From: Pelomyxa schiedti
Taxonomy: Eukaryota > Protista > Evosea
NCBI GenBank assembly: GCA_020536535.1
Contig: JAHLWZ010000799.1
Coordinates: forward strand, 62,001-126,000
Direction of reading: 5' to 3'
Length of the DNA stretch: 64,000 nt
Shown piece after piece: positions 1 through 64,000 of the stretch. Below the pieces are notes generated by a model. It ran no database searches. It was not told where the DNA came from and saw only the letters and a program-made list of their open reading frames with translations. Within the stretch, counting starts at the first letter, position 1; each line of letters opens with the position of its first letter. The translations under genes and the position numbers were made by a program.

Positions 1-1644
1 GAATCAATACCTCTTCTTGCCCATACCGCATGCCACTCCGGTTTGCTCTTTCTACTATGGTTTTTTGTGTATTTAAACACTAATACAGGTAATATTGGCA
101 TTCTCAAAACTGTTGTGAATAGACTATCTTTGAGAGAAGCAGATTTCTTTTCTGGAGTAAACGAAAATTCAGATTTCCGTTCACAACCTCCAGAACTGCC
201 ATCTGATCCGGTGTTAATGTACCCGTCACTCGACTATCCACCACTTAGCACTGCGTGCAAACACCTCTCTTTACTAAAGTGGTTAATGAAGCACATCAAC
301 TTCAGCCGTAAAGCCATTTTATACTGCCTTGGCATTTGTTGTGCCAACACTGATAAAGAACCAGCACTTTGGATTGTCTCCACTTTTCGAATTAGCAGTG
401 AAGACCTCGCAATGTGGGTTCAGTGGGCAAATATCAACCCTATCTTACAATGGCGGGTATGGCTTGCTTCTATTGCACCCGAAACTTTGCCCTCAAGAAA
501 TGGTATCCAAAATAGTTTCTGTCTCTCTTATATTCTAGTTCTAACTTCCGGACCAGTCAAATTGATTCTATTGCTCTGGGGAGCAGGGGGTGGAGGAGCT
601 GGAAGTTACTCCAAGGGTGGACTTGGTGGATATGTTGGAGGAGTTGTGGGATGCACAAATATGATCATTACTGTGGGCGAGGGCGGAGGAGGTGCGTTTA
701 CTGACTACCACTCCCGGCGAATGAACATCGGTGGTTTGCAGAAATACGAAGGGCCTTGGACTGGCGGGAAGGGAGGAGCCAGTGGATTTTCCGAATCCAA
801 CTCTGGAAGACAGCCGCAAACCATCGGGAAACCTGGAACAAGCGCTGGCGGAGGTTGCGGAGGCTTCCTGTTTGATGCAGCAGGAGGAGGACCAATGTGC
901 GGCGCCGGCGGCGGAGGTGCTTCCTTCGCCGTGGATTCCAGCACCGGAATTCTGCTGGCCTGCGCGGGCGGCGGCGGGGGCTCTGGAAGTGGCTGCCCAA
1001 GTTTCGATGGGGCTGCCTGTGGGGGTGGCGGGGGTGGCTGTGATGGCCCTTCTGAACTGGGGAGCGGCGGAGCGGGATGCTACATGATGGAGGATGATGA
1101 TTACAACAGGATCAGCAGTAACAGGCACTCTTGTTGTGTTGGATTGCACGGGAATGGAAGCGGGGGTTGTTGCAACTACTGTGAGAGCGAGGATTCTGCC
1201 CGGGATCACTGCGGATATGACGGAACCAGTGGTTTGCCAACAATGAACGAGTCTCGTGGCTCGGGAGGCGGGGGTGGACGTGGCTATGCTGGGGGGTTTA
1301 TTCGCGGAACTTGTGTTACTACTAGTACCTCAACCACTCAATGTACTTTGGAAACAAATGAAGGGTACACTGAAGTAACCATTCTGCCATTGAAAAAGAA
1401 GGCGGCGTTTTGCACACCACCAAGGGCTGATTCGAGAATGGACTATGACGTTTTGTGTGTGGCAGACAGCAGGCCACAACCGGCACATGGTGAGAAGATA
1501 AATATGTTTCATTCTGGGGATGATGGGTGTGCAGTGCTAATTAGCATTCTGTCTGGTAAAGTACTTGCCATTGTGAATTCTCCCGGGACATACACTTACA
1601 ACATAGAACAGGAATATGTCAAAGAAATACAACAGTTTTCATAG
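1..1644 (+). CDS. Glycine-rich-domain protein (Gly_rich/ALK-LTK-like GGxGG domain) with degenerate ankyrin-like N-terminal helices; 5'-partial
   Basis: Frame 1 is open from base 1 to the stop at 1644. LLLWGAGGGG...GGLGGYVGG...IITVGEGGGG and repeated [17 protein letters not shown] motifs are typical of the Gly-rich domain. The N-terminal AC..G.L.LLW and KWLMKH segments resemble degenerate ankyrin repeats. Confidence 0.6.
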   Translation, partial: ESIPLLAHTACHSGLLFLLWFFVYLNTNTGNIGILKTVVNRLSLREADFFSGVNENSDFRSQPPELPSDPVLMYPSLDYPPLSTACKHLSLLKWLMKHINFSRKAILYCLGICCANTDKEPALWIVSTFRISSEDLAMWVQWANINPILQWRVWLASIAPETLPSRNGIQNSFCLSYILVLTSGPVKLILLLWGAGGGGAGSYSKGGLGGYVGGVVGCTNMIITVGEGGGGAFTDYHSRRMNIGGLQKYEGPWTGGKGGASGFSESNSGRQPQTIGKPGTSAGGGCGGFLFDAAGGGPMCGAGGGGASFAVDSSTGILLACAGGGGGSGSGCPSFDGAACGGGGGGCDGPSELGSGGAGCYMMEDDDYNRISSNRHSCCVGLHGNGSGGCCNYCESEDSARDHCGYDGTSGLPTMNESRGSGGGGGRGYAGGFIRGTCVTTSTSTTQCTLETNEGYTEVTILPLKKKAAFCTPPRADSRMDYDVLCVADSRPQPAHGEKINMFHSGDDGCAVLISILSGKVLAIVNSPGTYTYNIEQEYVKEIQQFS

Positions 1645-1709
1645 TTTTGAAAAGGAAGTTTTTTTTTCAAAAAAAAATTTACTTTGGTTACTGATATGAC
1701 AAATTTTCT

Positions 1710-2518
1710 TCAACACTTCTCCAAGAACAGTGTGTAGTAGTCCTCGAATTTAGCACCGTTTTGAACAGCGTTGTTCCAGAGTTCTTCCAGGTCCAAGGTC
1801 ATTAAACTAGAAAACAATAAGCAAGCCACTATGGCACAATCACAAAACAACCTTCCAGTCTTCATAAACTGAAGCTTCCAAGACAATCCTAGTGCCAAGA
1901 AGTACCGGTGTTTCAATTCTTCATTCTCTGCTTGCTGTAGGGGTGGGAGAAATATCAGTGTCAAATACTTTAGGAGGAAAATTTGATTTCAACACTAAGA
2001 ATATTTGTTTGGAATTAAACACATACCAAGACTGCCATTTGCTCTTTCAAAGCAGAAACCTGCAAAAAAACAATTTAGTTCCAATTGTTTGGGGGCAGAA
2101 TAACAATTTAGAATTACAAAAAAAAAAATTATGATAGAGATAGAACTACCTCGGCGTTGCTAGTTGAAGTGGAGGATGATGAAGTGGACTCAGCGCTCGC
2201 GTGGGACGGCGAGGACGGTGGCGGCGGGGTGAAGGTCATCGGTGTGCTGATGGACGCCCGCAGGGGCCCCGTCATGTCGAGCGAGGCGGGGGACGACTTG
2301 ATGTCCGCGGACCACGCCTTGAGGCCGCCCTCGAAGGCGTCGGACAGGGCGGCGGTGACGGGCTCGCCGCGGAGCCAGCGGCGCAGGTGGCGCTCCGCGT
2401 CGCTGCGCTTGTCCTCGGGGATGGAGGGGCAGTAGCGCTGGATGAACTCGCCGTGGGTGTGGGAGCCGAACCACCCCGTCTTGATCAGCTGCATCCTGTT
2501 GAATGGTACAGTGGACAT
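1710..2518 (-). CDS. Small spliced hypothetical protein with C-terminal coiled coil
   Basis: ATG at 2518 (MSTVPFNRMQLIK...). GT-AG splicing by eye links NAE | VSALKEQMAVL | QAENEELKHRYFLALGLSWKLQFMKTG | ...LDLEELWNNAVQNGAKFEDYYTLFLEKC* (stop 1710). Function not recognised. Confidence 0.55.
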
Positions 2519-2763
2519 GGCGCTGGTTTGTTGTTTTTGTTGTTGATTTGATTGCGTGTTTGAGCGCGGGCTTGGTGCCTTTCAAGAAAGGTTGTTGTTT
2601 TTTCAATTTTTTTTCTCGGAGCTCTGCGGTGCACAGAGGTTCACTCTCACAAGCTCTGCATGCTAACTCTTTCTCGGGAATCCTCTGGGATGTTCCAAGT
2701 GGCTTCACGCCTGGTGCTGAAACTTCTCGAGATCTGCAGCTGAGGCAAAAAAGCACTCGGCCG

Positions 2764-4454
2764 ATGGATGGCGAGACACAGGAGCCGCAGCCCAAACGAC
2801 CGCGGGTTGCGTACGCTGCCACGGGGGACCAGAACCAGATACATGCAAGTGGCACCGCAGTGACCTCGTCTTCGTCTTATTTCTCGTCCGCGGCGCCCCT
2901 TGGTGGTGTTGCGGCGACGGCGGCGCGTGGGGCTGCGCCCGCGGACGTGGACGAAGAGGGGCAGGGGCGGCAGGACGGCGCGGACCCAGAGTCAGCCGTG
3001 ATTGTGCTTGACGACGACGACGACGACGACGAAGAAGACGAGGGCTCGGGGTCGGAGGACGAGGAGACCGACACGGGGCGAGATGGGGACCACGGGGACG
3101 ACGGCGACGACGAGGGCGACGCGGCCTCGGACGCGCACGCACCGCGCCGGCACCCAGACCAACCACAGCGGCGGCAGCGCCCGCCGGAACCGGAAACGAG
3201 GGACAGGCGCCGAAGCGCCCGGGAGCACGCGAGGGAGTGGGGGCGAGGCCGGGAGGAGCGAGACCGCAAGAGGCCGAGGGAGGCATCCAGGGGAGGAAGG
3301 AGAGGGGCCAAAGGGGGGGGCAAGGGGCGCAAGAGCGGCGGGAAAAAGGGGATCAAATACACGGGGGGCGCTGGCCCTGCAGCCGCAGCCGCCGCCGCCG
3401 CAAGGGTTCCGCGCAAGGTAGAGCGCCAGCAACGTCGCCGGCGCGAGCGCTGGAGGGTCAGAGAGGAGAGGATCAACAGAGATAGAGAGGCAATGCGGAA
3501 CAACGTGAAGGACGAGAAAGGTCTTAGAGGTGCACAGAAGGACTTGCCAGTGTGCCAGGGCATTTCTGAGTCGCACAGACGACTGGTTCCTCACCTTGGA
3601 TGTGTGACACCTCTTCCAGAACCGCTACCTGCAGAGATTTACTCAAAGGTGCTTGAAGAAGTGTGCAAAACTATGGCGGGTACCAAGTTTGTCCCAGGCG
3701 GCAATGTGCATGAAACTGAGGATAATAGTCCAGTTCGCAAGCCCATTACCAAGCAAGCTCCCCAAGATTGGGACGGAAAACGCCCTAAATGGAACCCATC
3801 CTGTGACAATTCAACTCGATTCCCTGTGTACTTGGAGAAACTTATGGGCATTACTAAGAAGGAGCTGATGGAAGAAATACAAGACAGTGAAAGCACGGAG
3901 CTGCTGCGGCAAATACATCACCTGTGCATCCCCGGCATGGTACCTCTGCCAAAATTGGCTAGAATTCAACGCGTTGTGTTGTGGGATGTTGACAACCTCA
4001 CTGGCGTGTTACCCTGCTTGGACTTTAATTGCGACCCCAACAGTCTTCTTGTCTTGGGATTCGGTACCATCTCGTCCATTGGAAATGTTCCTGATCCTGC
4101 AATTGCACTTGAAATGATGGGCAACAGAAGACTAGCTTTTGTGATGTCTGTACTCATCTCACACAACTATAACTAAAAGTACAACACAGTTGCGAATATG
4201 GCCAGGATGGCGTCGACTTTGTGATGATCAACACAAGTTCGCTACTTCATGAAATGCTTCCACAAGACGTGACAATAACATTCCTTTCCTGCGATAACGA
4301 CTTTGACACAATCTTGCACAGGTTTCCTGGGAGACAGGTGCGTATTGCACAAATGGAAATAAAAACACTAATGTGTGCCCAAGGTAGAACGCTGCTTTCT
4401 CAGAAAGGATGGGACCCTGGGAACCAAACGACTGGTCTAAGCAGAGAGAAATAA
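2764..4454 (+). CDS. PIN/NYN-like nuclease domain protein with acidic and basic low-complexity N-terminus
   Basis: Likely ATG at 2764 (MDGETQEPQPKRPR) inside ORF 2503..4176. An intron at about 4146-4189 joins it to ORF 4221..4454. Motifs VVLWDVDN, DGVDFVM and FLSCDNDF match the PIN/NYN acidic active-site pattern. Confidence 0.6.
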
Positions 4455-4538
4455 AAAGGACACTGCACTTTGTCACCATACCAATGCTATCCCCTATTTT
4501 TCTATGAATCTCTCACCACTCATGTAAACCACAACTGA

Positions 4539-5859
4539 GTGGTTGGTTTGGTTGCCCTGAACTGTAGTGTTTGTTTGTCCCTGAGAAACCAGTTTTTAAG
4601 GAGATGTTTGAACTGCCTTCCCATGGAATATGCCCAACAGGATAATAACCACTTGACTTTGGTGTACTTTGTTATTGGTGCTTTGGACATTCTGGGGGAG
4701 CTTTCGCGTTCAGTGGACAGTCAAACATCTTCTAGGCTGATAGAATATATTTACAGCTTACAGCTACTTCCTATTCACGGGAATACAAGTGAAAAGGAAG
4801 CCACGGTTGATCCTACCTGTGGTTTTGTTGGGAGCCCTTATCAGATTTTTGGTGCTCCAGATGGAACACAGAGAAGTGGTTATGTGATGAGTAACAGTGC
4901 AATGACATATGTTGCTCTATGTGTGCTGAAGATTTTGGGAGATAATTTCTCACGCGTTGATGTGCATGCTATTACTTCAGCTCTTCATGCACTTCAGAAA
5001 CCCAATGGAAGGTATGCTAAGTTCTACATGAAAATCCAGTTTTTAATTTCTCCGTAAGTTTTGTTGCCGTTGCTGTACCTGGAGCAGGGGAATGTGACGT
5101 TAGATTTGTATACTGTGCATGTGTGATTAGTTCTCTACTAAATGACTGGAGTGGTGTGAATAAAGTACTCCTCCTAGGTTTTCTACCGTGATAACTTCTT
5201 CTGTAGGAGGCAGCCATTAGTTTCATTTTAGCTACTCAAACATACGATGGGGGATTTGGCCAACAGCCTGGGCAAGAATCTCACGGTTCACTGTCATCCT
5301 CTTCTACTTAATGAAATTGTGATGCTATATCAACTTGACTCCCAAACCCTCTCATCCTGACTGTAACGCAAGGCGGTAGTACTTACTGTGCTGTTGCTTC
5401 TCTGGCACTCATGGGAGAACTCCAGCGCCTTCCGCGCCGCTCTGAATTGCTACAGTGGCTTTTAGACAGACAAGTCTCTGGTTTTCAAGGAAGGATCAAC
5501 AAACCGGCTGATACTTGCTACTCCTGGTGGATTGGAGCAACCTTGACGCTATTGGGTGCATTCCACCTTGTCGATTTCCGTGCTCTCAGGTCTTTTGATT
5601 AGGCCTCAGTGCTGCTTAACTCAACACTTACAGGTCTTTCTTGCTGAGTTGCCAATCTGGTATAGGTGGCTTTAGCAAGCTACCAGAAGTGTTCCCTGAT
5701 GTTCTTCATACATATTATTCATTTTGTGGCTTGAGCTTGGTAAAACTTGCATATTTTACCCTGACAATTAATTGGCACCTAAAGGGAGGCGAACCGGGCT
5801 TAGCACCACTTGACACTCTGCTGGGCATGACTGTAACCTCCGCTGGTAAGAAGATTTGA
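4539..5859 (+). CDS. PGGT1B: Geranylgeranyltransferase type I beta subunit (multi-exon; start approximate)
   Basis: FLRRCLNCLP, LTLVYFVIGALDILG, IEYIYSLQ, AMTYVALCVLKILGDNFSRVD, GECDVRFVYCAC, YDGGFGQQPGQESHG, GSTYCAVASLALMG, GFQGRINKPADTCYSWWIGATL and GGFSKLPEVFPDVLHTYYS are canonical prenyltransferase beta motifs of the GGTase-I type. Confidence 0.9.
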
Positions 5860-6012
5860 TGTACTTATGAATTCCCTCTACCACTGTTTGTTTTACCATA
5901 AACAACTCTGCCACTTTTTCAAATTTATGCACAAACGTGTAATACCCTCCATAAAAGATAAATGGTTTTTTTTTTTGTTTTACAGAAGATATTTTATTCA
6001 ATTGAAATGAAG

Positions 6013-7646
6013 TTACCATGTTGGAGTAGTGTCATAGTAAGGAACAGATTCACCAGTGGTTACATCCACAACACCCCAAAACTTCCTCAAGTCCTCAGGA
6101 GGTGCTGCAATTGGAGGAGGCCCATCCTCCATGCATATTTTGACATGGCCGGTATCTGAGCCGTCCAGTACAACGGAATATGTGATTCTCACCCTGAACG
6201 GGAAGCTCTTGACTGGCCGGTTGACTTGCCACGCCCCGTCGAGTGGTTTGTAGTTGATCATGGTGACAATGAGGGAAGGTTTGTAGACTGGTGGAGGTGA
6301 AATGTACATCCGGGACTGGAATACAGTAGGCTGTACGTTCTTGATCTCGGGAACTCCGGCTTGAGCTAGGGCTTCTAAAGCCACGCGCTTGGCGCATCTC
6401 AGGTATTTCTGTGTAGAGAGGAACATCGCGCGTAGTGCTATGGTTCGGCAGTACTGCTCGGTGGCAGAAGGCCCAAGGCGTCCCGTTTGGAGCCATTTCA
6501 CAAGAAGCTCGTACTTGGCGCGTACTATAACATCGCTCCTCACCGTTGCTGCAGTGTCACACACCATGGATGACCTGTTGGTGAATCCAAGCCATTTGAA
6601 AAATTCCCATCTCACTTCGGGTGATAGCATTTGCTCCTGTGAGGTGGAAGATGGCTGTGATGTGGATGATGGTTGAGCAGCTGCCCCACTTGAGCTTGTT
6701 GCTGTGGAATCGGTGCCGGAGGTGCAGTGGTAGTAGATGAAGTTATTGACAAGCATTGGGTGGTGCAGTGTTGCGTCGGGAAGGAAAAAGTGACATCGGC
6801 AGTAGTCAACTGAAATCAATTTGGCAGCTTTTGGCCAGTTATCTGTTGAGCTCGCTAGCTCAGCTAGAATCTGCGGGATTATTGCTTCAATAGCTGCCGG
6901 CCCAACTTCTGTTGAAACCAAAGCGTTTGGAACTTCGGCCTGCGTGGCAGTGTTGGAGCCACTTGTAGAAAGAGGAAGAGGTGCACGTGTGAGACGGTTG
7001 AATTCCGTCAAGGTGATAGAGAGATGGCGAGGATTATCAATTGTAACGATAGATGACAGGGTTTGCAGTGCGGACGATGCTGCTGAGGATGGTGGCGGCG
7101 TGGATGCAGAGGGTGAGGGTGGTGCGAGGGAGGAACCTGGTGATGGTGGTGTGCCCTGAGGTGTAAGTGATGTAAACGAATTGGCGAAAGCAACAGCGGA
7201 TTCTTTATCCACGAAGGCAGCAAATGCCCTTACAAAGTCCTCTTTTTCACACAAAAGAGACCACAATGACCCGGGAGCCTAAAAGACAAAAAAAAAACCG
7301 TTAAAATTAAGACAAAACGCCAAAAGCAGAAACAAAAAAAAAAAAAGAAAGAAAAAAAAGGTGAGGCAGGTACCGTGCCGACTTCTTCCGAGAACAGCGT
7401 CGATGCCTGCGCCTTGTCGTCGGCGGACGGCTGCCTCCGCCTCCACGTCGCGTTGAACACCGTCAAGCACGGCGGCGCCGCCGCCTTCCCCGCGCCTTGC
7501 TGCTGCGCAGTCGTTGCGCTCGCCGTCGCCGAGGAGGCCGTGGTGGCCGCCGCCGTGGTCGCGCCCGTGGAGGCGACGAACGACGACGAGGGCGAGATCG
7601 TGCCTGTGCCCGCCGACGTCGGCCTCGGTGACGACGTCACGTCCAT
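6013..7646 (-). CDS. Hypothetical protein (2 exons), function unknown
   Basis: Exon 1 MDVTSSPRP...FSEEVGT (from 7646). A T-rich GT-AG intron at about 7370-7280 joins in frame to the 417-aa ORF 6013..7266 (APGSLWSLLCEKEDF...). The C-terminal half looks globular. Confidence 0.65.
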
Positions 7647-7774
7647 TCGCCGACCGATTTACGCGTCCGGGTGTTTTTTTTCGTTGTTTGGTGCCTTTTG
7701 GGCGCATGCGTGTGGGCTTCCGGTAAATGTACATTTTTTAGTTGTTCCGCAAAAGCAGCCTGAGGAAGGGACCT

Positions 7775-10700
7775 TTAGGGTTTATCGTTGGTGGTATCGA
7801 CCGGCTGAAGAACGAGTGGGAGAGTGGACTTGACAGGTGGGGGAGGAGGGAGCCCAGAGGCCTGCGTCGACAGTAGTGACCCAATGAGCACCCCGGTGGC
7901 GGCAATGTCATCAGGAATAACGCTGCTGCCATCCGTGGTGGTTGTAGTTGCCGATGTTGGTGCGGAAGTGGATGATGCTGATGTACCACTGGGGGATGCA
8001 GTGGACGTGGAAGTGGAAGAGGTCGTGGATGACGAGGACGAGGATGACGATGCCGACGCCGCAGCTGCAGCGGAGGACATGGAGACGGTGTCGCGCTTGA
8101 AGAGGAATGATGGGTCAACAAACCAGCCAATCATCATGTGGAGGAGGTCCGTCGTTGCCTGCAGGTGGCGCTTGGCCTCGAGGTCTCGTGCGTGGAAGAG
8201 ATTGGGTGCTATTGCGAATGCTGCGTTCGGCGAAGGGGTGGGAAGGGGAGAAGGTGTGTGTTAGGAGAAAACACAATTGATTTGGGTTTCGGGTCTTTCC
8301 ATACCGAGTAATTGCGGGGTCATTTTGTTTACTGCTTGTTTCTTTGCTACTGTAGTTAGCATTCTCATCAGCCACTCTAACACCACTTGGTTAAAGTAGC
8401 TGAGTTTACGGATCGTCTGCAGACATTGCTCTAGACTGTCAATTGAGTCAAGTACTTCGGGCGGGATTTCGTTCAGGAGACCGGTGGGAAGGTTTCGAAA
8501 CCAAACCTGCATACACAATTATGTCACCAATTCGGCTGGATCATCATACTTTGATCAATTGCGCGATATCATGAGGACTTTGTTGCATGGTAGCAACAAA
8601 CTGCCCTCTGTTGGCTAGCTCTTGTAATCTCTTGACTTCGGCGGGATCTCCGGGTTGCATAAATATATTAGGCTGTTGTAAGAGTTACATTTTTTTGAAG
8701 TGATGCTCTTTGATACAGTTTCGAGTCCTTGGTTGTGTATCAAGGCTTTTTTAAATAAGATGAGAACCGCAGGAACCTTTAAGCCTGAGTGGGTGAGATA
8801 CTTCCAACAGAATTGTTGTACACACCAGAGTCTATTTCACGGTTGAGAGACATGGGGTCTACGCCAAAAAGCCCAGCATCCGAACGAATAATAAAATCAA
8901 TAAATTGCTTATCACCAGCTTGGAATAAATATAAGGTTGTATAAACTAGCTGAGGATACTTTACCAATTAAAAGAGGTATTCGAAGGGCAGTGTTCGTTT
9001 TCGAAACGAGGGTAACACTGACTTCCAAAGCCTTTCGTGCTTTCTTGTGATGTCAGAATCAGTAAGAAAATAGGAGACTTAACAGGTTTGATGTTCCCTT
9101 TTGTCTTATTCAAGGAAATGGAAAGATTTCCATCGTCATAGTTCTCGAAAGAGTATTTCAGTTGCGTATCGGTGTTATTGAAGATGTCAAAGCTATGTGT
9201 CACAGGCGTGGCAATTGGGAACGCAGAGGCGCTGAGATCAAAAGATAAGACCTCAGATGGAACCTAGGGGAGTTGGCTATGGAGAAAAGGAAGCTGTTAA
9301 TCTACCAGCCATTTCGGTGCTGCCTCTGAATTTACATCTGTTGTGGTACCTTCATCCTACTCAAAATTCAGAATTAGAGACACTATAAAAGTGCTTACTG
9401 TAACTCCTTGCCCAGTCTCCCAGTTTCCACATGCAGGCTACGCAATTTTAGAAAAGTAATTGATTGGTGATAGCTACCCGCAGCAGCATTGCATGCAATT
9501 GTGCCTCTTCAAGGTCAATCTTGCGCAAACATTCACGTACCTCCAAAATGGTAGGTCGTTTGGCCGGGACACCATGCCAACATGCTCTGTTAATTTCATT
9601 TTAGATCACAGATTAGACACAGTACATACTTTATTAGCTTTGCAAAACTGGCCGATATTGACTTTGGTAGAGTTGGTCTATCTCCTTTTGATACAGCAAC
9701 TGTATCAAAATAATTAATACAATTAAGAATATATCTTCCAAACCTGGAATCGCCCAAGAAGGCTTATCAATATACGGTTGTTGACGCGCAGACATCTCCC
9801 ACATCACTTCAATTAGAGATGAGAAAGGGAAGGTCAACAAAACAAAAGATACAAATGCCAAGAGCATAAATATCAATTTTCTCAGTGTAGCCTTTGTTCT
9901 CTGACAGAATGTTAATACCTCGAGTGAATGCTAGTGAGTAGTACCAAATAATTCAGGTGCCATGTATTGCACTGTACAAAATTACTAAAGGAGGCACACT
10001 GGGAGAGGAAATTACCAGTTCCAAGATTCGCTGTTAAAGCTCCTGTATTATTCACAACTCGGGAATTCCCAAAATCTGAGATTTCTTAGGAGTAACTCTA
10101 GTAGGATAGTGTGCAATACCTATGATCTTTACTTCAAGACTTGCTGTCAGCTGTGATTAGAAAATGAGCAAAAGACTAAGTCAAAGTGGCACAAACCAGA
10201 ACATTTGCGCTAGAAGAGATGAAGCACAAAAGTGTTAGAGAGTTGTTTACAAGTCATTGCAGTACATACGGCTTCACATCCCTAAGGGAAGGTGAGTGTG
10301 TAAAGCAACCAAAATAGCAAACCTGTGAATAACATGATATGAGTGTAGATAAGCGAGCCCTTTGGCAATTCCACTGGCAAAGTGCAAACACACTTTCAAA
10401 TCAATTTCATCTGTGTGGGTAAATTGAATACTCAACAACTTAAAAATATGCAATGGAAATCGCACTTTTTTCAACGTAAGAGCCAAGGCTGAAGGAAAAT
10501 TAAGTTAGCTGCCTCACATTAGGAAGACTAACCTGAAAGGCATCAGCTCTGTCACGATGTAGAGATGGTTGAAGTCTTTTGTACATGCTCCAATGCATGA
10601 AATAAGATTTTCATGGTCAAAAACGCTTTAGATTTTCGTTAATAATGTTCAGAACCGTTTGTTTTTTGTTTTACCTCATTAGAGTGAGCTCTTTTTTAAA

Positions 10701-12305
10701 ATCCTTGATATCAAAAGCCATGTTATCTTCAGAGTAATGTTTGATGGCAACCGTTTGATTATTCCAAACTCCTCTGTATTATTTGTTTGCTTTTGGTTTT
10801 TTTTGAAGAGAAAACTTACTTGTACACCTTTCCAGCAGCACCACGGCCAACCATATCACCCAGAGTGAAGTCAGTGGGGGACAGTTCCTTGTGGTAAGAT
10901 TTTGTTCCTGCGAGAGCCGCAGCAATTACATCATCTAATTGCCTAAGATTATTCTCGGCATTTTTTAGCTCCAAGTCTTCCATTTCTTCTCGAATTTTAT
11001 CCTTGGAAGTATTGTTACATTGTTTTGGGGGAATTTTTGTATTACATACCATTTTCTCGAACTTCTCAAGTGTCTCTTGGAACACAGGGCCTTTCTGCAA
11101 TACAGGTAATTACTTATTTCAATTTTTTTTTGGTATAAACCATTTCAATTAATTGTGACAATTGAACTTGTAACCGGGAGTGATCACGCCAGGAGAAGGA
11201 ACTTTCTGGATTTTTAAAAACACTTTGAAACTTCTATCTGTGTGTTAAATTTTACACTTGGTAGTTGAAATTTTCATTGAAAAATTACCGCAGTATCAGG
11301 TACAGATGTGGGGGTTGAGTGAGCAGTTTCACCAACTCCATTTCCTGGGGGGGCTTCCTTCTGGGCATCCGTGGAAGTTTCAGTATCAATAGAATGGCGG
11401 TGCCTTTGACGTTCAGGGGAAACTGACCGCTTGTTTTTGTGGTGATGGGAACGATGGTATCTGGACTCAGAGGGAGTGCGAGGAGAGCTATCACTGGATT
11501 GCCCTGGTGAAGCAGGTTCCGTAGACTGTGGTTCAACAGGCTCTGTGCCTGTTTTAGCACTGTCTTCGCGCTTCTGTGAAACGCCAGTTGTCACAGGTGA
11601 AGCAGTCATTACAGAGGTGGTGCTTGAATCCACAGAGGCAGCTACAGTAGCTGCAGAACAAAGTTTTTTTGGGGGTAATGGAACATCAGCCGGTTTTTCC
11701 GAAACCGCTGCAGGCATCATTGGGGGAGCAACTCTGCAGCAAACCGGAGAAGCAGAATGTTTTCTCACAAATATCTTGCTAGTATCCGCACTAGGCGGCA
11801 GGGAAGTGGACAACAACACCGAAGAAGAAGAAGAAGCCGCCGTAGAACTGGCTCCCCCGCGATCATTAGGGTTAGTAGCAGTAGTAGTAGCAGTAGACGA
11901 CGGAGGAGGCGACAATGTCCTCCTCCTGCCCCTCTCCTGCGCGGACGCGGGGCCCTTGGCCGCCACCACAACCACGGAGTGCATGCTCGCGGTGGAGTTG
12001 GCGATGCTGAAGCGCATGCTGTTGCGGGCGCGCGGGGGCAGCTTGGCGGGGTCCGCCCCGGTCAGCTCCACGTGCTTGCGCAGGGCCCGCTGGAAGGGCG
12101 TGAGCTGGGCCTCGTCGGTGGCCGCGGCCGCGCTCGGGGCCAGGGAGGCGCAGGAGGAGGAGGTGGAGTCGGCGAGGAGCCCGCGGGCGGCGAGGAAGCT
12201 GTCGTCGGACGTGAAGTGGTTACGCGGGGGCCTCTGGGGCGAGGGGGACCGCCTCGGTGTCCCCGTAAGAGCCGTCAAAGCGGCGCTACTGCGGTCGTGG
12301 GCCAT
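7775..12305 (-). CDS. TKL-group protein kinase fused to an Ig/ASH-like beta domain and a RhoGAP-like domain lacking the arginine finger
   Basis: Low-complexity N-terminus (ORF 11274..12305). Kinase motifs across exons: GRGAAGKVYK, VAIK, HRDVKPANVL, DFGNSR, YMAPELF, YTEKIDIYALG, MWEMSARQQPY, CWHGVPAKRPT. Then a stop-free splice path into PIATPVTHSFDIFNN...LEVSVTL, LFGVDP, LKVPAVL, PNIFMQPG, WFRNLP, NKMTPQLL and IAPNLF; stop at 7775. Confidence 0.75.
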
Positions 12306-12616
12306 GTACTTCGGTTTGATTGGGATTCTGTGAAGACAACCCCTCTCGTAACTTTGACGCTTCGGGTTACGTTTTCCGTACAGAGGAAAAAGTTCGCCCA
12401 GAGAGAACTTTGGCCGGACACTGGCTTAACTTCTCCAAGAGGGAGCATGATCACACCCACTTTACCATTCAAAAAGTCTCACAAGAAGTGGGTGTGGCGG
12501 TCCCTCGTTCTCTTCTCCAGGTCGGAGAAGGTTTTTTAATTATATTCCCGTAAACAGGGATCCCTGGGAAGTCTTTCGTTTCTTCATTTGGTTGGTGGTG
12601 ACAGTGATTGATTGTG

Positions 12617-15590
12617 TCATCTTCTTGTATTCTTGCTCTTGCCCTTGGAGCCAAATTGCTTTTTAACTCTGCCTTGTTGCTTTTTCCTTTGTGGTCCCTT
12701 TCTTCTCTGTTCTATTTTGGACTGGAGAATCGATATGTTAGGTAAATGCTAATTGGGAAGGTGGAATTAGGGTGGCATACATCAGCCAGGCGCCGCCTTT
12801 GTCCAACGGCTTTCATCAAGTATGGTTTATTTCTTGCTTGGACCTTGTTGCTTTGGCCTCTCTTCATCTTAAACTGCTGCTTGATTGCCTTGGTTTGTTT
12901 TTTCAAATCCTGTTTGGTTGTTAGTTGCTACACTTAGGCATTATCAGAACCCAAATAATCACAGCATACCCTTCTCTCCTGTTCCTTCTCTTCTTTGGTC
13001 TTCTTCTTTGGTGCATCCAATTGTTCTGGCATTACATGCCTGAAAGGACCATCCTCCTCCTCATCACTAGAACCACCAGACTCACTTCAGTTAAGATGGG
13101 GAAAAAAGTTAGTTCTAATAGGCAAGACAAAATTACTTACTAGTTGTATTGCTCTTTAAGTTCCCGCAATTTCTCGAAGTCTTCTTGAGTGAGGATCTGA
13201 ATAGTTGTGAGGAAAGAGAGTTGATGGCGTAGTGGGAAATGAAGCCAAATACCTTATTAACTGGCCCGTCAGAGGGGTCTGGAAGTTTTTCTGTTGAACT
13301 TGGTGGTTTGTATACAAATGGTTTTCTATGGAAATGAACTTAAATCTTACTGCACACAGATTTTAGGGAACACACGTTGCTTTGTTTATTACCAGACGAG
13401 GTTTTTTAAAATCAGTAACTCCTGAGAATAACTTTGCCTCAGTCAAAAGGAGGACATAAGAGTATTATACCTTTGTCTATTGGAGTTTTGGTTCTCTTCA
13501 TTCCGGCAAGCTTCTCAAGAACTGATCCGGCCTTACCACTTTCTTCAATAGGTTCTTTGGTCTTCACCACTTTCGAAATGGGTGTTTCTTTAACTTTTGA
13601 GTGGTCTTCCAGATGATGGGTCTCTTGGTTTCCAGATATTTCAGTAGATGCCTCAAGGGTTTCTGGTGAATGGCGATCTTCCTTCATATCATCTTCAGAA
13701 TCATCATCCGACGAGTCTGGGAGGTCTTCATCCGACTCTAACAGAGTTTAGTCATAAATAACAGCAGTTGCACTTACCGTCTTCTTCATCGTCTTCGTCT
13801 CGATTGAGGGACCCATCTGAATTACTTGGTGAGTTCGTTGGCAAAGGCATACCAATCAGGCTCACTTTTGTATTTGTTCAGAAGTTCTATTCCTTCTACA
13901 TCGTTGTGCACGACGGTAGTTCCAAAGGCTTGAGGTTCAACAGGTGTCAGTGCTCCATCCCTTCCCTTTTCCCGTTGAGGATGCATCACAGAAATTTATT
14001 AGTAGGTTACTCTGTCGCGCTTTCTGAGAATAGCAGTATTTTTCATCCTAAACAAGCCTAGAAGACCCCGGGCAGCAGCCACCACACCTTTAGATTGTCT
14101 TTTTCTATACTGAATAAGATCGGCAAGCAAATCTTTTTCCATTGCAGATGGAACACGCTCACATATTGCTCGCATTGTGTTGAGCCTAGTGGAATTAGTG
14201 CAAGTTGGAACATTGGTGTGACTAACCCAATAGCAATTGCCTCTGGGGTGGAATTAGTTGTCACAAATTCGTTGGCAAGGGTTTTTATCAAAGGTTTGAT
14301 GGTATCGGCATCAATTTGGGAGTGGCAAGACTCAGCAGCAATGGCAAGAATATGTGTTATATCTAGTTGTAAATGTGCACTCCCGCAATCGTGGAAAAGA
14401 AAAAAAAGTACGTACGTTGCTGGTGTGGCTTGAAGTATCTTTGCAAAAATGAATAGAACCCAAGCAAAATGAGTTTATGACAAGAAATGAGGCGAGAAAC
14501 GAAATTCATAAGCAAAATTCGAGTGGAGAAACTTTCTTTGCTGTGCTTAAGTAGTCCAAATACTTTTTTTGCATAATCTGCCAAAGGTTGTTAGAGACGG
14601 GAGGGAGCTTTTATTTACCCTGTGGATCATGAATCAACTCAATTGCTGGCCAATTTGGTTTTTGCTCTTTGGAAAGAGGATCCACTGGAGGCTTCAGCTA
14701 AAGAAGCATTATTCATGGCATCAAATTACAAAATAACAAACTAATTTCCTTGCTTGTTCCATCCTTTTAACTCGAGATCTTGTTTTCCTTTTGAGCACAA
14801 AAGATTTAGCAAATTTCATTGCCTTTTGCTTTCTTTTCTGGTTTCAAAAAAGGATAACTCTTATTTCGCAGCAAAAAGTTGAGCAGAGTACATACTTTCA
14901 ATTTTTCTTCTTGCTCTTTTTCTTTTTCAGGGTGGATATTGAGGAAAAAGTGAAGTGTTTTGACAACTGCCTTCGATGATTTTGAGAACACGCCCAAGCT
15001 TATGACATTTACTGTTTTGGCATCATTCCTAAATTATTGTAAGTTACCAGGTCTTTATTGCCAATCTGTTACATTACCAAGTCTTGTGCTCATGTAGCCA
15101 AAGCATAACGTCAAGAGCTTGATTTGCAACAGCATCATTGGGGTCTTGTAACATAGAGTACATAAACCCAATTAATGAACGATTAAGGGCATTATCGTGT
15201 GTTTTTCTATGCACAGAGGAAATGTCGTGGACAATGTGACTGGGAAAGAAGGGAAAAAAAAGGGTGAGTGGAAGTTATTTGGCAATGAAACAACTTAAAA
15301 AGTAATCCTCTCAAATCTTTATCATTGCATCGAAAGAGCTTGAAGAACAGAGGTAACAAAGAAATGGGAGGAAGCTGTTGTCTGTTTCTCATAAGAATGA
15401 GAGCTTTGACAAGAGCTCTCCTCAATAGAGGATCCAATGATGCACAATGTTGCTCCAGCAACTTGCTGAACTGGTTAGGCAAGTCTTTTAAATCAGCAGG
15501 ATATGACTTTGCCACCTAGACCAGGGGAAAAAAAAAAACCATTAGCACCAATCAATTGTTCTAAATTCCCAAGGGAGAAGAAAAAGACCC

Positions 15591-15621
<31 letters not shown>

Positions 15622-15829
15622 AAAAAAAAAAAAAAAAAAAAAAAAAAAACAAGAGTCCTGCCTGACTCAGAGTGTTGATCGAGTTAACAAATCCCTCAGA
15701 GTCCTTAGTCTTTGGTTGCAGCTGAAAAATTGCCAACTGTGACAAGAAGTATCTGTGCTGTTGCTTGAATTCGTCGTAGTACCCCTGAGGGTCCGCTTTC
15801 ATCTCATTTTGAAGCTGTTGCAAATTCAT
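12617..15829 (-). CDS. SDA1: Protein SDA1 homolog (60S ribosome biogenesis), multi-exon
   Basis: MNLQQLQNEMKADPQGYYDEFKQQH, LDPLLRRALVKALILMRNRQ, LPLFFKLFRCNDKDLR and IKTLANEFVTTNSTPEAIAIG, plus an acidic middle region and a basic tail (SNKVQARNKPYLM...KSKNTRR*), follow the SDA1/SDAD1 layout. Confidence 0.85.
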
Positions 15830-16231
15830 TTCTCAGGTCGGTCCTCAGTCCCTTGCCCAATTCAATTGATCGTCGGTACGCTGCCCGAAAGGTGTCGCTT
15901 ATGGGACACACCACCGTTGTTTCCCGTTAATTTGCGGATATTGGCGATGTGCAACTGCAGATAGAACTGAAAAGTCGAGTGGAGATCTAATCTAAATCAA
16001 ATCAATCTTTTTAAAAGAAAAGCAACAGAGCTAACTAGGCACTAGTTCCCGGCCGTGCGGTCGAAAACGAGAAATGGCAGACAACACCTCTCATTTTTTC
16101 AAAGTATTGTCGATCTCACATGTTGGTTCTTGATTTCCTCACAGTGACCCCAAACACCCTTCAAGTGCCCCAAGTGTTGCAGGTCAATCCCAATTGCTAG
16201 ACAAAGTACCCACGAGTGTGGCGAAGACAGT

Positions 16232-17634
16232 ATGTCAGATCTGATCTACTACCTTCCCGTGCCTTGTGTTTTTACTGTTGGTTTTTCTCCAGAACTCGTC
16301 GTGAAATCCTCCGTGTCGCCAGTGAAAGCAACCAAACCTAAGACCAAGGCCCCTGCCGCTGACAGCAGTGCTGCAGATGATGATACTGCCCCAACAACAG
16401 CTGACGATGAACCAAAACCAGTACCAAAAAAGAAGCCTGCATCTCCAAAGAAACCCAGCAAACCCAAAGCCAAGAAAGAAGCCAAGGCTACTACTGCAGC
16501 TGCCGCTACAGGGGATAAGAAAAAGAAATCCCGAAAACGCCCTAGATCTGAAGCTGGTGGTACAACTGATAAACCAGCAGAAAAACAAAAGCGACCTCCA
16601 TCCGCCTATCTGCTGTACATCACAGAAGCTCTCAAGGAATTGAAAATCAAGAATCCGAAGTACACTAACCTCCACACCTCCGTATTAGTTATCGTCCCTA
16701 TAGAGAAAAGCAATCTGAACTCATGAAGCAAGCCTCTCAAATGTGGAAATCTTTATCTGTGGCAGATAAAAAGGTCACAAGACATTTCCCCGCTCCCTCA
16801 TAACTTCTTCTAACATTGCTCTAGCCGTACGAGGAGCTAGCCAAAGCAAAGAAGGCCGAAATGGCAGTATATCATCCTTCCGTTGCAATATGTTGCTAAA
16901 ACTACCCAGGGAAGTAAACCAGCCACAGGTGACCCCAAAGGTGACGCTCCTGCCCCAAGTGACCCGAAACCGGATGCAAGTGATTCAAATGCTGAACCAA
17001 AGACAAAAGCCGATGCTGATGAAGGTGACGCCGCCGCAAATGCATCTGACGAGGACAAAACACCAGAAGCGAAAACCGAGGAGAATAAAGTTAATGAACC
17101 TACCACCACGGCAGTAGAAGAAACCAAAACAAAACCTGAAGCCGCCAAAGAGGAATCTAAAACTAAACCCGAAGCTGCCAAGGAGGAATCAACAAAACCC
17201 GAAGCTGCTGCTAAGGCTGAGCAATCTACCACAAATACCACCTCTACACCCACAACCACTCCCACGCAAGCTCCCGCATCACCTAAACCAACGGAAAGTA
17301 AGGCAGCTTCACCAGAAAAAACACCAACTGACAGCACCCCGACCAAGACCACTACACCAACTAAGAAGACCCCCACAAAGAAGACCCCAACAAAGAAGAC
17401 ACCAAATAAAGCAACGCCAACCAAGGCCGCTGTCACACCCGTGGAAGCCACACCCAAACCTGAAGCGGACTCTGCCCCTTCCACTTCCAACCAAGTACCT
17501 GAAGCCGTACCCAATGACGACGAAGTAGAAAAGGTATACGTCACACCAAAGTTTTTCCTTCTTCACTAATCCATGCACAACAGGCACCACAACCCAAGAA
17601 AGCCAGAAAAAACACCCCCAAAAAGTCCACATAA
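16232..17634 (+). CDS. HMG-box protein with Lys/Ala/Thr/Pro-rich (KTPT) tails; 5' end uncertain
   Basis: Spliced HMG box KQKRPPSAYLLYITEALKELKIKNPK | ...QMWKSLSVADKK | PYEELAKAKKAE. Flanked by histone-H1-like K/A/P-rich segments and TPTKKTPTKK repeats. Last exon APQPKKARKNTPKKST* ends at 17634. Confidence 0.75.
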
Positions 17635-17735
17635 GAACGTGGCCTTTGGTGGAAAGGGAAAATAAAAACACTCTTTCATTAAAAACAAGTTATTTTCCCG
17701 TTTGCTTGTTAATTTGCGTGGTAACATCAAAAATG

Positions 17736-20700
17736 TTACCAAGCCATTGAGAGCAATTTGGTGCTGAAATTGAGCATTCCCGTAACAACAGCATTAATGT
17801 CTGGTATCTGAATAGGAATGATGTAAAGAAAACAGGGACTTGGTGGATTTTGGTACCTGTAATACAGTTTCAACAGTTTCGACTGCCGGGCGGAGGAAGT
17901 TGGGAGCAAAGACAATAGAAAGGTTCTTGTCTGGTTTTTGTTGGTCATTTGAATGAAAAAGGAGAATTGTGGCATACTGTCCATCTTATTCACTTCAGAC
18001 TTGGCAGATACTTTGTTAAGAAACACCATTAAATATTTAAGAGTGGCTTTGTGTTGTTCTGGAAGTTGTGCTAGGAGTGGCGCTACAGAATTTACAAATG
18101 TTTCTTCTACATCTGCAAGAATGTGAGAAAAACATGAAGCTGCCACATTTATAAATACCTATTTTTGTAATTTGTGTGAACTCCTGGTAGAGCTTGAAAG
18201 ACAACAGAGGGATTTTAAGTTCTCTGAAATAGAATTTCAGTGCAACAGCTATACAAATCGGGTCCTGTGCTTCAGTAAAAGTAATAGGTTGTCCTGCGGG
18301 TACACCTGTCAAAGGGAAAGGAGTTTCAGTATTGGTGGACGAAAGAAAGTAGCTGTACTTTCAATAAACTTCCGTACAGCTGTGACATCTGACTGCCTCC
18401 CTGAGAGACGGAAAATACCCACAATATCCAAATCTTTTCAGGTTTAGAGAGTAAAATAGTGGAGGAGACTTACAGTTAAGAAGAAACTTGCATGAACTTT
18501 GTACAATTTCTGGGACATCGGTTGGTTGGCGACCTTCGGACTTGAGCAGTTCCTCCAAGCTTGTCCCAAAAACTTGTGCAAAGGCGTCAATAACAGGGTT
18601 GTTTTGAAAGAATAACGCACCTTTGTAGACGTGGTTGTATTTATCATAAACGTAATTGGCTTGTGACAATAAAATAGGTTTATCAGATGGTGCTAGAGGC
18701 TTTACACCAACCGTTGCAGTGCCAAATACAAGATCGACACCAAGTTTTGTCTCAGCGGGTTTGGCTTCTGAGTTGGATATCAGTAATGTAGTTCCAAATT
18801 TGGGGTGACTACCAGAGAGGGAATCTTTAACAGATTTAATCTCATTGAGGTTGAAGCTTTCTTTAACTATGTACTTTTCCACTTTTTTGTTTTTCTTTTC
18901 TGTGAACAGTAACTTATCGGAGAACATAAACATGTGCCTGGGGGAATGTGGGTATAAAATTTGTTCCTTAGGATGTACCTGGTCTTGGATTTCTTCTTTA
19001 AAAAGAAGGACACTTCCCCATCCCACAAGAAGATTCGCTCATCATCTGCCTTCATAAACTTCGAGGTATGAGTAATAATAACGGCTACAAGAAACGTGTA
19101 CCTTGGCAATCTCAGAATAGCCCCCAAGCTTATTGATTGCGGCATATATCACTCTCTTTTGTTCAGCAAGTCCCAATGCTTGTTGCACAACCTTGCAGTG
19201 GCAAGATTGTCAGTGGTTTCATGAAAAAACAAAAACATGAAATACTTGATTTGTTTTTCCAATGTAAGATAGGGCTTCTGTTAAAGAGGCTGCTTCGGGA
19301 TGTGATGGAGGTGTATTCTCCACCATGCATTGTAAAACTTGGTCATATTGCTTTATTTGTTGTATAGGACAAGACAGCAAGTCTCGTAAAGGAGGTGCTT
19401 TCATAGATGCCGTCTTGTTATTCTTTTATTTAAAAAGATACTTCTCCCAACCAACCTTCTGTTTGATGAAGTCGACAAAGGCAGTATTTTCCCTCTCTAA
19501 TCTTTCAAGTGTATCGGCATGAACGGCTGAGTGTTTCACAAAACTTGAATATATCCTAAATCTGGAAGCAATGGACGTAAACAGTATGCCTAATCCGTCT
19601 ACAGCAGGCCAGAAGTCCAATATCTTTCTCATTGAATACTTAAATGGGTAAAGCCCTTGAGGGAATAAGTACCTTTTCCAGGTTTTGGTAAATAGCTTTG
19701 TGGAGCACAAACAAAGGGCGAGCTTCCCCAAATAGCATTGTGATCTCATCCTCAGTCATTATTGGCTGCTGAGTTCCATTTGAAGCCAGGGCCTGATCAC
19801 GCTGTTCTTGGAGAGGTTTCAAAAAACTCTATGTGTGAAGGTCAAACAAGGTATTGTTTCTTTTTTTTTTTTGTCCTACCTCAGAGAGACAATCAAGTTT
19901 GCCCACCAAAACACGCTCTGTACGAAGTAGCTGTTTAAATGCTTCACTTCTGCCTTTGATATATCTGGGGACTGCCAGGAAAGTTGATGAACAACTTACA
20001 GTGAGAAGTACATACGAAGTGATTTATAATATCTTCGAGCAAGCCACCCTCGTACTCGTGCTTGTGCTTTTACAAGTAATCTATACGATCGAGCAAACTA
20101 GTAAAAACTGTTTGAGTGCAGCTATTGGAAAAAAGAAATACCTTCATAAACTCCCTGCAAGATTTTATTATGTCACCCTAACAAAACAAAAGCTCAGTAA
20201 AAACTCATTCCACAAGAAGATTACACACTGCTGCTGTTGTAAGGGGAGATGGGGCAGGAGGAGTGTGAGGCATTCTTTCTTTGATTTTTTCTTTGAGATA
20301 CTGAGATTGAATATTTTGAAATCCAAGGCACTTGAAAATGAGGTCTACTAGTTGCCTTTGGGCTTCAGCAAGCGAGGCCTCATTGGGAGACTGTTTTGAA
20401 GAGAAAATTATTAAGTCTCACAGAACAATGGCCTTACCGCAACAAATTGTTCACAAGCTGTTATTATCGCCGGCTTTGACGAGATTAGCTCCAAAAAAAA
20501 GAGAGAAATGGTACATAAAACTTGTCTGTAACAAATTTTGGCCTAATTTTTGTTGATGCCTGATCCACAAAAAAGTCAGTGTTGAGTTTATTGAAACCAT
20601 GCATCAGCATTATCTTACTAAACACATATTTCCAGGATTCTGTCCACAACTTGGGAAATCAAAGTAAGTAGAGTGAAACGCAAGGGGTTGCAACTGACAT

Positions 20701-21760
20701 TGGCACGGTTCTCTGATGTCAAGTCAGGAAGCCAAGAAATATCCACTGGGGTTGCGGGTATGATTGGTGGTTTTGATACAGAAACACTACTAGTGAGCTG
20801 TGATTCAGTACTAGGTGCTGTTATTGGTGATACAGAAATAGGGGTAACTGTTGTCGTTTGCTGAATTACAGGGGTGGATAATGGAGTAGGTGGGGGTATG
20901 TCAAATGAAGGAGGAGGGATATCTAAAGAAGGCGGTGGTAATATAGGTTGAAATGAAGGGATGACTGCTGGAGCTTGTATAAGTGGTGCAATGGATGTTA
21001 CACTATTTACTGGAGAAGGAGGGGTGATGATACTGCTACTACTGGGTGGTGGTGGTGCAATATTACTTGGAGGAGGCGGAGCAGCATTAGTTGGGGGTGG
21101 AGGAGGAATAATCACAGGAGGGGTAGTAATAGTAGGAGCAGTGATACTACTAGGTAGGACAATCTGAACTCCACAAACACCCAAGTTAGGTAGGGACAGA
21201 GTGTCAATATGCACAACCGGCGGAGGAATTTGAACTGGTTCGGTGCCGGGGGTTGGAATTGGAGGGGGTATTACAGCAGAAGTGAATGCAGGTGGTGGAA
21301 TATCAACAACCACCCCCGGAAGCTGTGGTGGGGGTGGCAACCCGGAGCTCTCATTCAGAGCCATAACCTGAGACTGCGAATCCTCCTCGTAAGGGTTGTA
21401 GTTACCGCCGCCATAATAGGAATCCGCAGAGGGCGGGGTCGAGACCGCGGCACCGCTGGTTGAATTCGCAGAGGGAGAAGTGGGGATGGGGGCGGGAGAG
21501 GGAGAGGGAGACGGAGACGGGGTCGGCGAGGGGGGGCAGGGGGCGGGGGCGCGGGCCGCGGGGGGCCGGGGAGCCGCGGACGGCGGGGGCCGGGCGGCGC
21601 CCCCTCCGGGCGTGGCCGCGCCCCAGGAGGAACCCCCGCGGGTGGCCAGCGGCGAGGAGGGAGAAGGAGGGGCCTGGGGGGCCAGCCCGCGCGGGGGTCC
21701 CGTCGACGTCCTCAGCGGCGGCTGCTGCGGGGTGGCCGTGGGGGGCGGAATGTCTGCCAT
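17736..21760 (-). CDS. RhoGEF (DH)-PH-RhoGAP protein with proline-rich N-terminus
   Basis: ATG at 21760 (MADIPPP). DH motifs: LLRTERVLV, FLKPLQ, LRDLLSCPIQQIKQY, TPPSHPE. PH: HMFMFSDKLLF. RhoGAP: VFGTSLEELL, VPEIVQSSCKFL, GIFRLSG (Arg finger intact), ALKFYFRELKIPLL, LPEQHKATLKYLMVFL, NKMDS. Confidence 0.85.
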
Positions 21761-22050
21761 TGAGCCCTGTGTGTTGTTCGGGCACGTATGTACCTCACAG
21801 CACGAATGATGCAAAGATTTCTTTGCTTTAGACGAAAAAACAGCATGGGTGAACCCATTTTTAGGTAGGTGCACGGAATTCTTCACAGCTCTCAGCGTGG
21901 GTGCGGGCACTAACGAGGCGCGTGAGAAGTGAAGTTCGAGAGCTATATACTGAACAAATAAACATGTTTCCTTATACAGGGTACATTACTGTAGTAACAC
22001 TAGTGCCTGAAAAGTGCAATCAAAAATTCTTTGCTTGGTTTTTTGTGTTT

Positions 22051-23936
22051 CTAGGATGTGAGGCTTGGGAGGGGTTCGTTGCAGGAAGAGCAAAAGATAG
22101 AAGCTGAGGGCCAAATCTGTTGCACGGAACGAACAATGTCGGGTAGCATGTTTCTGGCAACCTCCTGCAAAATTGATTTGGTATGGGTTTGGCATTTTGG
22201 AAGTACCTTGGAGTGGGCTGTGGGAAGTTGGTCATACTCCACATATAATTTCTTTGAAGAACTTCGGGGAGTGTCACATACAGCACAGGAATCCGCCTCT
22301 GGACTGTTCTGTGATGTGCAGCACTCACAGACCCACTGTGTAGAGTCCTGCCAGTCCCGGCTGTTACTTTCTGGGGTGGGTGTTCTTTCAGAACCACACA
22401 GAGTGCATGCGGTGCTGGATGAAGCGTTTATGAAGGTACAGGTAGAACAGGACCAATTTCCGGCAGCGTGATTGGATGATGTGGAAATTGGTGGCTTCCG
22501 GGATCCGCACACCTGGCAGGATCCACAATGTGACTGGTTGACAATGGTACATGAGCTGCAGGACCAACTCCTGCAGACGGTGCAGTGCAAGTTGGCTGTG
22601 GGGTTGGCTCGGCCACAGTTACAGTTCCACGAGATTACTTTCTTGGGAGATGATACTGTGACCCCAAATAAAAACGTGGGCCTGCCTCCGCTCATTTCTA
22701 TCCTGGTGTCCACCAGCTTCACACCGCTGTCGGGTGGAATTGCTGACGGTCTGCATTTCCCGGACAGCCAAACTTCGTCGTGGAGGGCAGTGAGCAACGT
22801 GAGTCTGGCTCCTGACATCTCTGCTCCACCAACGGTCCAATGCAACCGTGACAGTCCATTAAAATGGAGAAGTTCCAGTCTTTGTCCAGAACGGATCGTT
22901 GCTTGAGAGGGAGTCAATCTCAAGTCCTTGCACCAGAGTGCAGTATAGTGTCCGCCACAGAGAACACACCAAATGGGAAGTCGCGGAAACCGAACGCAAG
23001 ACTGCTGGGTGATGATCCCGATCTCCGATGCCATCGGCGGGTTGGAATATGAAGGCGGATAAACTATGGCAAGGTGTGAGGGGTCATCACTCACGTCACT
23101 CAGAGCACAGCCATACAGGAGCAAGTGAACAAGTTCTTGAGTGCAGAAAAGCCCCTTCCTGCTGTAGCTGGGCTCGAGCATTGTTGAGAATGAAGATGCA
23201 GCACAAAGTCTGACGTCTCGCAACAATGATTCGACGCCTAGTGACTTATTGTCATTGTTGAGTTGCCAATAAAATAAGACTACCTCTTGTGGCAATGCAC
23301 GAGTACACCAGCAGCAATATCCCACCACTCCGCATAAACTGAGGCAAAAGGATCTTGATTTGATTGTGAAGATCACTTTGAGGAACTCTGATCAACTGCA
23401 CATGTGCATTAAATTCACCAATTGTCCCAAAAGGGCCAGGCTCACGCAAAACAGCAAGTGACACTAAATGGTAATTTTAATAAAACTCTTAAAAAAAAAA
23501 AAAGAAGGATCAGTAGAGGGAAACATAGATAAATATGCCTACCAAAAGTTTCTGTCATGCAACCTTCCAGAATATTCGCCAGGGCGCGAACCATCACCTC
23601 GTCGACACTCAAGTCCTCGAGAGACCCACAATTTGCAACCACGCGAACCACGTGGCACTGCACGGCAGCCAGCACTCCGCACGGCCCGTCCTCCTCCTGG
23701 GGCCCCACAAGCGGCCACTCCGTCGGTGGATTTTGTTGGCGATCCACAGACGCGGACGCCACGCCGGTATAAGAAGGCACTGGCAAAGCCTGTGCGGCTC
23801 TGCCGTCGCACGCGGCATCATGGGACGACAGCACAAGTGGGTGACTGAGCCACGTAGAGCATGAGCTGGAAGAGCCAACCGAGGTCGGGAACACGAGACC
23901 ACTCACAGCCCCCAACAGCGAACCATCACTACTCAT
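22051..23936 (-). CDS. MINDY-3/4 family deubiquitinase (DUF4205) with four RanBP2/NZF-type zinc fingers
   Basis: Catalytic QEEDGPCGVLAAVQ, GGILLLVYS, FCTQELVHLLLYG, PRLPIWCV and GGHYTAL (catalytic His). W-x-C-x(1-2)-C-x3-N-x6-C-x2-C fingers at about 22300-22635. Confidence 0.8.
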
Positions 23937-24405
23937 TCTTCAAAGAAAGGATCTGAAGGTTTGTCGCTGATCTTTCCGAGCGCAGGAAGTTTATAGCCAT
24001 TATGAATGTGAGGCCAGAGTCTTTTCAAGTTCAAGAAGGGGAGGAGAGGTCTAAAAGACTTTAGAACCAATTGGCTGAGTGGTCTAATCGCCAATCGTGG
24101 GATCGCCGGTTCGGTTCTGCCCAAGGTTCATCAGGGACTGGAGGGGTGACCACCAATTTTTTGACAGAGGACCTCAGCCCTCGTCAGACGAAGGGTGAAA
24201 GCCTCATTTTGTGGTTGGCGCTATGGAGAACAATGAAATGAAGGAGTGTTATTAATCACAACCAAGGTTGGAGCATCACAAAGAGTTCATATGAAGAGCT
24301 TCATCAAGCTGTTGCAACCATGCTTGGGAACAACCCATAGAGGGAAGTCGACGAACTGGTGAGGGAAAAACCTGGTCACTGAGAGAATAGGGGTGCAGCA
24401 ACTTT

Positions 24406-24505
24406 NNNNNNNNNNNNNNNNNNNNNNNNNNNNNNNNNNNNNNNNNNNNNNNNNNNNNNNNNNNNNNNNNNNNNNNNNNNNNNNNNNNNNNNNNNNNNNN
24501 NNNNN
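24406..24505. other. Scaffold gap (100 N) flanked by a 121-nt duplicated overlap
   Basis: 24285-24405 is repeated at 24506-24626 on either side of the N run. Confidence 0.95.
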
Positions 24506-24507
24506 GT

Positions 24508-26130
24508 TCATATGAAGAGCTTCATCAAGCTGTTGCAACCATGCTTGGGAACAACCCATAGAGGGAAGTCGACGAACTGGTGAGGGAAAAACCTGGTCAC
24601 TGAGAGAATAGGGGTGCAGCAACTTTCAGGGAGCGCCATTGTGAACAACCTTGTTCCAGTTATGGCATCCATGACCACCGTCCAAGTGCGTAGCCCACCA
24701 AAGGCAGCAACACTCTTTTTGGAGAGAGTCTTGACATTGGCACATGTGTTAGGCGTAACTTCCCTGGAGAAGAACAACAGCCCGCATCCAGCGGCTACAG
24801 AATGAGTTCCCCATGGGAAGGTGTGGTTCACGCACGGTTGGCGCTTTCTGTAGGCGGTCTTCTCCTTGCGGCTCCTTGTTTTCCGGGAATCACCAGGTGC
24901 CAAGGTGGTGCAGTTGGGGTACCAGAGCGGCTCGAGTGAGTAGAGAGACACAAATGGATGCCGGCTTGTTTGCTCATCCTTGAGTGTGCACAGGTGGGCA
25001 TCGTCAACAGCAAGCACACCCATGTCGGTGGTATGCTGGAGCCATGTTGTAACCAGTCCAGAGTGTAACTGTACGAGTCTCTCCCTGTAGCAGTCATCAC
25101 ACGTGGACATGCCTTTGGTGAAGTGAAGGTAACTGGCATTGTTGTCAACAAGTGGAATGTTGTTAGACCCAAGTCCCAGATTGCCCATGTTGTTGTGTTG
25201 CACAGCCTTCATGGGGTTGGCGATGGATCGCTCGTTCCACAGTGTGAACAGATCAACGGCAATACAGTTGAGAGTGTGATCGATATCCCTCTTGTACCAT
25301 ATTTCCACCGCGTCACCATCGGGGTCATACTGACCAGTCTGTGAGATAAACCTGATGTGGAGTATCCCGTTCAAGGAGCCGCCAATCAGCACGTGCTCCT
25401 GAGGTACACCTTGAACCACCCTAAAGAGAACAAGCCGGTCAGAGAAGGGCATCACAATCCAGCTTCTGTTTCTAGCAATAAGCTCGTAATTGCGTTCTCC
25501 AGGCAGAGGAAGAGATACATCACCAATGAGGTTCCGGTCCTGAACAGGGCGGCCAACAACAGTTGGCAGGCGCACGAGTCCCTGTGTCGGGGAGATAGCG
25601 AATATCACGCAGGCATCACCAATCTCTTCATTCAGCTGCAAGCAAACCAACTTGCCACGTCGCACCACCCAGTCCCTGCCTATCATTTCCAGCACCGTGG
25701 GAGGCAGCATCACAACGGGGCCGCTGGGCCCGGAAGCCCGCAATCTCGCGTCGGGAGCAGCGGCGAGGCCCGGCGCTGAGGCGGCGGAGGCGGAGGCGGC
25801 GGCCGAAGAAGAGGGCGCGGGAGGGGGCCACGCGGGCGAAGAGGCAGGGGGGGCAGCCAGGGACGAGGCGAGGGAGGGCACGACGGGGGCAGGGCCGGAG
25901 ACGGGCGCGAAGGCGGAGGCGGAGGCGCAGGCGCAGGCCAGGGCCACGAACTGGTCCCGGGCCATCAGGGGCGGGGGCGTCGCAGGGTCGTCGTTTGATA
26001 TGTTCACGACGTGGACCTCCCCGTTCGGTCCCAATGAATTGTAGAGCGCCTGCATCAACTCCAGGGGTGTGTGCTGGGTGTGGTCGGTTGTCGGCGCGAA
26101 ATCTCGGCACTGACAACTCGAAAACAGCAT
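24508..26130 (-). CDS. Lineage-specific family protein, divergent member (intronless ORF)
   Basis: 540-aa ORF sharing ordered motifs with 31949-36352: QFVAL, MLPPTVLEMIGRDWVV, ARNRSWIVM, TWLQHTTDMGVLAVDDAH, SVAAGCGLL, MDAITGTRLFTM. Confidence 0.75.
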   Translation of the reverse strand: MLFSSCQCRDFAPTTDHTQHTPLELMQALYNSLGPNGEVHVVNISNDDPATPPPLMARDQFVALACACASASAFAPVSGPAPVVPSLASSLAAPPASSPAWPPPAPSSSAAASASAASAPGLAAAPDARLRASGPSGPVVMLPPTVLEMIGRDWVVRRGKLVCLQLNEEIGDACVIFAISPTQGLVRLPTVVGRPVQDRNLIGDVSLPLPGERNYELIARNRSWIVMPFSDRLVLFRVVQGVPQEHVLIGGSLNGILHIRFISQTGQYDPDGDAVEIWYKRDIDHTLNCIAVDLFTLWNERSIANPMKAVQHNNMGNLGLGSNNIPLVDNNASYLHFTKGMSTCDDCYRERLVQLHSGLVTTWLQHTTDMGVLAVDDAHLCTLKDEQTSRHPFVSLYSLEPLWYPNCTTLAPGDSRKTRSRKEKTAYRKRQPCVNHTFPWGTHSVAAGCGLLFFSREVTPNTCANVKTLSKKSVAAFGGLRTWTVVMDAITGTRLFTMALPESCCTPILSVTRFFPHQFVDFPLWVVPKHGCNSLMKLFI

Positions 26131-27823
26131 CAGTCAAGTTTGTTTTTGGGGTTTTTTTCTTGAAATATCAAACAAAAAATAATTTTTTTTTCCCTGGGTG
26201 ACAAGACCCTAGGATACGGAGATATTGCACACAACGTGTTGTGAGTGATCTGGTAAGAATTGTTGTGCAGAAAAGCACTAATGTAAATAGAAGAATGGGG
26301 ATGCATACTAGGTACTTTTCCATTATAAAGAAGCGGTGTATGACTGTGTGACGAATTTGTTAACTATTAAGCATCTGCAGATATCTGGAGCCACCTGATC
26401 CATTATGTTTTCACAGAGGTGTATTGGGGAAGCTTGAACTACACTTTCTGCGAGTACAGCATCCTCACTCAAATAATACACATACAAAGGGGGTTGGGAG
26501 TGCCAAGAATGTTGGAAATTGCATTGAAAAGTTCTTCAGTATCGAGTTGAAAGGAATGCACTACAAACTTTCTGAAAGAAGTGATATATGCAAGCACGGA
26601 CATAACGTTAGTGTTGGTATGCTACAAGTCAACTTAAAGCCAACGATCCAGCTATTCAAATAAGGGAAGTACCTGGCCAATGTTTTCGCAACATGTGCCT
26701 GCTCGGTATTTCTCCATAGTCGTGTGGAACGATACAAACAAATCAATTTGAGGTCTACTGGATCATCCAGGGCGCTCCACTCCACTGGAGTAACATTTTC
26801 AGGAAACTGTGAGTACAACCAGCGCTAGCAGTAAAGTGTGAATTCCAGAAGAAAGAAACTGATTATCGTGTTAGCTGATTGCATAGACAACAAAAGGCGT
26901 ACCTTCTTTGTTCAGTTTTCTACGTATCTTTGTCCTACTCAGAGAAGAAAACTGGAGTTGATTTGGATATGCCTTAAAAATAGGGTTATTTTAACACGTT
27001 GTCAGATTACAGAAATAAAGCAGTTTGCAGTATTTAGTACACCGCAACTTTGGTTTTTAACCCTGGCTGAGAAGGCATTACGACCACTGTACCTTCACGT
27101 CATTGCGTGCCCATGCACGATCCTCCAGAGATCAATTCATCACTTGAAGTCGAAGTGCCCAAAAGTTCCTTGTTCCATTCACTAATAGCTCTACGGTATT
27201 AACATGTCATTCCAACTCCCTTCCAGTACATTATAAAACGCCAACCGTCACTAAGCACGCAGTTCCGTAGGCTACGGACCGTGGCCAGGTTTTTTTTTAA
27301 TCCTCTTTCTGTTGGTAACTAAGACAGGAGAGCGAAGACTACTACAACCAAACAACGAACATATATGAATTTGGTTGGCATCCCCAGCAATAGCGCTGCC
27401 AAGATCTCCAAAGAGTGAGTTACGCTCGTTTGGTGGAATGGCTTTGCTACTCATTTGCTGTCTCGTTTTCCTACTAACTACAGGCAAGAAGAAAACGAGA
27501 CGGTGGGTCTTACGAAGTGTCACAGTGGGTGCATTCAAAAAAAAAAAAAAGCACATTTCACTTTCCCTTCACAAAAACCTGCTCCAAGGCATGCAACCTG
27601 TGATAACGTAAGCTTCCATATTTATTAAAGGTAATGACTAACGTTATCGTAGGTGGGTGACACTGACGTCTGGACTCTTGGCTTTGATCAATTCTGTTAA
27701 GAATAGGCACCTTCTGGACGAATTTGCACAAGTTATCATCAACTCTAATGACAAATTTACTCACTGAGAGCCAAGGATTTCAAGCTTCGGGTCCAGTTGA
27801 GAACTTCTGGTTGTTTTTTGATT

Positions 27824-28274
27824 TTCTTTCTTTCGGCATATTATTGACATCCTTACTAAAGAACCTTGAGCGGAGAAGGAAAAGGCCCAGCGAGTGGAGG
27901 CAAAACTTAAGGTGTTCTCTGAGCTCTGTGATGCTCTTCCCCAAGTAGAAAGGACAATGGTGGAAAAAGAGCCAATGTTAGGAGGTATTCTTCCTGTTCT
28001 TCACACATTCGCATTAACAGCATGGCAGAGTTTGTTGAGATAAAAGCTACATTGCAGAGAAGTTAGCCACAATAAAAGCACAAGAAGCTTGCCAAGAACC
28101 CAAACGAGGTAATTGTACCAGATGTTATCACACTGGCATTTAACTCCCAATAGATGAGTTGAACGCTCTTATCAGCTAAGCATTGGAGGCCCTCACAGGG
28201 CAACGACCTCCAGTCAGGACTTTGAGTACCACAACAAGCACTTCACATGCCGAAAAGAAGGCCTCTTGAAAGCA
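27824..28274 (+). pseudogene. Degenerate duplicate of the 3' part of the coiled-coil gene at 31168-31627
   Basis: About 450-nt direct repeat of 31168-31627, including an intron. It carries an in-frame TGA at 27867-27869 where the other copy has AGA, a 12-nt deletion and a 1-nt deletion. Confidence 0.75.
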
Positions 28275-29496
28275 AAAGATGTTCATTTTGTTGACTATTG
28301 TGTCTACCCTCAAAAGAAAGTACGATAGTGGACTTAAGAGAAAGCCAACGCAATTTATCACAGGGACATCCTTGCGGACAAAGGCACAGCTGATCATGTT
28401 TTACTTGAGTATTCCCTGATATTGAACATGTGGGTGAAGCTTTCCCAGTCAAATACATTTTATTGGAAAGACAGTGCTTGTACACTGTATCAAGTATGTG
28501 TTTAGAAGCCATTTTATTTTCTCATACCTTTAAATCGAGGAGGTTTCTGCCGGTACATTCCCTTCGAGAATCGAATACTCCCCTTCTTATTCAGTCAAGT
28601 TTGTCTTCTTACATTTAGATCACCGAACAGCCAGTTTCTCGAACTCATTTTGGTCCCACTGTTCAACAATAGAACAACAGGACATGAGAATTGCGCACGG
28701 AATGTGTTGGAGTTGACCCATCCCCCGCGTGCTCAACTGGCATCCTGCAGGCATCATTCGTTTTTTTGGGTGGGTCAGAGGCAGTACCAGCATTGGGGTA
28801 CTGTAGTATTTTTTTTTAAAGACCGACATCCTACTCAAACTACAACGTCCTCCTCCCCAAGAGTTTTATGTAAAAACCCAATAGTGGAATGGGAAAAAGC
28901 ATAGATCTGCAATCAAAAGATTCCTGCTGGCGGCAACCAAAAAGTTGACCAATGGATGTGCGAGTCGAAGGTGGATCTTTTTAATACTCAATTTCCTTCT
29001 CCCATGTTCTGCTTTGTCAGCCTGTTGCTGCGCTTGTAGCAAGCTCGCCAAATATGTTATGGCTGCTTACAAGGTATCAAAACAGCACCTCCACCATAAA
29101 ATCGTGAACTACTATGAGACAAAACAAATTATTTTTCCTCTCTTTGGTTACAAAGATCAAGTGTGCAATGCTGTCAACGCCGTTTAGCTTTCCGCAACTT
29201 GGCATTAGATCTAGGACTGCTATTCTAAGCGTCGCTCGATCCAATGGATCTTTTTAAAACTCTATTTTTTTTCTCCCCTGTTCTGACTTGGACCGGTGTA
29301 GTGTTTGGCAGATGTAGAGATGTAGATGTTTGGGAGATGAAAAATGCGCCAAGAACATACTCACAATTGGTATTGTAACACAGTACACTGGCAGCCACAT
29401 AACACGAGATCCTACACAATGAGTTCTCAGGTAACACAGCAGATCTGACTCTTCACACAGATCTACAGATACCAGCCCAGCACGTAACCGCAACCA

Positions 29497-31623
29497 ACTA
29501 CGTTGTGGACACCACCAAATCCAAGTCTTCTCGCAAGAACCGCATTCAACACAAAAAGGGGGGCCGTGCTGGAAAGCCACAGACAGAACGCTGTTTCCAG
29601 AACAAGCCCAAGCGCAAGCAGTGCTTTTTTGACCATAAGTTGCCTCCGGCAGAGCAGCACCCCGTGTCTCACCCGCAGCCCTTGCGCGAGTATGAGCCCT
29701 TGGACGCCTATGCAACCATCACTCGTGCCAAATCGACTCTCGACCGCCACCCATTGCCTGCTCCACCCGTACCCAACGACGGAGACGCGATGATGAGCAA
29801 TACCTGCGCTCTTGGGAATGTGGTTTCTAGTCCAAGCTCTGAAAATAATGGCGCATGTGGTGTCGACCAAGTTGGGGAGGCTGAGCCATCATCCCTTGGT
29901 CCTGTTTCCGATAGTGCTCCTACCTCTGCTCTTCATCGAAGCCAAGCCTCGTTATCTGTTCCTACAGGCCATCAGCGTGATGTTCAACCCCCATTCCAGA
30001 AAAAAGTAAGTGCTTTCATATTTCCCGACTGTTATCACTTATTGTTTACTTGCACATAGATAAGAGTTATTCCTAGATGTGAGCCTTTAATTCAACAAAA
30101 TCTAGCACAAGCATTGGCCCTCCTTTCTCAAGAAGAAGCTGAATGTGAACTAGCATGTAGGAATACACTCGCGGACTTATGTTCTTGTCAAAACAAAGAA
30201 GCAGTAAGCAAAAGCCCAGGTAAGTACAATGGGATATTGAGCTATACTAAACATGGATAAGAGGATCAATTTCCAGACATTTGGACACATATTGAAAAAA
30301 CCACACAGGTTGGTTGGGAAAGAAGATATGAAAAGTTTACACTAACCATCAATAGGCCCTTGATCGTTTTAAAGCGAAGCAAGAACATGGTATTTTTCCA
30401 GTCTTTCTTTTATCTGTTGAAAATCAAGCAGCAGATAAAATTCAAAGTAGGATAGACGAAGAACGAGATAAGCGGCTTGCATCTGAATTAGAGCGTCTAG
30501 TAACAGAGTACCAGTTGGGCCAAATACAGGCGGCCAATGAGAAATTGTCGGCGGATATAGCACAGGTGGAATCATTCTTGGAGAATATGAAAGGGCTGCC
30601 CAAAGAAATTGAAGGTTCTACTCTAGTAACTAGTAATCTGAGGTAACATTACTTGCAGAATTGGAACAAGAAATTGCTGCATTAGAAGAAGAGTGCAACA
30701 CTATAGACCCTAATCAGAAACCCCTTCGTATGGGCTTATGAGGGGCTTCCTTTGCTTATCGATTTCAAACAGAGGTGCTTGAAGCTTCTATGGAGCAAAT
30801 CCGTTCCATTCTTTCATCTACTGCTTCCTCTGTGGATNNNNNNNNNNNNNNNNNNNNNNNNNNNNNNNNNNNNNNNNNNNNNNNNNNNNNNNNNNNNNNN
30901 NNNNNNNNNNNNNNNNNNNNNNNNNNNNNNNNNNNNNGAAACCCCTTCGTATGGGCTTATGAGGGGCTTCCTTTGCTTATCGATTTCAAACAGAGGTGCT
31001 TGAAGCTTCTATGGAGCAAATCCGTTCCATTCTTTCATCTACTGCTTCCTCTGTGGATGGTGCCTCCTGATTTTTCCTTGAAAAAAAAGGCAACTTTCTG
31101 AGTGTGTAAACTTGAAGTCTAAGTAATAGAAAAGTGTGTGACAGAAAGGGAGTGTTTTTTCATCATATTCTTTCTTTCGGAAAATTATTGACATCCTTAA
31201 TAAAGAACTAAGAGCGGAGAAGGAAAAAGCCCAGCGAGTGGAGGCCAAACTTACTGTGGCCAGGAAGTTGTTCTCTGAGTTCTGTGATGTTCTTCCCCAA
31301 GTAGAAAGGAGAATGGAAAAAGAACCAATACTAGGAGGTATTCTTCCTGTTCTTCACACATTAGCGTTAACAGCAATGGAAGAGTTAGTTGAGATAAAAG
31401 CTGCATTGGAGAAGTTAGCCGCATTAAAAGCACAAGATGCTGCCGAGCACCCAAAAACGAGGTAATTTTATCCGATCTTATCACACTGGCATTTAACTCC
31501 CAATAGATGAGTTGAACGCTCTTTACAGCCAAGTATTGGAGGCCCTCACAGGGCAACGACCTCCAGTCAGGACTTTGAGTACCACAACAAGCACTTCACA
31601 TGCCGAAAAGAAGGCCTCTTGAA
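29497..31623 (+). CDS. Spliced hypothetical coiled-coil protein (structure uncertain, spans the second gap, possibly degenerate)
   Basis: ORF 29505..30059, then exons ELEQEIAALEEECNTIDPNQKPL | QVLEASMEQIRS and IIDILNKELRAEKEKAQRVEAKL...KAALEKLAALKAQ. The phase of the last intron does not fit the downstream frame by my count. Confidence 0.4.
30838..30937. other. Scaffold gap (100 N) flanked by a 121-nt duplicated overlap
   Basis: 30717-30837 is repeated at 30938-31058. Confidence 0.95.
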
Positions 31624-31948
31624 AGCATGTTCCTTACAAAAGGGAAAAATCCCAAAATACATGCAGAAGTTGAAGCACACAGAAACAATTTCACCATAAG
31701 AGACTGAACCCAGTGCCTCCTTCCCAACTCATTCGTGACGCAGAAGCCGAGGCTTGAAAGAAACAAAACCAACAACTAGCTCCCCAATGCGGTTGTCGTG
31801 AACTGGCCTCCAATAAGGCACCATGCCCCAACCCAAACATCAAGTACCACGATACAGGGTAACTCCTACAAAAACGAAGAACATCAGAGAAAAGTGTTGC
31901 TTTGATTAGGGAATCGGCACGCTTGTCGTTGGCAAAATGACTGATTGT

Positions 31949-33385
31949 TCAATACCTTCTGTGAGCCACACCATCATCAATCATCATTGGTAGAACGAAG
32001 GGAAACTGCGCGACAGAGTCAGGAAATACTACAAGGTTTGGGTGTGCCATGTGGAACAACGTGGCTCCGGATACGGCATCTACGAAGCTGTGTGTTGATG
32101 TTGTACAAGTGGTTCCACTTCTGAAGGGCTTCATTGCAGTTTGCGTTCCATAGAAGTGATGCTGAAAAGAAATGGCGATCAATAAGCCACAGCCAGCAAC
32201 AACTGACGCAGTGTCACTGGAGTGTTGGATGGTCATCACAGGAACCACAAGTGGTCGTTGCCGTTGCCGTTGCCGATTAGGCTCGTGGTATGGCTGTGTT
32301 CGGCGCCGCTTTGGTTCTGGGGCCCCTCGTTGTTGCCTTTCTGTTGTGGTTGGATGAATGAGTGATTGCAGGGAAAACACCGAAGTTGAGCTGGGCTTGT
32401 GGTTGATTGCTGCTGATGTTGCGCTTATATGTGACTCGTCAACGGCTTGCACCCTGAGTCCTGTAATGTTCTGAAGCCATGTGATCGTACTCCCTGTGGC
32501 CATGTCCAACAAGTTACAGCTTTTCCGAACAGTAAAGAATGGAAAGTGATAGTTCGCTTCTGCTCGGTCAAAGAGAGGGGCACATAGTGCATGTCTTGTC
32601 AAATTTAATTTGGCCAAATTGCAGCTTGAAATAGAGGAGGGTCTGAGAGGGCTAGAATTCCACACTGTGTTGAGGTCCAATTGACATCCACAAAAAAGGA
32701 GCTGTTTAGTGAAGAACACTTGAAGAGTGTCAGATCTCTCGTTGTATACTCCGCTTGGAGAGATCAATTTCAGTGAAAAGACATCAACTTTGCTTTCTGT
32801 AGACAAGGGAAGAAGATGATGGAGAGACGAGGGCACACCACACTCGACCTTCCACACCACAAGGTTGCTTTGATCGCGTTGTGCCATTACAATCCAGTTT
32901 CTGTTGCACGCCACCATAGGGTATTGCTCGTAGGAAGGCAGTGCTATTCGCTTGATCAGGACCGAATGCGGTACAATCACGCACACTTCATTGCCCAGTC
33001 GGCAGTTCATTCTGAGAACCCTGTCAGGCCCAATGAACCCCAGCACACGCAAACTCCAGCCAATGCTTCCCGGCATCCTCACCAGACCCACCGTGAATGA
33101 CAAAGAAAATAGCACCGGCGGGGTTCTCAAGTCGCAGCCTGGGTCCGCACCTCCCTCCACGTCAGGATTACGGGTTGTCCCCGCAATCGAGAACTTGGCG
33201 ATCACGACCCTCTCAACGGCCATCACCCACCTCTTTCCAATGCATTCCGTCACGACAGTCTGTGGCAGCATCGCAGCAAAACAGCCCCCGACCCCAAGGC
33301 GTGGCAGTGAGGCGGCGGCAAAGGCTGTGAATTGCTTGTCTGCACACAATGGTTCTTGCACATCGATATAACGGCACCACCACAT
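31949..33385 (-). CDS. Lineage-specific family protein, tandem paralog 1 (intronless, MWWC start)
   Basis: Likely ATG at 33385 (MWWCRYIDVQEPLCADKQFTAFAAAS), in frame with ORF 31949..33511. Motif-by-motif homology to the neighbouring copies. Confidence 0.8.
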   Translation of the reverse strand: MWWCRYIDVQEPLCADKQFTAFAAASLPRLGVGGCFAAMLPQTVVTECIGKRWVMAVERVVIAKFSIAGTTRNPDVEGGADPGCDLRTPPVLFSLSFTVGLVRMPGSIGWSLRVLGFIGPDRVLRMNCRLGNEVCVIVPHSVLIKRIALPSYEQYPMVACNRNWIVMAQRDQSNLVVWKVECGVPSSLHHLLPLSTESKVDVFSLKLISPSGVYNERSDTLQVFFTKQLLFCGCQLDLNTVWNSSPLRPSSISSCNLAKLNLTRHALCAPLFDRAEANYHFPFFTVRKSCNLLDMATGSTITWLQNITGLRVQAVDESHISATSAAINHKPSSTSVFSLQSLIHPTTTERQQRGAPEPKRRRTQPYHEPNRQRQRQRPLVVPVMTIQHSSDTASVVAGCGLLIAISFQHHFYGTQTAMKPFRSGTTCTTSTHSFVDAVSGATLFHMAHPNLVVFPDSVAQFPFVLPMMIDDGVAHRRY

Positions 33386-33519
33386 GTCGATTATGAAACG
33401 GGTTTGATTGTAAGATCTGGAAAAAAAAAAAAATGGGCAAAGCCGGGGATTGGTGTCGGATGACATCATATCATCATTCAGTGACAGCATCATTTTTTGT
33501 TCCAAGGCCAATCATCATT

Positions 33520-34932
33520 TCAAATAACCAGCAACAACAACAAAGAAAACAAGCATTTGTTAGGATTTTTTGAGTCACTCACATCACTGCGTAGGATCCT
33601 TTCTGGTTGAATGAAGGGAAATGGTGTAATTGATGCAGGAAAAACGGGTTTGGGGTAGAGCATAGTAAACAGTGTGGCTCCACAAACATCTGTGAATGCT
33701 AGTGCAATGGTTCCTACAGTAATCTGGCTGTTGAAACCCATGTACAGCTCTTGGTGCAACATCTGCATTTTGCAAGCCACCAAAAAGCCACACCCCCCAA
33801 TGACTGAGGAAGTTTCAGAAGTGTGCAGGAGGGTTATCACAGGATTGGGTGCTGCCTGATCACAATTTTTCGGTTCTGGGGCCCCTCCTTGTTGTTGCCT
33901 TTTGGTTGTGGATGGGTGAATGAGTGATTGCAGGGAAAAAACGGAAGTAGATTGAGGCCTGGCATTGGTTGTTGTGCTGAGATGAGACTCGTCAATGGCT
34001 TGCACCCTGAGTTCTGTGGTGTCTTCCAACCACGTGATACTGCAACCAGTGCTTAAGTTCAACAACTTGGCCTGTATCTGTGTACCATGGAAAGCATTCA
34101 AGTATGGAAGGTGATAAGTGCTTTCAGCCCTGTCAAAAAGGGGGATGACCACGTCTGCTGTCAAACCAGAAATTTGGCAGTCAAAGCAACATTTCATGCA
34201 AGCTCGTGAACCGTGAGTTTTCCATGCAGTGTCAAGTTGGACATGATACCCACACAGAGCAAGGCCATTGTCATGCACAGTTAAGATCACCTCAAGAGTA
34301 TCAGAGTTCTCATCGTAGACATCACTAGACAGCATTCTCAGGGAGATGACTGTGATTGGGCCGGAATCGCTTAAGTCCAGCACGACACCTTCAGCTTCCG
34401 GAAGAGAGTCCACAACTGCCCAGACTGAAAGATAGCCCTGACCGTGCGGCGCCATCACAACCCACTTCCTGTTGCACACCACCAGAGGCTCTTCATCCGC
34501 GAAGGGGAGAGGGATCGGCCCCGCGACTTCTCTCCCCTTCGCGTTAACCACACGCATCGAAGCGTCCCGAGCACGGCCCCTGACCACGGCCCTGCCGGGC
34601 GCGGTCCACCCCAGCACGCGCGCGTCCCACCAGATCACGCACGGCCTTGTCAGCAGCCCAACGGTGAACGACACCCTGAACATAATGGGCGGCGCGTAGT
34701 CGCGGCCCCACAGAGGCGACGCGAACTCGACCAGCACGACCCGCTCCGTGGCCATCACCCACATCTTGCCGATGCACTCGGCGACGATCCACAGGGGCAG
34801 CTTCGCGGCGTAGCAGGAGGCATCGGCAACAACACCGGGACGGCGAGACGAGTAATGCGCGGAGGCGAAGGAGGAGAACTGGTGCTGCGCCACTAGCGGG
34901 TTGTAATACTCTGGGTATTCACACCACCACAT
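33520..34932 (-). CDS. Lineage-specific family protein, tandem paralog 2 (intronless, MWWC start)
   Basis: Likely ATG at 34932 (MWWCEYPEYYNPLVAQHQFSSFASAH), in frame with ORF 33520..35055. Shares ECIGKxWVMAxER, ACNRKWxVMA, TWLxxxTxLRVQAxDESH and SVFSLQSLIHP with the other copies. Confidence 0.8.
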   Translation of the reverse strand: MWWCEYPEYYNPLVAQHQFSSFASAHYSSRRPGVVADASCYAAKLPLWIVAECIGKMWVMATERVVLVEFASPLWGRDYAPPIMFRVSFTVGLLTRPCVIWWDARVLGWTAPGRAVVRGRARDASMRVVNAKGREVAGPIPLPFADEEPLVVCNRKWVVMAPHGQGYLSVWAVVDSLPEAEGVVLDLSDSGPITVISLRMLSSDVYDENSDTLEVILTVHDNGLALCGYHVQLDTAWKTHGSRACMKCCFDCQISGLTADVVIPLFDRAESTYHLPYLNAFHGTQIQAKLLNLSTGCSITWLEDTTELRVQAIDESHLSTTTNARPQSTSVFSLQSLIHPSTTKRQQQGGAPEPKNCDQAAPNPVITLLHTSETSSVIGGCGFLVACKMQMLHQELYMGFNSQITVGTIALAFTDVCGATLFTMLYPKPVFPASITPFPFIQPERILRSDVSDSKNPNKCLFSLLLLLVI

Positions 34933-35087
34933 GATGATTGTTTCGAAAACTGCCACAGCACTGACGCACCATAGATCTGGGTGACAAGGCAGCGGAGTAG
35001 TGCCAAAAATTTTGTGCCCTCTGTAGATCCAATAGAACAAAATTTTTACAGACACAAGTGCGAAAATTTCAACTCAATGTCTTGTTT

Positions 35088-36352
35088 TCATCCATGCGTG
35101 AACAACGTTGCACCACACACGTCAGTGAAAACCATTGACATTACTCCATAGACCATGACACTACTAGCCAATAAGCCACACCCTGCCACCACTGAGACAG
35201 TTCCCGGGGTGTGCCAAAGAGAAATCGCAGGTTGCAGTTGTAGCTGTTGTTGAGTTCGCCGTCGCTTTGATTCTGGAGGACCTTCTTGTTGTATTGCTGT
35301 AGTCGTGGGTGTGGTAAAGCTTGTTGCCGTTGTTGGGTGTGTCAGGGATCTAAGGGAAAAGACCGAAGTCGATTGGAACCTGTAGTTGGTTTCTGTAGTT
35401 ACGCCGAGATTAGACTCGTCCACACGCTGAACCCTAAGTCCTCTGATATCTCCCAGCAAAGTGAAATCCTTCTGCGTGCTTAAGTTCAACAAATTACAGC
35501 TTTCGCTTCTGGTCAAGAATGGCAGGTGATACTCTCTTGTGACCCTCTCATAGAGTGGAGCACACAATAGATTTTCGGTGAGTATTGACAAATTGCATTT
35601 CACGGTGTATTCCACGCGCGTATACAGGTTGATCTGAGTAGTCCACGCCGTTTGGAGGTTAATCTGATGCCCAAGCAAATCAAGGCCATTCCCATGTACA
35701 GTGAAGAACACCTCAATAATGTCGGAAGTCTCATTGTACACCCCGCTGGGAGACATTATTCTCAGGGATATAATGTCGATCGGGTTGGCGTCAGGCGAAA
35801 TTGGCAGCACAACATATCTCAGTGATGGTACAGAATCCACAATTGCCCAAACCACAAGGTCGCCACAAAAGTCGCCCTGCTTTGGTGCCATTACCATCCA
35901 CTTTCTATTGCATGCAACCAGTGGCACTCCATCTCTGAAAGGTAGAGGCATAGGCGCCCCTATTTCTCTTGCTTCCTCGTCGACCACCCTCATAGTAGGG
36001 GGCGCATCATCATGACCAGCTCTCCTTATCACCGCCCTGTCCGGCCCAATCCATCCCAGCAAACGGGTGTCCCACAAATCATGCATGGCCACGTCAGCAA
36101 ACCCACTGTGTACGACACTCTGAACATCACAGAGAGCGCCCCGCGCTCCGCGAACTCGACGAGCACGACCCTCTCCGTCTCCATCACCCACCTCTTTCCA
36201 ATGCACTCATAAACTATCTACTCGGGAAGCATGTCAACACTCCTAGCACGACCATTACGGCGGGGCCACGAGTACAGCGCCGAGGCGAGGGCACAGAGTT
36301 GCTGTGACGCACGCAGCGTGTTGTGGCACTCGCAGTATTGACACCACCACAT
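35088..36352 (-). pseudogene. Lineage-specific family, tandem paralog 3 - pseudogene
   Basis: MWWCQY start at 36352. In-frame TAG at 36220-36218 where paralog 2 has TGG (LPE*IV vs LPLWIV). A 1-nt deletion near 36075 (ATTTGTGGGAC vs IWWD), and a truncated C-terminus (LFTHG*). Confidence 0.8.
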
Positions 36353-36686
36353 AAGGACAAAATATGCATGGATCTCTTGTTTTTTGATGGTTTTTTTGGT
36401 GGTGCTTGCACCTGTGTTGGAGTCCGCAGAGTTGGCTTCTGTGTGTAACGGTATTTTTCTAGTATCTCTTTATTTGTTGACAATCAATAAGCTGATAGGC
36501 TCCAACGTGCTATAGACGAAGAAAAAAACAAGCGTATTGCTGCTGAATTCGAACTTCAAGTGACAAATTACGAGCTCGCTCAACTTACAAGTAGGGCCAC
36601 CAACGAGAAAATTTCCGCTGAAATAGCAGAAGTAAGTTCACTTACTTTTTCAGGCACATTAAAATCTCACTGGAAACCCACAAACC

Positions 36687-38594
36687 TCAACCAAAAAGAC
36701 GAAGGAGGTGTGGTATCACAAAGCACTGGAGTGGCTCAACTGGTATCCGCTCACCATCAATCCCCATGGCGTGATTGGACAGCGGCTCCAACGTGAATGC
36801 TCGCACCTGCGTCATTCGTTGGTTATATGTGCAAGGGTGAAGGGGATCACCTTGTGATATGAAACGCCAGGCCGGCTGGAAAATGTGCCTCGAGACGCGC
36901 TCAACAGGGCAGATAAGCAACCAAGTCTGGTTGCAGAGTCATACCGCTGGAACACCATGTCCACGCACCCGTCTCCAAAGTGAGCATGTGGTGCTGCCTG
37001 TTTCGTTTGAAGGAAGATGGAGGGAAAGAATGTCAAGGATCATACATAAAGATCAGGCGACAAGTGTGATGTATTCATAACAGTGAAAACAAAGAAATTG
37101 TCTTCGATTGTGACCCAACTGGGCGGCGTGGATGAACTTCCAATGATGTACCGTTCCTGGGGGATGAAGCTGCATTTCATTAACTCGTTAGAACTTGCCA
37201 AAGTACACAAATGGCTCCAGTACATACGAAGAAAACCCTTCAGGTACCCATTGAGGGTCCCACCCAAGCTGTGTAGAAGAATGTAACGGCGGAGTTTCTT
37301 GCGCTCGTTGGTGTTGAATGCGTGGGCAAGTTCCCTTCTCATCATCATAGTGGATGGGTGTAACTTGTTTGCAGACAGAGCAGCAGGGTGGACAAGAAGT
37401 ATGTTGTGTTTCCCATGAATCAGACTCAACTGGGAGAAATGAAAGCCTGGATAATTCTATTGGTTGAACGAATGACGGTATTAGGGTTGAACTTCATTGG
37501 AAAAGAAGGCATGTCGATGAGCTTGAACAGACCACAGAAGTACTCCCGCAGTGGTCCCATGCACCGGAACTGGGTAGGAGCGAATTAATAGGAAGGAACT
37601 GTCTTATTGAAAGTTTTTTACCTTCTCTGAATTGAAATCAATTTCAGCAAAGAGTCCCCACAATAGATTCACAATACCCCAGTGAACTCGCTTGGACTTT
37701 GGTTGCACAAATAACATGGCATCAAAAGGCCGGATAACTCCTATTTACAGTGTGTAAGAGTGCAGTTTCACCACATCATAGTACCACATAAACACAAACC
37801 TCTCAAAATGTTGAACATGGAGACAGTGGGCGATGTCACCAGCAATGAGGAGGACAGTCCGTTCATGGTGCCTTCAAAGGGTATTTATAGGTTAATCTCC
37901 AACTAAGGTCCTAAAAGAGAAAACCTGCTGGAATGACACCGATTGGTGTTTGTATTGCTTCATGCCAGTCCTGTCTTCCAAGCATCCCGTTCACGAGTTG
38001 TCCAAGTAACCCTGAGTGCTTCTTAATTTGTTTACAAAAGTATCGGGTTCTAACCGTCGCCACTGACTGTGATTATGCCACTGTAAGCGCCAGTTTGGAA
38101 GGATTTCCCAATTTCCGTAGCGTGAGACTCGTATCTGGTCTCTTTGTCGTCTTTATTAGTGGGTTCAAGATGTGTTGGTTCAAAACCCATGAGTTGATGA
38201 GAAACCCCCCAGAAGTGAAGAAGAGGAGCACACTGAGTGTGAAACACATGGGAGGCATATCCCTTGCCGGAAATGGGGTTGAGGATGAACAGAAGTGACT
38301 GCTTGTGGCTGTAATGACCTTTCCACAATGTTAGCACATACAAGAGGCACAAAAAATACCTGAACAAAGGTCTTGCAATGATTTCACCCACTTTGACAAA
38401 GTCAATGAGGCTTCGTAAATATAAGGTGGTGTGAACAGGCACCGTGTAAATATCTCTCCAAGTGAGTTGTGATGAGCAGAAATCCTACATAGACTGTCAA
38501 AGTATTTTAGTCTGTCTCTGTTCAAACCAGTCGAAAGTGTGCACCACGTGAGTTCTCCCTTGAGAGATACTGCAAAGAGGACACGAGTGCACAT
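36687..38594 (-). CDS. Sphingosine kinase / DAGK-family lipid kinase, multi-exon
   Basis: LLFILNPISGKG, TRYESHATE, IITVSGDG, LVNGMLGRQDW, PIGVIPAG, LLWGLFAEIDFNSEK, WVTIEDNF, APHAHFGDG, VRAFTLEP and IDGERIP are in the canonical SphK motif order. Confidence 0.85.
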
Positions 38595-39152
38595 TTAGAA
38601 CGCCATTTCCCTCCACCGCGTAGACAACGTCACAGACGCGCACAGTATGTAGAGTCTCGGCATGTGCTGGATATTGTTAAATCCACAATTCCAATGTAAA
38701 ATATCAACATACTCCAAGTCAGTTGCTCCTCAGTAAGGGTGACCTTATGAAGAGGAAAAAAAGTGTGAGGTGCCTTGTAAAAAAAAACGAATGGGACGTG
38801 CACAACGCAATACCAGCGTCAGATCTCCACCAACACGAAAGCGATCTCGCAGTATTACAACCATGTCCACGTCACCTCAGCAAATAGACTACAGGTCTCA
38901 CGCCAAAAAAAAAAGGCATACCTGCCTTCCCACCACATCATCCCTCTCGTTTAATTTTCCAGCTATTTGTGGGATCGCTCAACTTCGTGAATTCCTGTGT
39001 GTCCTGTGACACTACTCCCCTGCGCAACAGTCGTCCTCCACAGTGAAATTGTCTTGCGCAGTTTCCTCGGAATTGAGATTTCGCCCAATCTCTGCGATCA
39101 GCAAAAAACAAAAAAAAAAGAGGGGACGTTGAGGTGGGTGCGCAGTACGACG

Positions 39153-42100
39153 ATGACAGCAACGAACCAGCAACAAGGGAGTAGGGGGAGATCTGGGGTG
39201 ATGTCTGGCGGTTGTATGCGTATTGGTGTGTCGTCATCGCCATCGCGCGGTGTTCCCGGTTCGGCCGTATCCGCTTTGTTCGATAACATCATGTCTCAGT
39301 TGAACACGGACCTGGCTTACTTCAAAACTGGTTTGTATTTGCACTCCGTGATTATAGGCTTTTTTTACCCCCACTAACGGTTGTCACAGACAAGAAAGGA
39401 GAAGGATCTCAAGAAAAAGGTGCTAAAGCCGTGCCCAAGTCTTCACATGATCACAAATCTGTCTCTCGTCCAAAACCCGTTGATGAACTTCAGGGGTTGT
39501 ACAATAAAGGGGTGCAACAGCCCCTGCCGAACCAAGTTGTATGGGTTTTTTTCTTTTTGTTCTTGTTGTTTTTCCCCTTTTCCTTATTACTTCTAGAAAA
39601 AGACACCACCTTTGATACATCACTTCAACTACAAGAAAAAGCAAGGTTTTTTCGACATGAACTATGTCTGAACTTATAACAATTAGGAAGGAAAAAAGTA
39701 AAGGATATGGTTTACAATCCCGATAATTACACGTGGTCTGGTTTAAATACTACAGAGGCACAAACCTTCCCACAATACCCGGGTCTAATTTATCACAAGA
39801 AGGACCTATCTGCTCCTGAAGGTAGTAGGGTCTACTTCCCTTTTTAATTTAAAAGGCTCCCTAGTTCCCGCAATAAGTGGCTCTATGCGCTACGATCCCA
39901 AACAAAAAACTTGGGATGGGAATGAGGAATCCTTGGATATGTTCAACACAACCAAAGTTGGGCTCATTGCCCCTCTTGTTAACTCTCCAACATCGGGGGT
40001 TAAGATTGTTTCTGGAATGAGATTTGATCCAGAAAAATTCCTGTGGGTTGGAAATGTGGACGGTTGTTTCTTGAATTGCACCACTCTTTTGTGACTTTGT
40101 TTCTATAGATACAACTTTATTCCCAAACGACGAGCCCCCAGATCCCCGTGTGATTGGCTCCCACCATAGTGACTTTTGTCTATCCCAAGAGCAGATTTCC
40201 ACCTTTCGTAATTGTGGTGTGACCCTACATTAAATCAGAAGTTCTACTCTAAAACTCACGAATTAGAGTTACAACATGTAAAACAAATGAGAGGGTGGAC
40301 CAAATTAGATCGAGAAGCGAACAGGGACACCAACTTTTTGCGGTCGGTATGTTATCGTTGTTTCTTGGGACTATCTTACGAGCAAAATATTAATAGGATA
40401 ACGTAATGTTGCAACTACTTGTGCGCAGTATCAAATTACAGCAACCGCAAGACAATGCAGACATGTCACTTTTATCTGACAGTGAGATGGCCCCTCCTCC
40501 AAAAGAAGTTAGCAACCTCCCTCCTTTGTTCCGTTCACAACACAAGAGAAGCAAAAAGATGACCTAGAAGATTACACAAATGAATTCACCTTTCCATCTG
40601 AAGCAGAGAAACTCAATATCAATCCCAAGTAAGAACTGATTTGATGCACACCTATCTAATTAATGAATGCAGCCCAACAGATGATGTCCAAGCAGTACTG
40701 TCCGAATTACCTAACCCAACACAACCACCAACACCTTCGCGACAAGTGCCTCAATTGATCACCAAACCTATCACTCTACTAACACCATCCCATTTTCAAA
40801 GTTCCACTGTTCCGCCTGCCATGTCAAATCTCCCTCAAAGAATCACACAATTACCCACATCTGATCCCGCTAAATTCCCTGGAACCTTTAGCAACAGTAG
40901 CGCAAACTTTGGTGTTGGAATTGCTGTGTCACAGGTCGATTTAAAAAAGGCTTTGGAAGAGTGCGTACCTTTAACCCCAATATACAAGCTCTGTGGTGAG
41001 CATACTTACAATGACAAAAAAATCAGAAGAAATAAAATGGTACTTGGAGAGCCTGAGGAGGTAGATTTTGGAGATGAAGAAGGTTGGGTTACTGGACTCC
41101 TTTCTTCATTCTAACTTTTTTTAGTCACCATACAACCAAGTCAGCAGCCAATTCTCCCTTCCAGTGTGCCTTGTACTTACCCCCAGAGCACAAATCCCAC
41201 ATCAACAAATCCTGCATCTTCCATCCCGACTTCCACAGCCCCCATTCTCAACCGCATTCCCACACTCTTCACAAGAGGTACAAAGAGCAATGACTCTGCT
41301 AACGTGGATCCTGCGAAATTTCCTGGTGTGCTAACACGAAGTAGTGCCAACTTTGGAGAAGGCTTGGCACTGTCTAATGTTAACTTGGCATCTCTGTTCG
41401 CAAAGTATGATATTAACTGATTTGTAGTTATTTCTTACTGTTTAAAGGGGTCAAATTAATACTGCCGCCGAGTATGGGCCTGTTGTTTTTGGAGACGAGG
41501 ACCGCTATGATGGTATGAAGTCTAAAATCGTCCTAACAGCAACCTTGCATTTTAGACCTTGTGGAGCGACCACAGATCAAGGCCCAAATCCATGACTTAG
41601 GTATCCCTGTTACTGGACAACAGTCCAACGAGCAGCCTCAATTTCCGCCACTGGCATTTAATCCTGGGCAACAAACACTCACCCCAATACCACCAGAAGG
41701 GTTACCAGAAAGTAACGATCTATCCAAAATTGAGGTAGCCAGCAGTGACAACGATAGTGATATTGTTCGTGACTCGGAAAGTGGAACAGAATATGAAACA
41801 GAAGACTGGAAGGATATTGAAATTCCTGGTGTGTTTCTACACAAAAAAACAGAAAGAAATAAAAGCACTCAAATAACTTTCACCTTAGAAGGTACATTGT
41901 CAATGCAAATGAAAGGCAATCAATCTGTTAGCTCGTCGATGGACAAAAGAGGCTACTCTTCCCGCAATGATGACGAATTTGAGGGACTACAACTTCCCAC
42001 CGGGGACAAGCCACTCATCCCGGTTCAGCCAATACCGGCGGATGTTCTTGAGGTAGAAGGAGATGTTTCCGGCGTAGGAGATGGAGGAGACAGCAGCCTT

Positions 42101-42436
42101 AACCTCAGCCTTGTCAAGAATCCAAGCCCAGCCCCAAATCGCTTTGTCAGCCTTCCTCCTGCTTCCCTTACAGCCGGAGTAAGCGGCCTTCCACCAAGCA
42201 AGTCTACACCATCCAAACCCGGCAATACTGTGGCAGTAAAGCTAGCCTCGGAGGAGGTATGGGACCGAGAATTTGAAGGACTCGAAATACCCAGCACCCC
42301 AATCAAACTCCAAATTCCAAAATCATGCAACAACACACCAACATTCACAACCACCCCAACAAACAAAACACCTTGTGAAATAGCCAACACCAGACAACCA
42401 CCCCTCCCATCCCCCAGCTTCCGAACTAAAACATAG
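39153..42436 (+). CDS. Byr4/Bfa1-like protein (SIN/MEN GAP subunit), multi-exon; may be two adjacent genes
   Basis: Three M-x-[YF]-[ND]-P-x4-W-x-G repeats (MVYNPDNYTWSG, MRYDPKQKTWDGNEESL, GMRFDPEKFLWVGN) at about 39707-40050 resemble the fungal Byr4 C-terminal repeats. Downstream acidic motifs: EDYTNEFTFP, EDWKDIEIP, DDEFEGLQLP, WDREFEGLEIP. Confidence 0.55.
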
Positions 42437-42667
42437 AAGCTAGCAAGTCCATACCATAACCCAGCTCTCCAGGAATTATTTAAAAATAATGAACGAACCT
42501 TTTTTCATGTGAAATTTTGTCACGAAAAGGGAAAATGAAATTTTTAGTACTGTTGTGGGTGCTGAGCCAAAAAGAAAATTGAAGAGCCCTCCCAAAAACT
42601 GAACAAGAATAGGCCAACTGTTGGCCTTTTTTTTATTCCCTGTGGTTATGTAGTGCGGGTATTTGTC

Positions 42668-44618
42668 TTAGTAGGGTCTGTCTCTGCGTTGGCGGCGGTC
42701 ATCCACTCGGTCACGTTCCGAGCCGTACAAAGTCTCGCTGCTACCCCTGTCTCGCTCCCTCTCCCTGTCACTCCCTCGGTCCCTCTCCCGCTCTCTTTCC
42801 CTGTCACTGCCCCTATCCCTCTCCCTCTCGCGTTCTCCTCCCCTGTCCCTTTCTCTGTCCCTTTCCCTGTCGCGCTCTCTGTCCCCCCCGCGGTCCCTAT
42901 CTCTCTCCCTTTCCCTGTCACGGTCCCTGTCCCCCCCGCGGTCTCTCTCCCTGTCATAGTCCCTCTCGCGGTCTCTGTCCCTATCTCTATCACCACGGTC
43001 TCTGTCGCGGTCATGGTCCCTATCCCGGTCGTGGTCCCTGTCATGATCCCTGTCACGGTCACCATGTTCATGCTCTCTGTCTCTGGGTCCCCCTCCACCC
43101 CCACCGCCACCTTCAAATTCATCCCTTCCGGGTCTGGTTCCTCTGTAGGGGAAGTTAATGGTAATAGTTTTGTTGTTAGGGGAATTTACAGACCTTCCTG
43201 CATCACCACCAAAGACGGCTCCGGGCTTGGCTAGACCACACCTATTGCACTGTGTTCTGCGTGCGAAATTTACATTGCCACAGCTAAGTAAACCCAAGCT
43301 AAGTTAGGAGAACCGGGAACCTCTACCCCAACCAGAACTTTAGGAATGTGAAAGCATTACATACTCAGAATTTGGGCAAACCCAATCCCCATCCCTTGCG
43401 ACAGGGGGTCCGCCTCGTCGCGGAGGTCCCCCACCCATACTTCCTCCCATCCCACCTCCCATCCCACCTCCAAAACCACCAAGAGGCGCGGGCCTTGGAG
43501 CACTGCACCTATTGCACACTGTGCGTCGGGCAAAGTTCAAGTTTCCGCAGCTGTAATTTGTGAGAATCAACAGAAACAAGATAGAAATGTACTCTGGGTT
43601 TGGGCATGTCCAATCACCACCGGGAGGTGCACCACCAAAGCCACCTGGAGTTGTTTGAGGGAACTCTCCTGACTCAAAGTCGCCACGGCCTCTACCTCTA
43701 CCGCCCCCACCGCCGCCACCACCGCGTTGCATGAAATCCATTGGTCGTTCCTTCTGCTCAGCAAGCTGAACTGAAATTTTTTGGTTCAAAAATGGGGCTC
43801 CTATTTGTCTATCAGAACAGCAAGAGAGTGATACAATTGTGACCATCAAACCACTTGAGGGCGGCTTGCGCAGCAGCTGGATCATCATATGTTATAGTAG
43901 CATCACCTTTTGGCACATTGGTAGTTTTGTCACGGTATAAGTGAATTCTTGGCTCCTTTGTTTTCTTATCCAACTGTTGTTTTGTATGTTAATACAACCA
44001 ATTTATTTGTAAAAAGTACCTTAATAACACCAATAGACCCGAACATATCAGCAAGTGCTTTAGTTGTTGCCTCTGCTGGTAACCCAGTCACGTAAATTGT
44101 ATCCACAGGCATAGGTGGAGGTGCTATTTCATGTAAAATTTTGGGAAGCGGAAAAGTTAACACACGGTTGTGATCAGCATAACTATTTCCACTTCTACCA
44201 CCCCTTCCACCACCTCTTCCACCAAATTCCCCTCTGCCCCTACCTCTGGAGGACTCGCCATAAGAGGATGAACCATATTCTTGGGGAGGCTGTTTGATAA
44301 TTAGATAAAGGAACTTTTTGATAATATGATACATATTGTTGCTGTTGTGATTGATCGAAGTTATATCCATAAGAGTTGCCACCCTTTTTGTTTTAGTGTT
44401 TAGAGTGTTTGTATTTATTGTGTAGAAAAGGTAAAGTTCACCTGTTGTTGCTGTTGCGGCGGCGGTTGCTGTGGCATATACTGCGAGTAATCCTGCGGGT
44501 TGCTGTAGGCTTTATTATACTGTGCATACATTGCTTGCTGGTCATAGTAAAGCTGCTGAGCCTGTGGGTCACCACCCATGCTAGGTGGTGGCATTGATTG
44601 CTGAGGATCACTGGGCAT
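42668..44618 (-). CDS. FET-family (TAF15/FUS/EWS-like) RNA-binding protein: QY-rich N-terminus, RGG, RRM, two RanBP2 zinc fingers, RD/RE tail
   Basis: [11 protein letters not shown] and RGRGRG segments; [11 protein letters not shown]...[12 protein letters not shown]...[23 protein letters not shown]; [23 protein letters not shown] and [22 protein letters not shown]; long RDRDRERER tail. Confidence 0.85.
42700..43075 (-). repeat. Coding tandem repeat encoding Arg-Asp/Arg-Glu dipeptides
   Basis: Imperfect repeats of ccctgtc/ctctcgc units on the + strand encode [14 protein letters not shown] on the - strand. Confidence 0.85.
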
Positions 44619-45079
44619 TTGGTTTTCACAAGCGGTTGTTGATTGGAAGGCAGTATATGTGCATTCAAATTAGTTTCGATGGCGAAAGAGTGAATACGTT
44701 GTGCTCGCTTGAATGTGTCTATTTGTACCAAACCCACCCAATATTTAAACTACCACCATAAACACAATACCACTACCAACCGAAAAAAACTGAAAAAACC
44801 TTCACCACTGGGTTTTTTACCACCAAAATAAAACAACAAACCAAACACCACCTAACCGTACTACATGAGCGAGAAATAACAACGCGAAACCACACGCAAA
44901 CAATTTAATTAGAAATAAAAAAAACACACGTCGACATTAGTGCCGCTTTTTCGGTATCACCACCACTAACACCTCCTTGTGTATTTTCTTCTTCCTTGTG
45001 TATTTTTTTTTCTCATCTTGCGGGAAAAATAAGTTATTTTCTTCTAAAAGCAACTGCAAGCTCTGAGAAAATTTTCAAT

Positions 45080-48000
45080 CTATTCTACCTTGGCTAGAAC
45101 TATTGCCGTCCTGCAAGGGATGTAGGCCTGAGGGTATTGTTAAATGGTTAAAGAATGGATGCAGAGCAAAAAAAATACCTGAACAGTGTGATCGTAGGTA
45201 CCCATTTTGTTGGGACTGGAGAAAATTTGTTTGGATGTGTCTACCCTGATGTAGCCACCAAATTCCAACCGGTCTGAGTCGAGAACAATTGAATACCTTA
45301 AGCGAGGTTAAAAAATGATTTCGGGAATCGTAAGTGAAGAAAGAGGTACTCACGTTCCAGGGCGTGATACTGGAAACTTCCGATCCGGATAGCTATTTGA
45401 AGTGTGGAAGTTGAAAATGCACACCAACCCTCCACGTTCGAAGCAGAGGAGCTTGTCTTCCTCATGTGTATAAGTCACGTGAGCCTTTGAATTTTTAGTA
45501 CATCGGTAGTATGTAAGACTGTTTGTACCCCCGGAGACATCAAAAATTTGTGTTTTTCCTCCATTAGAATCATTGCAGAATCGAAGACCTTAGGGATATC
45601 AACATGTTGATTTAAGTTAGGTTGTGGTATACCAAAAGGTGTCTGTACCGCAGCAGGGGATCGTGGGCCAAATCCCACCGTCTTCGTGCATAATGGTGAC
45701 TAAAACAAAAATTAGTGCGAGTCGAGGTTGGACCAACCAAACCTATAATTGTTCCCTGGTCTTGGAAAATCAACCCACTCAGGGTGGCCGAACTAAAAAA
45801 AAGGTTTTTGACCATTACTAATGTGACCTCCTCGTACCTCATTTCCCATAAAGTTCAGATATCCTTCTCCACCAAGGAGTAACGTCACAAGCCTGTAACA
45901 GTAAATAACTCGCCAAACCTTTGAAACGAAACCTTATCATTTTATGCAAAGCTATTCCACGGTCTGTGATTGCTGAAGGTGGCTGAAGAACACTCATATT
46001 GGTGTACATCTCTTTATCCATTAACCAAAAAGCACCTAGATTGGTTTGGTACACCAATAAAAAAGAGCGTGGGAAATACAAGTTTTGTCACCGACTAAAG
46101 ATTGGTCATGTGATTCAGCATAGGATATGCAAGGTTCCTAAAATGACATGAAAACATAGAAGTATTGAAAGTGGCTAACCATCCACCTCCTGTTCATAAG
46201 GGTCCATGCTATAGAACCCATATTCCAGTTTTCATCCTAATTTACTTCATTAAGGTTCTTAATCTGCCATCTATGAAGGAAAAACCTTGACAGACTTGAG
46301 TAAATGAACCCATAAATCTGGACAAGCCATTTGAAGTCTGAAATCAAACCCAACACCACCTTCTGAAACTGGTCTGCAAAGGCACGCAAATCCAGAAACC
46401 TGCAGTCTGTTAAATTACGGAAGTAAGAGGGTTGACAACATCTTCAGCAATTGAAAGTGCACCAGGCCTCACTTCATGAATAACGTCATTTGCCTATCAG
46501 TGGTGAGGGGATAACACTGGAATAGAGGTACCAAAGTAAGGTATGTAAGAGCATCGTGATCTACCGAACCTCCAAAATAGTGGTCGTAATTGAAATTATG
46601 GTCTCCAATCCCATGCTGTGCCAACAGTAAGACAAGAAAGCAAACAATAAAGAGTAGATACGTGATGATAAAGCATTGATGTTACTCCATCAAATCTTGT
46701 GTTAGTGTCAAGCAACACCAGAGTCACAAGAAACTTACCGGAAACCGTCAAACCGGTACTCTTCCAGATAGAAAACAAGGTTGGATAAGAGAAACCGCAG
46801 TGTTTCCCATTTAGCATAATCAAAGAGACGGCTACAATTAAGTAAGATAAATTCGTCAGAAATTACAGGATACCTGCCCCAAATCTGCATGTAGATAACA
46901 AAAGAGGAAGGGGAAAACAGTTAGAAGTGAAAGAATCTGGCACTGCTTACTCCATGGTATCCTCTTTGACCACTATGGAAGAGGTAATCCCCACCATCAA
47001 AATTATTTATCCCATCCAGAACATTGAGACTTGCATGGCTAAACATATTTGGTAAAGGGAGACAATAAACGCTAACGCACCTGTGAACCACATCAAGTAA
47101 AACATAGATGTTAAACTTGTGGCATTGGTCAATGAGCTCTTTCAAGTCTTCAGGAGTACCATACCTTGATTTCAATGTTGAATGCTGTTTAAACATAAAG
47201 ACAACATGTACCTACTGCTCACAGCAAAGAAATTTGTTACCTGAAAGTTAATTAAATAGTCTGATAAAAATGGGAAGTGAGTAAACCTGATATCCAAAAC
47301 TGGCATAATAAGCATGCTCCATTACTGCCATGAGTTGAATGCAGTTATAACCTAAGTCAACCACATGGGGCAACACATCTCGCATGAATTCCTGATAAAG
47401 GAATTAACCAGATCAGTAGAAAAGTAACACTTACTCTGTAGGTTCCCACCCTAGGTTCAATAGACGCCATTCCAACTGTTGTGCATCACACATCAAACAA
47501 AGGAAATAAGGATAAAGTACTGTGGCATTCATAAATCTTTGGGCCATCAAGAGCAGAGTTCCTTGAAGGAAGTGGGTATTTCCAGGCATATGGGTTTGGT
47601 GGGTCCCAGTACACTCCTTTGATACACAATCAGAAAAGGAGTTGAGGAATGAGCAGTGATACCGTCATAAATAAATTTGTCATTTTGTACCGCACGAGTG
47701 ATCCATGGAGGTACATGATCGGACCACTTGCCATGACCATTTTCGACACTTACCTAGACATTAAGAATGAGGGTGTGTAGTAGCAGGTAAATGTGACGTC
47801 TACCTTGAGCTTAGAATTGTGGGCAATGCCAGGAGTTCCATCAGGGTGGTCAGGAACGAAAAGATGCCAGCGCCCCCATTCTACCTTTCTCATGTAATGT
47901 GTGTTTGGGTTCCATCCATTGAAATCTCCAACGAGTCGCATGTTTGTAGCTATATGGAACAAGTTAAAATAACGCCAAGGTCTACTGATGCGAAAATCTA

Positions 48001-48730
48001 CCTGCAGGAGCATATTCAGTATAATGTACACCCCGAACACCATTAGAAACGCCTCTGTGAAACCCCAGCGTTTTATATGACCTAGCAAAGTCCAGCAAGG
48101 AACTCTCTGTCTCTGCAATCCTAGACTTCATCCACGCATAGTGAGAGTACCTGCACATTTTTAAAAAAAAAAAAAAAAGCTCAATCAAGTAGAAACCGGC
48201 GGCTATTTAGCTGCACAGACAAAATGAACCAAGTAACAACAGCACAGCAAGGCAACAAAACTAACGAACGAACGAACGACGAACAAGCAAGAGCAAGCAA
48301 CAGAGAAATACCTGCCACGCAAGACACCGACATATGGCGACAACCAACTGTCCCAAAGCACTACGCCCGTCCCGTCGCTCGCGTTGCGGTACTTCTCCCA
48401 ACTCTTCGCCGAACCGTCATCGGCAGCAGCAGTAGTAGTAGTAGCAGAGGCAGAGGCAGAGGCAGAGGGCGACGCTGCCGACGGAGGAGGGGGCTCCGAG
48501 GCCGCCGAAGACGACGCTGGGGTGGCCGTGGTCGCGGGCACGTGGTCGACGGGGAGCACGCGCGTGTGGTAGTCGTGTGGCGCGAGGGGCTCGTCCGTGG
48601 CCCCAGGCGTCGGCGACGACGAAGGGGAGGGCAGCAAAGTGGGCGAGGGCGACGACGATGTGGTCGTGGTCGTGGAAGTTGTGGGGGAGGCTGCCTGGGC
48701 GGCCTCCGGTGCCACGGCGTTGGTGCTCAT
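45080..48730 (-). CDS. GBE1: 1,4-alpha-glucan (glycogen) branching enzyme, multi-exon
   Basis: [97 protein letters not shown] and [10 protein letters not shown] match GH13 GBE motifs. Ser/Thr/Ala-rich N-terminal extension. Confidence 0.93.
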
Positions 48731-49035
48731 GATGGTTTAATTGGCAAAATGAGCCCCGAAAAGGTGGAAATGCAATTTAGGTGCATGTTTCCTGGTTGCT
48801 CTGTTGTCAATCTCTCATTGCAAACGGGCGTGCCTGCTGATGAGGCAGCACAACTTGCAGGGCAACAACCTCTCCATCAACCTTCTGCATTCCCCGAAGA
48901 GAAAAATACATGGCTCTTCAAAGGCATACAACGTGGCGTTGGCAATTTCCTGCATTCAGATTTTTTTTTTTTGTTTTTTCGTCAATTGAGGCACAGGAAA
49001 GATTCCTTAAATTTTTATGCTCACTGGTGTTGTGG

Positions 49036-51205
49036 TTATGGTGAAAAGACTGAGAGGCTGTTGTCCATGGTAGAGGTAAGCAAAAATGTGGCGTCCTTTC
49101 CGAAAATTGCATCAGTAACCGCGGCTGGGTGGGCGAATGTGCTGTTGAGAGAGAACTGCTTTCCGTGATACACTCTGTTACTGCGTTAAGCACTGCGAGG
49201 AAAAGTAAAGATGTTAGTACTTGAGATCGTTGCTGGCAATGGAAATGTATAAACCAGAGTGGTCATAGGAAACGGCGTTTACTGGAGCAAGTTTGTTTTC
49301 GGGTCCCGGCTCCTGTGTGAAAGTGTGCAGGCACGACAACTTCCTGAGGTCCCAGAGCTTGGCTGTCCCATCCATTGAGCCAGTCAATAAGTGGAATCTG
49401 GATGAAGTTATTTTCCGATGTGGCATTTGTGTGATTACCCGTTCTCAGAGAAGCACAGGTCAGTAATTGGACCAGTATGCTCCGTAAACGAGGCGACGTT
49501 TTGTTGGTTCAAGACATCCCATAGATGTACAACATTACTTTCGAGACCAGTTCCGAGAATCAAGCCATCAGGATGAAAAGCAATACTCTTGTACCTGTGC
49601 AAAGTGAGTTTTCTTTGAATTTTTGGTTCTACGTACGGCATAGGTCCTGTTGGATTGTGCTTAAAAACACACTTGCTTGTAGCAATATTAGTGAGTGCCC
49701 AGGATTGGTCTAATGAAGCAGTGGCAAGGTATTCATTTGTGCAATGCAGAGCACTTCCAACAACTTTACCACTGTGTGTGCGAAGAGTTGAGGATGTATT
49801 GTATACACCTCCTATGAGCCGTTAGTTTTTTGGTCAAAGAGAACATTTCGGAAAAGTACTTGAGGTTGGGCGCCAAATTCTTGTAGTTGAATCATGTGAC
49901 GACGATAAAATTACGTCTTCAGTGGGATGCATAATGACCTAAATGTGTTGTTAGTTAGCTACTCGGCACCCATTTGTGTGTTGTTCAGTCGTACTAAGAG
50001 GAAAGGGAAAAGAAATAACCAATATGTGCGAGTTAAACAATGATAACACACAAGGAAAAGGCCAACCTGTGTGATTCCAACCAACCAGCATGGTTGGAAG
50101 CTCTCACCCACTCCCGTTTTTGTGTGGTGCGCGTGACAAGTGCATGTGCGCGGATGGTATGTGCGGGTGATGGGTCATGTGCCTGGGAAATAGGTCCTGA
50201 GTGCCCTGTTAGAGACGCTGTGACACTCTTTGATGCAAGATCGAACAATACAACATCTGAATCAAAACCACCACTTGCAACAGTGTTGCCTAAAACACTC
50301 AGACAGAGGATCCCAGGCTCAGTTCTCTTGTGGTGTGTAAAAGGTCCTTTCATAGTGAAAGCCTGGAATTGTTCCGCAGGTGTCAGCGTCTCGGAGATTT
50401 TACGTCGTCGGCGGACTTGGGTGAGTCTGTGCCACATCAGTCGCACAAAAGATGAATTGACATACTCGTTTGATTTCTCCTTGAATTGTTGTTTGACTTC
50501 ATCAGGAATTTCAATTTTTGCTTCAGGGGTCATTGGCTCAACTGCAACCTATTATAACACAGAGAAATAAGAAAGGTTTTTCAGCGGTGAAGGGAACAAC
50601 CGATTGCTGAGCGCTTGCTAAAGACCTTTTAAATTAGTTTAGGAGAGTTATAAAGTTATAGAACATCTACACACTTGAGCGCTTCATCACGTTCACGTTT
50701 TAATCTTGCAATAACTCGGCAGGCAGCGTCGTGCTGATATAGAGCGTGGGCAAGTTCCTTTGGCAAACGTAAGATCGGGCTGTTACACAACAAGAAAGCA
50801 CGCCTGTCTTGCTGTATCAAGCTGTTGCTTCAGGGTAAAAGTTTCAAGCATAAGGGCGTCCCATTCGTTTTGAAACACCTGAAGCATGCCAGGTAAACTG
50901 GTTGCATTCGCGGGTCTTGGATGTGCCACAGGACCAGCTGTGGTAGAAATGAATATACCTTTAGAATCAAAGCGAAGGCGTAACCTTTTACGGCCACGAG
51001 GTCTTCTGGAGTGAGAGGTTCGCCGGTGATGGGACACTTGTTGTCATTGGAAGCCAACATTTGCAAAATAAGTCGCTTTTCGAAAACATGTCCGCTCTTG
51101 GTTGAAATCACGGGCTCAACAGGAGAGGTACCAGACACTACAAGTCGTTAGAAACGAGCCTAGGTGTCGCATTTCCGGGGACGAAGTCGTACGGGAGCAC
51201 AGCAT
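49036..51205 (-). CDS. PRPF19: Pre-mRNA processing factor 19 (U-box, coiled coil, WD40)
   Basis: MLCS | [103 protein letters not shown] and AKLWDLRKL. Confidence 0.93.
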
Positions 51206-51348
51206 CTTGCTTGGCTCTTTAATTTTTCCTTTGTTGTGGTTTTCCCTCTTTTTTTCTGCAATTGAGCCAGAGATGAGAGTCCGGCTAATCATGTCAAACC
51301 AGACAAGTCATGCAACCATAGTGGAAAAGGATAATAAACAAGGACAAC

Positions 51349-53570
51349 ATGACCAGCGGACAAGAAGATCACGTGGGGAAAACAGAAGCCAAGCAACAAT
51401 GGATCGTCCGGCTGATGGACATATCACGTCTCGCGTGGGATTTGGTCGTCGTGCCGACGGTCCTGGACCCAATCAGGCGCCGCGATCTGCCGACCGCGGA
51501 GGACTGCGTCTGGCTTATGGGACTCGCCGACGCCTTGTTTCCACTCGTTCCCCGGGCCTGCCGCGCACTGATGGGCATCACGGTGTCTGCTTACGCAGAG
51601 CACAGTGTTGCAGTTCCGAGAGAAAATGGGCGTGTCTTCAGGCTTTCCAAGATCGCGAGCAGGAAGACGTCGTGGTATTTCGCGCTTAAGTGTGCGGGGG
51701 TGGCTGGGAGTGCGAGGTGCATTAAGTGGATTGTGGGAAGAAAAGCAACCAGGAATAGCAGGAAGGAGTGCCTTGCTGTGCTTAGGGGTCTATGTTATGG
51801 TAGATATAATAATTTTCTTAGTATAAATAAACATAATAGGGTTATAAGGGTTTTTCCCTCACACACTGTGTAGGAGGACACCTTGGAATGGCACGAGAAC
51901 TTGTTGACAGTTGTGACACAAACTGGAGGGGTGCACTCAAGTGGCCTGCGAGTGATCCAGACCTTATCTATGACATCCGGGATGTGAGCGAAGGGCACCC
52001 AAGCCTGTTACATGATGCATGTGAGGGAGGCCATTTGGATGTCATCAACTGGGTGATGTCAAAGTTTGGTGTGGGGCACGAGTCGTGGGAGCTCGCCGGA
52101 CCATTTAGAGCTGCCCTGCGACGGGGACACTTGGACGTGGCGCGATGGTTGGTGGCATGCCCTACCGGGGTGGTACCATCATGCCGCCCGGGAATGTGCC
52201 AATGGTTCGGCACATTCCGTTCCCAGCCAGAGTTTACCACACCTTATTATCCATGTGCTCCTGAGGCGTTTGTGGAAATATTCGCGGAGTTTTGCAAGGT
52301 GGGGTCCAGAGAATCTGAGGTTTTTGCCAAGTGCATTCACTGTTGTGACAACTTTGAGGAAGCATGTGAGCAGCTGTTTACGGGACCTGCCCAGAACTAC
52401 GGAATCTGGATCCCAAGATTTGAGTCTATTGAAAGCAGCAAGGGGCTCAAGTGGGTGCTCAACAAATTTTATGTTCATCAACCTCCTGCTAATGTTTTCT
52501 GGACTGGCAAAGTCCAAAGTCAAGATGAACTTCTGTCACACGCGTGCAACACAATTGCAGATGTGAAACTCCTCGAGTGGATTTTCACACAATTTACGTT
52601 TGAATCAGTGACCTCCGGAGACGTCATTGGTGCATGCGGTAACAAGAAAGACAGTGTAGAAGTGGTGAAGATGTTGTTGGAAAACGCAGGTGCACTTCCC
52701 ACACAAGAAGAATTTCAAGACTGTATGGCGCTATGCCTCGCCAACAACAACACCGCTATTGCAGAGTGGTTGGAGAGCACATTCCACGTGATGGATGGTG
52801 TGAATTCTGATCCCAGAAAGACAGAGAGAATCTTCGGAACCAGTTCAAGGAGTAGCGGCATAGAAGGTGTTCAGTGGTTCCTTTCACGTGCGAAAGTGTG
52901 CAACATAAGTGAAAAAGCAGTGGTCTCGGCTATTAAAGAATCTTGCTGCCTCACAGTGAAATTGTTTTTGCTGAAGCAATTCAATGTAAGAGTTTCCGAA
53001 AAGTCATCATCCCTCCTTCGCAGGCTGGTTGAGGATGGTGATGTTTCTCAGGTTGAGGAAGCCAGGAAATACTGCGACTTCTCTTCATCCGACATTCAGG
53101 AAGCACTTGCTGGTTGCAAGAAAGTTCAGTCTGGAAAAGTGGTCAAGGGATTGCTGGGCCAATTTATGCTGAGTGAAGGCCAACCCAAAATCAAATACGG
53201 CTTGCTGTCTTTGTTGATTAAACACCACAAAGTTGGCTGTGTAGAGTGGTTCCTGCATAAATTCCCTGTACCGCTGCATGAGTTCATCACTAGAATGAAG
53301 GCTTCTGATAATACTGTACCTATCACTGTCACTGTGGGCATGTGGAAAATGATGATGAGGGTGCTTCCCCTGTCTGTCTCTTATGTGAAGTGGTATCTGA
53401 TGGGGTGGGCTACGTGTACACCACTCCACACAACTCTCACAATGAAAACCGTGGGGCTCACAATGGCCAACATACTGTCGTATGAAGAGACGATAAAAAC
53501 ATCTTATCCCCACCAACACCACACTGCTTCCCCAAAGTTGAGCGAGTCCTTGGATGAGAGTGCTGTGTGA
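51349..53570 (+). CDS. Ankyrin-repeat-like lineage-specific protein (2 exons)
   Basis: ORF 51349..51873 is joined by a GT-AG intron (about 51810-51873) to ORF 51888..53570 (LCYG | GHLGMAREL). Ankyrin-like units: ACEGGHLDVINWV, ALRRGHLDVARWL, CLANNNTAIAEWL. Confidence 0.7.
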
Positions 53571-53660
53571 TGTCTAAACAACGAGCGGAAAAAAAAAAAG
53601 TTGATCATTTTTTAAACAGCCAAATTCCTTTCAGGAAACAACATTACAGTCGAAGCTCTC

Positions 53661-56600
53661 TCACAGGCCAGGAGGTTGAGCCTCCCTTATAACAGAGCCA
53701 AACTTGTCAGTCACCACCAGGATTGAGAACGCCTTGACCTCTGACAGATCTGCAGCCGCGTCACTCAGCGAGCAATAGTCTGCCCTGCCCCTCAGGTCCG
53801 TGTACAGATCCTTCCAGAACGAAGTATCCCCGCTCGCCAATCTCGCGTACACCTTCACGTAAGCCCCAGGAATTGGCTTTGGCGATTTCGTAGTAACGGT
53901 CGATGTCGGCGTGGCTGAGGAACCACCAGATCCGGACGCAGAAGCCGGCCTCTCCAGGACCTGAAGCTGGCCAACTTGGGGCTGAAGAGACAGCAAAAGT
54001 GAGTTTGCAAAGTACGTGAGGGTCCTCCTCAGTCCTCCAGGGGCGACGACTTCGACGATCAGATTGGAACCGCACAGATTCTCAGGAACAGACACGCAGT
54101 GTGTCTGAACCGGGATCGACGAAGTCGGCGGGGTGAACGTCGGCGAGGCGGCCGCAGCCGAAATTATGGCATCGATTGGATTTGGAAGCTTCACGGTCAG
54201 AACGCTGTTGGGCTTGATGAACATGTTGTTCTTGGACTTGTTGGTGTTGCTGTTGGATTCCGCTGACATGAAGAAGGGCTGGGTGGAGAATAGAAGTTCT
54301 AAGTCCATGACATAGAACCGGAGTTGGAGTTCCACGAGGTTGCAGTAGTCGATTGACACCATTGGCCCGTTGAGGGTAACATCAAGTGACGGGCGGGAAG
54401 TCTGCCAAGTCCGCTCCAGAAGAACCCTCATTCGCTCGGGATCCGGCTTGTTGTCATCATGGGATGCCTCTTTCTTGAGTGCCTTGGTGGCAGAGTCCGC
54501 GGCTCTCTTGGCATCTGTGTCTCCCGCTGCAACTGACATCACGAAGCTGGATGATGCCTCTGCGTGGAACGCCTCTATCTCCTTTACCTGCTCTTCCATA
54601 TCCTTGAATCTCGAGGACCACCGCGACACGGGATAGTCGTGATAGCGCGTGCACATTGCACGAGCAACGGCGGGTACCGAGTCCAAAACCCGGTACTTTT
54701 CATCCATGAAATCAAGGTATGCTGCCATGTAGTCATACTGCATCTGGCAGGAGAACCACCTCAGAGAATCGGCGGGTGCTGCTGGCCCCACAGGATCGGA
54801 GACTGGACTGCTAGCTAGGATGGCGGTAAAGTCCCGTTTCACTGACCCTGGAGTGGTGCTTGGGTTGCCTTGCTTGTCCAGAGTGGGCTGCTTTATTGCC
54901 AGTGTGGCAGATGGTGCAGGTGGGAGCGTTGCAATTCGCTCAAATACGTGGCGGGACTCATCAAGCCTGTCCTGAAGCAGAAGATAGTAGGAGGCAGCCA
55001 TCAATTCCGATGCTGCGGGTGGGTATGGCTCACGAACAAGTACTTCTAGGAAGTTCTTGTACTGTCCAGCAAATTTGCTATTGAGTATTTTCCGGCTCTG
55101 CCCTAGAGTGTGGGCACGAGCGTTGATTAGAGGGGCATATTCAAGATGTTGGTAAAGATGTAAATCTCTTGCTTCGAGAACGAGCAACCGAGAAGAGAAG
55201 GGTGGGTGAATACGGCACCAAGAATTGCCGTTTGGAACAAGTTGAGGCTGAGATAGGAACTCGGCAACTCCCTCAGCATTATAGTAAGCAAATGCCCAGC
55301 TTAGCGAATTGCGATGAATCACATGTCGTTTACGTAGAAGTTCACGGAGCTTATTCCAAAATGGTTCCGATTCTTGGCATCTAAACTGAATCCAGTCAAG
55401 ATTCAAGTTCTGGGGTGTGCTTCGATCGATAAACTCCAGAACTTCTTCGGCAGTGCCACATTGAGATACCCATTCCCATTTAGTTTTATCCACAGGTGGC
55501 TGAGGAACAACTGGTGGTGGAGTGAGAGAAGAAACGACATTAAGCACGAATGGTTCAGCAAAGGCAACCAAATTATTGTCAACACTAACGTGAGCAGGAT
55601 AGTGATTGTACTGCCCAATAGCAGGGAAATAGAAGAAGAAGTCGATCACACTGCCTGAAGAACTAACTTGAACCATTCTAGACTTGGTGTAGTAACCTGC
55701 GGTACCAAGAGGAAGAGCACCTACAGGTATTTGTGTCATCACATCTACTTTCCTCGACTCCTGGGATGTCAATTTCACTGAACAGCCGTACACCTTGTTG
55801 ACTTGGAACTCATGAACAACCCAATAGTCTAGTGTTTCACCTGTGTCATTGTTGGTTTGTTTGCGGAATTGTGGATCAAAGTAGTGTTGTTCGACTGCCA
55901 CCCTCAAGGCAGGGGTAATATTACTAGTTGCTGGAGCCTCCCCCAAATCACGGTAAAAAGCAATCATTGGTTGAGAAGAGGAAATGGTTACACGAGAGGG
56001 GGAAAATTGCATTGAAAGAGGAGGAGCCTTGAATGGGAGGTCAATTAAAGAGAGACCAACCATCTGGTCAACAAAGGTCCCTTTTCCTTGCGTAACAAAG
56101 GTTGGAGTGAGGAAAAATCCGTCACTGTGCTGTTTCCTCTCAAGTTCAAAGAAGTCTGAATTCTTCTCAACAGCCTCAGCCAAAGCAACCCAGAAAGGCG
56201 ATATTTTCACCCTATCCTTCTCATAGGAAAAGGTGTTGAGCTTGTCAAGAGGAACTGGTTGGCTCTGGTAATACTGGGACTCTGCCCACTCTTGCGTTTT
56301 TTCGAGCTGCTTGAAGGTTTGTTGCACTGTTCCGCGTCGAGAAAGGTCGGAAGCAATACGACTTTGCTTTTGCTGCTCCTGTGCACGCAGTTGTTTTCCC
56401 AGTGTCTGCTGCGCCGCCTTCCCTCCAGAGCGAGAAGCAGACGGAGCGGCCGATTTTTTCTTCATCTTCCTGCTGCATTCATAGTCTCGCTCTCTGCATT
56501 TTTCCTCTTTCTTGCATTCTATGTCCAAGGACTTCCTGTAATAACAAAAGGTGAGGGGCAGAAAAATAAAAATTGGGCGTCGCACTTCAAGCTCGGCGAA

Positions 56601-59600
56601 TGAGAAATACTGTTCATCAGGCTAGAGGATGACGATGGGGCTGCACATAAAGATTGCCTACTCATCATCATAGCTCCTGGTGGTGGAGGTGGCGGACCTC
56701 CACCAAAACATGGCGGCGGTGGGGGCGGAGCACCACAGCCAGGTGGTGGGGGCGGCGGCGGCGGCGGCCCACCGGCGCACAAATTCAGTAGTTGTTCTGC
56801 TTCTTCTTCACATTCTTCCGCGTAGCTATCATCGAAGTCGTCCTCCTCTGCTGGAGGAGGTGGGGGAGGGGGCGGTGGTGGCCGAGCTGCTGTGGAATTG
56901 CTTTGGGCAAGCGTTGCCTTGATTGTGTCTGGGTCGAGGCCACCACAAGAAAGTGTGTTCTTGAACAAGATTGGATCGTCTAACTCGGAGATGTTAATTC
57001 CACTCTTGGAGGCTGTTGCCTTCAAGTCATTGACGTGCTGCACGATTGTTGATGTAGGACCCGACCAAGGCCAAGCTCCAAGGCGTTTCATACGGTAATA
57101 CAAAAGTATGCGTTCGAAAATATTGAGGGACTCGAATCGGGAAGGTATAAGGTATCCCATGAGTGCCTTGATGGATAACGCCGCTGCAGCTCTTGCGTAC
57201 ACATCTGCAGATGGATCGGATTCCCAAGAGGCTATGAGCCAATGATCTAACAGCTGTTTCTCCAGCTTCTGTGCAATGTGAGGGCGTACTGCAGTTCTGA
57301 AAAATTCATTGTCTTTGCAGTAAATAAAGAAGTTCAACTCGTGGGATGCGTATTGTGAATAGAGAGTTTTCTTCTCGGAATCAGAAAGTAATCCCCATCT
57401 TGTGACAAACTCAAATGACTGCAACTGAGATGACGCATTGAGAGCAGTAAACAGAGCATGAACTTTGGAAAGTGAGTCATAAAGACCAAGAGTGGCATTA
57501 GTTATGTCTGAAACAACTAGGTATGACCCTGGGAGCATAGAGTTTGTGGCTCGCCTTTCTACCATATGGGAAGATGGGGGAAGGGCAGCAAGAGGCAATA
57601 AACGCAAATCGCGGAAAGGGAAACTGCGCGGAATGAGAGCCTGAGTGAAGGCCTCTTGCTCACGCAGTTTTGCAAGGTTTTCCTCCCTTGTTTCTGCGAT
57701 CTTGGCTGGCAGAGGAAGACGAGGTATAGGAAGGAAACGGCAGTGTACATTTAAGCCATCTACAGCATACACTTGTACAAAGCCTCCTGTGCCCAGAACA
57801 CTGCGGGGAATTGCGATACTGAGAGATTTTCCACTTGGACGAAGGTTTGAAAGTACAGTTGAACTTTCCCATAAGAAATCCACAGAAGACCTATCATCAA
57901 CAGTGCGCAAAACGCGATCTTCACGAGAGCCCATCTTAGCATCACGACGAGCTCCTGAGGACTGAGATGCAAAAGTAGTTCCGTCTTTGGCTGACTGTGT
58001 AGCTGTATCTGTGGCAGAAAGGGCCCATGGGTTGATCAGAAGTGTTGGTTGCCTGTTCATGTTGCCCAGCCTCCTTGACGCTAGCTTTCGGTCTAAGACA
58101 TACCTATACTCCTCACCAAGTATTCTTCCATCAAGGTACTGTGACGCCCGGTTGGTCATTGTGATGACTGAAAGTTCAGGCACAGATGTAACATTTAGAG
58201 CGTCGAAAGCCGAGTACAGAGGCAATAATTGCGTGCATAGAACATGAACGCGGGTATTTTTTGTCAGTGATGATAGTTGAACGTAAAGCCATTCACTATC
58301 TGCTGCTTCGGTATTGGTAACCCTAGGGGTACCCTCTGATGCTGTAGATACACAGGGGGCATTGCGCTCCCATGCTTCTATTGCTGGTGCAGGTACCTCC
58401 GACTTCCTTGCCATACCTGCTTTGACTACAAGTACTGGAATAGCTTGCTGTGTCTCAAGGAATCGTGTGCGCCCAAGGAGGCACTGTGGTTGAGTCACAG
58501 GTGCTACTTCCTCCTCACCTGTAGTACCAGGAGGAGTTGGAGGAATCTCTGTTACACGGATCTGGCAGTGGTGGTCCAACATTGGGTAATACAACTCATA
58601 ATCACCAGGAGAGAGGTTCACGACTTGTAAAGTACTGCGTTGTGGGTCCACAACGAGACACTGAGATACATCAGCTAGATAACTGCCATCTCCAGCCATG
58701 GAAAAGAGAACAGCATTCTGCCTTGGAGGCTGATGCCGCCTATTTTCCACTGGGTCCATAGTAGGATACGGGCAAGCCAGAACCACACCATCAGTTCTTG
58801 CAGCCCCATGTAGTGCTTTAGGAAGAGAAATGAGTGGCTTGTTAAAGACTTGAAGATCCCATCTGGTATTCGAGATTGAGCATTGAACACTTGTGATATA
58901 GTGAAGTTTCCCAAGGTGAATTTTTCCTTCTTGGTCTGTTGACATAGAGACTGAGTTGGTGGAGTTCTTGAAGTAGTGTTGGAAAGTGACCGTAACATTT
59001 TGGAATGGTTTGGGCTCGCCAGTTTTCCCAACAACCAGTAACTCAAAGTTTCCATCATCAGCAATGCGCAGGTGTGGATGTAATGGTACATTTGTGTTCT
59101 GGTTATCAGACTGATTGATGTTACAATTCCATTGCTGCTGCAAATTAATTTTGGCGCCGCTTCCACTACTATGCTGAGTTACTTTCGCTTCCAGTTTGAC
59201 AGTCAGTTGTCTTAAGTCATCAGGAACACGGAAGCTATAGGTAGACTCACGGTCATCAAACAACTCGAATGGCTTGACTGTTTTGACATTGTTGACTCCA
59301 TCTTTGTCAACAGTTGTTGCAGTGAAAACAACATCTTCCAGAATGGTGAGAGGAACAGGTTGGCTGTTAAGATACAGTGCTGCGCGAACAATAACTTGTA
59401 AAGTTGCGTCCTTGATCAGCTGCTCCCTGTCTACAACAAAACCTGCAGCAAGACTATAGGACTCGGAATTGTGTGCGAAATGATCGAGGCAAGCATAATC
59501 TCCTTTTTGTATGACAATTGCACGGTTTGAGTTAGGGGAGGTGGAAAACGGAATGATGATTTCCCCGGTTGGAACAGCAGGGCCTCCTCCTGGTTGAGGT

Positions 59601-62600
59601 GCCAAATCAGAGTATTCATTCCCATCAACATAGACTTTGCATCCAGTTACAACACGATTTTTCTCATCAAGAATGGACAATGCTTGCCCGGCAACAGAAA
59701 CACGCTCAATAAATCGGAATCCACCACGCCGTATAACGGCACGAGAACTTTTTCCTTGTGCAATGAACTCTATCACATACACACCGCGTTGGGACCCAAG
59801 TTCAGGAAAAGCGAACTTTCGCTCCACCCGCTGGAGTGGAGAGACATCATCATATTTGTATTGAGTTTCGAAATTTGGTGCCAGTCCATCAAGATTAATA
59901 TCAGTCGTTATTTCCTCTGTGCTTTGTTTATAGAACGCTTCTGTGTTGATCTCGAATACTTTTACAAGTAGTGATCGGACATTTTTAATAAACACAGAGA
60001 GGGAAATTGGTGTCTCTGGATCAGGGTAGTATTTTGGATTTGATGGCGCAAGCTCCAAATCCACTCTGTCCTGGAGTTGTTGCTGAATGTCACTGGGAAG
60101 GTGCGCTTGTACATCCGGTTTTTGTAGCATCTCAAACCAGACTGCAGGTTTACCTTGCCCACTCAGCAATCGCGTCGTTGCTAAAATACTTCGTAGCCAC
60201 GAGTCTTCAAGAAACTCGTTAAATGCAGTGCCATCATTCTCTGAAGGGTTGATGGAATAGAACTTTTGAATATATGCCCGTAACATCTCTTCTGCATCGC
60301 TGGAAGGTGGGTCGAGATTGGGTATAGAGCAGGCTCCATCATCAAGCGAGGCATACTCCACTGAAGGGGTTTTATTTAACCTCGTTCGCCATTGAGAAGA
60401 CTGGAGATGGGTGGTACTATCGCTTCGAGGAATAGCAATAAACTCACGGAAGCGTGCCCAATTAAGTTGATCTGCGCTCCTCTCGGCCTCAAGCCAGTGG
60501 TAAAGAATAAGTGCCTGAAGGCTTATGTACTGGACAGAGCATGGATCAGGTGCGCGCTTTTTGCAGTCTTTCACAAAATTGTATATTGCCTCGAAATAGG
60601 GTCGCTTCTGAGAGAAATCAAGAGTTGACCAACCGCCAAGATCCGCGTTGGGTAGTAATTTTCCGAGATAGCAAGTCACAAAGTGCGATGAAGAGAAAAG
60701 GTACTGCCCATAGACACGGTGCGCCATGAAGTCTTGGAGGGTTTTCAGTGTGAACATTCTTTGGTACGACTTCAGGGCTTGATGGACTGTGCGGCACCGA
60801 GTATTCTCGGCATTAATCTTGAAATCTTCTAGAGTTTGTCCGTGATAGTTCTTTTGGGCTACTACTGTCTCGTGGTGAGATATAGATTGAGCAATTTCCC
60901 GGAATCTGAAATCCAAGTAACTTTTTTTTTTTTCTGTTAGAAGACATAAGCAAAGAGTATGATTTACCCAATCAGCACATTTAAGAACTCGGGCTGCCCG
61001 GGGTGTGTATAATGTGAGAGAGTATCACTGAGAAGGGACTTTTCAAGGTGACCAGAGATCATCCCTATTTTCAACAAAGTCAAAGTTAAGGAACGTTAAA
61101 CAATAAATTGGCTACCAAGCCACCAAGCTGTGGATGAGTTTTTGGCCAGGAAGCTCAATGATGGGTTATGGTGAGAACTTGACTCCAACTCAGAGGCAAA
61201 ACTTTTGGGAATTTCTCCATTAAAGAGGTTTGCTTCCGCGGCAATCAGTGATTGATCAAGTTTAGTGGTGTAGGATGGGGATGTGGGAATATAAGGGGAA
61301 GGCCTGGAAGGAGATTAGTTTCTCCTTATGAAAAAAAAAGGGGGTCAAACGATGGCCAAGTTAATCCTCTTTTTTCTTTTGGTGTCCACAGCGAGTCATT
61401 TTTAAACCTATATATTTTCTTTAGTGGTAAACAAAATCTAGTCGAGAAGACAGCACCATGACGAGAAGTGACTGTGCAACTTGGTAATTGGTCCATGTTT
61501 CTTCTTTCTCTCTGGTGGGTAATTCATGAAAGCAGCAATTTTTCCGAGAAAAATCATGGACTCTTCTCTGGACATCTAATACAGTTAAAAGGTGGGGAGG
61601 GTAGTGGAACAAACCATATTTGCGTCAAATCTTCCAAATCTGGCCCGCCACTGCAATTCGCGGTATCTTTCTCCTTTCCCAAATTGGGAAAAGCAAGTCA
61701 TGAACTCCTTCCTGAAAAAAAAATAAGGAAGAACTCTCAAAGGATATTCCACAACCAACGAGGCCCTCCAGTACCCTTCGAAGTATGCAATAATTGCAGT
61801 CCAGTAAAAAAGAACCTAAAATACTTAACCGTGAAAAGAGAAACAACTAGACTCACAGCTGTTCACTTCCAGGTGTTGCCAAAGATAGGGCATCAGTTCT
61901 CGAAGGGGAAAGGGCAAACGTTCTTTTGGGTACACAAAAAAAAAAAAATTAGTTGCAGGAAAACCTCAACCTAGGAAAAAAGCATACTCTAGGAAACCAT
62001 AAGGGGATCTTGATGGGTCAATCTCCTCAAATGCACCCGAAGTGGGAGGAATAAGTGGTGTAAAACTCTGAGCTCCATAAAGGGGAACAACAACTATTTT
62101 TTTTGGGGAGGAAGAAAAAAAAAATTCGTCAGTCACTGGAAAAGCTGATTTGGAAACTAAGCTTACCAACTGGAGGAGGAGTGGTGGAAGTCGACGTTAC
62201 TTCCGGCTTTGCAGTTGGAATAGGAAGAACTTCCGCTTTTGCTTGATTGAAACATCCCTCACATACATCATACTGGCAGGGATCGCAATGCCAAACCTAC
62301 AGACCCATAAGTACAAATTTATGGCAATAACTGGTAGGTGAGAGTGTGTAGTAGTAGTATTATTAGGTGGCTTAGAATGGTAACGGGTGAAGAAAGGGGA
62401 AAAAAAAGAAAAAAAAAAAATTACCGGAATCTCCTTGCCGACTTTTTTACACAGGTCGCACTGCCAACCGGCTTTATACTGCGGGATGACAAGTGACAAC
62501 TCGTGCTCATGGGAGGGGTGTGTGCCCTTGGGCGTCTTCTTGTGCCTCGAGTGGTGGTGCCCATGCGACGACCCCGTGCTCGTGCTGTTGTCGGCCGGAG

Positions 62601-62790
62601 GGGGCGTCGTAGTCGTCGTGGTTGTGCTGCTGCCGCCGCCGCCGGTGGTGGTGGTCGTTGTCGACGCCGCGGGGTCGTCGCGGTGGGGCTGCGGTGGCGT
62701 AGTGGGCTGCTCGGCGGCGGGCTTGGAGCTGCCCCCTTTGCCCTTGTCGTTGCCACCTTTGTCCTTCTTCTTGCCAAACACGTTGAGCAT
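53661..62790 (-). CDS. Giant protein (about 2,700-2,800 aa) resembling large bacterial/oomycete hypothetical proteins with macroglobulin-like beta domains; N-terminal Cys/His zinc module
   Basis: ORFs 56519..60916 and 53661..56585 are joined by an intron of about 50 nt (SLK | KSLDIE). Small 5' exons are traceable to the ATG at 62790. Motifs: GFLE | TFALSPSRTDAL..PGSE, IKNVRSLLVKVFEIN, DINLDGL, RGVYVIEFIAQGKSSRAVIRRG, YGCSVKLT, QIPVGALP, FFFYFP, YVKVYAR, KDLYTDLRGRADY. Confidence 0.75.
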
Positions 62791-63090
62791 TGTTGTGTGT
62801 GTCGGTTGAGGAGGAGGGTTTTTTTTGTGTGTGTGGTTCTTTTTTGTTTGGTTTGTTTGTTTGAATTTGGGTTTGGAGAATTGTTCGTTGAGCGGTTTTC
62901 GACTGCATTTGAAGAGTGCAACGTTTTCCAGCAATGGAAAACAAAAACCCCTCCATAGTGGTGTTCTTGGTCGAAAGTAAGTGGTACCAATTGGCACTAG
63001 GACCAAGCAAACAAGATTGGCCAAGGTGGTAGCGGTCCAAATTTCGCTTCGGATCTCTGCGGTTTGAGAAGCGAAAAAAACTCCGTGGCG
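62791..63090. promoter_or_regulatory. Probable bidirectional promoter between the giant gene (-) and the NifU-FdhD gene (+)
   Basis: A 300-nt spacer between two divergent ATGs, with T/G-rich tracts (tttgtttggtttgtttg) like those upstream of other genes here. No specific motif identified. Confidence 0.4.
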
Positions 63091-64000
63091 ATGGGTAAGG
63101 CGTCGTTGGTGTCGCCGGATCTGTGGGGGATGTATTCGAGAAAACTGGTGCAACGTGGGTATACACTTGAGCGTTAGATCTGCGGCTGTGTGGTAGCGAC
63201 TTACGTGGTCTTCGTTTTTCTCTCTGGCAGGTTTGTTGCACCCGACTCGATGCGGAGACATCGAATTTCCACCAACCGCAGTTGGATCTGATTCTGTTGT
63301 TGTTACTCACGCAACCAACCCTGACGCCTTTATGGTCGTACGCGCGTCTGTGGGTGGAAAATCTTGCGGCGACGAAATTGCTTTGTCACTTCTTATTGAC
63401 CGTTCCAACCACCGCATATTGGATTCGAAATTCCGAAGCTTTGGCTGCGGTTTCTCTATTATCTGCATGGTGTAAATGTAACTCATTTAAGGGGTTGCTA
63501 TTGCCGCCAGCGATATGATTGCGGAACTTTGTATTGGAAAGACTGTGGATGAAGCTCTCTTGGTTTGTTACCTTCATAAAACCCACCTACATGCTTAATT
63601 ACACGTACTTTGGCAGATTACAAATCCATCAGTGGAAGCGGCACTAAGAGATACACCCGATACACCTTCCATGCCATCTAAGAGGCTACAATGTAGTGTT
63701 CTTGCCAGTTCAGTTATTCGCAATGCTGTTGCTCAATACAAAGGTTTGCAACTTTAAACATTGCTTGTATATAAAAGCCCATGCTAGGTATTTCTGTAAG
63801 TGACTTAGATGGAAGTTCGGATGTATGCCGATCGAATCCTTTTGGTGATGGCGAAGTAAATAAACCTTTCAAAAAAAAAAGTGTTTTCAAATGGACAAGC
63901 TCCGGACTTGTTGAACAAAACATTGATATCATTGTTGAAAAAGCACTTGAGATACATGTCAATGGAAAGGCGTAAGTAACCTAAATCCTACAAAGGAAGA
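63091..64000 (+). CDS. NifU N-terminal (IscU-like) Fe-S scaffold domain fused to a probable FdhD/NarQ sulfurtransferase; 3'-partial
   Basis: Exons 63091-63154, 63231-63449, 63492-63562, 63617-63743 and 63788-63971, all GT-AG and phase-consistent. They give MGKASLVSPDLWGMYSRKLVQRLLHPTRCG...GKSCGDEIALSLLIDRSNHRILDSKFRSFGCGVAIAASDMIAELCIGKTVDEALLITNPSVEAALRDTPDTPSMPSKRLQCSVLASSVIRNAVAQYKGISVSDLDGSSDVC...KWTSSGLVEQNIDIIVEKALEIHVNGK. All three scaffold Cys are present. The last segment resembles the FdhD N-terminus. Confidence 0.8.

Follow-up and report, generated by a model that had tools for sequence, protein, structure and literature searches.

A NifU-FdhD fusion gene of Pelomyxa schiedti: exon-intron structure, a metagenomic orthologue and a candidate sulfur relay for formate dehydrogenase maturation

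The Fe-S scaffold protein IscU docks on the desulfurase IscS. The same desulfurase also serves a molybdoenzyme maturation factor: E. coli FdhD reportedly takes persulfide sulfur from IscS, sulfurates the bis-pyranopterin cofactor with it, and is needed for FdhF activity (Thome et al. 2012). FdhF-type enzymes carry, besides this cofactor, a [4Fe-4S] cluster. SufU-type sulfur-relay proteins are set apart by some 18-21 extra residues, inserted between the second and third Cys, and by the loss of the His. A protein that combines a NifU-type domain with FdhD has been described in the anaerobic amoeba Pelomyxa schiedti, where Pelo_10620 was amplified from cDNA and its GFP fusion localised to yeast mitochondria (Zahonova et al. 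2022, PMC8887013). The protein carries a predicted targeting sequence (PMC8887013, PMC10711303) and lies on a long branch in the published tree (PMC8887013); the authors themselves warn against relying on yeast as a heterologous host for localisation (PMC8887013). P. schiedti has seven copies of NifS as well as Pelo_718, a homologue of FdhF (PMC8887013). A NifU+FdhD fusion in the Mastigella eilhardi transcriptome is reported in PMC10711303, and a third NIF branch, activating formate dehydrogenase, has already been proposed (PMC10711303).

The window, which is the whole 64,000-nt stretch of P. schiedti DNA analysed here, ends inside a plus-strand gene for which the original prediction, made from the letters alone, was a complete NifU_N domain running in frame into an FdhD-like sulfurtransferase. 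Reading of the window DNA gives a 221-aa open frame from five spliced exons (63091-63971), and the spliced model reproduces both the consistent phase of the exons and the GT donor at 63972 that had been foreseen. Exon 1 (63091-63154) supplies the start codon and the 21 N-terminal codons plus one base (MGKASLV...KLVQ-R), and is followed by intron 1 (63155-63230; 76 nt, phase 1). The first half of NifU_N is encoded by exon 2 (63231-63449), which contains SCGD (Cys and Asp) and FGCG (second Cys), the Gly codon of the latter being split by intron 2 (63450-63491; 42 nt, phase 1). Exon 3 (63492-63562; VAIAASDMIAELCIGKTVDEALL) encodes the middle of the domain, intron 3 (63563-63616) comprises 54 nt in phase 0, and exon 4 (63617-63743) completes NifU_N and contributes LQCSV, in which the third Cys is found; all three of these motifs were found as they had been described. 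Intron 4 (63744-63787; 44 nt, phase 1) lies exactly where it had been placed. The single unbroken exon 5 (63788-63971) then encodes the linker (ISVSDLDGSSDVC...NKPFKKK) and the start of FdhD (...LVEQNIDIIVEKALEIHVNGK) without a stop. Introns 1-4 are all of the GT..AG type (4/4). The frame ends at a GTAAGT donor at 63972 (phase 2), which splits an Ala codon after NGK, and the remaining 29 nt of the window (63972-64000) are the beginning of intron 5. The FdhD domain begins at about residue 185-195, and about 28 of its residues lie inside the window; the remainder of the gene, about 240 FdhD codons, lies beyond the window end.

Upstream of the fusion gene lies a divergent neighbour on the minus strand (62200-62790), with about 300 bp of intergenic DNA (62791-63090) between the two. 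The neighbour encodes 197 aa with low-complexity runs of Thr, Gly and Pro and, at the C-terminus, a segment rich in Cys and His; it has no Pfam match. At 53661-60916 on the minus strand, two very long intron-free ORFs (974 and 1465 aa) overlap at their ends and have no Pfam match at E 0.001. Two runs of exactly 100 N, representing scaffold gaps, are present at 24406-24505 and 30838-30937. Pfam analysis of ten large ORFs of the window revealed no NifS, FdhF or cofactor-synthesis gene, the sole match being an ankyrin-repeat protein.

The 221 residues encoded in the window are identical to the start of Pelo_10620, the protein that Table S2 of PMC8887013 gives under the name "NifU+FdhD" and that is printed again in PMC10711303. 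The forward cloning primer published for that gene, Pelo10620-F (ATGGGTAAGGCGTCGTTGGTG), has one site in the window, at 63091-63111 in exon 1. The identical residues and the primer site at 63091 together equate the window gene with Pelo_10620. The reverse primer has no target in the window, as expected of a gene that runs past its end, and the Ala that follows NGK in Pelo_10620 agrees with the partial codon GC| left in front of the 63972 donor. Judged from these sequence matches, the window gene is very probably the 5' half of Pelo_10620, with NifU_N, a linker of about 35 residues and a complete FdhD/NarQ domain encoded in one spliced frame. A single mRNA, as anticipated, is confirmed by the authors' cDNA amplification, which used primers at the first and last codons, the forward one at 63091.

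The NifU_N half was assigned by running Pfam exon by exon, the scores thus referring to single exons and not to the spliced protein as a whole. Exons 2, 3 and 4 match NifU_N (PF01592; cut-off 22 bits, profile length 127) consecutively, at profile positions 25-61, 64-84 and 86-121, with 33.6 bits for exon 2 alone, and the predicted domain is thereby recovered over positions 25-121. The NCBIfam models for NifU, IscU and SufU match the window gene weakly, SufU scoring below the other two.

The FdhD half is less readily recognized from the window. Exon 5 alone gave no match in Pfam, NCBIfam or PDB. On an FdhD profile of our own, built from 80 sequences (79 prokaryotic FdhD ORFs and E. coli FdhD), it scores 9.3 bits over profile positions 7-42, a value reached by none of 5000 shuffles of the exon (best shuffle 4.5 bits), and the FdhD-like signal therefore exceeds what composition would give. 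The FdhD start in the window is real, but weak taken alone. In the published protein, the residues after ...HVNGK continue with AYSVTMRTPP..., TSCGLCGKHS and EDVGRHNAMDKA (also given as EDVGRHNAMDKAIG; Table S2, PMC8887013), and the FdhD assignment of Pelo_10620 itself comes from the authors' InterProScan analysis and from the motifs in the printed sequence (PMC8887013).

The second line of evidence is an orthologue found in public metagenomes. An HMMER search with exon 2 against 1.84 billion representative proteins, among which the Pelomyxa protein itself is absent, returned seven matches. One of them, P0002, a 95-aa fragment with 58% identity, led to the orthologue; the other six were repetitive or low-complexity proteins (e.g. 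P0004) and were discarded. The exon-5 ORF has no exact entry in the assembly index. A 627-kb contig of an ENA metagenome (ERZ21831265:ctg81988l, hereafter L001) carries P0002 as a called ORF, which is also present on a Logan contig (L002, ERR12015701). On L001, a NifU_N ORF is followed by an FdhD-NarQ ORF on the same strand, and a gene model built from the DNA joins them in nine exons (9969-11680, followed by a stop codon) that encode 460 aa in one frame; the eight intervening introns measure 35-46 nt, and one has GC..AG boundaries. The last exon of this model scores 146 bits on PF02634 (profile 102-236 of 237) and matches the E. coli FdhD structure 4PDE with E 3.7e-22. Residues 195-457 align to E. 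coli FdhD 29-275 with 32% identity (E 7e-36), and on our own FdhD profile the protein reaches 241 bits over residues 181-459. The CxxC pair of FdhD is retained in the part of the gene that lies outside the window, TSCGLCG of L001 aligning to TGCGVCG of E. coli (Cys121/Cys124) and Pelo_10620 having TSCGLCGKHS; the EDVGRHNA motif is likewise kept in the FdhD domain of the fusion. The check proposed for the downstream part, a PF02634 match together with the catalytic Cys residues, is thus passed by the orthologue. Continuation into FdhD, and not into the alternative of Fer2_BFD and Nfu, is borne out by the motifs of Pelo_10620 and by the single frame of L001 that runs into a full FdhD-NarQ domain. 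The nature of the FdhD-like piece at the window end is settled, as a domain assignment made from sequence, by the published protein and the orthologue.

Gene structure and sequence conservation connect the two genes. The positions and phases of the four complete window introns recur in L001, as does the donor after NGK-A that opens intron 5, and the C-terminus encoded by the Pelo_10620 reverse primer (...HPHRIVM) resembles that of the L001 model (...HPQRIHTA). At the site of window intron 4, the L001 intron (10548-10588) is of the GC..AG type, versus GT..AG in P. schiedti. An additional 43-nt intron in L001 (10744-10786) splits the FdhD start and has no counterpart in the window gene. Over 210 aligned codons, amino-acid identity between the window protein and that of L001 is 57%, rising to 70% in the NifU_N core. 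Values of pN are 0.22-0.46, against a pS of about 0.9; with synonymous sites saturated, pN is reported against pS and no dN/dS ratio is given. By this comparison, the fusion, including its linker, is evidently under purifying selection in two distant organisms. L001 probably derives from another pelomyxid amoeba, so that a public metagenome assembly contains a large part of the genome of such an organism.

These data bear on the possibility that adjacent short nifU and fdhD genes were wrongly joined by annotation or assembly. Such an artefact would be compatible with the fact that the window stops short of the body of FdhD. It is at odds with the linker and FdhD start sharing one exon without a stop, with the amplification from cDNA between first and last codons (PMC8887013), with the same in-frame arrangement and common intron positions on L001, an independent contig of long-read style, and with the presence of the fusion in the Mastigella eilhardi transcriptome as reported in PMC10711303. 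A joining artefact, which we consider extremely improbable, is ruled out on these four grounds.

The residues of the NifU_N half give indications of its function. Of the IscU cluster site, the window gene has all three Cys together with the Asp that follows the first of them (SCGD, FGCG, QCSV), and L001 keeps the same residues. The residue corresponding to IscU His105 in E. coli IscU structures is a Gln in the window gene, encoded by exon 4 (KIHCSILA in IscU versus RLQCSVLA), an Arg in L001 (exon 10421-10547), and a His in Pelo_19958, the canonical NifU of P. schiedti. The loss of His105 hints that the NifU_N of the fusion may no longer bind a cluster in the usual way. Derivation from a SufU-type relay protein was considered and rejected: the His is lost, as in SufU, but the SufU insertion is missing, the spacing between second and third Cys being 50 residues. 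Because this spacing equals that of Pelo_19958, the domain is a NifU derivative and not of the SufU type.

The retained ligands are relevant to the main rival of the sulfur-relay model discussed below, namely that the fusion is a bifunctional FdhF maturase, in which NifU_N would build the [4Fe-4S] cluster of FdhF while FdhD sulfurates its Mo/W cofactor, a single protein thereby providing both prosthetic groups. Preservation of the three Cys and the Asp in both orthologues fits such a role, as do the status of the NifU_N core as the best conserved part of the protein (70% identity) and the presence of a cluster of this kind in FdhF-type enzymes. The replacement of His105 by Gln or Arg in the fusion, with His kept in Pelo_19958, argues mildly against it, and the fusion no longer has the BFD and Nfu domains of NifU. 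On this evidence, we regard a bifunctional maturase as unlikely.

The Fer2_BFD and Nfu (CxxC) domains are absent from the fusion, both Pelo_10620 and L001 having after NifU_N only the linker and then FdhD. The first linker residues (GISVSDLDGSSDVC) resemble by eye the residues with which BFD begins in Pelo_19958 (GASVNSLEDEDIVCEC), which suggests that the ancestral NifU may have been broken just inside BFD and that the linker may be a remnant of the BFD start. A plausible course of events is that a duplicate archamoebal NifU gene lost BFD and Nfu just past the first BFD residues, and that the truncated duplicate was fused to an FdhD of bacterial origin. Among prokaryotes, the 80 nearest FdhD loci, drawn from contigs of one genome per species and distributed over many phyla, have 35-51% identity, and in none of the 80 is a NifU_N domain fused upstream. 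Within this sample of 80 prokaryotic loci, the fusion looks like a eukaryotic invention.

One of these 80 loci, on a Desulfobacterales MAG contig (JAFGES010000016.1, L062), has an IscU/NifU_N-like ORF (3396-3680) that is convergent with the FdhD gene and directly follows it. It has 28% identity (E 4e-6) and is the sole NifU_N neighbour in the set.

The preferred reading of the fusion is a sulfur relay. By analogy with the docking of IscU on IscS, NifU_N would dock on a NifS-type desulfurase, for which the additional NifS paralogues of Pelomyxa are the probable candidates, and would take or channel its persulfide sulfur. The sulfur would then move to the FdhD Cys pair, and FdhD would sulfurate the Mo/W-bis-pyranopterin cofactor before its insertion into FdhF (Pelo_718). 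We assign a probability of about 50% to this route from NifS through NifU_N and FdhD to the FdhF cofactor. The idea that NIF machinery may feed FdhD and so activate FdhF is the same hypothesis as that of PMC8887013 and PMC10711303, and it agrees with the original prediction, in which NifU_N would dock on the desulfurase or relay sulfur to FdhD. A more specific version holds that NifU_N, having lost the His105 ligand but kept its three Cys, would be a persulfide relay docked on one of the lineage-specific extra NifS paralogues and no longer an Fe-S scaffold, forming a dedicated eukaryotic line from NifS through NifU_N and FdhD to the Mo/W cofactor that would have arisen within Pelomyxidae. The placement of its origin there, and not in a bacterial donor, follows from the lack of a fusion among the 80 nearest prokaryotic FdhD loci. 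This version is offered tentatively, as a possible but somewhat unlikely one. Weighing against the relay model, molybdenum cofactor synthesis genes are not mentioned in PMC8887013 or PMC10711303, and a literature search for Pelomyxa and molybdenum cofactor returned nothing.

Localisation is a complication for the sulfur-relay model. FdhF and the NifS copies tested have no targeting signal or are cytosolic, versus the yeast mitochondrial localisation of the fusion (PMC8887013), and given this mismatch the donor, relay and client may not share a compartment. The same observations lend themselves to a different account, in which the fusion would serve, inside the mitochondrion-related organelle, a client that is not FdhF, or would carry sulfur more generally, with FdhD repurposed. 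Its predicted targeting sequence and mitochondrial localisation in yeast, together with an FdhF that has no targeting sequence, would agree with this (PMC8887013, PMC10711303). The conservation of the FdhD Cys pair and of EDVGRHNA, the co-occurrence of an FdhF homologue in P. schiedti, and the authors' own warning about yeast localisation (PMC8887013) speak against it, and we consider organellar action on another client improbable.

Publications of 2022 and 2023 already cover the gene with its domain architecture and transcript, where its product localises in a heterologous host, and the hypothesis on its function, and the window gene itself is therefore no discovery. A caveat attached to the original prediction, that such a fusion might have been mentioned in earlier Pelomyxa genome work, was correct: the fusion was published in 2022-2023. 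What is newly added is the genomic exon-intron model, the metagenome-derived third orthologue with its conserved intron positions, the variability of the His105 position, and the survey of nearest prokaryotic FdhD loci, which are without the fusion. The His105 change, the Cys spacing, the BFD-like linker and a prokaryotic-locus survey are absent from the text of PMC8887013 and PMC10711303.

Among known systems, the published Pelo_10620 and the Mastigella eilhardi NifU+FdhD protein share with the window gene both the architecture and the proposed FdhF-activating role. The L001 orthologue has NifU_N, linker and FdhD in one frame, and keeps the Cys and Asp residues of NifU_N as well as the CxxC pair of FdhD. 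It differs in having Arg in place of Gln at the His105 position and in being without an 11-residue stretch in the N-terminal part (exon 2). Canonical archamoebal NifU (Pelo_19958) and bacterial NifU and IscU have the NifU_N fold signature in common with the fusion, whereas the Fer2_BFD and Nfu domains of canonical NifU are missing from it and Gln or Arg takes the place of the His that precedes the third Cys. To our knowledge, this is the sole reported eukaryotic case in which Fe-S assembly machinery is fused to a maturation factor for molybdo- or tungsto-enzymes. The C-terminal domain of the fusion, as seen in the L001 alignment, corresponds to residues 29-275 of E. coli FdhD (b3895, 4PDE; PF02634) and keeps EDVGRH. 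The E. coli protein (277 aa) stands alone and obtains its sulfur from free IscS, whereas in the fusion its first 28 or so residues are replaced by the linker and NifU_N, an arrangement that hints at a bacterial-style activation of formate dehydrogenase in an anaerobic amoeba.
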